A stretch of 64,000 nucleotides of DNA from Mustelus asterias (GCF_964213995.1 NC_135813.1:41354001-41418000); one strand, 5' to 3'. Positions 1-64,000 are shown, numbered from the stretch's first letter. Numbers and translations are program-made. Notes: a model not told the origin generated them from the sequence alone.

Positions 1-916
1 GGATGGGGAATTGCAGTTACGAATATGTTATTAAACTCACATCTTAGCACACTGTGGCACATTGCATCATCAGTACCAGTACTCTGTGCCATCAGAGAGG
101 GCGTGCAGGTTAAGGGTTTTCAAACACTTTAAATTACATTGGCTTTTGAAAGTTATTGCTCTCTTGTGATAATACATTAGGTGGCACTGAGACAATGGTG
201 GTTAGAGTGGGAGGAAAGCCAATGGGAGGGTCTGTCCTATAACTGGGACAGAGTTATTTGGAAGTTCCTCAGGTAGCTGTACAGTCACTGAGTGAATCGA
301 GGATTGCAGGCTGGATTCGAGCACCTAGGGAAGGGCAATTGCTTGACTGCAACCTGAAGACTGCGGAGGAGAGGGGAGCGCAATGTTATTTTACCTGGAG
401 TTACCCTGGAGACTTTACTGTGGTGAAGCTGCCAAGTAACTAAACACTAATCAGCAGATAATGTGTCACAAGACAAATATATGATCAAAAACAAATTCAT
501 ATAACAGGAATCAAATCAATACCAACATCTCTAAATCTGCTTTTTATATTGTCGCTATTTTCAAATCTCTTGGTGCTCATCATTCTTCACTATACATCTA
601 TATGTTTGCTAACTTAACATGAATGATTTATTTGCCCTCGCTTTAAGATTTTAACATTTTCCTGATGTTTCTTATACAGATGAATCAAATATAAAGATAA
701 TGTTATCAAACTAAATGTGGTGTTGTTGGGTCACCAGTGGATCAACACGAGTGAAGCAACCAGGGTCAGAAGTGGCAGTGTGACACTTCAGGAACAGATA
801 TTTTTTAAAAATTCATTCACGGGACATGGGCGTCACTGGCTGGCCCATCCCTAGTTGGCCGAGGGTAGTTGAGAGTTGTGTTTTCTTCTTTCTGATTAGT
901 TAGGCTCCATTTCTTG

Positions 917-1245
917 GCCACACGGTGGCACAGCGGTTAGCACTGCTGCCTCACAGCATCAGGGACCCGGGTTCAATTCCCGGCTTGGGTGACTGTGTGT
1001 GTGGAGTTTGCACATTCTCCCTGTGTCTGTGTGGGGTTGCTCCGGGTGCTTCAGTTTCCTCCCACATTCCAATGGTATGCAGGTTAGGCGGATTGGCCAT
1101 GCTCAACTGCTGCTTAGTGTCAGGATGATTAGCAGGGTAAATACGTGGGGTTACAGAGATAGGGCCTGGGTGGGATTGTGGTCAGTGCAGACTCGATGGG
1201 CCGAATAGGCTCCTTCTGCACTGTATGAATTCTATGTTGATTCTG
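917..1245 (+). mobile_element. HE1-type V-SINE, CR1-like tail (type A)
   Basis: tRNA-like head (tggcacagcggttagc...ggttcaattcc), central V-domain (gtgtggagtttgcacattctccc...), tail gggccgaataggctccttctgcactgta...tctatg. Confidence 0.88.
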
Positions 1246-1680
1246 TGATCTCCTCTAGATCTTTCCGCAGTGACACATGTGTTACTCCATGGTGGAAGGG
1301 CACTGCAGTCTTCTCCAGCTTCCACGCAGAGACACTTTGCGGAGATGACACTGTATGTGATCAGGAACTTTGGCCAACCAGAGCTCATCATTTGCTGCAC
1401 TGGCTGAGGTTGACTAACTCTGTACAGAATGGGAACCAACCCCAGCACCTTCTGCCCTGCACCGATTAGAGCTTTCCCACTGGAAAAATCAAGAGCCCAT
1501 TTGAAATCCAAGCCAGGGTTGTTGACCAAGAACATGGGGCTGGAATAAATCTGGCAGTAAAATTATTACAGGATTTATGACATTATGGACATCATTTTTG
1601 AATAAGGATTGCATTCAGATAAACGGTTCTTTTTTACTTTAGCTTCTGGATTTAATTTATGTCTGTGTCACTTGACTTAC

Positions 1681-1796
1681 CCATATAGCAGGAAGAGGGA
1701 GAGGACTGCTGGGAAGTTGGTGGGTGATGTGTAGGCTGGCAGATCAAACACGAAGAGTATGATGATACAGCATGTCGCTGGCACCAAATAATTCAG
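1681..1796 (-). CDS. ABCA2: ABCA2 exon (116 nt): [38 protein letters not shown](G)
   Basis: ORF 1677..1874; acceptor ttccAG at 1798-1797, donor GTAAGT at 1680; phase 0/2. Confidence 0.97.
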
Positions 1797-2067
1797 CTGG
1801 AAATACAGAAACAGAGGGCGGGGAAACAAAAGATGAATGAGCAAACACAAACCAAACATCAATAGCCTGTTCATCCTGTCTGCTAAGAGAAAATACTACA
1901 CAAGGTTAGGACCCATAGTTCAGGCTATTTGTGTCAAAAAGAAAATGGGGTGTAAAATTTTGCACAACTGGTATTTATTTTTTGGAAGTTATTTCAACTT
2001 GATTATGGTGCCGTGTTGATAAAAGTACAAGTGATGGTAAGTCAACCATTGTGGATCAGATCCATTC

Positions 2068-2392
2068 GCCGCATGGTGGCACAGTGGTTAGCACTGCTGT
2101 TTCACAGTGCCAGGAACCCAGGTTCAAATCCTGGCTTGGGTCACTGTCTGTGTAGAGTTTGCACATTCTCCCCATGTCTGCATGGGTTTCCTCTGGGTGC
2201 TCCGGTTTCCTCCCACAGTCCAAAGATGTGTCGGTTAGGTGGATTGGCCATGCTAAATTCCCCTTGGTGTCAGGGGACTAGCTAGGGTAAATTTATGGGG
2301 TTACGGGGATAGGGGCTGGGTGGAATTGTGGTCGGTGCAGACTCAATAGGCTGAATGGCCTCCTTCTGCACAGTAGGGATTCTATGATTCTA
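2068..2392 (+). mobile_element. HE1-type V-SINE (type A)
   Basis: Same head, V-domain and tail as other copies; ends gggattctatgattcta. Confidence 0.88.
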
Positions 2393-2739
2393 CAAACCAC
2401 ATTTTCTCTTCCTCCAAGGTATTTTGATAGTTAGGCAGCAAACACCGAAAACCACTGGCCTAATTTGCGGCTGGGATTCTCCAGTGCCGCTGAAATGGAA
2501 TGGAGTTTTGACTGGAATGCCAAATTCTCCATTCTCGCTTGGGGCGATCAGGCAATCCCACTCAAAGTATATGCTACACAGGAAGGGTTTAGAAATGCAG
2601 CCTTATTACATTGTTCCCAATCACTTATCCCATTGATGAAGCTTAAATTGGTCCAAGTACATCAATATGAGGCAGAAAACCATTTGTTTATTTAAAGAAC
2701 CATGGTATTAGAAAAAGATTTATCGATTCTTGGTATACT

Positions 2740-3220
2740 GCCTTTATATAATAGCCAAAAGCTTCTGGGCACATAGAAAAGTATACCAAACTTGGAAAAA
2801 GCAATTAGGAGGGCTAACAAAAAGTTTGGTCAATGAGTTGGGTTTTGAAGATTTGTTTAGAGAGGGGTGGAGAGACCGAGTGAGGTGATTGCGGATAGTC
2901 AGACCTCTACAGCTGGAGGCCTTCCTACCAATGGTAGAGTTAAGAGGGAACGTGAAGACAAGGACGCAGTTAGAAATGGAAGTTTTAAAATGGAATAGAG
3001 AAAGGAGACTGGATGCAAGGATGTGGTACTTGAAGCATTAGAGAACAGAGAACCACTTTATGTCAACAGTATAGCATTGATGGGCAAACAGGACTTAACA
3101 TGGACCTGAAACATGCCAGAGTTTTGGACAAGCTAGAGGTTTCAAGACCAAAGGCAGTACTGCAGTTGTTGAGTCTGGAGATGGTGAAAGCTTATTTAAG
3201 GGGTAATAATGCAATTCATT
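2740..3220 (-). mobile_element. Old L2-like LINE 3' fragment
   Basis: Degenerate purine-rich sequence resembling 37800-38760 and, reverse-complemented, 63590-63880. Confidence 0.45.
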
Positions 3221-3297
3221 TCACTGAATGGCCGATTAATCCTTCAAAATAATAAGGGAATACTGGGATCTCAGGCAATCTGAATACCACAGAGGAA

Positions 3298-3600
3298 ACA
3301 GTGGCACAGTGGTTAGCGCAGTGCTGCCTCACAGCACCAGGGACCCGGGTTCCTGGCTTGGGTCACTGTCTGTGGGAAGTTTGCACATTCTCCCCGTGTC
3401 TGGGAGGGTTTCCTCCGGGTGCTCTGGTTTCCTCCCACAGTCTAAAGATGTGCAGGTTGGGTGGATTGGCCATGCTAAATTGCCCCTTAGTGTCAGGGGG
3501 ACTAGCTAGAGTAAATGCTTGGGGATAGGGCCTGGGTGGGATTGTGGTCGGTGCAGACTCAATGGGCCAAATGGCCTCCTCCTGCATTGTAGGATTCTAT
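3298..3600 (+). mobile_element. HE1-type V-SINE (type A)
   Basis: Head, V-domain and CR1-type tail. Confidence 0.88.
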
Positions 3601-4107
3601 GAAACAGTGAGGGGAAGACTTGTAACCGGTGATTTCACTGCACACTTCATTGGAACAACAACACATTGCTCCATTGACCTTCCAATGATAATGGATTCAG
3701 ATAGGTTGCAGCATTCCATTCATGACTATAATGCACAAGGACAATGGAGTTCATTTAAAAACAAAATTAAAGTGATTCTTTATTGTCCTGCTGAGTTGGA
3801 GCATTGAAGAAAATCTATGCAACAGCTGCACATGTGCCACACAGTAAGGAGTTAGCAACAAGACACATCCGTATAATTACAGAAGAATAAAAAAAACAGA
3901 ATCTCTGCTCCAATAGAAATGATAAATTTGGTAAAGCCAATGAAGAATGGAATTCCAATCCTAGAATCAGTGGTGCAGCTCTGGAGCAACCAGGACACTG
4001 TGAAATATTCACCGTCATTGATGCTTTTTATAGCAAAAAGTGGTGTCTTAAGATCAATGTCAAAATTACTGAAATCCCCCCTCTTGAAGAGCAACACTGA
4101 TTCTCAC

Positions 4108-4282
4108 CATGTCCCAGACGTAGTTGGCCAGCCAGTAGATCACAGGGTCACATCCACTAACAAACTGCAGGTGTTTGGCCTTGGTCGATTTCTCCGCCAC
4201 CAGGAACACCACAAAGCTGGCTGGCACGAAGGACATGGCCACAATGATGAAGATGGCAATGACCACGTCTGTGCCCTGCAGA
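4108..4282 (-). CDS. ABCA2: ABCA2 exon (175 nt): [58 protein letters not shown]
   Basis: ORF 4066..4329; acceptor ctcAG at 4284-4283, donor GTGAGA at 4107; phase 2/0. Confidence 0.97.
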
Positions 4283-4620
4283 CTGAGCACAATTAGGAAG
4301 AGAAAAGAATTGAGAATGTCTGAAATCAAACCACCGGCAAGAGATTACACCACAGGTTAATAACGATTAACAATGCATCTTCGAGCTAGCCTGATGGGAA
4401 AAGCAAGTCCAGCCGAGAGCACTTTCCTATTTTGCGGTTTTAATAAGTAGGAAGACTGGTCCATTCCAGAGAGGGTCTCCTTGTGTGAAGTCAAAGCATC
4501 ATGAGCTTAAGCTACTCAGGAGGAAAATGGACAGTACTTTGCCTTCATTGTAACTAAGATAATTCTTCCATTCTCCCTGCCTCTCATTGGGGGCTGAGGC
4601 TGATGTACATTGTCTTCCGT

Positions 4621-4945
4621 GGCAGCACGGTGGCGCAGTGGTTAGCACTGCTGCCTCACAGCGTCAGGGACCCGGGTTCAATTCCCGGCTTGGGTGACTG
4701 TGTGTGTGGAGTTTGCACATTCTCCCCGTGTCTGCGTGGGTTTTCTCCGAGTGCTCCTGTTTCCTCCCACAGTCCAAAGATGTGCGGGTTAGGTTGATTG
4801 GCCATGCTAAATTGACCCTTAGTGTCAGGGGGATCAGCAGGGCAAATATGTGGGGTACGGGAATAGAGTCTGGGTGGGATTGTTGGCAGTGCAGACTCGA
4901 TGAGCCCAACGGCCTCCTTCTGCACTGTAGGGATTCTATGATTCA
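4621..4945 (+). mobile_element. HE1-type V-SINE (type A), full length
   Basis: ggcagcacggtggcgcagtggttagc...gggattctatgattc. Confidence 0.9.
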
Positions 4946-5351
4946 AATGAATTTGAAAAGTGGATGGGAGATTAGCTTTTAAACATAAGTCTCCTTTTCA
5001 CTCGCACAATGCACTGCTCATCAAAACATGCCAAGGTTTGAAAGCCAGGCACAAATGCATATTAAATATTTTTATCTTTTTCCTATATTCAACAGTACAA
5101 ATATTCACACGCTCCGGGTTACCCACTGTTCTAACTTCGAAAAGGTAAACAACTACGGGAATGAAGACAGTACCATCAATACATAATTTCTTTCCTCTTA
5201 AATGTGGAGCATGAGTAATTATGTCGGAAGAAATGAACACATGTAGAAAATATGTTGAAGGTAGGATGCTCAAGGCAAATGGCGGTGTGCCCCACATATG
5301 GACTGAAATTTGATAATCGCACAAACATCTTGGGAAGCCCCCGTGGACAAG

Positions 5352-5648
5352 TGGCACGGTGGCACAGTGGTTGGCACTGCTGCCTCACAGCGCCAGGGAC
5401 CCGGGTTCGATTCCCGGCTTGGGTCATTGTCTGTGCGGAGTCTGCACATTCTTGCCGTGGGTTTCCTCCGGGTGCTCCGGTTTCCTCCCACAGTTGGAAA
5501 GACGTGCTGGTTAGGTGCATTGGCCGTGCTAAATTCTCCCTCAGTGTGGCCGAACAGGTGCCGGAGTGTGGCGACTAGGGGATTTCACAGTAACTTCATT
5601 GCAGTGTTAATGTAAGCCTACTTGCGACACTAATAAAATAAACTTTTA
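5352..5648 (+). mobile_element. V-SINE with alternative tail (type B)
   Basis: HE1 head and V-domain, then ...ggagtgtggcgactaggggatttcacagtaacttcattgcagtgttaatgtaagcctacttgcgacactaataaaataaacttt. Confidence 0.88.
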
Positions 5649-6375
5649 AAAGTGCATGCGTCAGAGCTTGGTAAACTTGCAGCATTCACCTGTGAGACAT
5701 GCAATGACACGCTCTGTGTTGTTATAGTGTCTCCCACTGAAATAGTTTAATTTCATCTGCTCCCTCTTGTGGCCAACTATCAACAAGCGCTGCATGGAAG
5801 ACGATTGCAAGAAAACCTGCGGCCCGCAATTCTGTAGCACAGTACATTGGTGTTTTATCATACCGTACCCTAGCCCCTCCAGCCACAATGTATTCAGGGG
5901 TTGGGTTGCAAAGTTCATTCTTAAATTGGCCAAGTGACAAGGGAGATTTTTTATTGAAATGGGTGAGTTGTCAAATAAGTGTACATTCCTCCTCCTCCTT
6001 CTGGTACCATGGTCTTCAGAGGGTGCTGATGACCATTGACTTCCACTGGGTTGGTCCATGATTGTGTTTGGTAAAGTACTGCAGTGGTGTGCAGTACTGC
6101 AGTACACCCGTACGACTGACCAGAGTATTTTCCCACTCTTACCGCCTGCCGTCAGGAAGGATTTACAGGCTGATAACCAATCTGTTTGGTCACATTATGA
6201 AGGCACTTTCCATGGCCATCAAGTCCTGAAGATGGATTGGAAATTGGTGCTTCCGGCTCAGAAGTGGGGATGTTACCAGTCAATGTATATTACAGAAAAC
6301 AATATGAAGGAATACTGATGGTGAACACAGAACGCAGAATTAAATATTAAATGCAACATTAACTCCTATTCTTAC

Positions 6376-6436
6376 AGGTAATCGAGGGACAAGCTGGCAC
6401 TGGTCTTGTTCATCGGATGGTTTGTCACTGTGATTC
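6376..6436 (-). CDS. ABCA2: ABCA2 exon (61 nt): (G)ITVTNHPMNKTSASLSLDY(L)
   Basis: Translated by hand; acceptor ttgtAG at 6438-6437, donor GTAAGA at 6375; phase 1/2. Confidence 0.95.
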
Positions 6437-6659
6437 CTACAAGACAAAAGTAATACAATGATTAGTATCACCACTGCAAAACCTTTTGAAACTTCTGTTA
6501 TGTCGCTAAATATGCGGCAACTCAACACTGCAGCTACAAATTAGTGATATTTTCAATTCAGCAGCAGTGATTCGAGGCATTTCTGTTATGAGCAAAACAA
6601 AGATTTTGCATTTATGTAGCATCATCTGTGGTCTATGATCCAGACTCCAGCTATGATTA

Positions 6660-7135
6660 GTAGTGGTCAGCATTGCTGCCTCGCAGCGCCAGGGACCTAG
6701 GTTCGATTCCGGCCTCAGGTGTGTGGAGTTTGCACGTTCTCCCTGTGTCGGCATGGGTTTCCTCCAGGTGCTCCGATTTCCTCCCACGGTCCAAAGATGT
6801 GTGAGTTACGTTGATTGGCCATGCTAAATTGACCCTTGTGTCAGGGGATTTGCAGGATAAACGTGTGGGGTTACAGAAATAGGGCCTGGGTGGGATTGTG
6901 GTCGGGGCAGACTTGATGGGCCGAATGGCCTCCTTCTGCACTGTAGGGATTCTATGATTTGCAAGGATGTCATAGAATCCTTACAGTGCAGAAGGAGGCC
7001 ATTCGGCACATCGAGTCTGCACTCTCTTTTACCCAAGCTTACCCAGTAACCCCACATATTTACCCTGCTAACCTCCCTAACCTATATATCTTAGGCACCG
7101 AGGGAAATTTAGCTTGGCCAATCAACCTAACCGGC
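6660..7135. mobile_element. Two HE1 type A copies tail-to-tail (6660-6960 +, 6971-7135 -)
   Basis: ggattctatgatt followed about 10 bp later by catagaatccttacagtgcagaaggaggcc. Confidence 0.85.
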
Positions 7136-7296
7136 AATTTTTGTCCAATTGCTTTCTAACCAATGGAGCACTTTCAAAATGCAGTTACTATCATAACGTG
7201 GGAAATGTGGCAGCCAAAGTTGGCACAGCAAGCTCCCATAAAAAGTAATGCAATGATGAGCAAATAATCTGTTTTTAATGAATTTGATCAAGATAG

Positions 7297-7737
7297 TGTT
7301 GTGGGAAAACCGCCAGATCTAAAGATTCAACACGCAGTTTATCAGACAAAGCTTTGGGAGAAGCGCTGGGCTCTCCGCAGTGCACGCAGTCACCTTCTCA
7401 ACTTTAAAATGGCAGTTGAGCATCTTTTATACGTTTTCAAATAATGGACAAGTACGGACATTGGCAGTTAGCACATCGTTATACATAGAGTAGATACATT
7501 TATGCCCCCCTTCAACGACTGATCTCGTTACAAAAACTCATTGTTTTGGTTCTGCTTTATCTCAAGCTAAGGTGCCTCAAGGTCTGATTTATTTCCTGCA
7601 GTAATTTAGACACTATCAGGATTTAATTCGTTGTGCAAAGTCTGTGCCCAAGTCAGCACATCTTAATGTCTTTTCCCAGAGTCCATTTTGTGCCAGGTAA
7701 CCATCTTGTATCCTTTAATTTTGAGTTTACTCCAACA
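7297..7737. mobile_element. Solo LTR (441 bp)
   Basis: TGTTG...CAACA termini flanked by a 4-bp direct repeat ATAG (7293-7296 and 7738-7741). Confidence 0.7.
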
Positions 7738-7839
7738 ATAGTAGCACAGATAGATGTTGCAAACAGCAGAGAACATCACTGAATCCAAGATCCATAACAC
7801 TACAACCTGTGCATTCGGTGAAATTATTCCCTACGCTTT

Positions 7840-8055
7840 ATGAGAAAGAAATTGTATTCACAAAATGCCTTTCATAACCTTAGGCTATCCTCAGTGCTTC
7901 AGCCAATGCAATCTAATCAAAGTGTAATCACTGCTGTAATAAAGGGAAACACAGCAGCCACTTTGCACACAGCAGGATCTACAAATAGTAGTGTGATAAA
8001 TGACCAGATGACCTGCTTTAGTAATGTTAGTTGAGGAATAAATACTGCCCAGGAA
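7840..8055 (-). mobile_element. DeuSINE/SacSINE1-like relic (related pieces at ~7150-7290, 30680-31080, 40070-40220, 56640-56890)
   Basis: Shared motifs gcagccactttgcacacagcaggatc and, in other copies, gcagcact.cctc.gt.ctgcact...ttgaacccacaa; family name from recall. Confidence 0.55.
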
Positions 8056-8229
8056 TAATTGATTGGATTATCTCTGAAGTAGCGTCATACAGACTCAAAA
8101 ACATTAATTCTGTTTCTATTTCCACAGACGCCGCCAGACCTGCTGAGCTTTTCCAGCATTTCTCTGTTTTTATAATCGATCGCATACACACGCACGCATA
8201 CTGCCCATCATATCTGTGCCAGTTAAAGT

Positions 8230-8790
8230 CATGGAGAAATACAGCATGGAAACAGGCCCTTCGGCCCAACTCGTCCATGCCGACCAGGTTTCCTAAACTG
8301 AACTAGCCCCATTTGCCTGCGTTTTGCCCATATCCCTCACAACTTTTCCTATCCATGTACCTGTCCAAATGTCTATTAAATGTTGTAATTGTACCCGGCT
8401 CTACCACCTCCTCTGGCAGCTCATTCCATATACATACCACCCTATGTGTGAAAAAGCTGCCCCTCGGGTCCCTTTCAAAGCTTTCTTCTTAAATAAGGGC
8501 ACAACATTTACCTCCCTCCAGTCTTCCGGCACCTCACCCATGGCTATCGATGATACAAATATCTTTGCTAGGGGCCCTGCAATTTCTTCCCTAGCTTTGT
8601 TTAGGATTTCACCTATCTCCTGTGGCTCCACACCTAGACAACCTCGTCGATCTTTAAGGGACCCTATTCTCTCCCTCGTTACTCTTTGCCCTTAGTATAC
8701 CTGTAGAATCTTTTTGGATTCTCCTTTACCTTATCCAAAGCTACCTCATGTCCTCTTATTGTTCTCTTGATTTCCCTTTTAAGTTTACTC
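8230..8790 (-). mobile_element. CR1 LINE, rearranged fragments
   Basis: Tail aacaggcccttcggccc; ORF 8401..8631 EEIAGPLAKIFVSSIAMGEVPEDWREVNVVPLFKK is typical of CR1 ORF2. Confidence 0.85.
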
Positions 8791-9077
8791 CTAAAAATAC
8801 GAAAGTATGGGTGTGAAGATATGGTAACAAGTGTGTGAATTTATTTCTCTGAAAGATCGATCCACTGAATTCCATTCTCGTGCCACTTCTCTATAAACTT
8901 TCAAAAATTCTCATTTCTACAAACGGTCATAGTTTCCTTCCAGAATGTCAGACCAAGCTACCTCAATCCATTTCATGCTGCCATGTTCAACATCACTATC
9001 TAAGTATTGTCAATACTAGGGCTTCATCTCAACTGAGAACCACAGACCATCCCCCAGTGCTTACAAAACACAGACTG

Positions 9078-9422
9078 GCTGGCACAGTGGTTAGCACTGT
9101 TGCCTCACAGCGCCAGGGACCCAGGTTCAACTCCGGCCTGGGGCAACTGTCTGTGTGGAATGTGCACGTTCTCCCAGGGTTCCTTCCGGATGCTCCGTTT
9201 TCCTCCCACACTCCAAAGATGTGCAAGTTAGGTGAATTGGCCATGCTAAATTGCCCCTTAATGTTCAAAGATATGCAGGTAGGTTAGAATCAATACCTTA
9301 CAGGGATACAGCGGGAGTGTGGGCCCAGGTAGAGTGTTCTTCATGAGGGTTGTGCAGACCCAATGAGCCAAGTGGCCACCTTCTGCACTGTCGGGATTGT
9401 ACGGATTCTATAGATTTCTATG
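9078..9422 (+). mobile_element. HE1-type V-SINE (type A variant)
   Basis: Head, V-domain and a diverged tail. Confidence 0.8.
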
Positions 9423-9689
9423 GAACCATGCCACAGGGCTGCCAAGCTCAGCTCCATCACCCACAGTCACCTTACAGAGCTTATCAATGTTCAAAACCAA
9501 CCTCGGGCCAGCTCTATCAAAGCTCAAGACCAGCCCACCATCATGTCTCAGTGCTGATCAAGTTCAAGGTCACATCCTGGTTCATGGAATAATTGACAGC
9601 ATTTTAATAAAAATGATACTTGACTTATTCAATCATTGTTAATCAGTGCATCTATTCTCTGACTCAACCTCAGCAGTTCTTCAGGAATG

Positions 9690-10215
9690 AAGCCCAAAAC
9701 AAACTGAAGGAACAACCTTATTTTCCAATTAGGCATGTTACAGCATTCTGGACTCAACATTTAGACTGGGAACTTTCCCCCCCCCCATCTTGACGCCCTT
9801 GTTTTTGTTGTTTCCCTGGTTTGTCCCAATGTAAACACACACAGGCCCATCTGCCACTTCTTCTTTAGTTTTGCTTTCACTGAGCACTGACCTTTCTTCT
9901 CCTTTAACACATTCTGCTAGCTTATCTTTATACGACCATCGGAATTTCTTTAGTCCTAAATGTTATCATTAACACTCGCATTGTCTTGTGTCCATGACAT
10001 CTTTGTTTAATATCTCCTGAGCTCTGACCTATCCCAGATCTATCTGATCCATTCTGCTCCACTCCTCCCTCTCCCACTTTATAATCCATCAGATTCCTAC
10101 CCCTCTTCAGGCTGAAGAAGCATCAGACAGACACGAAAGGTTAACTTTGTTTCTCTCTCCACAAATGCTGCCAGACCTGCTGAACTTATATGGCATTTTC
10201 TACTTTTACTTCAGG
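9690..10215 (+). mobile_element. Penelope-like 3' relic with degenerate hammerhead-containing terminal repeat
   Basis: aaactgaaggaacaac..ttttccaattagg...ggactcaacatt resembles the KLEEQHLIFRLG..P.GLNI C-terminus; ctgaagaag...gaaaggttaact...tgctgccagacctgctga. Confidence 0.65.
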
Positions 10216-10239
10216 AGAACTATTAGATTATAAGTGGAA

Positions 10240-10590
10240 CATGATAGAAGCCCTATAGTGCAGAAGGAGGCCATTCAGCCCATTGAGTCAGCACCAACCT
10301 TCTGAAAGAACATCTTTCCCAGGCCCACCCACCTTTTCCTCCCAGTAACCCACGCATTTACCCCAAAAACCCCTAATCTACACATCTTGGGACACTAAGG
10401 TGCAATTTAGCAATCCCCCGAACCCACACATCTTTGGACTGTGGGAGGAAACTGGAGCACCCGGAGGAAACCCACGTAGACCCAGTGAGATGTGCAAACG
10501 CCACACAGACAGTGACCCAAGGCTGGAATTGAATTTGGGTCCCTGGCACTGTGAGGCAGCAGTGCTAACCACTGTGCCACCATGCTGCCC
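10240..10590 (-). mobile_element. HE1-type V-SINE (type A)
   Basis: Reverse complement of the consensus. Confidence 0.88.
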
Positions 10591-11853
10591 ATGCTTTTAT
10601 TTATAAATATATATTCCTTTATGTACATGGAAGTGTATATTTGCTGCTTGTTTTCACTTGTGAAATGCGAAACAAGAAATGGTCCATTGTTTTACTGCCT
10701 ATAGATGGCACTGTTCTACTAGTGTTCATGATGTGGAGATGCCGGCATTGGACTGGGGTGGGCACTGTGAGACTTCATGCTAGTTTCCAGCAGCTGAATG
10801 TAGCATCATTGAGAATGTGAATGCTTTGCTTTTCAGACAGCACAGAGTTCTGTAAATCCCTATAAATCACTTTGTATACAATAGAACTGTGTGATATATG
10901 TGAACATTTTGCCAATCTGTTTGGTCAAACTGCAGAGAAAATGCAGAGTGGAACATAGTGGATCATGTGGTGAAAACAGTCCATGACAATGATGACCATT
11001 AAATAAAGACTCAATCTCTTAGACTGTTGATCCACAGTCCCTACATTAGCAACAATCACTACCCCTCATAGAAGTACATCATTGCTTGGAATGCCTTTTG
11101 TTACAAATGGAAGTCTTTCTCTTATCTTTTTCATAACCACACAGATTAAGAAAGCTTCTTCTTACAGATTCATGACACAGAATCAGTTTCTCAATGGTTA
11201 CAATTAAAACCCTATATAGTTGCGATTGATGTTGCTGCTTGTTGGTGGATGGTTAATGAAGTTAGGGTCTATGTGGACAACCCTGCTAAGACAGGTTTCC
11301 GATTTCCTCTGGTATAGTACATTCTAGTTAACCATTACTCTGCATTCAACTGCCTCTTAACTGTTGTCAGCCAGGCTGCCTGAATAAATCTTTAAGTGGT
11401 GCACGGTTAGTTGCACCAGCTGGGCAGAGTTCCCACTCAGTGAACGCTGGTAAATCAAAGGAGTCAAAGTTACTGGAAGTCTGAGGCTGACAAACCTGAA
11501 CTATGAGAAATCCAACAACAACAAAAAATCTGAATTTAAGAAAAACTGCATAAACGTGGCTCTTCCCTTGTCAACTTTTCAATCTAATGATTTGATTCAT
11601 TATTGTCACATGTATTGGGACACAGTGAAAAGTATTGTTTCTTGCACTCAAAACATACCGTTCATAGAATACATAGGGAGAAGGAAAGGAGAGGGTGCAG
11701 AATATAAAAGAGCATTTTTAGAAAGTTTAGAAGAGTTCAGTTCAGTTTTAATAGCACAGAATGGGAGCAAAAGATGAAATTAAAGCTATGTTGGTGGACA
11801 GCTTGCAAGCAGTCGCCTTGCTCCGGCACCATCTTTTTTTTAAACAATACATT

Positions 11854-12112
11854 TGTTATAGCATTGCTTGTAGTATAAAGGTCTGGCACATATAGGGTTA
11901 ATGTGGGACAGAGTTAATGCTCACACTTGACCCTGACCTAGATTCAGTGTGGTGTTCAGCAGAGACATGTTAAACGCTAGACATGTAGATAGCTCCTTGC
12001 CTGTAGACTCTACTGTATTTTTGTATATAGTTGCAAGTAGTTAATAAAAGTTGCTGATAACATACAGAAGACCACAAAGACTTCTTTTAAGAGGCACCAT
12101 CTGAACACTACA
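11854..12112 (+). mobile_element. Putative solo LTR (~260 bp)
   Basis: TGT...ACA ends and internal AATAAA; flanks acatt/ccatc match only partly. Confidence 0.4.
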
Positions 12113-12355
12113 CCATCCCAACATCTGGATCTTTCCCCACATAAATGAGAACACGTAAGATTGCTACTGAGTGCCAGAATGCATTGCAGTGCAGCACAAG
12201 GAATCTGCCTCAATGTGGCAGCCTCCATAACCGAGCAACACCACACTGTGTGAACTGGGCACTGCAATCTCCCCTATCCATTTACCTAGCGTCCAGCAGG
12301 AAGACTGATGAAATCTCTGGTGAGGCAAGATTGCCATGAACAGGTGGACAGTAAG

Positions 12356-13016
12356 AAACATAGAAAAACTACAGCACAAAACAGGCCCTTCGGCCCCACA
12401 AGTTGTGCCGAACATATCCCTACCTTTTAGGCCTACCTATAACCCTCCATCCTATTAAGTCCCATGTACTCATCCAGGAGTCTCTTAAAAGACCCTATTG
12501 AGTTTGCCTCCACCACCACTGATGGCAGCCGATTCCACTCGCCCACCACCCTCTGTGTGAAAAACTTCCTCCTAACATTTCCCCTGTACCTACCCCCCAG
12601 CACCTTAAACCTGTGTCCTCTCGTAGCAGCCATTTCCACCTTGGGAAAAAGCCTCTGAGAGTCCACCCGATCTATGCCTCTCAACATCTTATATACCTCT
12701 ATTAGGTCTCCTCTCATCCTACGTCTCTCCAAGGAGAAAAGACCGAGCTCCCTCAGCCTATCCTCATAAGGCATGCCACTCAATCCAGGCAACATCCTTG
12801 TAAATCTCCTCTGCACCCTTTCAATCTTTTCCACATCCTTCCTGTAATGAGGCGACCAGAACTGAGCACAGTACTCCAAGTGGGGTCTGACGAGGGTCTT
12901 ATATAGCTGCATCATTATCCCCGGACTCCTAAACTCAATCCCTCGATTGATAAAGGCCAGCACACCATACGCCTTCTTAACCACCTCCTCCACCTGCGGG
13001 GCCGATTTTAGAGTCC
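12356..13016 (-). mobile_element. CR1 LINE 3' fragment with uninterrupted ORF2 C-terminus
   Basis: ORF 12433..12993 LYKTLVRPHLEYCAQFWSPH...LFSLERRRMRGDLIEVYK; CR1 tail; possible TAAG target duplication. Confidence 0.93.
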
Positions 13017-13174
13017 TAAGTGCAAGATGTTTTTTGTCTCAAATATACAGACACTTTACAGGACGGAGAGAGGAGAATTGAATGGACAGGACGGATGTAC
13101 CTGTAGTTTCATTGTTCCTGAAATGTCTCCAAACTGGTCTGCACAACTCTGTACATAATAACATAGCTCGCACC

Positions 13175-13335
13175 AAATTGATCTTTCTCTACACCCTAGC
13201 TATGACTGTAACACCATATTCTGCACTCTCTCCTTTCCTTCTCTATGAACAGTATGCTTTGTCTATATAGCGTGCAAGAAACAATACTTTTCACTGTATA
13301 CTCATACATGTGACAATAAGAAATTAAATCAAACA
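13175..13335 (+). mobile_element. Rex1/Babar LINE 3' UTR fragment (others at ~11585-11705 -, ~21370-21505 +)
   Basis: ttgatctttctctacaccctagctatgactgtaacac...tgtgacaata, matching the UTR of the longer copies at 41290 and 59250. Confidence 0.8.
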
Positions 13336-14932
13336 TTGCTTTTCTTCATTTTTTCATGTTCTCCTTGACTAGAAATGTAACTTATTGTGCAGAAGTTAAA
13401 ACATAACTGTATGTTTGAACATAAAACAGAGACAACAGTCACTGAAATTTATTTATGTCCAAAAACTGACTAAAGTAGGCAACATTGAAGAGGAAAAACT
13501 GTGTAATTCATCAGCAAAGTTCTATTGCGTGAAGATATTTCACTATTTTATTGATAAGCTAATTGTTGATCAGGGGATATATTACTGTTTGACAATCACC
13601 TGCATTCATTGGGCAGTGACTCCCTCCATCATCCGGGAAAGCGGCGACCATGTGGGAGGACATTCTGCCTCCAAGAGCTTTCAAGTGCCAGTAGTGTCAT
13701 TGAGTGTAATGGCCACTGTTGGGGCTGCAGTCAGTCCCTGATGAGGTGTCGTGGAGGACATCGGACAGGAGGGCAAGCGGGGTGGCCTCGCCGGGTCAAG
13801 TCAGACCCGAACCTGCAGCCAGGCTGCCAGGGTTTAGCAGGCAGGTTTGCCGCATGGAATGAGCACCCCCACCATTGGTTAAAAAGAAAACTGAGGCAGG
13901 AAAAAGTGGCCAACTAACAAGCCACTGGACACCCCTCCATTACTGATAAAATAGAGGCAGAGAGCTAATTGGCAAGACCCACTAACCCTGTCATCTCATC
14001 CAATTTTATGTCGGCTCACTTCTCCCCTGTTCCCCTGGGTGACTGACCCTTAAGAAATAAAATGAAGGGACACTTTGATTGTGGGACCAGTGGGTGAAAG
14101 GAGGGGGAGGTTCTGAGAGGTGGTTTCCACCAGGCTGAGAGAAAGGTATTTATCTATTCAGTTAGTTCTTATTGAGAAACTCAGAGATTACTACAACATA
14201 TACTATAAGATGATATACATACATTCTATTAAATAACAACACTATAGGTAAAAGCTATAAAAAAGTAACAAAACTTGGCAAACTTTGACTTGTCTTATAC
14301 AAGCAAATTATCCTGTGGGAAATTTTAACACATTACGTTATATTCAATCAGGGGTCACAGTGTGAGATAAACAATTAACTCAGTCTTGGAAACAACAGTC
14401 TATAATATTGTTTATTGCATTCCATTTTGAGGTTACATTTTCTTCAGGATATTACATAAGGATATTTGGATTGAGAGCACGTTGGTATTTACAAGAGAAT
14501 ATGCTTTTAAGTTACTTTGGCACCTTGGTGGAATTTCTCATGCTGTGAGAAGCATGTTACTCAGATAACTGCCATCAATAGGATAACATGCAGTCTGCAG
14601 CCTGTTACAAAATCATGGAGTTAAGGAATGCCATAACCACAAAAACAAGATTAGAGTTGTTTACCAATGATTAGACAAGTGATTTGATGTGACCACATGG
14701 CAAATCCTGGATTTTTGCATTTAGTGTCTGTACAGTACTCATTTACACAAGTCTAATTGACATTACAAATGCTGGTTTCTGAGCAGATCTGGGCAAGGAC
14801 AAATAATTTCCACAAGAAACCATTAGGCCAACTGGCGTATTCAAAATTCAGAGAAATATTGGTATCTTAAAACACTCTCCAACCTGCGTCATTCTATATA
14901 ATATTCACAGGTGGGATTCATGGCGATGGGAA

Positions 14933-15225
14933 GTTTAAAGTTTATTTATTGTCACAAGTAGGCTTACATTGACACTGCAATGAAGTTACTGTGAAAATCC
15001 CCACATGCAACACTCCAGCATCTGTTCGGGTACACTGAGGGAGAATTTAGCATGACCAACGCACCTAACCAGCACGTCTTTCAGACTGTGGGAGGAAACC
15101 GGAGCACCCAGAGGAAACCCACACAGACACAGGGAGAACGTGCAGACTCCACACAGACAGTGACCCGGGAATCGAAATTGGGTCCCCAGCGCTGTGAGGC
15201 AGCAGTGCTGACCATTGTGCCACCA
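14933..15225 (-). mobile_element. V-SINE type B
   Basis: aagtttatttattgtcacaagtaggcttacattgacactgcaatgaag... is the reverse of the type B tail. Confidence 0.87.
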
Positions 15226-17538
15226 TGAGAGTTTAAGGGAGATGTCCTATTTTCGAGTATGATCCTCCTGTGCCCACTGTCAGCTTCTTGGATGAACATC
15301 TGTGATCTGGGCCAACAGTTGGGAGATTGCGATTCCCGGAATGTGGAAGTTGTTGTGAAAATGTTGCTCATTTCCTGGTATCTTGCCCGAGCATCACAGG
15401 TGGTACCAGGTGCTGCAACTTTATAGATGGGAGCCTTCATCACACTGTCAACTTAGCAAAAAGCCCACCACATCCCAATGCTACTCCAGCTCGTTCCAGA
15501 CTGAATGTCTGTTCTGGTGTTTGTAGATCACATCTGCTTTCTATTACAATAACACGATTGTTATTACAGATGTTAAGTTTCAAATACTAAAAGTCATAAA
15601 GTAGAATGAGAGGAATTCACCATAAGCTGTTTCGCAACTCGCACCACTCCCCCACCCTGCACCCCCTCACAGTAAGTCATGTTGTGGTTGCAGATATGTG
15701 AAGACTCTGGCCATTTAAGAATTGCTTATGACCAAAATTCCACAGAAGTTAGTCAATCCTCACATCTTCAAAGCACACATCTCTGAAAGAGCTATTTTTA
15801 ATCTACTAGTCTGCGATAACTTTAGCACAAATCATCTCTGAAATAAAGGCAGCCAGATAATGCTATCACTGACTAAGCCAGCCTTACTTTAAACTGACTT
15901 TATTTCCGGCCATTAGGTAAAGTTAATTCATATCTATTTTCTAAAAATAATTAAGCAGAGAACTAGGTTTTAATGGTTTCATTACATTTAAGGATTCATG
16001 AATCTGAACTACCATAAAGAAACCATTCAAAAATCTGCCACCTATTTATCAGATCTTCCCAGTGCCTGAATGTGCATTTGGGAACATTCAATGCATATCT
16101 ATTGAAGAAATTATCTTCAAAGATGGTTTCTGAAGAAAGTCAGTTATTCTCCACTAAAGCACCAGTGTAATATTTTGCCCCTGTGCCCGGGATTCACTGT
16201 CATGTGTTTTTAAAATGATAAAAAGGTACCAATCACTCATAAGAGATTGTATAAACATATTGTTGGTTCATTTATTAAGACTGAGCAATGTGAACAGATA
16301 TACATGCACAAAAAACTTGAGGACATCAGACCCGCAGAGCTGTGTGTGCTGCATTCTGCTCCAGGCCAAAGTGAAACTAAGACTGGATCACAAGATACAC
16401 TCCCTTTAAAGTGATGGCATGCTGCTATCCCTTAAAGGCATATTAAAACATCCCCTTTCCTTTTCAAGGTATCTTCCCACTCCTAATGAAGTATAACTAT
16501 TTATAGTGCATATTCATGTTTATATACCAAGACCTAAGTGTATAGAACAGATGATTCTATGAATCTGAAATGTGTAGAAGCAATCTAATGGTATGCTATG
16601 GTCTTGTGATGGTAACCTTTTCTGGAGGTTTCTTTAATTGCTCATGGTGATCTGTGGGATTATCATTCTTGGATGTTGTTCCAAGTTTCATTTGTGATCT
16701 TGCCCGAGATGCAATTGGTATGTACAATGGATGAGGAGCTGGAAGGGCTCTGATTTCTCCTTGATTATGCGTCATCGTTGTGCCTTTGTGTTTAATGACT
16801 TCATTGAATCTTGGTTCTGGACAAATCCTTATCAGCTCAGCTAGTTGCCATGAACCTTCTGTGGGATCCTAGGATGCAAACGTGTTGTCCCAGCTGTAAA
16901 CTTGGCAATTCTGTACCCGCATTTTAATCGAGCATGTTGGTCATTTTCTCTTGCAATTTTAAAAGTTGCTTTGTTCTGACAGTAGAGTGGATAAGAGTAG
17001 GTAAATTGGTACACACTAGTCTGCCAAAGATGAGCTCTGCTTATGATGGAATAGTTGCACTTAAAGGTGTTGCTCTTGGGTATCACACTGCACTGTGCAG
17101 ATCTTGTCTTGGTCTGTTTGCATTTGAGAATTAAGGTTTTCACCATGCAAATTGTTCATTCTGTTAGATCTAGGATATTGAGGGGAAGATATAGTGTGAT
17201 CAATATTCCACTTCTCACACATATCCTGAAATGGCCTACCAATAAACTGCAGACTGTTATCTGTAATGATCTCTCTGAGCACACCAAATAAACTGAAAAT
17301 AGCACGGAGAGTGTGTGTAACAGTTGTGCTTGACATATTGTGCAATTGTCAAAGAATGGGCTCCTTGGTAATCGATGATGATGTTGAAATCAGTGGACAC
17401 GAACAAGGTATGGACCAAGGATGGGGAGGAACTTCATGTAGAATCAATGGTTCTTTGTGCTGACTTGGCTCTTGACATGCCTGTAGTCTTGATGATAACT
17501 TCAACATCATTGTTAATACCCAGCTAACAGACAGTCTC

Positions 17539-18720
17539 TCTTCCAAGGGCCGTGGATGTCGTCTATATGGATTTCAGTAAGGCATTTGACAAAGTCCCAC
17601 ATGGCAGGTTGGTTAAGAAGGTTAAGGCTCATGGGATACAAGGAGAAGTGGCTAGATGGGTGGAGAACTGGCTTGGCCATAGGAGACAGAGGGTAGTGGT
17701 CGAAGGGTCTTTTTCCGGCTGCAGGTCTGTGACCAGTGGTGTTCCGCAGGGCTCTGTACTGGGACTTCTGCTATTTGTGATATATATAAATGATTTGGAA
17801 GAAGGTGTAACTGGTGTAATCAGCAAGTTTGCGGATGACATGAAGATGGCTGGACTTGCGGATAGCGAAGAGCATTGTCGGGCAATACAGCAGGATATAG
17901 ATAGGCTGGAAAATTGGGCGGAGAGGTGGCAGATGGAGTTTAATCCGGATAAATGCGAAGTGATGCATTTTGGAAGAAATAATGTAGGGAGGAGTTATAC
18001 AATAAATGGCAGAGTCATCAGGAGTATAGAAACACAGAGGGACCTAGGTGTGTAAGTCCACAAATCCTTGAAGGTGGCAACACAGGTGGAGAAGGTGGTG
18101 AAGAAGGCATATGGTATGCTTGCCTTTATAGGACGGGGTATAGAGTATAAAAGCTGGAGTCTGATGATGCAGCTGTATAGAACGCTGGTTAGGCCACATT
18201 TGGAGTACTGCGTCCAGTTCTGGTCGCCGCACTACCAGAAGGATGTGGAGGCGTTAGAGAGAGTGCAGAGAAGGTTTACCAGGATGTTGCCTGGTATGGA
18301 GGGTCTTAGCTATGAGGAGAGATTGGGTAAACTGGGGTTGTTCTCCCTGGAAAGACGGAGAATGAAGGGAGATCTAATAGAGGTGTACAAGATTATGTAG
18401 GGGATAGATAGGGTGAACGGTGGGAAGCTTTTTCCCAGATCAGAAGTGACGTTCACGAGGGGTCACGGGCTCAAGGTGAGAGGGGCGAAGTATAACTCAG
18501 ATATTAGAGGGATGTTTTTTACAGAGGGTTGTGGGGGCCTGGAATGCGCTGCCAAGTAGGGTGGTGGAGGCAGGCACGCTGACATCGTTTAAGACTTACC
18601 TGGATAGTCACATGAGCAGCCTGGGAATGGAGGGATACAAACGATTGGTCTAGTTGGACCAAGGAGCGGCACAGGCTTGGAGGGCCGAAGGGCCTGTTTC
18701 CTGTGCTGTACTGTTCTTTT
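17539..18720 (+). mobile_element. CR1 LINE (5'-truncated RT) nested in the Gypsy element
   Basis: DVVYMDFSKAFDKVPH, GVPQGSVLG, SKFADD, LYRTLVRPHLEYC; in-frame stop near 18055; GTCTC duplicated at 17534-17538 and 18721-18725. Confidence 0.94.
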
Positions 18721-19286
18721 GTCTCCTCATCTGATCTATGCCCTTGTGAGTGATTAAGCTGTTGAAGGATATCAGATCAGAAAGATTCTGGTGTAATGAC
18801 CTGCCTGCCTTCAAAATTATTCCCTGGACCTCATGTTCATGGATTTGCCAAATTGAATCATGCTATCCTTCAATAATGGTTTCCCGTAGTTTCTGTAGTG
18901 TGGAATCTTTCACCATTTCTTTTCATAGCTGTTTGCAATTGTGTTGCTCCAGATCAATTGACAGACTTGCATTCTCCTACATGCGTAATGCTGCAGCTCC
19001 CTTGAAACTGCCAATTCTGGTGAAACATTCTGGATATTTCGATGCTAGGCCATGAACTGTGACAACAGCAGTAGTTTCTGAACTTTACCTGTTTTGTAAT
19101 GTCTAGCTTAATTCCATGGATTGTGACTAGCACAACGTCACTCCATGCTGGTCGACCTGCAATCACTTGGCCTTTAGTGTCCACAATGTAGAACACCTGT
19201 AGCACGTTGGAGGAGTGAGTGTACTTGCACTCCAGGACAATGGATTCTGTGCATGCAATTAGTGAACCATTGTACACTGCCTAGAG

Positions 19287-19610
19287 CGGCATGGTGGCAC
19301 AATGGTTAGCACTACTGCCTCACAGTGCTGGGGACCTGGGTTCAATTCTTTCCTTGGGTGACTGTGTGGAGTTTGCACGTTGTCCCTGTGTCTGCGTGGG
19401 TTTCCTCCGGGTGCTCCGGTTTCTTACCACACTCCAAAAATGTGCAGGTTAGGTGGATTGGCCATGCTAAATTGCCCCTTGGTTTCAGGGGGATTAGCAG
19501 GGTAAATACGTGGAGTTACGGGGATAAGGCCTGGGTGGGATTGTTGTCAATGCCGGCTCAATGGTCCGAATAGCCTCCTTCTGTAGTGTAGGGATTCTAT
19601 GATTCTATGA
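19287..19610 (+). mobile_element. HE1-type V-SINE (type A) nested in the Gypsy element
   Basis: Full consensus, ends gattctatgattctatg. Confidence 0.88.
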
Positions 19611-21512
19611 ATTGGGAATGCCTACACAGGCTGAATACATCAGGATTCACAGCAGCAGAGCCAAAGGATCCCCAAAGGATACAGACTATATGGGAAGACT
19701 GGTTTGGAATCAGGGTAAATTTCCACATTCATCAATTGGAGTTGATGTCAGTTTGATAACAGCCTACAGAATCCGTAGACTATTTCATCAGCAGATGCGG
19801 AATACAGTGAATTTTCAAACGCAGGAGTAGCCGACAGAATTGTTGAGTTGGATGCAATCACCAACTCAAAAATTCAGTTGGCTCGCTCTGCTTTCGCCTG
19901 CTTTTCTGAAGCTCTGACCATTGTAATCGCAACCTTCTCTGGTCTGATTTTTAGGGCTTTTTCTCTGTTATTTGACTCTCCCTCACTTGCCCAGGATCCA
20001 GCCCACCCTCTAGTCATTTGCCTTTCCCGACTAAGTTAACCTGGTGCTGGTCCTCTCGACCCATTGTCACACTCGCTGAATTGACAGGCTATAGGCTACA
20101 ATCTCACCATGTGGGATCCATCTGCTTCCTGCTCTTTCTTTGAGCACTGTCACCGCACTGTGTCTTCAAAGCTTTTCTGTGCAGTTAGCCCATTGCAATT
20201 TCAACACTCTCCAATCCTGCGACTCCATTGTGGTCTGACCAGAACATTGAGGGTCATCTCAAGCCATGTAGCATGATCTAAGACTGTTCACCATGTCGTA
20301 TCTGTACTTTAGCTTGCTGCCAGCCTGTGCACTTTGTCCTTTAGAACGAACCATTACTGCACATCATATTATGTATGTTATAATTATATAAAGGCACCAA
20401 TCACTCATAAGGGATTGTGCAAACATGTTGTGGGTTCATTTATTAAGCACAGGCACATGTGAACAGATATACATGGACAGAAAGCTCAAGGACATCAGAG
20501 CCCCAGAGCTGTGTGTGTGTGCTCTGCTTCAGCCCAAAGTAAAACTGAGACTGAATCACATGACACACTTCTCTTAAAGTGATGTCATGATGCTATCCCT
20601 TTAAGGCACATTACAACATATTGCAACACACACAAGGGCACACTGATTAGTTCAATGCTGACATTATTTTGTCTTAATGCCGCAACGTTACTTCAATATT
20701 GCTTTGCAAGGTCATTAGATAAGTGTAAATAAGGGGCCTTCTGGCACCCCTCTGCAGTGTCCCCAATATTTAAATGTTACCCTTGTGCCCCGATGACCAA
20801 ACGAAAACAATAGCAGGGTCTGACCAGAGTACATCACAACATTCTCCAAGCTAATATTTCAGCGTGTAGTCCAGTATCTTGCTTCATTGGCACCACACAG
20901 TGATTTCACCCAATTTGTTTTACAATGTCAAGTGTCTGTATTAAATTTCATCCCACTGTCTTGCCCATTTTATCTCCAGCACAAGAAATCACAAAATGTT
21001 GTGGAGACATAGTTATCCCCATATTCCTGTTATTGATGAGAACTAATTTGTTAACTCTATAGGGCTATCATTGATGCTTTGAATATCAGGTTTGCTTCCC
21101 CTCTATGACATTCTCTTGGTTGTCATCATGGCATGGCTGCCAAACCTAGGAGGCATACTGCCCAGGGACTTCCATCCCCTCAGCCCTCCATTGAAGCCTG
21201 TGCCCCGGCACCACAAGGGAGACACAAAGAAGCTACTGGGCAGAATTGCCCAAAACCTACTCACACCCCGACCCCCTCCCACCCACTCCCCCAAAGACAC
21301 AGCCATTCAGCGGGTACTGTGCCAGCAAGAATGCACTCACCCCCGAGCTGAATGGTCCTATCATATGTTAAGTTGATATTTCTCTACACCCTTGCTGTGA
21401 CTGTAACACTACATTCTGCAACCTCCCCTTTCCTTCTCCCCCATGTACTCTATGAATGGTATGTTTTGTCTGCATAGTGCACAAGAAATAATACTTTTTA
21501 CTGTATTCCTTT

Positions 21513-21817
21513 GGGCAGCATGGTGGCACAGTGGCTAGCACTGCTGCCTCACAACGCCAGGGACCTGGGTCTGATTCTTGGCTTGGGTTACTGTCTGTGT
21601 GGAGTTTGCACATTCTCCCCGTGTCTGCGTGGGTTTCCTCCCACACTCCAAAGATGTGCGGGTTAGGTAGATTGGCCATGCTAAATTGCCCCTTAGTGTC
21701 AGGGGGACTAGCTAGGGTAAATGAATGGGATTATCGGGATAAGGCTTGGGTGGGATTGTGGTTGGTACAGACTCAATGGGCCGAATGGCCTCCTTCTGCA
21801 CTGGAGGGATTCTATGT
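21513..21817 (+). mobile_element. HE1-type V-SINE (type A)
   Basis: Consensus match with a small internal deletion. Confidence 0.87.
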
Positions 21818-22309
21818 GACAATGAGAAATCAATTCAATCAATCAAATCAAATCCCCCTGGGAGTTTTGCTCGCCAGGTGCACACCTTTTTGAGTACAGT
21901 CATGCATCACACCGGCCTGGGAGTTAAGTTTGATGTGGGGGTATGATTCTGATGTATGGGCTCGATAGCGATGTGTAAATGTATTACAATAATGGCCCAG
22001 GTGTTACATGGCGGGAAACCTGGCCCACGACTGACGAGGGGAGGGTACGATCGCGTTCTGTATTTACACCACCAGGAAACGCGTTTGAGGGCCTTCCCAT
22101 GACATATGCTAGTCGTGCTGCCAAACACGCCTGCCGCGTACAGGAGCGGGAAATCCCAGCCTCAGTCTGAAGCAATTGCATTGTCAGCATCAATTCTGAG
22201 TCCAGGGCTATTGCAGGGCTGCAAGTGGCGAGCCCGAGAATTGCAGGTCCGGTCGATAAATAAAACTCCTGAAAACTGGTTGTTCCCGAATTTCAGAGTT
22301 CTAGCTGCG

Positions 22310-22555
22310 GCCCTATCCCTACGTAACTCCACACATTTACTCCTCCAGTCCTCCTGACACGAAGGGGCAATTTAGCATGACCAATCCACCTAACCCGCAC
22401 ATCTTTCAGAGTGTGGGAGGAAATCGGAGCACCCGGAGAAAACCCACGCAGACACGGGGAGAACGTGCAAATTCCACACAGACAGTGACCCAAGGTCGGA
22501 ATTGAATCCAGGTCCCTGGAGCTGGGAGGCAGCAGTGCTAACCAATGTGCTGCCC
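22310..22555 (-). mobile_element. HE1-type V-SINE (type A, 3' truncated)
   Basis: Reverse consensus head and V-domain. Confidence 0.83.
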
Positions 22556-22988
22556 TACAAGGTCATTCATTTCTTTGCAATAATAGTCCAACATCCTTCG
22601 ACAAAGATCTAGATTTTCTACACCCAAACACGCAGATAAAAACTACTTCAACTGATTTCATTTCCAGCCAACAGACATCAGGTTCCAGAGACAAAAGAGC
22701 AATTTGTTAACCTGTAGGTTATGGAAAATTTGTATTGAATCTGTTCACCATTCAAAATGTAATAAATTCACTATTGAATCACAAAAAATTGTAAAAATTC
22801 AAATGTACCATATCTCAGCCTGCAAAATGTCACTGTTTATATCAGTAGCTGTAATATTCCTGACCAAATATTCAAATCCATTAGTTCATCACCAGTACTA
22901 TCAATGGTAAGGGACAACAGGGCTTTTCTTTTCACATCAGAATGACCCTTTTTGCAAAGGGTTTGCTCACATGATCCTCGGGGCTTAC

Positions 22989-23100
22989 CGTATCCTGCAG
23001 GGTTGCCCTTGCTCTTGGGCAGGTTGGCTCGGAGAATGGCGTTGTTCAGGGTATTCAGGTAGGTCGGCATGCTATGATAACCCTTGTTGTTGTAAAACGC
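22989..23100 (-). CDS. ABCA2: ABCA2 exon (112 nt): [37 protein letters not shown](G)
   Basis: Overlaps ORF 22837..23070; acceptor ctgtAG at 23102-23101, donor GTAAGC at 22988; phase 0/1. Confidence 0.96.
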
Positions 23101-23182
23101 CTACAGAAGTAAAGGAAAGACATGGGCAGGCGTTAGTTAAATGCTCCTCTCTGCATTTGTTTTAATGTCAGGTTGCAATCAT

Positions 23183-23375
23183 TTCCAAAGATATGCAGGT
23201 TAGGTGGATAGGCCATCGCAAATTGCCTTAGTGTCCCAAGATGCGTACAGGGGGATTAGCGGGGTAAATATGTGGGGTTGCGGGGATAGAGCCTGGGTGG
23301 AATGCTCTGTCGGAGAGTCAGTGCAGACTCAATGGGCCAAATGGCCGCCTTCTGGACTGTAGGAATTCTATGATT
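23183..23375 (+). mobile_element. HE1 type A 3' half
   Basis: ccaaagatatgcaggttaggtgg...ggaattctatgatt. Confidence 0.8.
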
Positions 23376-23949
23376 TTTACTTCTAAAGTGCATCCTCTTT
23401 GGCTGTTGGCTTCCTGTTAGAGGGCAGTGAAAGGTTCTCAGGGAGATGGAGTGAGCATAAGTTTAATAAGATCTCCAGCAACCCATCAGCAAAGTCATTC
23501 CGCAAGGTCTACCTCTTACCCCAACCACCGTATCAACAATGCAAGCAACAATATTTTTAGTTACCTTTCCAAGTGTGAAGGAATTGCTACTCAAGCCTTA
23601 GGTTGAATGCCAATCTTATGCTTAGAGCAGGACAGCATCATGGTGCAGAGTGACTGGTACACAGGAAGTCCAGTAACAGCATTCCACCAAGACTCAATCA
23701 AACAAGACAACATGGCACCGTACTGTGGTATCAGCTCCAGCTGAATTATTTATTGCGTCCATATTATAGTGTACATTGAGGCCATCTTATTGCGAAACCT
23801 ATCTTTTCTTAGGCTGCTCTGGCTCTATGAGGAAGTACCACTGTATACGTACATGGAGGACTATGTAGGCAACACCAACTTTCTTATGCACATCTGAAGC
23901 CACTTGAGGTTGTTTGGAAAAGTTGAGCGTCACTGATTGCACCAAGTCT

Positions 23950-24270
23950 AGAATCATAGAATCCCTGTGGTGCAGGAGGCCATCAAGCCTGCACTGACAA
24001 CAATTCCACCAAGCTCTATCATTGTAACCCCACACACTTACCCCAATAATCTCCATGATACTCAGCAGCAATTTTAGCAATTTGGCCAATCCATCTAACC
24101 CACTCATCTTTGAACTGTGGAGGGAAACCGGAGCACCCGGAGGAAACCCATGCAGACACGGGGAGAATGTGCAAGCTCCACACAGACAGTCACCAAAGGT
24201 TGGCAAATTGAACTCGGGTCCTTGGAGCTGTGAGGCAGCAGTGCTAACTACTGTGTCACTGTGCCACCCC
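23950..24270 (-). mobile_element. HE1-type V-SINE (type A)
   Basis: Reverse consensus. Confidence 0.85.
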
Positions 24271-24366
24271 AAAGTCTAGCCTGGTTGCAGCGACTAAACC
24301 ATGACATTTAATGGGTCACATTCACTCTGGCCAAATAAGTGAAGAGAAGGTGCTAACTGAGATACA

Positions 24367-24492
24367 GGGTGGGACTTTCCGGCCACACTCGCCCCGAAAT
24401 TGGAAAATCCCGCCCTAGGTCAACGGACCTTTCCATTGTCCGCCCCTCACCCGCTCCGATTCCCGTGACGGGCGGAATGGGAAAATTCATCC
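24367..24492. mobile_element. GC-rich MITE-like element (~125 bp); sister copy at 40222-40348
   Basis: Imperfect TIRs gggtgggactttcc / ggaaaattcatcc; aligns end to end with 40222-40348. Confidence 0.65.
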
Positions 24493-24769
24493 TTCAATGT
24501 TTTGGGGTTCTTTTTGGCTAATAATCATGTGTTCTTGCACTGGTTCAACAAAAGCATTTCTACCTTCAACTAGGGCATTTGTTCCCTGGACTGCTTTCCT
24601 TTGATCAGTCATCCTTTTCTATTATCTTCGCACCTATTTGTCGAAACCCAAATTAGATGCAGCAAAAGCTTAATCAGATTTAGGCAACCAGCTTCATCCA
24701 AATTAAATGGGCATAAATTAGGGCAAAGCCAGGTTGAAGTTGGGGTGTGGAACAATCTAGCAACTTCCT

Positions 24770-26650
24770 TTTTTTATTCATTCCATGGACATGAGCTTCG
24801 CTGGCTGGCCAGCCAGCATTTATTGCCCATTTCTAGTTGCCCTTGAGAAGGTGGTGGTGAGCTGCCTTCTTGAATCGCTGCAGTCCATGTTCTGTGGGTT
24901 GACCCACAATGCCATTAGGGAGGGGATTCCAGGATTTTGACCCAGCAACTGCGAAGGAACAGCGATATATTTCCAAGTCAGGATGGTGAGGGGCTTGGAG
25001 GGGAACTTCTAAGTGGTGGTGTTCCCATTTATGTGCTGCCTTTGTCCTTCTAGATGGAAGTGGTCGTGGGTTTGGAAGGTGCTGTCTAAGGATGTTTGGT
25101 GAATTGCTGCAGTGCATCTTGTAGATAATACACACTGCTGCTACTGAGCATCGGTGGTGGAGGGTTTGAATGTTTGTAGATGTGGTGCCAATCAAGCGGG
25201 CTGCTTTGTCCTGGATGGTGTCAAGCTTCTTGAGTGTTGTTGGAGCTGCACTCATCCAGGCAAGTGGGGAGTATTCCATCACACTCCTGACTTGTGCTTT
25301 GTAGATGGTGGATAGGTTCTGGGGAGTCAGGAAGTGAGTTACTTGCCACAATATTCCCAGCCTCTGACCTGCTCTTGTAGCCATTGTATTTATGTGGCGA
25401 GTCCAGTTGAGCTTCTGGTCAATGGTAACCCCAAGGATGATGACAGTGGGAGATTCAGTGATGATTACACCATTGAATGTCAAGGGGCAGTTGTTAGTGT
25501 GTCTCTTATTGGTGATGGTTATTGCCTGGCATTTGTGCGGCATGAATGATTTGATTTATCACATATATTGGCATACAGTGAAAAGATTGTTTCTTGCGTG
25601 CTATACAGACAGAGCATACTGTTCATAGAGAAGGAAAGGAGAGAGTGCAGAATGTAGTGTTACAGTCATAGCCAGGGTGTAGAGAAAGATCAACATAATG
25701 CAAGGTAAGTCCATTCAAAAGTCTGACGGCGGCAGGAAAGAAGCTGGTCTTGAGACGGTTGGTACGTGACCTCAGACTTTTGTATCTTTTTCCCAAAGGA
25801 AGAAGGTGGAAGAGAGAATGTCCGGGGTGCGTGGGGTCCTTAATTATGCTGGCTGCTTTGCCGAGGCAGCGGGAAGTGTAGACAGAGTCAATGGATGGGA
25901 GGCTGGTTTGCTTGATGGATTGGGCTACATTCACGACCTTTTGTAGTTCCTTGCAGTCTTGGGCAGAGCAGGATCCATACCAAGCTGTGATACAGCCAAA
26001 AAGAATGCTTTCTATGGTGCATCAGTAAAAGTTGGTGAGAGTCGTCACTTGCCACTTGCCAGCACAAACCTGGATATTGTCCAGATCCTGTTGCATTTGA
26101 ACATGGACTGCTTCAGTATCTGAGGAGTCATGAACGGTGCTGAACATTGTGCAATCATAGGCGAACATCCCCACTTCTGACCTTATGACGGAGGGAAGGT
26201 CATTGATGAAGCAGCTGAAGATTGTTGGGCCTGGGACACTACCCTGAGGGACTCCTGCAGAGATGTCCTGGAGCTGAGATGACTGACCCTCCACAACCAC
26301 AACCATCTTCCTATGTACCAGATATGACTCCAACCAGCAGAGAGTTTGCTCCCTGACATCCATTGATTCCAGTTTCGCTAGGGCTCCTTGATGCCACACT
26401 CGGTCAAATGCGGCCTTGATGTCAAGGGCTGTCACTCTCACCTCACCTCTGAAATTCAGCTCTTTCGTTCATGTTTGAACCAAGGCTGTAATGAGGTCAG
26501 GAGCTGAGTGACCCTGGCAAAACCCAAACTGGGCGTCACTGAGCAGCTATTGCTGAGCAGGTGCTGCTTGACAGCACTGTTGATAACTCCTTCCATCACT
26601 TTACTGATGATCAAGAGTAGACTGATTGGGCAGTAATTGGCCGGTTTTCC
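24770..26650 (-). mobile_element. LINE (L2/CR1-related clade, unassigned) RT and 3' end, interrupted by a Rex/Babar fragment
   Basis: ALDIKAAFDRVWH, GVPQGSV, MFAYD(D)CT (26022..26441); YKAQVRSVMEYSPLAW (24833..25543); ANYCPISLL (26456..26653). Confidence 0.9.
25548..26044 (-). mobile_element. Rex1/Babar LINE 3' fragment nested in the LINE above
   Basis: KAASIIKDPTHPGHSLFHLLPLGKRYKSLRSRTNRLKTSFFPAAVRLLN. Confidence 0.88.
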
Positions 26651-27277
26651 CACTTAACTTTCCAGAAAGGTTTTGCTGCCATTTCTGATGCCAGTCATCA
26701 GCAGTTTTTAAATGTAAACTGGCCCCAATTAAGCACCAACACACTTTGCACAATTTCCAAAGTTACCCCAACAGGTTATTCTTGCCAATCTATTCAGGTT
26801 TGACCTTTTGCCGTTAGCACTTTAAAGAGTTCTGCGTACATGATATAAGGGCAATTTACTTTTAATATCTCATCACTTAGTACCTTAATGGCAATTGTTG
26901 AGCGAGTTCTATTGGCATTCCAAATTCATTAAGTGTAACACAGAGAAACACTGCTGAAGCAGAGCCTCAGGTGCTGGGGGGATTTAGAAGCACCTGGCAA
27001 TATAGCCCAAATAAGGATCTATGCAGCAAGGTGGAGTACTGCACCTTGTACTCTGCAAAGAGGCTTCAACAGCGAGGAGCTAGAGTAGGAGAAATCCAAG
27101 TACAGTTAAGGGAGTTACCATTGTTAGGTACTGTACTCTCAGTGCAAAGAAACTTGGAGTGCTGGATGCAAACAACAGCACAGCTTTATTGAATAGCTGT
27201 TAACTCTACAAACGCTTGATCTGGACTGAGGCAAAGGCCACAAAGCACGTCTTGTCTCTTAAAGTGACATCACAACA

Positions 27278-27750
27278 CCCGAGGAATGAAGGGTTTGTCA
27301 TATGAGGAGCAGTTGAAGTAGCCGGGTCTACGCTCGATGGAGTTTCGAAGGATGAGGGGGAGATCTAATTGAAACTTACAGAATACTGAGAGGCCTAGAT
27401 AGAGTGGATGTGGACAAAATGTTTCCACTATTGGGAGAGACTAGAATTCAAAGGCACAACCTCAGAGTGAAGGGACGCTCCTTTAAAACTGAGATGAGGA
27501 ATGTCTTCAGCCAGAAAGTGATGGATCTCTGGAACGCATTGCCAGAGGGCTGTGGAGACCAGGTCATTGAGTGTCTTTAAGACAGAGATAGATGGGTTCT
27601 TGATCAATAAGGGGATCAAGGGTTACAGGGAGAAGGCAGGAGAATGGGGATGAGAGTCATATCAGCCATGATTGAATGGCGGCAAAGATTCGATGGGCCA
27701 AATGGCCTAATTCTACTCCTATATCTTATAGTCTTGGACTTATGGTCTTA
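27278..27750 (+). mobile_element. CR1 LINE 3' fragment
   Basis: gggtttgtcatatgaggag...gatctaattgaaacttaca...gatgggccaaatggcctaattctactcctatatcttat. Confidence 0.85.
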
Positions 27751-28457
27751 CAACAACAACCCAAATGTATAATAATAATCTGATGAAGCTGCAGAAGAGA
27801 ACCCGATGCTCTCTGAGAGGCACCCAGAAAAACCTTCATGTGGGAGTCCTCTCAATTGGGAAATGCAGCCATAAAATTTGTGAACATTTTTCATGGGAAT
27901 TTGACCCTTGATCCCCTTATTCTGGGCGCCTCTCAGTAACCTTGCTAAAAGATTTGGTGACCGTCATCACAGTTGCACCAAACTCATAACACACTTGGAA
28001 TTAATTGTTGCTACCTATTTTTCTAGATGAACGCCTACTCAGGAAGTGCAAAATCTTATGCGTGTGTCTCTAATGCATCTGTGTAAATCAGATGTCAATT
28101 TTAATGGCATGAGCATTACAATTAGGGAGGACACCTGCAAACTACCTTAACAGCTATCTGCCAGTACCTACAATCATGTTAATCATTGTTCTATAAAGGA
28201 TACATACATCTTGTACCTATGCATCAAAGTAATTGGGGCATCCAATAATCAAGACGCAATGCTGATTTGAACTTCAAAGAGACGTGTATCTTCTCAACAT
28301 GCTCTCCTCCTCCTCTCTCAGCAGGCAAAGACAAAAGTATCTCCTTTGAGAAAACACTTTAAATATGCCACAAATATCCCACAAAAATATAAATGTAAGC
28401 TATGAACCTCTATTTTAACTGCCACTTTCCCCACCATAATCCCGACAAAGGGCAGGA

Positions 28458-28860
28458 AACATCAAAAATAGCAGCAGGAGAAGGCCATTCAGCCCTTTGG
28501 ACCTACACTGCCATTTGATCTTCCACGCAATAGCCTGATCCTGCTTTCTCCCCTATCCTTTGATTCCCTTCACCCCAATTGCTATACCTAACTGCTTCTT
28601 GAAAACATACAATGTTTTGGCCTCAACTACTTTCTGTGGTAGCGAATTCCACAGGCTGAGCACTCTCTGGGTGAAGAAATTTCTCCTCATCTCTGTCCTA
28701 AACAGTCACCAGAGACTGTGATCTCTGGTTCTGGACACCCCCACCACCGGAACATCCTTCTTGCATGTACCCTGTCTGGCCCTGTTCGAAATTTACAGGT
28801 TTCTGAGAGATCCCTTCTCACTCGTCTAAACAGCGAACATAATCCTAATCGACTCAATCA
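28458..28860 (-). mobile_element. CR1 LINE 3' fragment
   Basis: agcaggagaaggccattcagccc...gaattccacaggc...ctctgggtgaagaaatttctcctc. Confidence 0.78.
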
Positions 28861-29344
28861 AAGGGGCTGGGGGAGCAGATATGCTCTTGAAAATTGCCAC
28901 CCCACCACCAACCTGCGCCACACCCATTTGCTGTTTTATTCCATTATTCACAGGTGTTGATCTAGGTCCTGGCCAAGTCTCTTGCTAAAGGCGAGTGGGA
29001 CTTACTTAACATGCAGTAATAATTGCACCAACGTCATCATGACATAACCTGTAGCAAGACAAGTGAGAGGTCTGCACTGTAAGCTGACACGCGGCAGCAG
29101 AATCACTGTCGGGAGGAGCCAAGGTAAGTTTTAAAAATTTGCCGTAGTTTGAATTCCTGATGGGCCAGGAGGAGCTTTGGAGCCAGATCCTTGGGCAACC
29201 CCAGCCCTAGAAATCCCCAAATCCCTCTTTGCCTTCCCTTCCAACTGCCTCCAGATCTGACCGCTCCTCTTGTAGCCTCTTGCCACCAAATTCCCACTCT
29301 GGTCAAGTAGCGACATTAGGCCGCAGCTCAGGCAGGAGAGGACC

Positions 29345-29512
29345 TTTATATTAGAGGAATTTGGATGGGTACATGAATAGGGAGGGAATAGAGGGATACA
29401 GACCGAGTAAGGGCAAAAGGTTGTTTTTTTTTACTTTACTTCGGGCATCATGATCGGCACAGGCTTGGAGGGCCGAAGGGCCTGTTCCTGTGCAGTATTG
29501 TTCCTTGTTCTT
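29345..29512 (+). mobile_element. CR1 3' tail fragment (similar fragment at ~55420-55580)
   Basis: ggcacaggcttggagggccgaagggcctgttcctgtgc, matching the tail at 18670-18720. Confidence 0.8.
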
Positions 29513-29770
29513 TAAGTGAGGCCCAACTGCTTAGCTCAACAGAGCCACCATGTCTCATAACTCACTGGGCAACCCAATATGCATCACTTCCCCCATCCCT
29601 GCAAAGAACAAGACCATAGAGTAACAATGTAACTTGAAACAAAATGGTGTTTACTTCTTGTGCCACTTCTAACAGATTTGCATTGGTGTGTATTCGGATG
29701 CAGTTAAGTTACCACACAGATTGTTGCGACATATATTAATTAACCTTAGAAAAGCAGCCTCTTGCCCTAC

Positions 29771-29876
29771 CTGTGCAGTTCTCCTCACTGCAATCTTCCG
29801 CACCATTGGGGCAACCTTTGTACTGAAGGACGCTGGGATGGATTTGAGCACGTTGCCAAATGTCAGCCCTCCATAC
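29771..29876 (-). CDS. ABCA2: ABCA2 exon (106 nt): [35 protein letters not shown]
   Basis: Overlaps ORF 29669..29851; acceptor tctcAG at 29878-29877, donor GTAGGG at 29770; phase 2/0. Confidence 0.95.
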
Positions 29877-31373
29877 CTGAGAAAATCAGAATAAATTCAA
29901 TAGAAACTTGGATGTACAAGGGAATTCCGCCCAATGAGTACACACAAAAACAATCAATGCAGATGATTAGAGCACAGGAGTTGATGGGACTCACATTCAA
30001 GGTGGTCGAAGATTCAATAGTAAATGTATCACAGTGTTCTTTTAATTATTGGAATGTTCCTGAGCTCTCTCACTCTCTCATTCCTTAATCACTAAATCAC
30101 GCTGGTTGTTGAGGAACAGTTCCTTCTCTTCTCTAGGGAGAATCTTTGATTTGAGGGTCACCGAAACATGTCTTATGCTATGATTTTACCAAAGTGCAGG
30201 TGAGGAGACATATCCCAAAGTCTGCCTCAGCTGGAACTGGGATCGAACCCCATGCTGCTGACATTAATCTGACCCATGCACTAGTCTCTAACTGCGTAAC
30301 CCTCCCCCCCTCTCTTTCAACATTGAATATGTCAACATTTAGTTCTTTGTTCTTTGTAAATGCACGGGGTTATGGGGATAAGGCCTGGGTGGGTTTGTAG
30401 TCGGTGCAGACTCGATGGGCCGAATGGCCTCCTTCTGCACTGTAGGGATTCTATGATTCTATGAATAAGCAAAAAAAAACCATCTCGAGGTTTGTAAAGA
30501 TTTCGGAAATAGAACGAGCACTTGCTTTTCAATCAACCCAACATAAACAGTCATCAGGACAAAAATAGCTCCATTCAATCCCTGATCACCAATTCATTCA
30601 ACAACATTAACCTTGAATTTGTGTTTCAGGCAGAGGAGAATTAAGCTTAGACAAAGAACGAATGAGTTTTTCGAATACAGCAATGTACCATCTCCTCAGC
30701 AAGTCCCGAATTACTTCCCTAATAATGAAGTATTGTTGAAATCCAGTCACTTGTTATGTAAGCAAACGCAAACACCACTGTGCACAAAGCAAGATTCCAT
30801 AAGCAGTGATTGATGGTGCCAATTTGAGGGAGAAAAATGAGCCAGGACATCATGAGGGCTCCCTATTCTTGGCGGGGTGGTACTTTGGGATCATGACTAT
30901 CCACCTGAACGGATGGTGAACAATGGTTCACTGCATCAGCCAAAAGATAGAACTTCAGCAATGTAACACTCTCTCAGCGTAGCAGTGAAGTATCAACATA
31001 GACTGTGCTCAACACTCGCAGGGAGACTTGAAGCCACAACCTTCCAATTTAGAGGCCCGAATGCTAACAGCTGAGCTAAACTAATACCAAATAATGCGGA
31101 AACTGAAGCCTGCCTTAAATATCCAAAGGGGATCATTAAAGTTGCCTCTCTATCCAGCAGGCTCACAGGCCACATTTGGCATCAGCTGAGCATTAATTCT
31201 TTATCGGTCTCATTATCCCTCGTTGCAGGTATGGAAGCATTAATAAATTAAATTTAATATCTGTTGTTCTAAACTTGGAAACTCACTGCTGTGCTCTTTC
31301 TAAATCAAGTGCTTTAAGTTGGAATCCACCCAGAACGACTCCCTGTCTCCTGCTCAGACTCATTATTATTATG

Positions 31374-31672
31374 GGGCGGCACAGTGGCACAGTGGTTAGC
31401 ACTGCTGCCTCACAGTGCCAGGGACCCAGGTTTGCTTCCTGGCTTGGGTCACTGTCTGTGTGGAGTTTGCACGTTCTCCCTGTGTCTGCGTGGGTTTCCT
31501 CCAGGTGCTCCGGTTTCCTTCCACAGTTCGAAAGATGTGCTGTATAGGTGCATTGGCCATGCTCAGTGTACCCGAACTGGCGTCAGAGTGTGGCGACTAG
31601 GGGATTTTCACAGTAACTTCATTGCAGTGTTAATGTAAGCCTACTTGTGACACTAATAAATAAACTTAAAAC
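31374..31672 (+). mobile_element. V-SINE type B
   Basis: Head, V-domain and type B tail ending gtgacactaataaataaactt. Confidence 0.88.
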
Positions 31673-31749
31673 TTTTTTTAAAAACTATCACTCGATTCCA
31701 AATGAAATAGCACTCTTCATGTTTCAGATCCATCTGTGATCTCCAAGAT

Positions 31750-32150
31750 CGCAGAGTCGCTGAGCAGAAACTGATAGCCAAGTTCCGCACACACGAGGAC
31801 GGCCTCAACCGGGATATTGGGTTCATGTCACACTATTTGTAACCCCCACAGTTGCCTGGGCCTGCAGAGTTTCACTGGCTGTCTTGTCTGGAGACAATAC
31901 ACATCTTTTTAGCCTGTCTTGATGCTCTCTCCACTCACGTTGTTTTGTTTCTTGAAGACTTGATTAGTTGTAAGTATTCGCATTCCAACCATTATTCATG
32001 CAAATTGAGTTTGTGTCTTTATATGCTCTGTTTGTGAACAGAATTCCCACTCACCTGAAGAAGGGGCTTGGAGCTCCGAAAGCTTGTGTGGCTTTTGCTA
32101 CCAAATAAACCTGTTGGACTTTAACCTGGTGTTGTTAAACTTCTTACTGT
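31750..32150 (+). mobile_element. Penelope-like element, 5'-truncated, with 11-bp TSD
   Basis: Encodes RRVAEQKLIAKFRTHEDGLNRDIGFMSHYL* (31750-31842; PLE GIY-YIG C-terminus); ATCTCCAAGAT at 31739-31749 and 32151-32161. Confidence 0.88.
32047..32091 (+). ncRNA. Minimal type I hammerhead ribozyme motif in the Penelope terminal repeat
   Basis: cac-CTGAAGA-a-GGGGC-ttgga-GCTCC-GAAA-gc-TT-gtg: both core boxes, 5-bp helix II, helix I cac/gtg, and palindromic AAGCTT in place of helix III. Confidence 0.78.
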
Positions 32151-33039
32151 ATCTCCAAGATGTCCAGCCTTCCTGGAATTACTGCTTTCATTGCATTCCA
32201 TGCTCAATGCCACCTGTCACCATGAGCACCTTCACAAACTCTGTCTTCAGGAGCACCAACTCACTCTAACACAAAGATGTCCACATTTGCAGCTCCTTTT
32301 AGTCCTTTGCTTCATCTGGTGCTTCAACATTTTCCTTCTTGGTGTCAAAGAATACCACAAGCTTCAACAATCCTTGGGATACCAAAACCCCTCCGCATCC
32401 TTCTTTCCTTTCACTTTTATCTGACCCATCCCTTCTTCCAATATTACTCCATTGATGCGTTTTCACTTTCCCCTCTGAACCCGAATGATTCGTCCTCAGC
32501 AAGAGCCTCGGTTACACCCCCACCTCAATGAATTTCAAAATTCGCACAGTGCAGATGTCTTCTTCAGCCACCCTCTTTGGCCTGGAGTCCTCTCCCCGCA
32601 GAGCGAATTCTTTCACCTGTCTCCAGTATTCCCTTCCCACCTGCACCCTTTGCTCTGGCCCCTCCCCCTCTCTAGATCTCTTCATTGCGTGTTGCTGGTG
32701 TGACCTCGACTGCCTCAGTTTCTCTGCTCTCTTCATTCACTCTAAACAATCTTCCTCTCAGCATGCTGCAGTCGGGTCTGTCAGGTCCAACCCTAACATC
32801 ATCAAACTGTTTAGAGCACAGCTGATGTTAAATGCTCAGATATTCCAAATCCAGGTATTTCCGGAAGGGAAACTTGAAACACCTGCTCTCAATTATATTT
32901 TTTGAAATTTAGTATAACGTGAGGCTCACCTCAGAGAAAGATGTTTCAGGTGCCTTTAGTTTCCTGGCCCCTAACCATTTCCTTTTTGTTAGAGCTGTGT
33001 AACCTCGATATCTAAATCCCCCATGAGGACAGTCTGAGA

Positions 33040-34540
33040 ACTCTCTATGTCTTCTTTCAGCGGAGTCCTCAACCACCACCATCCTCCTTCACCGAATTAA
33101 AAGTTGTTGCTCTGGGAATCCGTATGGATCCAGCTATTTGTGTCTTTCCATGAGATATGTTGAATATTGATACATTGAGAACTGTACTGGTTTCTACTTT
33201 TGCTCCTGAACTCAAAAACAACATCAATTTTGCTTAAAATTTCCAACCTTCCCTTGACATCACATGGCTCACCTCTGGCTCTTCCTTTCCCATTACCTAT
33301 CTCTATCTCTGGGATTAGACTAATAACTAATATTCACTGTAAGAGCGCTGGCTCCCACAATAACCTTCAATGCATGTCCTCCCACCCCGACTCCTGTAAG
33401 GACTCTATTCCCTTCTCCAACTTTCTCTGTCACATACTGACAATTCTAACTTCAATTCCGATGCTTCCGATATGGGCTTCCTATTTCCTCCAAGGATTCC
33501 CCCACCACAGTGGTAGGCAGTGCCCTTGAGTGGATCCATTCCATTTCTCACACTTGCCCTCCCTCCCAGATCCGTCGGAAGGTTTGTTTTTGCCTAACCT
33601 TCCACCCCATCAGCCTCCACATTAAACAGATCATCTTCTGCCATCTCCAGCGTGATGTTGTCACCAAACGCATCAACTTCTCCCTTTCAGCATCCCATTC
33701 CCTCCTGATACTCTTGTCCACTCCTCAGTCACCCCTAAGCCACCCTTCCCCTTCCCATGGCACTTTTCCAAGCAAGCATAGCTATCTCCTATCCTTTTCC
33801 TCTTGCGAATGCTTTATCTGGGAGCAAACGCTAAATTGCATGACAGATTTTGTTGAAAACCTTGACTCAATCCACAAGCATGGCACTGAGCTTCTGTAAT
33901 GTTAATTCTCCGTCCCACTCTGACCTCAGCCTTCTACACTGTTCAGACCCGAGGAACGGCATTTCATCCTTCAATGATTGTCCAAAGATGTGCAGGTTGG
34001 GTTGGCTGGCCATGCTGAATTGCCCATAGTGTCCCAGGATGTATAGGTTAGTGGGGTTAGTGGGGTAAATGTGTGGGATGGTGGGGATAGGTTCTGGGGT
34101 GCGATTGTTGTCAGTGCGGACTTTATGGGCCGAGTGGCCTCATTTTGTCGGATTTCTATGAATTGGCCATTTAACAGCCTACCAGACTCAACACTGAGTT
34201 CAACAATTTCAGATCATTCTTCGAGTAGGCAGCTGTTGGCAATGATTCCCATTCACACCTCCTGTGGGCACATCTCTTGTTTCTTTCCCCTTTTGCTTTG
34301 TGCCATTGTCACGTCTGCCATTTAATCTCTGCTGCCTTCCACCCTATCGCAGCTCTTCCCTCTTGCTCTTCCTCCTCCCCTCTTTCCATGTTTCCATACT
34401 TGCTTCAAATCCATCACATCCCTAACCTTTCCCAGTTCTGAGACAAGGTTATTGACCTGAAACGTTAACTAAGTTTCTCCCTTGACAGATGCTGCCTGAC
34501 TTGCTGGGTATTTCCAGCATTTTCTGTTATTATTTCTCTG
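33040..34540 (+). mobile_element. Degenerate Penelope-like element (RT and endonuclease relics, terminal repeat) with an HE1 fragment at ~33980-34160
   Basis: gttgctctgggaatccgtatggatccagctatttgtgtctttccatgagatatgttgaa resembles GVAMGTRMGPSYACLFMGYVE; CKDSIPFSNFL; terminal aggttattgacctgaaacgttaact...gatgctgcctgacttgctg. Confidence 0.72.
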
Positions 34541-34985
34541 CACAGAGAATCTCAGCCAAGAGTAAAATAGTGTCATCACGTTGTGTAACATCATCATATC
34601 AGTGTCTCTTTCAAGAAAAATATTGAGATACATTTTCAATTAAAATAGAGAAACTATTAGGAAAAGAATGTCCCTCCTCTGTACCTGGTAATTAGAGAGA
34701 AAATAGTTGAAAATAGAATGAGGAATTAATGCGAACTAAATTCAGGAAGACAGAAAGAGAGTATTATAATCATTATCATCTGTCATGCAGCAAGTAGAAA
34801 GAATAATCAGATCTCACTGGAATGAGGCCTAATGAGACACTAGTTACATTTTTTGATTGGCAGAGAAGTAGAATATTCTACCTCTGCAATTTTACTGAAA
34901 TAATATATTCCAATTCTGCAAAATCACTAAACCACACAGTTGGGTGAGAGTTTTCTTTCTGCAGATGCACAATATACTAGCTGTT

Positions 34986-35300
34986 CATAGAATCACTCCA
35001 GTGCAGAAAGAGGCCATTCAGCACATCAAGTCTGTACCGACCACAATCCCACCCAGGCCCTATTCCCATAATCCTCATTTACCCTGCTAATCTTCCTGGC
35101 ACTATGGTGCAATTTAGCATGGCCAATCAACCTAACCCACACATCTTTGGACTGTGGGAAGTAACCGGAGCACCTGGAGGAAACCCATGCAGACACGGAG
35201 AGTATGTGCAAACTCCACACAGACAGTGACCCGAGGCCGGAATTGAACCTGGGTCCCTGGCACTCTGAGGCAGCAGTGCTAACCACTGTGCCACAGTACC
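34986..35300 (-). mobile_element. HE1-type V-SINE (type A)
   Basis: Reverse consensus. Confidence 0.88.
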
Positions 35301-35679
35301 ACCCTGTTTGGTCTCATTATTTCAAATCAAATGATCAATGTTTTGAATGGAATATAATTTTATCACTGAGGAATGGAGGTACCATGCCATCAGTTAAGGC
35401 CCCTACGTTGGCAATTGACAGCCATCTAAGGGCCTCACTCTGGCATTAGGCTGGATCTCTGGACCAATAGTCCAGTGAAAATACCACTATGCCATCACCC
35501 CCCTCTCCCTGACGGAGGAATGTTGATTTATCGTAATTGTTTCTTGCAGTTGATGGAACACAGAGGATGGGCAATAAATATTGGTCCAGCCAGAGACTCC
35601 CACATCCCATGAAACAAATTAAAAGAGACAATTGTAAGTTGTATAGTTGGGGCATAGAAAGACTAAATTAGTGCGGAAA

Positions 35680-36575
35680 ACTGGCAGAGTTGACAATCTG
35701 TGAGGTTATCCAATTAGGGTTCAAGAGAGACGAACTGGAATAATTTCTTAATGGGAAAAAACTAGAAACCTTGCAGGAACGAAATGAATTTTGCATTGAT
35801 GTACACAAATCACTGAAAGTTGATGTAAAGGTAAAAGAAAAAGTCAAATGGAATGATGGTCTTTATCTCAAAAGAGTTGGAACATAAAATGAAGTGATGT
35901 GTCAATTGTACAGAGCTTTGGTCAGAACCCATCTGGAGCACTGCACTCAGTTTTGTAAAGATATACTGGCCTTGGACAGGGGTAGAGGATAGATCCACCA
36001 GAATCATATCAACGTTTGAAGGCTTATAGTGTAAGGTAACGTTACATAAATTTGAATTATTCAAATTCACGTTGAATTTAAAAGGTTGAGGTATTCAAAA
36101 TGATAAAATAGATTTGATGGAGCAGATTGACTTGAGGAAGGATGTGAAGACTTTGGAGCGGGCACAGAAGAGATTTACTCAAATGGTCCCAGGGATGAGG
36201 AATTACAGTGATGTGGATTTACTGGAGAAGCTGAGGTTGTTCCCCTTAGAGTAGAGAAAGCTAGCTGGAAATTCAATAGAAATGTTCAAAATCCTAAAGA
36301 TTGTAGGCAGAGTAAATAAAGAGAAATGGTGTCAAATGGCTGAAGGATGAATAAGCAGAGGGTACTGATTTAAGACAATTAGCAAAAGAACAAGAAACAA
36401 CAGGAGGCAAAACGAGTGGTTGGGACTTGGCACTGCCTGACGGAAACAGATTCAACTGCAGGGTTTTGAGGAAAGAGTGGGAGATGGGAACTAAATGGAT
36501 TGCTCTATGAAAAAGCGAGGGCATACTCAATGGGCCAAATGGCCTTGTTCTGTATTGTCACATTCTATGACTCTA
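35680..36575 (+). mobile_element. Old CR1 fragments
   Basis: ttgtacagagctttggtcagaacccatctggagcactg (LYRALVRTHLEHC); tail atgggccaaatggccttgttctgt. Confidence 0.7.
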
Positions 36576-37029
36576 TGTTACTGAGAAACTATTTCCTTTG
36601 CGGGGCATATCTAGAATGGGATAAGGGTGAAGGTATGACGCTAACAGAACATTGCCAAATTGTGTAGATTGTTGGACCTTGTGCCATGTGGATCCGGATG
36701 GAGCATTGCTATTTGGGGTGAGTATCAGCAGCTCCATGGTCTCTGTGTACATGATTTTCTATTTATGCTGCAGTAACAGCTGGATTGTTGTGCAACTTTA
36801 GGGCCATGTATTCAGATCTGTCTTGAGCTGTAATCAAACTGTGCAAGTATACTTCACTGGGAAACACTGCAATTGGCAAGGAGGGTTTATGTTCTTCCAT
36901 CTTATCTTGGTAAGCCGGATTCAAACCCAGACATTAGTGGACCCCATTCTAACTCACCAGGTCATCCTGTCCAAGATACAAGTTGAATTATTCTATGGGA
37001 GCAATCATCGAGTCCAACAGCTAAACCAA

Positions 37030-37250
37030 CCAAAGCAGAAAATGCTGCAAAATCTCAGCAGGTCAGACAGCATCTGTGGGGAGAGAACAGAGCCAATGTT
37101 GAGAGTCTAGATGACCCTCTGCCGTTCTAACGAAGGGTTATCTAAACGCTGGCTCTATTCTCTCCCCACAAATGCTGTCAGACCTGCTGAGATTTTCCAG
37201 TATTTTCTGTTTTTGTTTCAGATTCCAGCATCCGCAGTGATTTGCTTTTA
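37030..37250. repeat. Palindromic (inverted) Penelope terminal-repeat doublet
   Basis: cagaaaatgctgcaaaatctcagcaggtcagacagcatctgtggggagagaa pairs with ttctctccccacaaatgctgtcagacctgctgagattttccagtattttctg. Confidence 0.85.
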
Positions 37251-37310
37251 GCTAAACCAACTATCCACTGCTGCAAATCGATAAGTGCTCAGATGTGCGA
37301 GTCTACAAAC

Positions 37311-37524
37311 CTGTGAAGTCTGAAGCGATCGGAAGTGTGCAGAATGTACTCGGAAACATTGCGGCCTGTAATGTCCACCAGAATGTCGCCCGTCACTACT
37401 TTCTTCTGTGGTGGGTGACCTCCGACCCCACTTGGACAGGAGAACCCTGTTCCTTGCATTGAGCAACTGCATCGAACTGGTTCATGAATGGGACGTGGGG
37501 CTGAAGGAGACGACGTGACTGTTT
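37311..37524 (-). CDS. ABCA2: ABCA2 exon (214 nt): (E)[70 protein letters not shown](R)
   Basis: Translated by hand; acceptor tttcAG at 37526-37525, donor GTTTGT at 37310; phase 1/2. Confidence 0.95.
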
Positions 37525-38197
37525 CTGAAAAAGAAATGGGGATGGGTGGTCAACAGCTTATTCAAACTGCCAGCAGCCGAGTTTCACATTCAGTACAGGT
37601 ATATACATCTTTTTAAACTAAAGCTTACAATTGGTATGGATGTAACTGTGGATTCAACTGGGAAAAAGGCACTGGGTTGGCACGAAATCATGTCACTCGT
37701 TTGGACAGCTGGTGCAGAAATGATGGGCTGAATGGCCTCCTTCTGCACCATAACGGTTCTGTGATTCTGATTCTGTGAAACTTAAATACTGATCCACATC
37801 AGCATCAATGCGTATTTATATAGTGGTTTAGATAGTAAAATACCCCAGTGCACGAATTGACAGTAGTGTTACTAGACAAAAACTGGCACTGTGCCAGGAG
37901 ATTATTAATACCGATGGCCAAAAATCCAGTCAAAGTGATAGGTTTTACAGATTATGTTAAAGAAGGGGGAGAGAGATAGAGAGGTTTAGAGAAGGAATTT
38001 CAGAGCTTGGTGCCTGCCAACATCAATAGAGAAGTGAAAGACATTGCTGATACACAAGAGGAATTAATTGGCGGAATACAGAAATTGCAGAGGGTTCTAG
38101 GGATGGAGGAGGTTATGGCAATCGGTAGGGGTTGGCGGAGTGGGTGGTGCGGGAGCAGGGGTGGGGGTGTGCGTGTGTGGTGACAGTGGGGACAGGA

Positions 38198-38520
38198 GCG
38201 GCATGGCGGCACAGTGGTTAGCACTGCTGCCTCACAGTGCCAGGGACCCAAGTTCGAATCCCGGCTTGGGTCACTGTCTGTGTGGAGTCTGCATGTTCTC
38301 CCCGTGTCTGCGTGGGTTTCCTCCAGGTGCTCCGGTTTCCTCCCATAGTCCGAAAGACGTGCTGATTAGGTGTATTGACCATGCTAAATTCCCCCGCTGT
38401 GTACCCAAACAGGCACTGGAGTGTGGCAACTAGGGGATTTTCACAGTACTTTCATTGCACTGTTAGTGTAAGGCTCCTAGCGACACTAATAAATAAACTT
38501 TAAAACCGTAAACTTAAAAG
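38198..38520 (+). mobile_element. V-SINE type B inserted in an old L2-like fragment (~37800-38760)
   Basis: Head, V-domain and type B tail. Confidence 0.87.
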
Positions 38521-38844
38521 GTATGGAGGGATTTGAACATAAGGGTGAGAATTTTAAGTTTAGTGCATTACTGGACCGGGCGTTAATGGAAATCAGGAAT
38601 GTATGGGTGGGTGACGGGTGGTGAATGGGACTTGCTGTGAGTTGAAATGGGGGCAACAGAGTTTTTAGACTACAGAGAGTGGAGGATGGGAAGCTGACTG
38701 GGGGGTGGGGAGGAGTATTTGTATAATCAAGTCCAGAGATAACAAAAATATGAACAGACAAGCAATCCCAGCAATCCCAGGCCACCACTCTAGAAAATGA
38801 AAGCCTGAAAAATCACCTTTAAAAATCAGTCCAATTTTAAAAAA

Positions 38845-39428
38845 TATATTCATTTGTGGGACATGGGTGTCGCTGGCTGGCCAGCATTTATTGTAAGAAG
38901 TCTCACAACACCAGGTTAAAGTCCAACAGGTTTATTTGGTAGCAAAAGCCACTGGCTTTTGAGTGGCTTTTGCTACCAAATAAACCTGTTGGACTTGAAT
39001 GGCTTTTGCTACCAAATAAACTTTAACGTGGTGTTGTGAGACTTCTTACTGTGTTTAGCCCAGTCCAACGCCGGCATCTCCACATCAGCATTTATTGCCC
39101 AGCCCTAGCTGTCCTTGAAACTGAGTGGCTTGCTAGGCCATTTCAGAAGACATTTGAGAGTCAACCACATTGCTGTGGCTCTGGAATCACATGTAGGCCA
39201 GACCAAGTAAAAGTAGCAGATTTCCTTTCCTAAAGGGCATCAGTGAACCAGATAGGTTTTTCCGACAATCGACAATGGTTTCATGGTCATCAGTAGATTC
39301 CAAATATGTTTTATTGAATTCAAATCCCACCATCTGCCATGGTGGAATGTGAACCCGGGTCCCCAGAACATTAGCTGGGTTTCTGGATTAATAGTTTCAC
39401 ATTAATACCACTAGGCCATCACCTCCCC
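38845..39428 (-). mobile_element. tRNA-derived SINE family C, interrupted by a palindromic insert
   Basis: Reverse complement of 48474-48870. Confidence 0.83.
38894..39085. mobile_element. Palindromic Penelope-derived insertion with TSD
   Basis: Arms match 32088-32150; CAGCATTTATTG at 38882-38893 and 39086-39097. Confidence 0.85.
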
Positions 39429-40447
39429 AAATGTGACCGGAATCGAACAGATTGGCGATTCTTACTGGAGATGGAGAAGTAAGGCATCTGCCAACTGCAT
39501 TTCATCTTTTTTATTACTATTTCTAAATGAAATATTATGTTGCATTAATAATACAACAGCATTTCTTCTTCAAGGATCACACCCAACTTGATCACCTTCA
39601 TTTTATGCACAAAAGTTGTGCATATATAATTTTCATCTCGATTAGATATTAGCAACTACATGGCATTAACGGGAGAGGTCTTAAATAATGTATTACATCT
39701 ATCCATTTGGAAGGCAGTTAGGCTTTTAATAGATCTACTGAAGTTCAAAGCTTCCCATTTAGACTTCGGGTAGTCTAAAGCCTCATTTAACTCTTGGTCA
39801 CAGGTGCCAGGTGAAGCAGCCACAATATGAACAGTATGGAAAATGAATGAGCTCCATTATCACGGCTAATGAGTCTGATAATGGAACCCATTTAGATGGA
39901 GGTGACTGGTAATTTAGTACAACAGCTTCATCAATCCTGTGATTTTAAAACTTCATAGATACTGCTGCGGCATTTGTGGAATATATCCGTTCTTGCACAA
40001 GAGAAAATCTTCCATAGACATGAAAATTCAAGCTGGCCTCTTAAAATTTTAGGAGTCCTTTATTTAAGATGTCAGCTGTAGTTCCGTGGGGTAACACTCT
40101 CACCTCTCAGCGGCTCGTGAGTTCAAGCCCCTACTTCATAGATCTTAGCACAAAATCGAGGTTAGCAGCGCAGCGCTGCCTTAGGTGCTGCCTTGTCAAT
40201 GCTAAATTAAACAGAGACCGAGGGTGGGATATTCCGGCCGCACTCACCCCGAAACCAGAAAGTCCCACCCAAGGTCAATGGTCGTTTCCATGGTCCGCTC
40301 CTCACCTGCTACGATTTCCGTGGCGGGCAGAACGGGAACATTCGCCCCCTTGTCTAATCTCGCATGTGCATATTTTTTAAAAATGGGTGGTTTCAGTCAA
40401 AGGAGTTGTGGTTCTGGCTAATATTTATCCTTCATCTAAATTACCAA

Positions 40448-40870
40448 AGAATCACAGAACTGTTACAGTGCAGAACGAGGCCTTTCAGCCCATCATGCCT
40501 GCACCAGCCAAAAAAGAGAAAAAAGAAACTAGCCGCTCATTTTAATCCCATCTTCCGGCACTTGGTTCATAGCCTTTCAGATGCCAATCAAGATACCTTT
40601 TAAATGAGTTAAGCGTTTCAGCCTCAACCACCAGCTTAGGCAGTCAATTCCGGATGCCCACCACCCTCTGGGTGAAAAGGTGTTTCCTCATGTCCCCTCT
40701 AATCCTTCTACCAAACACCTTAAATCCATGCCCCCTGGTAATTGACCCCTCAGCTAGGGGAAAAAAGTATTTCTTGTCTCCCCTGTCCAGGCCCCTCATA
40801 ATTGTGTACATCTCAATTAGATCACCCCTCAGCCTCCTCCCTTCAAAGAAAAACAACCCGAGCTTATCCA
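40448..40870 (-). mobile_element. CR1 3' fragment
   Basis: ORF 40644..40871 DKLGLFFFEGRRLRGDLIEMY...FTQRVVG. Confidence 0.87.
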
Positions 40871-41452
40871 AACCAAAGAAAGGCCACCAATGCCTCTACT
40901 TTCTCAGAAGACTAAGGAAATTTGGCATGTCAGCTACGACTCTCACCAACTTTTACAGATGCACCATAGAAAGCATTCTTTCTGGTTGTATCACAGCTTG
41001 GTATGGGCTCCTGCTCTGCGCAAGACCGCAAGGAACTACAAAGGGTCGTGAATGTAGCCCAGTCCATCACGCAAACCAACCAGCCTCCCATCCATTGACT
41101 CTGTTTACACTTCCCGCTGCCGTGGAAAAGCAGCCAGGCATAATCAAGGACCCCATGCATCCTGGACATTCTCTTTTCCATCTTCTTCCGTCGGGAAAAA
41201 GATACAAAAGTCTGAGGTCACGTACCAACCGACTCAAGAACAGCTTCTTCCCTGCTGCCATCAAACTTTTGAATGGACCTACCTCGCACTATGTTGATCT
41301 TTCTCTACACCCTGGCTATGACTGTAACTCTATCTGCACTCTCTCCTTTCCTTCTCTATGAATGGTATACTTTGTCTGTATATCATGCAAAAAACAATAC
41401 ATTTCACTGTATATTAAAACATGTGACAATAATGAATCAAATCAAATCAAAA
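40871..41452 (+). mobile_element. Rex1/Babar LINE 3' fragment
   Basis: LYFLRRLRKFGMSATTLTNFYRCTIESILSGCITAWYG...RTNRLKNSFFPAAIKLLN; ends tgtgacaataatgaatcaaatcaaatc. Confidence 0.9.
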
Positions 41453-42019
41453 TCTCTCCTCATAGCTGCAATTTTCAAGCCCTGGTAACATTTGAGAGAG
41501 GAATGCGAGCAGATGACCCTGGGACAGGCAGTCAGCAGCACCTTGAGGGGAGTGCGTGCGGAAGACATGCAGCCAGACATTCAGAAGCACCTAGCATCAC
41601 CGTCTGGCCAAATGACTCGTGAATGCATACAGTGAATATTACATGTATCTCAGTTGTACTGAAGCACCTCGGAGTACAACTTGTTCTATGTAGAGAACCT
41701 TTAAAATACATTTGCACCATTTGTAAGGACCATTGTAAAATGCCTGTAACATTTCTTTGACTGTTCTGGAGCATCTCACAGTGTGACTTGATGTACGTAA
41801 AGAACCTGAATATTATTTTGTGTGATTTTTGCGTTTTGTGTGATAGCCATTTAGGAATGTTTCTCATGTTTTTGCAGATTTCTTGTGAATTAAGTATACT
41901 TTTGGAAAAAAAGATTGCGGGATCTTGCTGTGCACAAATTCTCTACTGCATTTTCTGCAGTACAATTATAACTTTCTTTCTTTTTTTTAACTATTAATCT
42001 TCTGTGTTTTTTTATTAAT

Positions 42020-42310
42020 GCACACGGTAGCACAGTGGTTAGCACTGCAGCCTCACAGCGTCAGGAACCCAGGTTCAATTCCGGCCTTGGGTCACTGTCT
42101 GTGTGGAATCTGTACACTCTTTTCAAGTCTGCGTGGGTTTCCTCCCACAGTCTGAACGACGTGCTGGTTAGGCACATTGGCCGTGCTAAATTCTCCCTCA
42201 GTGTACTCGAACAGGCACCGGAGTGTGGCGACTAGGAGATTTTCACAGTAACTTCATTGCAGTGTTAATGTAAGCCTACTTGTGACACTAATAAATAAAC
42301 TTTAACTTTA
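42020..42310 (+). mobile_element. V-SINE type B (small internal deletion)
   Basis: Head, V-domain lacking the cctccgggtgctccggttt unit, and type B tail. Confidence 0.88.
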
Positions 42311-42595
42311 AAGATACTGGATAATTTGCCCTGATCTGCCCATAAGAAAAATCTGCTGCACCACATTATCTCCATTGTGTATAAGGACTTGGTTATCATA
42401 AGCTGAACCTATAGCAATGGTTGATGGCTTTCTAACTTGATCTATTCCGCAGAAATAGTTTTGTACAGTCCGAATGTATTACACGCATGATATGGACTGA
42501 ATTTCATCTGTCATCATAGAGAATTACCCTGCTGTAACCGTGTAACCTGCAGTTATTTTAATAAATAACTGCAGTTTACAGAAAGTTATCTTCGA

Positions 42596-43460
42596 TTGCA
42601 ATGGGATCTTGATCAATTGGACCTGTGGGCTGACGAATGGCAGATGGAGTTTAATTTAGACAAATGCGAGGTAATGCATTTTGGTAGATTGAACCAGGGC
42701 AGGACTTACTCATTTAATGGTAGGGCGTTGGGGAGAGTTACAGAACAAAGAGATCTAGGGGTACATGTTCATAGCTCCTTGAAAGTGGAGTCACAGGTGG
42801 ACAGAGTGGTGAAGAAGGCATTCGGCATGCTTGGTTTCATTGGTCAGAACATTGAATACAGGAATTGGGACGTCTTGTTGAAGTTGTACAAGACATTGGT
42901 AAGGCCACACTTGGAATACTGTGTGCAGTTCTGGTCACCCTATTATAGAAAGGATATTATTAAACTAGAAAGAGTGCAGAAAAGATTTACTAGGATGCTA
43001 CCGGGACTTGATGGTTTGGGTTATAAGGAGAGGCTGGATAGACTGGGACTTTTTTCTCTGGAGCGTAGGAGGCTGAGGGGTGATCTTATAGAGGTCTATA
43101 AAATAATGAGGGGCACAGATCAGCTAGATAGTCAATATCTTTTCCTAAAAGTAGGGGAGTCTAAAACTAGAGGGCATAGGTTTAAGGTGAGAGGGGAGAG
43201 ATACAAAAGTGTCCAGAGGGGCAATTTTTTCACACAGAGGGTGGTGAGTATCTGGAACAAGCTGCCAGAGGTAGTAGTAGAGGCGACTACAATGTTGTTT
43301 TTTAAAAAGCATTTAGATAGTTACATGAGTACGATGGGTATAGAGGGATATGGGCCAAATGCAGGCAATTGGGATTAGCTTAGGGGTTTAAGAAAAAGGG
43401 CGGCATGGGCAAGTTGGGCCGAAGGGCCTGTTTCCATGTTGTAAACCTCTATGACTCTAT
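42596..43460 (+). mobile_element. CR1 LINE 3' fragment with an open 260-aa ORF2 C-terminus
   Basis: WQMEFNLDKCEVMHFG...LYKTLVRPHLEYCVQFWSP...RRLRGDLIEVYK; tail ctctatgactctat. Confidence 0.94.
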
Positions 43461-43891
43461 ATCAACAAGATGTCTTCTTGACCAGGTTGCGCAGGAGAGA
43501 AGCAGATTTATGAATCTGGTTTTAGACGCCTAAACAACCTTTCCAGAATAAAATTATTATAACTAAAAATTATGCTACTTGTGAAAAGCGGGAGGCAAGA
43601 AAATGATTTTAATTGCAACTCAAGTGTTCAGCCACGATGTTCAGGATAATTACTTTGATGGCTGTTCATCGCATTTTTGTTTTGATTATTCTCCTCATGT
43701 TCGGTTTAATAAAATATCAGGTAAGAGTTAAGAGCAGCCTGATCAGGTTGGTGGGACTGACAGCAGAAGGCTGGCGGTGCAGCAAAAGTAATTTTTAAAA
43801 ACAGTTCCAAATAAACTATTTGTTAGAATACTAACCAGAAAGTCAGGAACCTGAGAAGCTAAAAACTAATATTCTGGACAGAAACGACTAA

Positions 43892-44175
43892 CAGCACGGT
43901 GGCACAGTGATTAGCACTGCTGCCTCACAGCGCCAGGGACCCAGGTTCGATTCCCGGTTGGGTCACTGCCTGTGCGGAGTCTGCACATTCTCCCCGTGTC
44001 TGTGTGAGTTTCCTCCGGGTGCTCCAGTTTCCTCCCACAGTCCGAAAGATGTGCTGGTTAGGTGCATTAGCCATGCTAAATTTTCCCTCAGTGTACCCAA
44101 ACAGGCGACTAGGGGATTTTCACAGTAACTTCATTGTAAAGTTAATATGAGCGACCTATGATATTAATAAATAAA
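43892..44175 (+). mobile_element. V-SINE type B ending about 20 bp from the exon donor at 44193
   Basis: Head, V-domain and a diverged type B tail. Confidence 0.85.
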
Positions 44176-44193
44176 ATTATTTTTAAAAATAAC

Positions 44194-44522
44194 CTTTCAT
44201 GGTAGCCGGTGGTGTCGTCAAATTCCATGTGTGCGTTCCTTCATCCATTCCCATGTCGGGGAAATCTGATGGAGCAGGGGAAGGGGGCAGTGGGACAAAA
44301 TTCGAGAGCGGGAGGCCTTGAGTGAATGAGTCCAGGCACATCGAGTCAAAGTATTTGGAGGCCAGCATTTTGGTCTCACTGGTCGAGAGGTTGAGAGTTT
44401 GTACGAGCTGGTCTAAGGTGCTGTTGTATGGAGTCTTCAGAACACAGGTAGCACCAATCCCCGAGGGTAGATAGAAGGTATTTGTCAGCTGCTGGGGGCT
44501 GGCATCAGGTGATAACTTTATC
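44194..44522 (-). CDS. ABCA2: ABCA2 exon (329 nt): [29 protein letters not shown]...[21 protein letters not shown]...PPATMK
   Basis: ORF 44183..44566; acceptor cgtAG at 44524-44523, donor GTTATT at 44193; phase 2/1. Confidence 0.93.
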
Positions 44523-45319
44523 CTACGGTGGAATAAAAACAATGTTATATTCAAGCAAAAATACACATTTGTACCAAATATTTTTTTGGATTCTCTTCAA
44601 ACTATGCTTGCGGGGGTTACAATATAGTTACATTATTTTCCAATTATGTTCAAAAGGCACTAATCATGGGTAGAATCAATCATTCCATACTCTGGGGTGA
44701 ACTTCCCAGCCCTTCCCGCTGAAAGTGACCCCCACCCCCCACAACGGGTCCCCCGGTGACTCAGCTGGCAGACACGACCAGAACATCCCACCAGTGGCCA
44801 ATAACAAGCCACTTCCACCGCTGGAAAACACACCCTGGGGTAGGGCAGGGGAGCCGAAAATCTCAGAGGCTCTGTTCCAACAATATCCATACATTCTAAT
44901 GGTGGAGGAAAGCCATGCATTTTTAATTCCTTATATTTGCCTTTCTGAGCGAGCCTAGCCGTTCATTTTTGAGTTGGCGAATGCTATACTGCGGCCACAC
45001 ACCAACAGAAACCCAGCCAATTGGATCTAATACAGGGTCAGGAGGGTAAGTAACCGTTTTGTTTGTAACGCAGTGACTACAATTCAACACCATGTCATTA
45101 TCTACAGAGCATGAATGGCATTATATAACTGCAAGTCTTTTCTCACGGGAACATATTCCCTCGAGTACCTCCGAGGACAGGAATCCACTGACTGCCCCAA
45201 GACCAATCAAAGGAATATGTAGGGCTGCTTTCTACCAATTTTTCAGTCCTGCAACTTCTATCTATGTGCGCGCAACCAAGGTCTTCCTGAGAATAGACTA
45301 AACGTCAAGAATGCAATTT

Positions 45320-45635
45320 TTTTTGTCCGTTCGTGGGATGTGGGCCAGTATTTATTGTCCATCCCTGAGGGCAACTAAGAGTCAACCACATTGCTTTGGA
45401 TCTGGAGTCACATGCAGGCCAGACCAGGTAAGGGTGGCAGATTTCCTTCCCTAAAGGACGTTAGTGAAGCAGATGGGTTTTTATGACAATCGACAATGGC
45501 TTCATGGTCATCTTTTAATTCCAGATTTTTATTGAATCCTAATTTCACCATCTGCCGTGATGGGATTTGAACCTGGGTTGCCAAAGCATTACCCTGGATC
45601 TCTGGAATACTAGTCCATTACACGCTGCCTCCTCT
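45320..45635 (-). mobile_element. SINE family C
   Basis: ggcagatttccttccctaaaggacgttagtgaa... matches the other family C copies. Confidence 0.82.
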
Positions 45636-45932
45636 TATAGAGTTAACAAAGTGTTTACATATTTTGTATGTATATTGCTATTCAGTGATACAAGCTAAGA
45701 GATCTGTATTGAAGTGAAATTTGCTCTATTGATTTTCTGCTAGTGTTTAAACAGTTCTATTGTAGTTTTTTTTCTACATATAACCAGGTTGTACACTCTT
45801 TCATGCGTAACATGTAAGTGGCAGGAGTCAGCAGAACATTGGATTCTTGCACTTCAGGGACTAAGGAAGAGTTGCTTTTTATGATAAGTGTTTACGGTTG
45901 AACAAAGTCAGACTGTAACTACAGATTTGTGT

Positions 45933-46230
45933 CATAGAATCCCTAGAGTGCAGAAGGAGGCCATTCGGCCCATTGAGTCTGCACCAACAATGATCCCACT
46001 CAGGCCCAATACCCGTAACCTCACATATTTACCCTGCTAATCCTCCTGACACTAATGGTCAATTTAGCATGGCCAATCAACCTAACCCGCACATCTTTGG
46101 AGTGTGGGAGGAAACCGGTGCACCCGGAGGAATCCCACGCAGACGCAGGGAGAACGTGCATTTACACAGACAGTGACCCAAGCCGGGAATCGAATCCGGG
46201 TCCCTGGCACTGTGAGGCAGACTGTGCTAC
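45933..46230 (-). mobile_element. HE1-type V-SINE (type A); a further 3' piece at 46844-46997
   Basis: Reverse consensus. Confidence 0.87.
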
Positions 46231-46483
46231 CCAGTCTTACTTGAGTCTTGGAAAAAAAATACAGAAGACTTCAGCTGAGGTTTCTAACATCCCTCAAATG
46301 ATTGAATACAATATTTAATGGAGTCAAGGGTGCAACATCTGTAGAAGCAACAAGCTTTGTTGAGCTAAATAATCTCTATTTCAGCACTTCCTCAACTCTT
46401 TATGTGCTCCTCATTTTCTGTGACGCCTTGTAATCAATTAAGCTATAACGTGTGCTTTTTAAAAGTCTCTTCTAACCTCATAC

Positions 46484-46586
46484 CTGTACTCATTTCTCTC
46501 TTCATTTGCATATGGTATAAAGTTTCCTCGCGGTTGAGTATAATTGTGGTACTGAGATGGAGAAAGTATCAGAGGAGGCAAGTCAC
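46484..46586 (-). CDS. ABCA2: ABCA2 exon (103 nt): (G)[33 protein letters not shown](R)
   Basis: Translated by hand; acceptor ttccAG at 46588-46587, donor GTATGA at 46483; phase 1/2. Confidence 0.95.
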
Positions 46587-47269
46587 CTGGAAAAACAGAG
46601 ATAAATCAGGTAAATATCCCACAGGTGAAAATATAAAGGAAGTCATGTAAAATGGCAATCCCAAAGAATAAATCTCAGCTCGACTCAAAGACATCCATTT
46701 AGGTTTTTTTGAACCTGTCAATATTGTCAGGAAAATTGCAATGACATAAAAATATTAGGAAGATTCAAAAGATTGGATTATTTTCTGCTGTGTATATATA
46801 TTTAAAAACTGGGAAAATGCAACTTGCTTAAGGTCGGGACAGATCATAGAATCCCTATAGTGCAGAAGGAGGCCATTCTGTCCATCGCGTCTGTACCAAC
46901 AGCAATCCTACCCAGGCCCTATCCCCATAACCCCACTAATCCCTCTGACACTAAGGGGCAATTTAGCATGGCCAATCCACCTAACCTGCACATCATTGGA
47001 GCCTATGTCACACAGATGTCAATGTTAAGGAGCCAGTGTCTTTGCTATGTTGACATGTTTAGCAATACTTTATTGTTGTTCATTTTATTGTTTTATTTTA
47101 TTTAAAATCATCACAAAATGCTGGGACATCATTCGTTGGATTTTAGCCGTTCTACACCCAAATTGCAAAAATAGAGTTAGGGCGATTGTTTCAAGTTTCC
47201 CTTCTAGAATTTGGAATAACCTGGTGTTTACCATCAGATGTGCCCTGAACAAGACATAACATCTTTACT

Positions 47270-47720
47270 TGAAGTTTTAAAGTTTATTTAATAGCGTCAC
47301 AAGATTCAGTTTATGATAACCAAGTCCTTATACACAATAGAGACATAATGTGGTGCAACAGATTTTTCTTATGGGCAGATCAGGGCAAATTATCCAGTAT
47401 CTTTAAAGTTAAAGTTTATTTATTATTGTCACAAGTAGGCTTACATTAACACTGCAATGAAATTATTGTCAAAATCCTCTGGACGCCACATTCCGCGCCT
47501 GTTCGGTACACTGTGGGGGAATTTAGCATGGCCAATGCACCTAACCAGCACGTCTTTCGGACTGTGGGAGGAAACTGGAGAACCTGGAGGAAATCCTGCA
47601 GACACAGGGAGAACGTGCAGACTCCACACAGACAGTGACCCTAGCCGGGAATCGAACCCGGGTCACTGGTGCTCTGAGGCAGCAGTGCTAACTACTGTGC
47701 CATCCTAACCACTGTGCCGT
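47270..47720 (-). mobile_element. V-SINE type B carrying a copy of the flank of the 42020 SINE and a second tail
   Basis: 47404-47720 is the SINE; 47302-47403 is the reverse complement of 42311-42410; 47270-47302 is an extra type B tail. Confidence 0.9.
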
Positions 47721-47743
47721 TCCTTGCATATTCTGAATAATAC

Positions 47744-47959
47744 CTATTTCGGGCACTGAGAGAGCCACCGTCATTGCCACACACACAAAGAATGCTGGGA
47801 GCAGGATCTGGGAGAAAAGACTCTTGGTGTTGCGTTTGGCACAGTGATAACGTTTCACTATTAGCCCGTAGAACTGGCACAGTTTCAGCCAGGAGCCCTC
47901 CAGTTTGGTACTTCCTTGACCCTCCAGGACAAAGCTCTTCAGGTCTGGTTCTGGTTCTG
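47744..47959 (-). CDS. ABCA2: ABCA2 exon (216 nt): (A)[25 protein letters not shown]...[23 protein letters not shown]; includes TM7
   Basis: ORF 47688..47972; tandem CAGCAG acceptor at 47961-47957, donor GTATTA at 47743; phase 1/1. Confidence 0.95.
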
Positions 47960-48473
47960 CTGTAGATGGCAAGAGGAGAGAAACAAGAAACAGTGATCAG
48001 CATTTGGGAACATTCACTGCAGCCAAATTTAAAACCTGAGGTTTTTCAATCCTTTTTTTTTGCTGGTATATTCTCAAAACATGTTCAAAACATTTCATCA
48101 TCTGCTTTAACTGTACATATTCTGGACCATATATATGCACTTGATTTTATGCCCTGTTTGTAGCATTAATATCCAACAATCTTTGCAATCCTCTGTACTA
48201 ACTTGAATGATTAAGCTTATTTGTTGAAGTGACAGCTTTCAAGATGCAGTCACCAATTTTCCACTTCTTCCCGTAATATCTTTGGTGCTCTGACGCTGAA
48301 GATCCTGCCTGCCTCAGTAAAACAAAGAGCTTCTCACAAAGCGGCAAGCCCAAGTTGTGATGATCATGAATTAGAGAAAGCGCCATCATGAGATTGGAAA
48401 CATTGTCACGTTGAGCTGGAGGTGTTTATCTCCTTTGCCACCGAAGACTGCTAAGAAATGGAAGAGATGAGAA

Positions 48474-48870
48474 GATGATGGCCTCGTGGTATTATCATTA
48501 GACAATTAATGTTTTGGAGATCTGGGTTCGAATCCCGCCACGGCAGTGGGATTTGAATTCAATAAAAAATAACTGGAATTAAGAATCTGCTGATGACCAT
48601 GAAACCATTGTGAATTGTTGGAAAAACCCATCTGGTTCAGTAATGTCCTTTAGGGAAGGAAATCTGCCGTCCTTGCCTGGTCTGGCCTACACGTGACTCC
48701 AGAACCACAACAATGTGGTCGACTCTCAACTGCCCTCTGAAATGGCCTAGCAAGTCACTCAGTTGTATCAGCGATTCAAGAAGGCAGCTCACCACCACCT
48801 TCTCAAGGGCAACTAGGAATGGGCAATAAATGCTGGCCAGCCAGCGACATCCATGTCCCACAAATTAATT
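48474..48870 (+). mobile_element. tRNA-derived SINE family C, near full length (others ~808-880, 35430-35620, 58452-58806, 59685-59798, 62240-62555)
   Basis: A box tggcctcgtgg, B box ggttcgaatccc, central ctggttcagtaatgtcctttagggaaggaaatctgcc, tail shared with the LINE end at 24770-24880. Confidence 0.85.
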
Positions 48871-49589
48871 TTTTTTAAAAAGCCCAGACGGTGATGCGTC
48901 TGGGTCTTGGGGTCACGTTGTATGTTGGAGGCAATGACACCTTAAGGGCTGAACTCCTCAATGTGGGTCATTCAAGTGGGGTTAAGAACAACATCAAGAA
49001 GCTTAATTTGAAAGTCAAATGGTATCGAAAACTGTGGTTTTGACATGTGTTAAATACAATCATTACCATTTCTGAAAAGTAGGGAGCTGGGGGGGCGTGT
49101 GGGGGGGCGGGGGGGGGGGAGTGAGAGAATGAAGAGATAAATAGAGAGAAAGAGAGAGAAAACCCCAATATTCTGATATTAAATGTTGAGCTACATATCA
49201 ATTCATCAGTGAAGTTAATGATAAGTTACTGTGACATATTTAAACTAAGTTTGTAACCTCAATTATAAATTGCATAAATTAAAACTTAAATCGTTGCCTA
49301 TTTAAATGCTACTAATTGTGTTATTGTACAATGTTAATAAAGAAATAAACCATCAGAAAAATGATGGACGGTGCCATTGGCACTGCTATCAAGTGACACT
49401 CACTATTAACCTGCTCAGCAATGCTCAGCTTGGGTTCAGCCAGAGCCAATTGGCTCCAGATCCCATCACAGGCTTGACCTGAAGATGGATAAGAAAGCTG
49501 GTCTCAAGGAGATAGAGAGGGACTACCCTTAACATCAAAGCAGCAATGAATCAAATGTGCCATCAAGCAGGCTCAAAAAATTGAAGTCA

Positions 49590-50552
49590 ATGGGAATCGA
49601 GGGAATAACTTCCAATGGCTGGAGTCACACCCAGCACCGAGGGAAAAGGTTATGGTACATCGGCACAATATTGCAGATGTTGAAAACCTGAAATAAAAAC
49701 AGAAAATGCTGAAAACAGTCAGCAGAGAAGGCAGCCTCTGTGGAGAGAAACACATGGTTAATTTTTCAGGCTGATGACCATTGGGCAGACTGCAAAAGGG
49801 CTATGGATGTTGGAGGTCCATCAGTTCAGCCCCAGAACATCACTTCAGGTGTTTATTAGGGAAGTGTCCTCGGCCCAACCTCTCCGGTAGTTTCAACAAT
49901 GATCTGCCCTCCATCTCAAGGTCAGACATGAGGATGTTTCCAGTGTTCAATTTAATTCACAGTTCCTCAGATAATGAATCATAGAATAGAATCATAGAAT
50001 CCCTACAGTACAGAAGGAGGCCATTCGGCCCATCAAGCCTGCAGCAACAACAATCCCACCCAGGCGCTATCCCTGTAACCCCGCGTATTTACCTTACTAG
50101 TCTCCCTGACACTAAGGGGCAATTTAGCATGGCCAATCCACCTAACATGCACATCTTTGGACTCCAACAACACTCAAGAAGCTCCATCCAGATAAAGCAG
50201 CCCGCTTGATTGATTCTGCATCCACTACTTTAAACATCCACTCCCCCCATACACAATGACAGTGGTGTGTACCATCAACAAAGTACACAGCAGCAACTTT
50301 CCAAGGCTTCTTCAGCCTGTGGCTCTACCAGCTAGAAAGAGAAGGGCAGCGGACATGTGGGAGCACCACCATCTGCAGGATCCCCTCCAAGACACACATT
50401 ATTCTGATTTGTAAAAACACTCACTGTTCCGCTGAGCCAAAATCTCAAAACCCACTCCCTAACAGCACTGTAGGCGTATCTACATCACATGGATTCCATC
50501 AGTTCAAGAAGGCAGCTCACCACCACATACTCAAGGGCAATAAATGCTGGCT
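49590..50552 (+). mobile_element. Degenerate copy of the LINE family at 24770-26650, with nested Penelope-repeat (49665-49770) and HE1 (49980-50165) pieces
   Basis: ctccaacaacactcaagaagc...atccagataaagcagcccgcttgatt...ttcaagaaggcagctcaccaccac. Confidence 0.75.
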
Positions 50553-51259
50553 TCTCACTGATACTTGCATACCACATAGGAATAAATAAAAGTTAATGGG
50601 GGCTTTCTTATCAAAAACATTTTAAGTGCCAAACGAGCATGAAAATGGGAGGGAATCGCATCCATTGTATGGCATTTGGGAAAAAAAAGGCAAAGTGTGA
50701 CTCTCGCCAGCAGGGGGAGTGGGTGGACCTCATTCATGCCAGAAAGCCGGCTGCTGATCTGTAGGGCGCCATTGCGCACTGCATTGTATACAGCCAGATG
50801 AGTCAAAGAGCAGAATTTTCCTGGCCCCAAGGTGGTGGCCTTGAAGGTGGGTGGGCTGGGAAAATAAGATGCATGGCATGGGATGACTCTCCGATGCACT
50901 TCAGGGGATGTTTCCCGGAAGTGGGCAGGAATGTGGATTGGTTGATATCATAGTGGTTGGAAGCCAAAAAGCCAATTTACATTGGACCCTAGCTTCCTCA
51001 TAATGACAATCAGAGGTGGATTGCCACACCGTATGGACTAGTCTGCGCTTAAACTCAGAAGCACCACCCGCCTCACCCAACCGTCCTGACTCAGGCTGCA
51101 TGAGGCCCAAACAGCGAAGCACGTCCTCCGGCTCAAATTTCTAAGGTAAATAAATGTGTGTGGGGATGGAGATTTTGACATCGGGGGGAGGGAGGGACGC
51201 GTTTGGACATTGGGGACTGGGGAGTTTGGACATTGTGGAGTGTGGGAAATGGGGGAATC

Positions 51260-51577
51260 AAAGAATTCCTGCAGCGCAAGAGGAGGCCGTTCGGCCCATC
51301 GAGCCTGTACCAACAACAATCCCACCCAGGCCTAACCCCATAGCCCCATGTATTTACCCTACTAATCCCCCTGACATTAAGAAGCAATTTAGCATGGCCA
51401 ATCCACCGAACCCACACATCTTTGGACTGTGGGAGGAAACCTGAGCACCTGGAGGAAACCCATGCAGACACAGGGAGAACGTGCAAACTCCACACAGACA
51501 GTGACCCAAGCCGGTATTGAATCTGGGTCCCTGGCCCTGTGAGGCAGCAGTGCTAACTACTGTGCTACTGTGCCGCC
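51260..51577 (-). mobile_element. HE1-type V-SINE (type A)
   Basis: Reverse consensus. Confidence 0.87.
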
Positions 51578-51749
51578 AGGGAGGTGGGCATTCGGGAATG
51601 GGGGGGGTGGGGTGGATGTTCGGACGTTGGGTGGGGGGGGTGGGGGTGGGGGGGGCTGAGTTCAGACATACTGGGGTATTGGACATTGTGGGTAGGGAAA
51701 TTGGACTTGGTGGGGTGGAGATTTGGACACTGCGGGTGTTAGGCCAGGG

Positions 51750-52033
51750 TTTAAAGTTTATTTTTTAGTGTCACAAATAGGCTTACATTAACACTGCACT
51801 GAAGTTACCATGAAAATCCCCCAGTTGCCACACTTCGGCGCCTGGTCGGGTACAATGAGGGAGAATTTAGCATGGCCAATGCACCTAACCAGCATGTCTT
51901 TCAGACTGTGGGAGGAAACCGGAGCACCCGGAGGAAACCCACGCAGACACGGGGAGAACGTGCAAACTCTGCACAGACAGTCACCCAAGCTGGGAATTAA
52001 CCCAGGTCCATGGCATTATGAGGCAGCAGTTCT
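51750..52033 (-). mobile_element. V-SINE type B
   Basis: Reverse type B tail plus V-domain and head. Confidence 0.87.
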
Positions 52034-52944
52034 AACCACTGTGTCACCGTGCCATGGGCTGGGATGCTCAGTTGCGGGGGAGGTGTGGGGTGTCTCCGCG
52101 AGGTCGGGAGTGTTACTGGAATCCCATGCTCACTCGGTCTGGGTCTTCAAGATAACTAAGCTGAAGTTAGAGTAACCGAGTGCAAAACTGGCAGAACAAT
52201 CGACTTAGCGAGTTAAGTCACTTTGTTGGATGGTTTCCAGCCCAGCACAACTGTCCAGGGGAAGTTAGCCCTTCTGGACAATTGCAGGGTAAACCCTTAC
52301 ATGGAAACGTCAAAGGGGGATTCCCCAGGGCACCTTTGGGGTAATCCCCCCACCCATTGGTGAACCAGAAAGTACAGGCCATAACTAAAGCCCCAATAAG
52401 GCGCGATTTTCTGACTTTGCTGGCATTTTTCTGGTGGCAGAACAGCCACCTATGACATGCTCATAGGATCCAGAAAATATACCGCCTAAAGAAGTGGACA
52501 TGGGCATCAAAGACATCCAATGACTACAATTTTCCATGCTGAAGGCTTTCCCTTCCATTCAAAGGGACTTACAGCCTTCCCTGTGCTTAAATATTATTCG
52601 ATTTTCCAATCTGAGGTCCCCGACCTATCTCAGCAGCATCCACCTCCCCCAGTGAGGCTGCTGGGGCTCCAGAGCTGTGACTGGGCCAGCCGTACTGGCA
52701 GCTCCAGCACTGTCCTTAATTGGACGGTGAGCACGCAGGCAGCTAGTGAGGAGACTGCTTTGGGAAGATTGTGTTAGAGGGCCTACGGCCAGCAAGCGTG
52801 GTCTTGGGACTGCCCAGCTGATGTTATATCGATCCCAAGCCAGTTGGTGAAGTATTAAGGTTGACACTAATACTTCTGATGAAGGGTCTATTCGAAGGAT
52901 GCAGTGTTACATATGTCTGCTTCATACTTACCAGCCCAGTGTCC

Positions 52945-53700
52945 CAGCTCCGATGAAGGGTCAGCCAGATTCTAAACGTTGGTTCTACTCTCTCTCCACT
53001 ATGCTGTCAGACCTGCTGAGTTTCTCCAGAATTTTCTGATTTTATAAGCGCTCTAAGTACTTAATTAAACAATGCACTTCATCTGTGTATCTTAATGAAT
53101 GTGCCATTAACATTCGGTTCCAATGTCAGGGCTTGAAACCATGATAATATCCTGCCTCATTCAGACGCCAGGAGCTGGAGTATTTTACACAATCAGTGCG
53201 ACAAGCACTTTTGGTTTATTCATGAAACCCATTTCTTCAGGTGATAAAGCTACAGGCTTTGTTATAATTAACCCACGTTTTAATGGCACACAAAACCCTG
53301 TGGTAGAAACTCTTACCTTGTAAGATAATGCAAAGGTCACTGCTAAACAAGTACTTCTTTCTCTTGTTGATAAAGTGAAAGCAATTCTGATGCTGAATGG
53401 ACTAAAAAATTTCCCAGCATGGAACTGTCGAACAGTTTGTGTATCAGAGTCATGATGGGGAAGGTCTGCAATATTGCACTGTAATGTATTATGGTGAAGC
53501 AAATTACACTTTCAGCTACGCGCAACGGTGTGTGCCGATTTCCACAGCACTGTCGGGGCAATCCCATTTACATAAAAGCAAAATACTGCGGATGCTGGAA
53601 TCGGAAACAAAAACAGAAAATGCTGGAGAAACTCAGCAGGTCTGACAGCATCTGTGGAGAGAGAACGTTTCACGTCAGGATGACCCTTTATCAGAGCGCC
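52945..53700. repeat. Two opposed Penelope terminal-repeat relics (52945-53045 +, 53575-53700 -)
   Basis: tgctgtcagacctgctgagtttctccag versus ctggagaaactcagcaggtctgacagca. Confidence 0.78.
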
Positions 53701-56060
53701 AAATCCCACTTACAATCCATCGTTAGCAACTTGCCAAACATTACATGGCAGCTAAAACTTGAAATAGAATTGTTAAGTCAATGAAATTACGTGACAAATT
53801 CATTATTCATTTCACAGTTTTCTTCTGTTTCCTTCGACACAGGTTGGTCAGTACATTCCAGGCTGCTCCTTGCGAAAAAAAAAACTGAGGTCACGGTGTT
53901 AAGAATTCGCCGGGTGCCTTTAGATTAATCCAATCATTCACCAATCGCAGCCTTTTTGCAACTTCAAACATTCACATGTTTGTCATCCGCCCCTTCGCAG
54001 TCTGCATCCACCTCTTTTGCTGCCAGACTGTCTTACCCACCTGTGCCACCTTCAGACTTGGTGGCTCCAACACCCCTTTTACTGCCCTCCAAAGCCAGCA
54101 TCTCCAGAATTCCATCGTTACGGTTTTGCCTGCACTCAGCCCTGCTAGCCCATCATTCTCTTCCCCACAAAGCTACACTGCCTGCCGCGTTGGGTTACAA
54201 AGACAGTGACATGACCATAATGCGATCAGCCCTTTGATGAAATGCAGGCTGAGATAATGAGCTCACGCTGAACACTGTGTTGACACACGGTCAATCCACC
54301 AATTTTCCTTTCAGATGCTACAATCTTTGAAGTTTTGCGGCACCTCATTTAAAATGTTCATCAGCTGGAGGAAATCAGAACAAAAATACATTCTTCCAGT
54401 TCAAGTTAAAAAAAAATGAAGGTAGAATGGTAAAATCTGCATTCCACTTGCTATAAATGTTGTGCAGTGAATCTCCATAGAATAGATCTTTATAAATATA
54501 ATGAGGCAATTACACTGGGTAACATTTTGCATGCCAATGCCAACTCTGCTATAGAGCAGTGCCAAGGGTAGAGAGCCAATGTAATAGATTTCTAAACTAA
54601 ACAGAAGACAATTCTCCAATGTAGGCATTGATATGATAGGGAAAATATTTCAATATAATTGAAGCCAATTTTGATTGTGACCACTTAATTATATCACACT
54701 ACTGTGTCACTTGTTCTTCTCATAAATGGGTTGGAAGTAAATGTGGGACAAAGATACTGCAAATGAGTAAACATGTTGGAAAGGTTCCCAGAATGTCGCT
54801 GAAGCCCGTTACTGTTGGTGGTGTTAACAAGTGCAGCTCACTCACTGATCAAGTTGTCCCACATATCAGACTCATAACCTACAACAGTCCTGCCCGAGGC
54901 TCATTTTTAGTGATTTACTGGTGGACTCCAATGAAAACATTGGTCATTTGTAACAGGTTATGGCTCAAGGAAACATGAAATGCCATTAGACAGGCAAAGG
55001 GCGCGTACTTGAAAAGATAAACGATTGCTGGGCCAAGGGGTAAGAACAGGGGAGTGGGACTAATTGGATGGTGCTTTCACAGAGCCATTAAAAACACAAT
55101 GATCTCCTTCTGTGCTGCAGGATTATATAAAGCAGAGCTGTAAAATAGCACGAAAAGTACAATAGCAAATTAACTGGTATCCTTGTGGCATAGGAGATTG
55201 TAACAGCAGGGTACAATAGCAGCAGTGTTAACACAGCTCTGTTAAAGACAGGAGAAGCACATTGACACTTCAAGGCGTGCGGAAACCCTTTGACAGCCAA
55301 TTCTAAAATATATCAAACCCCAAATTTATTCAGAGAAGGGGGGGGGAGCAAAATCAGTAGCACATGACTCTGCAGCAATCCCAATTTTGTTTCCTAGGTG
55401 ATGAAACAATATATTATGATAGTGATTTAAGGGGCGTCTGGACAAATACATGAATAGGATGGGAATAGAGGGATATGGCCCCGGAAGAGTAGGGGGTTTT
55501 AGTTCAGATGGGCAGCATGGTCGGTGCAGGCATGGAGGGCCGAGAGGCTTGTTCCTATGCTGTTATTTTCTTTGTTCTTTGTTATATTCTCACAGCAAAG
55601 GGTGGTCCTCAGTTCTTTGATCAGGACATTTAAAAATCTCCTTCCAACTCCAATTATTGGTAAAGAGTTACATGTTTCCCAAGCCAGAAATAAAAATGAG
55701 TGAAACAAAATGTGTACAACTGTTTTGTGTGTTAAAATTAAAATGTGCGAACTTCCACTGTTGGCATGGATAGATTGTCTAACCAGTGACATTAGTGGCA
55801 TCAGGTTAGAGAGTCCTTTCATAACACTGGTCACTGCAGAACAAACATTTGGTATGGTTAGTCTTCACACTCAGGAATAGGGGTTTGATGGGCCAAATTG
55901 CCTCTTCTACACATGAAATTCACTGTTCTCCTAATTACGACACTTTGGGGAAACTAGCTTGAAGTCAGGAGTGAAATAACCAACCAGTTAGCTATTCAAT
56001 CACTCAGGTTAACTGAGCCCGTTTCTGACCTCCTCCTCCCTTGACCAATTCCCACCTTTT

Positions 56061-56100
56061 TAAATATAGAAAATTGCAGTTAAATATAGAAAATTGCAGT
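56061..56100. repeat. Perfect 20-bp tandem duplication
   Basis: taaatatagaaaattgcagt x2. Confidence 0.95.
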
Positions 56101-56116
56101 TATAACTGTGTCATAC

Positions 56117-56398
56117 CTTGTAAACTGAGATTGTCCGGATCATTCAGGTTGTCAAAGAGCGGTGCATAGTCTCCATAGAATTCGGAATAACCACCCATCT
56201 CATCACCTCGGACAGAGCCGACAGAAGAGGAGGAATGCACAGAGCACTGGGATTGGCTTAGCCTCGCGCAGGTGACCAAATTGCTCACGTTGACTTTCAG
56301 ATTGTTTGTACCTTCTTTTGGAGGGGTGCCTTTGTGGCGACCGTTTTTATTGTTCGCTTGTGGTGTCGGCAAGGCGTCCTTCCCTGAATCTTTGTCAT
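56117..56398 (-). CDS. ABCA2: ABCA2 exon (282 nt): (D)DKDSGKDALPTPQ...SSVGSVRGDEMGGYSEFYGDYAPLFDNLNDPDNLSLQ
   Basis: Overlaps ORF 56100..56372; acceptor ttgaAG at 56400-56399, donor GTATGA at 56116; phase 1/1. Confidence 0.92.
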
Positions 56399-57447
56399 CT
56401 TCAAGAAATCAAAAACAACCCTTGTATGTTTGAGATATTCCAAATATTTCCACTTATCATGCAGCTTTTGCAATTTTCACTTGTTTTTTGTGGGAGGGAG
56501 AATCAGGTAAACATCCGGGTGGAAACATTTTTAGGTTATAATTTATATGCCACAAGGGTGCTGGCATTGCACACAGTAAGATCCCACTGTGTTTAGTGGG
56601 ATCCCACAGCATTACAATAAAGCGCCAGGTAACTATTTTTAAAGTGAGGGATAAATATAGGACAAGACACCAAGAGAACAGCCCTGTTCTTCATTGAAAT
56701 ATTCTGATGTCTACTGGAGAGGACACACAGGAGCTTGGTTTCATCTGCAAGGGGTAAGAACAGGGGAATGGGAAGTGCAGCACTTCCTCGGTGCTGCACT
56801 AAAGTTCCAGCCTAGATTATGCATTCAGGTCTCAGGGGTTTGAACCCACAATGTTCTGACTCAGAGGTGAGCATGAACCAAGTCTGAGACCAAATGTGTT
56901 CATAATTTCAAGTCTCTGGCATGATGCATGAAAATGGTTCCTTGGTCAAAGGTGCTTCCCCTTCATAACTAAGTGTGCTAAGCCACAAAGGTCAGGTTTA
57001 ACTTCCATCTGTGTCGAGATAGCTGACTGCATTTGGAATGCCATGCCTTCACAACTTCCAAGCTTGGGAAGGAAAGGTTGCCAGAATTTTCACTCCAGAT
57101 TAGGTGGATTGGCCATGCTAAGGGTGGCACGGTAGCACAGTGGTTAGCACTGCTGCCTCACAGCACCAAGGACCCAGGTTCGATTCCAATGGGCCGAATG
57201 GCCTTCTTCTGCACTGTAGGGATTCTATTCTATTCTATGATTATTTCCAATCCTACATTTGTGCATGTCAGGCTGTGACAACTTACAACTCTGCTGGAAT
57301 GCCTCTCATGTTCAACCATCCTCTGAGACTAACACTTCAACAGATAACTGTGTGCAAATAGCACCTCTGTCATCAGACCCCAGGATGATTGAGTGGTTGA
57401 ATAGTGGAGAGAAGAATTTGTGGAAAAAGGAAAATAAAGCTGATCTG

Positions 57448-57735
57448 GGTGGCACGGTGGCTAGCACTGCAGCTTCACAGCGCCAGGGACTCGGGTTCAA
57501 TTCCCAGCTTGGGTCTGTGTGGAGTTTGCGCATTCTCCCCGTGTCTGCGTGGGTTTCCTCCGGGTGCTCCGGTTTCTTCCCACAGTCTAAAAAACGTGCT
57601 GGTTAGGTGCATTGGCCATGCTAAATTCTCCCTCGGCATACCTGAACAGGCGTCGGAGTGTGGCGACTAGGGGATTTTCACAGTAACTTCATTGCAGTGT
57701 TAATGTAAGCCTACTTGTGACACCAGTAAATAAGT
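57448..57735 (+). mobile_element. V-SINE type B (a rearranged type A piece lies at 57100-57240)
   Basis: Head, V-domain and type B tail. Confidence 0.86.
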
Positions 57736-57983
57736 TACAAACTGGATCAAGAACTAGGTTGCTCCAGTTTCCTTACAACTCTGCAAAGCATCTTAAAAGC
57801 ACCAGTTTTCTATGAAGTACTCTTGCAGGTTGTTGTTACCGTTTGAATTAATAAGCCATTTTGGCTACTCTCAAATATTTTTCTTTGTTTAATTGACACA
57901 GGGTGACTGTGATTAAGCAAGATTGAGATTAAATGTAATAACGGAGAGTAAAATATGCCACACACCAGTTCTTTCATATTTAC

Positions 57984-58104
57984 CTATGTCACTGTTCTCC
58001 AGTGACTGATCTTCTTCAGAAACCTTCAGAAAAACCTCCTCCAGTGTGGTGTCCATCAAACCAAAACTAGTCAGATTCAGGTCCTCCAGGTTCAGATCCA
58101 GGGC
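57984..58104 (-). CDS. ABCA2: ABCA2 exon (121 nt): [40 protein letters not shown]
   Basis: ABCA-family motif [11 protein letters not shown]; acceptor gacAG at 58106-58105, donor GTAAAT at 57983; phase 0/1. Confidence 0.95.
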
Positions 58105-58849
58105 CTGTCAGGGAAAACCGTTATTTTAGTTTACTCGGTCACCTAGCTCTGCTGCGGAGGTGCAAGTGGTAGCTTCCCCTTGGGATTCTCAGAGAAATCC
58201 ATTGTTTGTATCAGAATGTGTCAACAAGGTGTTGTTACTGAATGGACTAGCCCTCCTTTCCCACATGCTACACCATTAGAGTACATCTAGGCCAGAAATT
58301 CAAGGTATGCAGAGCAATTGGATTAGTTAAATTAAATTTCTCCTCCAACCTTATTGATCTTTGATTTAGTATGTGAACATTTCTACTATGTGGCTTAAGC
58401 TTTTGTTGGTCAAAATCAGCTTCAAAGCCAAAAGATGGAGATTTTAAAAAATATATTCATTCAAAGGACATGGGCATCGCCGGCTGGCCAGCATTTATTG
58501 CACATCCCTAGTTGCCTGAGGGTAGTTGAGAGGCAACCACACTGCTGTGGCTCTGGAGTCACATGTAGGCCAGGCCAGGTAAAGACGGCAGATTTCCTTC
58601 CCTAAAATACATTAGTGAACCAGATGGATTTTTCCGACAGTCGACAATGGTTTCATGGTCATCAGTAGATTCTGAATTCCAGATGTTTTTAATGGAATTC
58701 AAATTCCACCATCTGCCGTGCCGGAATTCGAACCCGAGTCCCCAAAACATTGGCTGAGTTTCTGGATTAATAGTCTAGTAGTAATACCACTAGGCCATCG
58801 CCTCCCTCTAATATACCTGGTCCCCCCATGCCGACACTATAGTTACGAA

Positions 58850-59405
58850 AGCCCACCAACGCCACTACTTTCTCAGAAGACTAAGGAAATTTGGCATGCC
58901 AGCTACGACTCTCACCAACTTTTACAGATGCACCATAGAAAGCATTCTTTCTGGTTGTATCACAGCTTGGTATGGGCTCCTGCTCTGTCCAAGGCCGCAA
59001 GGAATGACAAAAGGTCGTGAATGCAGCCCAATCCATCACGCAAACCAGCCTCCCATCCATTCTACACTTCCCCACTGCCTCGGCAAAGCAGCCAGCATAA
59101 TTAAGGACCCCAGGCACCCCGGACATTCTCTCTTCCGCCTTCTTCCTTTGGGAAAAATATATAAAAGTCTGAGGTCACGTACCAACCGACTCAAGAACAG
59201 CTTCTTCCCTGCTGCTGTCAGACTTTTGAATGGACTTACCTTGCATTAAGTTGATCTTTCTCTACACCCTAGCTATGAATGTAACACTACATTCTTCACC
59301 CTCTCCTTTCCTTCTCTATGAACGGTATGTTTTGTCTGTATAGCACACAAGAAACAATATTTTTCTCTGTATGTTAATACGTGTGACAATAATAAATCAA
59401 ATCAA
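58850..59405 (+). mobile_element. Rex1/Babar LINE 3' fragment
   Basis: ATTLTNFYRCTIESILSGCITAWYG...RTNRLKNSFFPAAVRLLN; ends gtgacaataataaatcaaatc. Confidence 0.9.
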
Positions 59406-59798
59406 TATAGAATATATCAATTCCAGCCCAGAGATACTGCAATGGACAACTAGAACACCGCAGCCCCTTTTAAGCCAAGCACGACAGCAGAGACTTTTCA
59501 AGCAGCACATTTCAGCAGAGTCCATTTATACCTCAAACTATTTAAACAGCACACAAAAGCAAACAGAATATATTTAAATACTGATGATCAGAAAATAGTT
59601 TATTTAAACAGTACACTACGGCAAACATTATCTATTTAAGCAGTGCACTATGGCAAACTGCTCAAATGAGCAGTGGCTATGCTAGTTCACTGGTTACCAA
59701 TCCAGTGGACTGGACTAGTGAACTGGAGATTTGAGTTCAACTTCCACCATGACAACTGGGGAATTTAAAATTTATTGTATCTGGGAAAAAAAAGCTAG

Positions 59799-60760
59799 TG
59801 GCTGGGATTCTCCCCAAAAAATTCAAAGTGCAGAATTTGCGTCAAAACGGGAGTAACTCCCGCTGTTTCTCTGAGCGGAATTTTCAAAGTGAATCTCCCA
59901 CACTCTGTGCACTGCATGTGCCTCAGGGAGATTCATGCTGAAAATCAGTGGGGAGAGCCTATTCCTATTGGAGAGGCCGGCAGCTTAGCATTGAACGGGG
60001 CACTGCGCATGTGCTGATCTGTCGGAGCAGAGATCGGCGCATGCGCAGTAATCCCGCACTGTGGGCTTCCCGATCGCTGCCCAGCCCCATGACCTCACAT
60101 CACTGCTCCTCCAACCCCCCCCACCACCCGATCGCTGGGCAGCACAGCAACCCCCCCATCACTGACTGGGAGCCCCCCACCCCCTAATCGCTGGCCTCCT
60201 GGATGTCTCCGGGCCAGCCCCAATACTACAACCCCTCCCCCGGCAGTACTGATCATCCCCTTCCCTCCCTCTGCCATTGATCCTTATGCAGAGTGACAGG
60301 ATGCCCCACCCCCACCAATCAACCCCTCATAGGTCTGACCTCCTCTGGCCCCGTCCCCTTATCACTACCCGTTGCCTGGTGGGCAGTGCCAAGGTACCCT
60401 TTGGGCATTTTCAGTTTGCCCCTTGGGTAGTGTCAGGGGGCCAGGCTGGCACTGCCAGGCTGGCAATGCCCAGGGGGCACCCCCCCATTACCCCATACCA
60501 CCTGGGGAGGCCTCCATGGTACCCATTAGCGGGGAGCTGTTGTAAACCCCACTGGAGTGAACGACACCAGGCCGGTGGGGGTGGGGGAAGAAGGAGAGGC
60601 ATCAGTCCTGGAGACTTCAGTCCCGGACCCGATGATAAGGTTTAAATGAGGGTTTTAATATTCAAATCAAATCAATTCTTGCTCAGGCTCAAGGGACCTT
60701 TAAGTGGTCCACCAGATTTTCTGTCCCGCCCGTTACGTTTCCTGCAGAGATTTTCAGCCC
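59799..60760. mobile_element. GC-rich non-autonomous DNA-transposon-like element (~960 bp)
   Basis: Imperfect TIRs ggctgggattctc / gagattttcagccc; sharp GC shift; no transposase ORF. Confidence 0.55.
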
Positions 60761-60842
60761 AAGTGTTATTTATAAAAGGAACTCAGCTTCTAATTATTGT
60801 GTTCCCATTATAGGGTTAGGGTATAAGAGGAGGCAGCATTAC

Positions 60843-61018
60843 CTGGAAAAGCCTCTCAAAGCATCCTTTCTTCACAGCTTCTGATGGCAGAATGTAAGAT
60901 ATCTCCGTGTTGGTGTCTGAGATCAGTATGGTGGACACAACATACTTTTTAATAAACTGGCTGACCTTGGTCTCCAAGCAGGAAGAGCGCGATGAAGGGC
61001 TGAGATCTTGGCCCGAAT
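60843..61018 (-). CDS. ABCA2: ABCA2 exon (176 nt): (D)[26 protein letters not shown]...[19 protein letters not shown]
   Basis: Within ORF 60816..61031; acceptor ctttt-AG at 61020-61019, donor GTAATG at 60842; phase 1/0. Confidence 0.95.
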
Positions 61019-61703
61019 CTAAAAGATACAAAGTAGGAAAAAATATTGAATGTATTACTTATAAAAAGGGACATGCTGTTGAAGCTTTGCATCTTGCACT
61101 CATCAGGACAAATGCAAGAATGCCAAATTTCAAAGGAAACAACAACACTTACTGCTTCAGAGAAGGATCTAGTATAAATTGCTGCTCCTTTTGAAATTTG
61201 ACATTCTTTTATCTGTCTTGATGAGTGCAAGATGCAAAGCTTCAACGACATGTCTCTTTACCCAGCAACTACCTAGCGAATACCTAATGAAATTTCTTGT
61301 GTGTAGTGTGCTCTACTTGTAAGTGACACACTCTGCACTTCCACGATGTGGATAAGACCTATATTGTAATTGGAATTGAATAGAATCCCTACAGTGCAGA
61401 AGGCAACCATTTGGCCCATTGAGGCTACACCGTCAACAATCAGGCCCTATCCCCGTAACCCCGCATATTTCCCCAGCTCATCTCCCTGACACTAAGGGGC
61501 AATTTAGCATGGCCAATCCACCTAACCCGCACATCTTTGGAGTGTGGGAGGAAACTGGAGCACCCTTCATTGAAGTCCTAATCAGTGCACAATAGGCTGC
61601 ACTCCAATCAGGTCCCAAGAGTATGGGCTTGGTGGAGTTTTGGTGAGAGACACCAATTTGATTGATTCAGCGCCGCAGAATCGCTACCTCGTATGTGACT
61701 AAC

Positions 61704-61886
61704 CTGGGCTAGTCTGAGAGTCCGGCTGCTTTTTCACCACTGTCAGCTTGTAGCCATCCCCGTAGGTGCTCTTGAGGAACAGAGGTGACCCACAGCACTT
61801 CAACTTCCCATGTGAGATTATTGCAATGCGGTCCCCCAGAAGATCAGCTTCGTCCATGTAATGTGTGGACAGGAGGATTGTCCGGC
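61704..61886 (-). CDS. ABCA2: ABCA2 exon (183 nt): (G)[60 protein letters not shown]; NBD1 H-loop
   Basis: Translated by hand (absent from the ORF track); acceptor ttgcAG at 61888-61887, donor GTTAGT at 61703; phase 1/1. Confidence 0.95.
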
Positions 61887-62737
61887 CTGCAATTATTAGA
61901 AAAGATCCACTTACACAAGTGTGTGATGTTCAAACAACAAGACATGCGCTCGCACTTCTTTCAAAAATCTACTCATTAAAACAAAGTCAACTTCAATACC
62001 CTTGTATCAATTTTTGAAATGATAACCTCAATGCATTAGTTTAGCAAACATTGATTTTATTGATGATCTTGTGACTTTAAATGTATAGCATCCCAGACGA
62101 CAGGTAACCAGTACCCAGAATCTTCCACACATTGGGCGGAATTTAATCCAGTTGATGGGGGGTCTTGCTTGTCGGCTGGTGAATCGGTCAAGTCATCAGT
62201 AGATTTCGTTTTAGATTATGTCCTTTGTTTCTTTGTTATTCATTCATAACATGGGCGTTGTTGACTGGCCAGCATTTTTTGCCCATCCCTAGTTGCCCTT
62301 GGCTAGGCCATTTCAGAGGGCCGTTGAGAGTCACATGTAGGCCAAATCAGGTAAGGACGGCAGATTTCCTTCCCTAAAGGACATTAGTGAACCAGGTGCG
62401 TTTTCCAGACAATTGACAATGGTTTCATGGTCATCAGTAGATGCTTAACGCCAGATATTTTTTAATGAATTCAAATTCCACCACCTGCCAGTCCCCAGAA
62501 CATTAGCTGAGTTTCTTGATTAATAGGCTAGCGATAATACCACTAAGGCATTGCCTGCTAAAGATATTCTGATTGTGTCGATTACTACTGAAGCCAAGCT
62601 CAGAGTCGTAAAGTCTCCAGTGTATCTCACAGACTCAGACTGTTCACTGCTAGCTGGCTGCCATTGACGCTGTTTCTCGTTCGGATCCAAACGCTAGCGT
62701 TCATTAATACATGAGCAAAATCCTGTAGATCCTGGAA

Positions 62738-63056
62738 ATCATAGAATCCCTACAGTACAGGAGGAGGCCATTTGGCCCATCAAATCTGTTCCGACCACAA
62801 TCCCATCCAGGCCCTATTCCTTAATCCTCATTTATCCTGCTAATCCCCCTGACACTAGGGTCAATTTAGCTTGGCCAATCAACCTAACCTGCACATCTTT
62901 GGACTGTGGGAGGAAACCAGAGCACCCGGAGGAAACCCACACAGACACGGGGAGAATGTGCAAACTCCACACAGACAGTGACCCGAGGCTGCAATTAAAC
63001 CCAGGCCTCTGACGCTGTGAGGCAGCAGTGCTAACCACTGTGCCACCGTGCTGCCC
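62738..63056 (-). mobile_element. HE1-type V-SINE (type A); partial copies at 61381-61565 and 63882-64000
   Basis: Reverse consensus. Confidence 0.88.
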
Positions 63057-63059
63057 AAG

Positions 63060-63240
63060 TCTGAAATCAGAAAATGTTGGAAGTGCTCAGTAGGTCATAC
63101 AGCCTCTGTGAAGCGAGAAACGGAGTTTACGTTTCAGGTTAGTGATCTTTCTTCAGAGTGTCGAAACGTCAATCCTGTTTCCTTCCTCACAGACGCCGCC
63201 CGAGTGTTTCCGGCATTTTCTGTCTTGATGCCAGTCTTCA
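63060..63240. repeat. Older palindromic Penelope terminal-repeat doublet
   Basis: cagaaaatgttggaa...ctgtgaagcgagaaac...acgtttc versus gaaacgt...gtttccttcctcacag...ccggcattttctg. Confidence 0.68.
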
Positions 63241-63589
63241 TTCTCACTGCTCAGCAACTCGCAATTAACTGAGAGATTTCCTGCTCTCGGCACCTTCCCA
63301 TCACTTCACTGGGGTCACTGAGCTCGGCAATCATACAGATCACATCTATGTCATAGTGTTGTGACCATCAGGTGACTGCACCACAAACATTAATGGAAAG
63401 TCCATTAGTTGGCCCATTAGAGTGCTCATGCCATCTCTACACACTGCATGCTTTGACAGTGACAAACTCTTGAAGAGGTTCAATATTAGCAAAGCAATAG
63501 CTGCATCCATATGAGCATACTGAAGATTGTATCGATATTGGTATCCTGTGTGATGGTACACTGAGGGGGCGTATCAGTACACTGACTAA

Positions 63590-63880
63590 TGTACCGCTCT
63601 GATACTCTTATCCATGTCTTTGTTACCTCTAGATTCAATTATTCCAACATTCCCCTGACCGGTCATTCATTTTGCATCCTCCATAAATCTAACTTCATCC
63701 AAAACTCTGCTGTCCAAAGCTTCACTTGTACCAAGTGCTGCTCACCCTTGCTCCCTGTGCTTGCTGACTGATGCTGGCTCCTGGTCCAGCAATGTTTCAA
63801 TTTTGAAATTATCATCCGTTTTTTTCAAATCCTTCCATGTCCTCACCCTTCCTCATTTCTGGAACTTCCTCCAACTTATA
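63590..63880 (+). mobile_element. L2-like LINE fragment
   Basis: DTLIHVFVTSRFNYSN...IQNSAV resembles the L2 ORF2 motif LIHAFVTSRLDYCN..QNSAAR. Confidence 0.75.
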
Positions 63881-64000
63881 ATCATAGAATCCCTACAGTG
63901 CAGAAGGAGGTCATTCAGCCTATCGAGCCTACACTGACTCTCTGACAGAGTATTTTACCCAGTCTCTATCTCTCCGCCCTAGCCCTGTAACCCCCCACAC

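What the first reader, a model, noticed from the sequence alone, without database searches (positions are those of the whole stretch)
42020..47720. Templated inverted duplication: a SINE tail plus about 100 bp of non-SINE flank copied 5 kb away
Seen: the 100 bp after the + strand type B SINE (42311-42410, aagatactggataatttgccctgatctgcccataagaaaaatctg...) recurs as a reverse complement at 47302-47403, directly behind the minus-strand SINE. By my count the copies differ by about 4 substitutions and one 2-bp indel. The second copy is followed by another SINE tail (47270-47302, cttgtgacgctattaaataaacttt on the minus strand). The two SINE bodies differ, because the 42020 copy has a deletion the other lacks. 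Inference: this fits a repair or replication template switch between neighbouring inverted SINEs (invade the partner, copy through its flank, return) better than ordinary retrotransposition. 3' transduction is the alternative explanation.
Basis: partly seen in the sequence, partly recalled or inferred. Interest (0 to 1): 0.72.

Follow-up and report, generated by a model that had tools for sequence, protein, structure and literature searches.

The report
Repair scar copied between neighbouring SINEs
A 132-base piece (the end of one jumping-gene relic plus 100 bases of neighbouring DNA) sits as a backwards copy inside a sister relic 5 kb away, likely left by DNA break repair, and the same layout recurs elsewhere in this genome, where it could be mistaken for DNA carried along by jumping genes.

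Summary
SINE A's tail plus 100 bp of flank (42279-42410) recurs inverted inside SINE B (47435-47304), followed by a 22-nt second tail. The flank has two hits genome-wide, and a read contig bridges the distal junction. Identity changes as a step, not a gradient: bodies differ at 34/204 non-CpG sites, flanks at 4/110, which argues against 3' transduction. Exons inside and outside the arms share one strand, so there is no inversion.

The layout recurs. Tight patterns gave 34 other SINE+spacer+short-tail sites. Eight have a SINE-preceded donor: seven in cis at 4-54 kb, one on another contig. Second tails are short (15/16 at most 36 nt, 6.4 expected), with no hairpin hotspot.

Best reading (0.7): a break or stalled fork near B's 3' end, priming on A through 26 nt of perfect SINE homology, copying past A's end, then end-joining. 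This is a SINE-homology-primed variant of repair-mediated duplication (Pace 2009), whose filter excluded such cases. No pre-event allele was seen, and no function. This scan noted a similar single case in a mammal (e1-9162731).

The parts
42020..42310 (+). SINE A (inferred donor): tRNA-type SINE of the window's 'type B' family, with an 18-19-nt internal deletion; tail at 42279-42310
   Evidence: the family name V-SINE/HE1-related is recalled, not tested
42253..42278 (+). 26 nt identical in A and B (B 47461-47436) just 5' of the duplicated tail; inferred priming interval
   Evidence: alignments; role inferred
42311..42410 (+). non-SINE flank of A, source of the copied segment
   Evidence: 2 hits genome-wide
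47436..47719 (-). SINE B body (inferred recipient), not derived from A; its head is duplicated at 47703-47718
47304..47435 (-). 132-nt insert: copy of A's tail (47435-47404) plus A's flank (47403-47304)
   Evidence: contigs
47302..47304 (-). return junction: 2-nt microhomology if 47304 is a later C-to-T change, otherwise a 1-nt filler
47272..47303 (-). short second SINE tail (22 nt plus terminal repeats), inferred to be B's original 3' end
   Evidence: D7, I14; bridged by X1 contig 46995-47388
47744..47959 (-). ABCA-family transporter exon outside the arms (216 nt, AG/GT)
   Evidence: best PDB match ABCA1, E 1.5e-9; 'ABCA2' is recalled
46484..46586 (-). exon between the arms (103 nt, AG/GT), same strand as the outer exons
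44194..44522 (-). exon between the arms (329 nt, AG/GT), same strand as the outer exons

Best explanation
The 132-nt segment inside SINE B is an inverted copy of SINE A's tail and 100 bp of flank, most likely made at DNA level when a broken or stalled end near B's 3' end primed on A through shared SINE sequence, copied past A's end, and was then end-joined to B's leftover short tail. Shown: the copy, its limits, its two-copy status, B's unrelated body, no inversion, and recurrence with mostly nearby donors. Inferred: B existed first; the break lay about 22 nt (plus terminal repeats) from its end; priming used the 26-nt perfect match; the return used 0-2 nt of microhomology. Hypothesis: such events stay visible mainly when the leftover tail is too short (about 36 nt or less) to re-anneal by homology, since longer leftovers would resolve as clean gene conversion. 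No function is proposed.
For: Two hits genome-wide. Step in identity with 0 shared non-majority variants. B body 7.0% private vs 1.8% per lineage in the flank (p=0.008). 34 distinct other SINE+non-SINE-spacer+short-tail sites (reversed-pattern controls 0). Donors with a SINE tail, the same flank and no second tail: 5 of 34 within about 10-11 kb (L011 inverted 4.0 kb, L022 inverted 9.0 kb, L057 inverted 9.65 kb, L088 direct 5.3 kb, L061 direct 7.5 kb), and 3 of 8 searched genome-wide (L012 direct 54 kb, L075 inverted 43 kb, L063 other contig). In 6 of 7 other pairs tested the bodies share no excess of rare variants. Return junctions show repair marks: 6-nt microhomology (L011), about 11 nt with one mismatch (L088), a short filler (L012). 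Second tail at most 36 nt in 15 of 16 vs 6.4 expected. Size, distance and junction type match repair-mediated duplications (PMC2671141).
Against: No allele with SINE B but without the insert was seen in 4 runs, so order and direction are inferred. The 'recipient is older' test is significant only for the window pair; 7 of 7 other pairs are not (p 0.16-0.93), and in L061 and L063 the flank divergence equals or exceeds the body's, so those copies may be as old as the SINE insertion. L057 shares 3 rare variants (null P=0.005) and a 5' deletion with its donor, which looks like a whole-body copy. No donor was found for 3 of 8 spacers searched genome-wide, 2 were uninformative, and 21 sites were checked only locally. 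The window's return junction has little microhomology. The 36-nt cut-off was chosen after seeing the data. Five of the eight donors came from a local-only search, which biases distances downward.
Confidence: 0.7

Rival explanations
1. Insertion-coupled template jump: reverse transcription of a new SINE starts at the tail, stalls after 12-36 nt, jumps to DNA just 3' of a nearby SINE, copies flank and tail, then finishes on SINE RNA. The end product looks the same, but B is born with the insert.
For: Second tails are short. In several pairs the copy looks as old as the recipient SINE. L057 looks like a whole-body copy. The window's junction lies at the loop of a predicted 3' RNA hairpin.
Against: The window's B body is older than the copy (p=0.008). 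With a looser pattern, junctions spread over 12-49 nt with no peak at the hairpin, and the hairpin is no more stable than shuffles (z=0.46). It needs two switches and a non-homologous jump that happens to land 50-120 nt behind a same-family SINE.
Confidence: 0.15
2. Reverse direction or later conversion: B's tail-spacer-tail arose by an independent short 5'-truncated insertion, and A acquired the flank from B.
For: Direction was not shown by any outgroup allele. Chance placement of a lone short tail behind a SINE could give up to about 3 sites per 31-nt spacing window and may explain some donor-less sites.
Against: The copy would have to stop within 2 nt of the short tail's start. All 8 other donors lack a second tail. 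Both 'lone' tails in 744 kb proved to be parts of other SINE rearrangements. In organism E no listed site has both E copies agreeing against both own copies, which later homogenisation would leave (table 3).
Confidence: 0.07
3. 3' transduction: a read-through transcript of A was retrotransposed to the B site.
For: Element-tail-flank-tail is the shape of a transduction. The flank has no T4 run before about 42459, so Pol III read-through is possible. One donor is on another contig (L063).
Against: B's body is not A's. Seven of 8 other donors lie within 54 kb in a 3.68-Gb genome. A lacks the second tail from which the RNA would prime.
Confidence: 0.04
4. Inversion of the 5 kb between the arms with staggered-break duplication, or an assembly artefact.
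For: Inverted duplicates can mark inversion breakpoints (recalled). No long read was seen.
Against: Exons inside and outside the arms are all on the minus strand with AG/GT ends and matching phases. Separate A-type and B-type contigs of equal depth occur in X1, and both types appear in organism E. The copies differ by 4-5 substitutions and an indel.
Confidence: 0.02

Closest known systems
Repair-mediated duplications (Pace, Sen, Batzer, Feschotte 2009, PMC2671141; parts 1-6 of 8 read, i.e. the main text; supplements not opened)
   Same: Insert of 50 bp or more inside a transposable element; single donor; donor within 5 kb (4.9 kb here); size near their mean of 162 bp; microhomology or filler junction without polyA; attributed to SDSA.
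   Different: Here the entry is homologous (same SINE position in donor and recipient), so the tail is duplicated and the first fragment is full length. Their filter dropped fragments over 95% of consensus length and excluded cases where part of a repeat was copied. Sharks were not among their species, and several donors here lie beyond 5 kb.
DUP-TRP/INV-DUP two-switch model (Grochowski et al. 2024, PMC11293582; passages read)
   Same: First switch by homology between intrachromosomal inverted repeats; second junction by NHEJ or MMBIR with 1-9 nt microhomology, a blunt end or a 1-2 nt insertion.
   Different: Their repeats are kb-sized and 98% or more alike and the products span kb to Mb. Here the repeats are 300-bp SINEs about 83% alike, the product is 132 nt, and direct donors also occur.
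FoSTeS/MMBIR, long-tract gene conversion, one-sided invasion (review PMC4888836, passages read; Belmaaza and Chartrand 1994 seen only as a reference entry; Richardson and Jasin 2000 recalled, not held)
   Same: One end primes on an ectopic template, synthesis runs past the homology, and the event ends by non-homologous joining.
   Different: Those come from experimental or clinical systems; this is a fixed germline scar in a recurring natural series. The enzymes involved are untested.
3' transduction by non-LTR retrotransposons (recalled)
   Same: Element, tail, unique flank, second tail.
   Different: The recipient body is not the donor's, donors are local, and the second tail is a SINE 3' end rather than polyA.

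Membership tests
Repair-mediated duplication (Pace 2009) | Insert of 50 bp or more interrupting a transposable element | tested here: met
   132 nt between B's body and B's short tail
Repair-mediated duplication (Pace 2009) | Single donor elsewhere in the genome | tested here: met
   2 hits
Repair-mediated duplication (Pace 2009) | Donor within 5 kb | tested here: met
   4,891 nt between arms (I12)
Repair-mediated duplication (Pace 2009) | Junction with microhomology, filler or deletion and no polyA | tested here: met
   2-nt microhomology or 1-nt filler; weak on its own
Repair-mediated duplication (Pace 2009) | Operational filter: neither element fragment exceeds 95% of consensus and no repeat part is copied | tested here: not met
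   First fragment covers majority positions 8-299 and the donor's tail is copied (methods). Hence a variant, not a plain member.
Repair-mediated duplication (Pace 2009) | Pre-insertion allele in a related genome | tested here: inconclusive
   Organism E appears to carry both copies; X3 shows only an A-type copy and no cover of B's flank; X7 shows neither
3' transduction | Recipient element body copied from the source | tested here: not met
   34/204 vs 4/110, p=0.0005; 0 shared variants
3' transduction | Offspring dispersed relative to the source | tested here: not met
   7 of 8 other donors within 54 kb, with partial search bias
Inversion with staggered-break duplication | Intervening segment reversed | tested here: not met
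   Four exons on the minus strand, in order
SDSA versus FoSTeS/MMBIR versus polymerase-theta joining | Genetic dependence on RAD51, POLD3 or POLQ | not testable with these tools
   Needs a reporter assay

The most novel reading that the evidence does not exclude
SINE-homology-primed flank capture is a genome-wide mutational class of several hundred events in this genome that mimics 3' transduction. The sharp deficit of second tails over about 36 nt is a fossil read-out of the shortest homology a vertebrate germline needs to finish repair by annealing; alternatively, part of the class is made during SINE insertion by a reverse-transcriptase jump onto a neighbouring copy's flank.
Probability: 0.3. 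Interest if true: 0.65.

Novelty: new variant of a known kind. Interest (0 to 1): 0.4.

Why it matters
The single locus is a neutral-looking intronic scar. The series matters more. It shows dense SINE families copying short unique flanks between neighbours by a route that the standard screen for repair-mediated duplications filtered out. It warns that element-tail-flank-tail structures are not by themselves evidence of 3' transduction. And it offers a testable link between leftover homology length and repair outcome in a germline with no experimental system.

Tried and rejected
Hairpin hotspot: the first pattern put 7 of 9 junctions at the SINE's 3' stem-loop, but this was imposed by the pattern; looser patterns gave 12-49 nt, and the fold is no better than shuffles. 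Identity gradient: rejected; random copies are also close in the last 44 nt (P of at most 1 difference = 0.054). Inversion: rejected. Dispersed repeat: rejected. Later homogenisation of the arms: no supporting site among the rows listed. circRNA or exon loop-out: the arms enclose two exons of 432 nt in frame, and the copy strengthens a predicted duplex (-605 vs -429 kcal/mol), but another SINE pairs with B's body equally well (-431); no RNA holder listed, so untested. Donor searches without result: L005, L076, L079 (self only); L058 (repeat); L010 (15-copy segmental array; the 3 copies aligned all carry the second tail). X7 gave no cover of the flank and X3 none of B's distal flank; holes prove nothing. 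The PDB search with exon 44186-44596 found nothing. Paper searches (listings only unless stated) returned no title on a SINE-anchored tail-plus-flank class; subscription papers are mostly not held. PMC5499810 (passages) did not name this SINE family; PMC7407515 (passages) added only general background. Dropped before counting 34 sites: SINE-only spacers (16 of 25, 14 of 30, 6 of 18), three duplicates (L078, L099, L100), and 9 of 39 matches that came without loci.

Full report
Observation. SINE A lies on the plus strand at 42020-42310 and SINE B on the minus strand from about 47719. A's tail and the next 100 bp recur in B's orientation at 47435-47304, and a second, 22-nt SINE tail follows at 47303-47282 plus terminal repeats. 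The exact alignment has 4 substitutions and one 2-bp indel, plus one mismatch at the junction. The flank has no other match in the window and two hits in the 3.68-Gb genome.

Assembly. Reads were laid on 46995-47445 only. In X1, possibly the assembled sample, one contig covers 46995-47388 without differences and bridges the distal junction; an A-type contig of similar depth leaves at 47305; the stretch identical in both copies is collapsed at double depth. Organism E (X13) has a contig aligned over 47280-47431 that keeps B's state at 47339, and a separate A-type contig. Only 24 letters lie distal to the junction, below the tool's 31-letter bridging rule, so sharing with E is suggestive. E differs from this genome by about 10% in the distal flank, so the event is probably old. 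X3 shows one A-type path and no cover of B's flank; X7 shows neither. No pre-insertion allele was seen.

Context. The pair lies in introns of an ABCA-family transporter on the minus strand (Pfam hit; ABCA1 as best PDB match; ABCA2 is my recollection). Exons at 47959-47744, 46586-46484, 44522-44194 and from 41685 are all on the minus strand, so the 5 kb between the arms is not inverted.

Body versus flank. A and B are no more alike than other copies until the last 45 nt or so. They differ at 34 of 204 non-CpG body sites and 4 of 110 flank sites (p=0.0005) and share no non-majority variant. Among 66 near-full background copies the median pair difference is 0.106. B's body has 14 private changes in 201 clean columns, against 1.8% per lineage in the flank (p=0.008). 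B is therefore likely older than the copy and is not a retrocopy of A. The last private difference leaves 26 identical bases (A 42253-42278) before the duplicated tail, the likely priming interval.

Recurrence. Three exact patterns for tail-spacer-tail gave 25, 39 and 18 matches, with reversed-pattern controls at 0; 73 loci were returned. After removing SINE-only spacers and three duplicates, 34 distinct sites have 40 nt or more of non-SINE spacer. A search of about 10-11 kb each side found a SINE-preceded donor for 5 of 34 (alignments). L061 and L088 have repeat-derived spacers, but the local copy is the best match in the fetched set. Genome-wide searches of 8 further spacers found donors for 3 (54 kb direct, 43 kb inverted, another contig), none for 3, and were uninformative for 2. 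All 8 donors carry the SINE tail and the flank but no second tail. Counting the window, 5 are inverted, 3 direct and 1 on another contig. Return junctions include a 6-nt microhomology (L011), an 11-nt imperfect match (L088) and a short filler (L012). A rough extrapolation from 95 tails in 744 kb and exact-match rates suggests several hundred such sites; chance placement could add up to about 3 per spacing window against 16 and 10 seen, and both lone tails behind that estimate were parts of other rearrangements.

Second-tail length. The first pattern suggested a hotspot at the predicted 3' hairpin, but looser patterns gave 12-49 nt with no peak. The tails are short: 15 of 16 are 36 nt or less against 6.4 expected for uniform breaks (P=5e-6; cut-off chosen after the fact). 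One reading is that longer leftovers re-anneal by homology and leave only invisible gene conversion. This is a hypothesis.

Evidence against the simple model. The age test is significant only for the window pair; seven other pairs are not, and some copies look as old as their SINE. L057 shares three rare variants and a 5' deletion with its donor. An insertion-coupled template jump therefore remains possible for part of the class (0.15). Break repair and fork switching give the same product.

Comparison. The locus meets the size, single-donor, distance and junction features of repair-mediated duplications (PMC2671141, main text read; supplements not opened and could hold similar cases). It fails their operational filter, which dropped near-full-length first fragments and copied repeat parts. 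The homology-first, microhomology-second logic is that of DUP-TRP/INV-DUP (PMC11293582, passages) and of MMBIR-type switches (PMC4888836, passages), at far smaller scale. Eight paper searches listed no title on this subclass, within a library that lacks most subscription papers. Earlier notes of this scan record a similar single case in a mammal and a backwards flank copy in shark DNA; I did not test them.

Verdict. A real, old, probably neutral duplication, and one example of a recurring SINE-homology-primed variant of a known repair product. Interest 0.4.

Noticed in passing
window 47687-47718 (-): SINE B's head is duplicated (about 16 nt), and the element starts about 25 nt from the 5' splice site of exon 47959-47744.
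   Followed up: no
window 44154-44193: A plus-strand SINE tail ends about 15 nt from the 5' splice site of exon 44522-44194.
   Followed up: no
window 46586-46484 and 44522-44194: The two exons between the arms total 432 nt, so joint skipping or circularisation would keep the frame; several inverted SINE pairs flank them.
   Followed up: partly
L008, L018-L021, L023-L027, L067-L070, L081, L082 (contigs C9, C19, C70, C72): Tandem arrays of SINE 3' ends with about 61-68-nt and 123-nt units, clustered on a few contigs.
   Followed up: no
L115:5545-5970: A second SINE type (HE1-like, name recalled) inserted inside the 3' end of a type B SINE, splitting it just before the last 21 nt.
   Followed up: partly
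L118:4290-4525: An antisense SINE 3' half joined directly to a 29-nt sense tail; resembles twin priming or a reverse-direction switch.
   Followed up: no
L057 and its donor 9.65 kb away: Recipient and donor share a 5' deletion and three rare variants, suggesting the whole body was copied or converted.
   Followed up: partly
L047-L050 (C18, 15.2-16.0 Mb): One tail-spacer-tail structure is carried in a 15-copy segmental array with units about 30-40 kb apart in both orientations.
   Followed up: partly
L011:1527-1895 and 2769-3132: A 370-bp direct duplication (94%) copied the spacer, second tail and downstream flank after the first event.
   Followed up: no
window 42590-43460 (+): LINE reverse-transcriptase 3' fragment with a 269-aa open frame (CR1-type by recall) just downstream of A's flank.
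   Followed up: no
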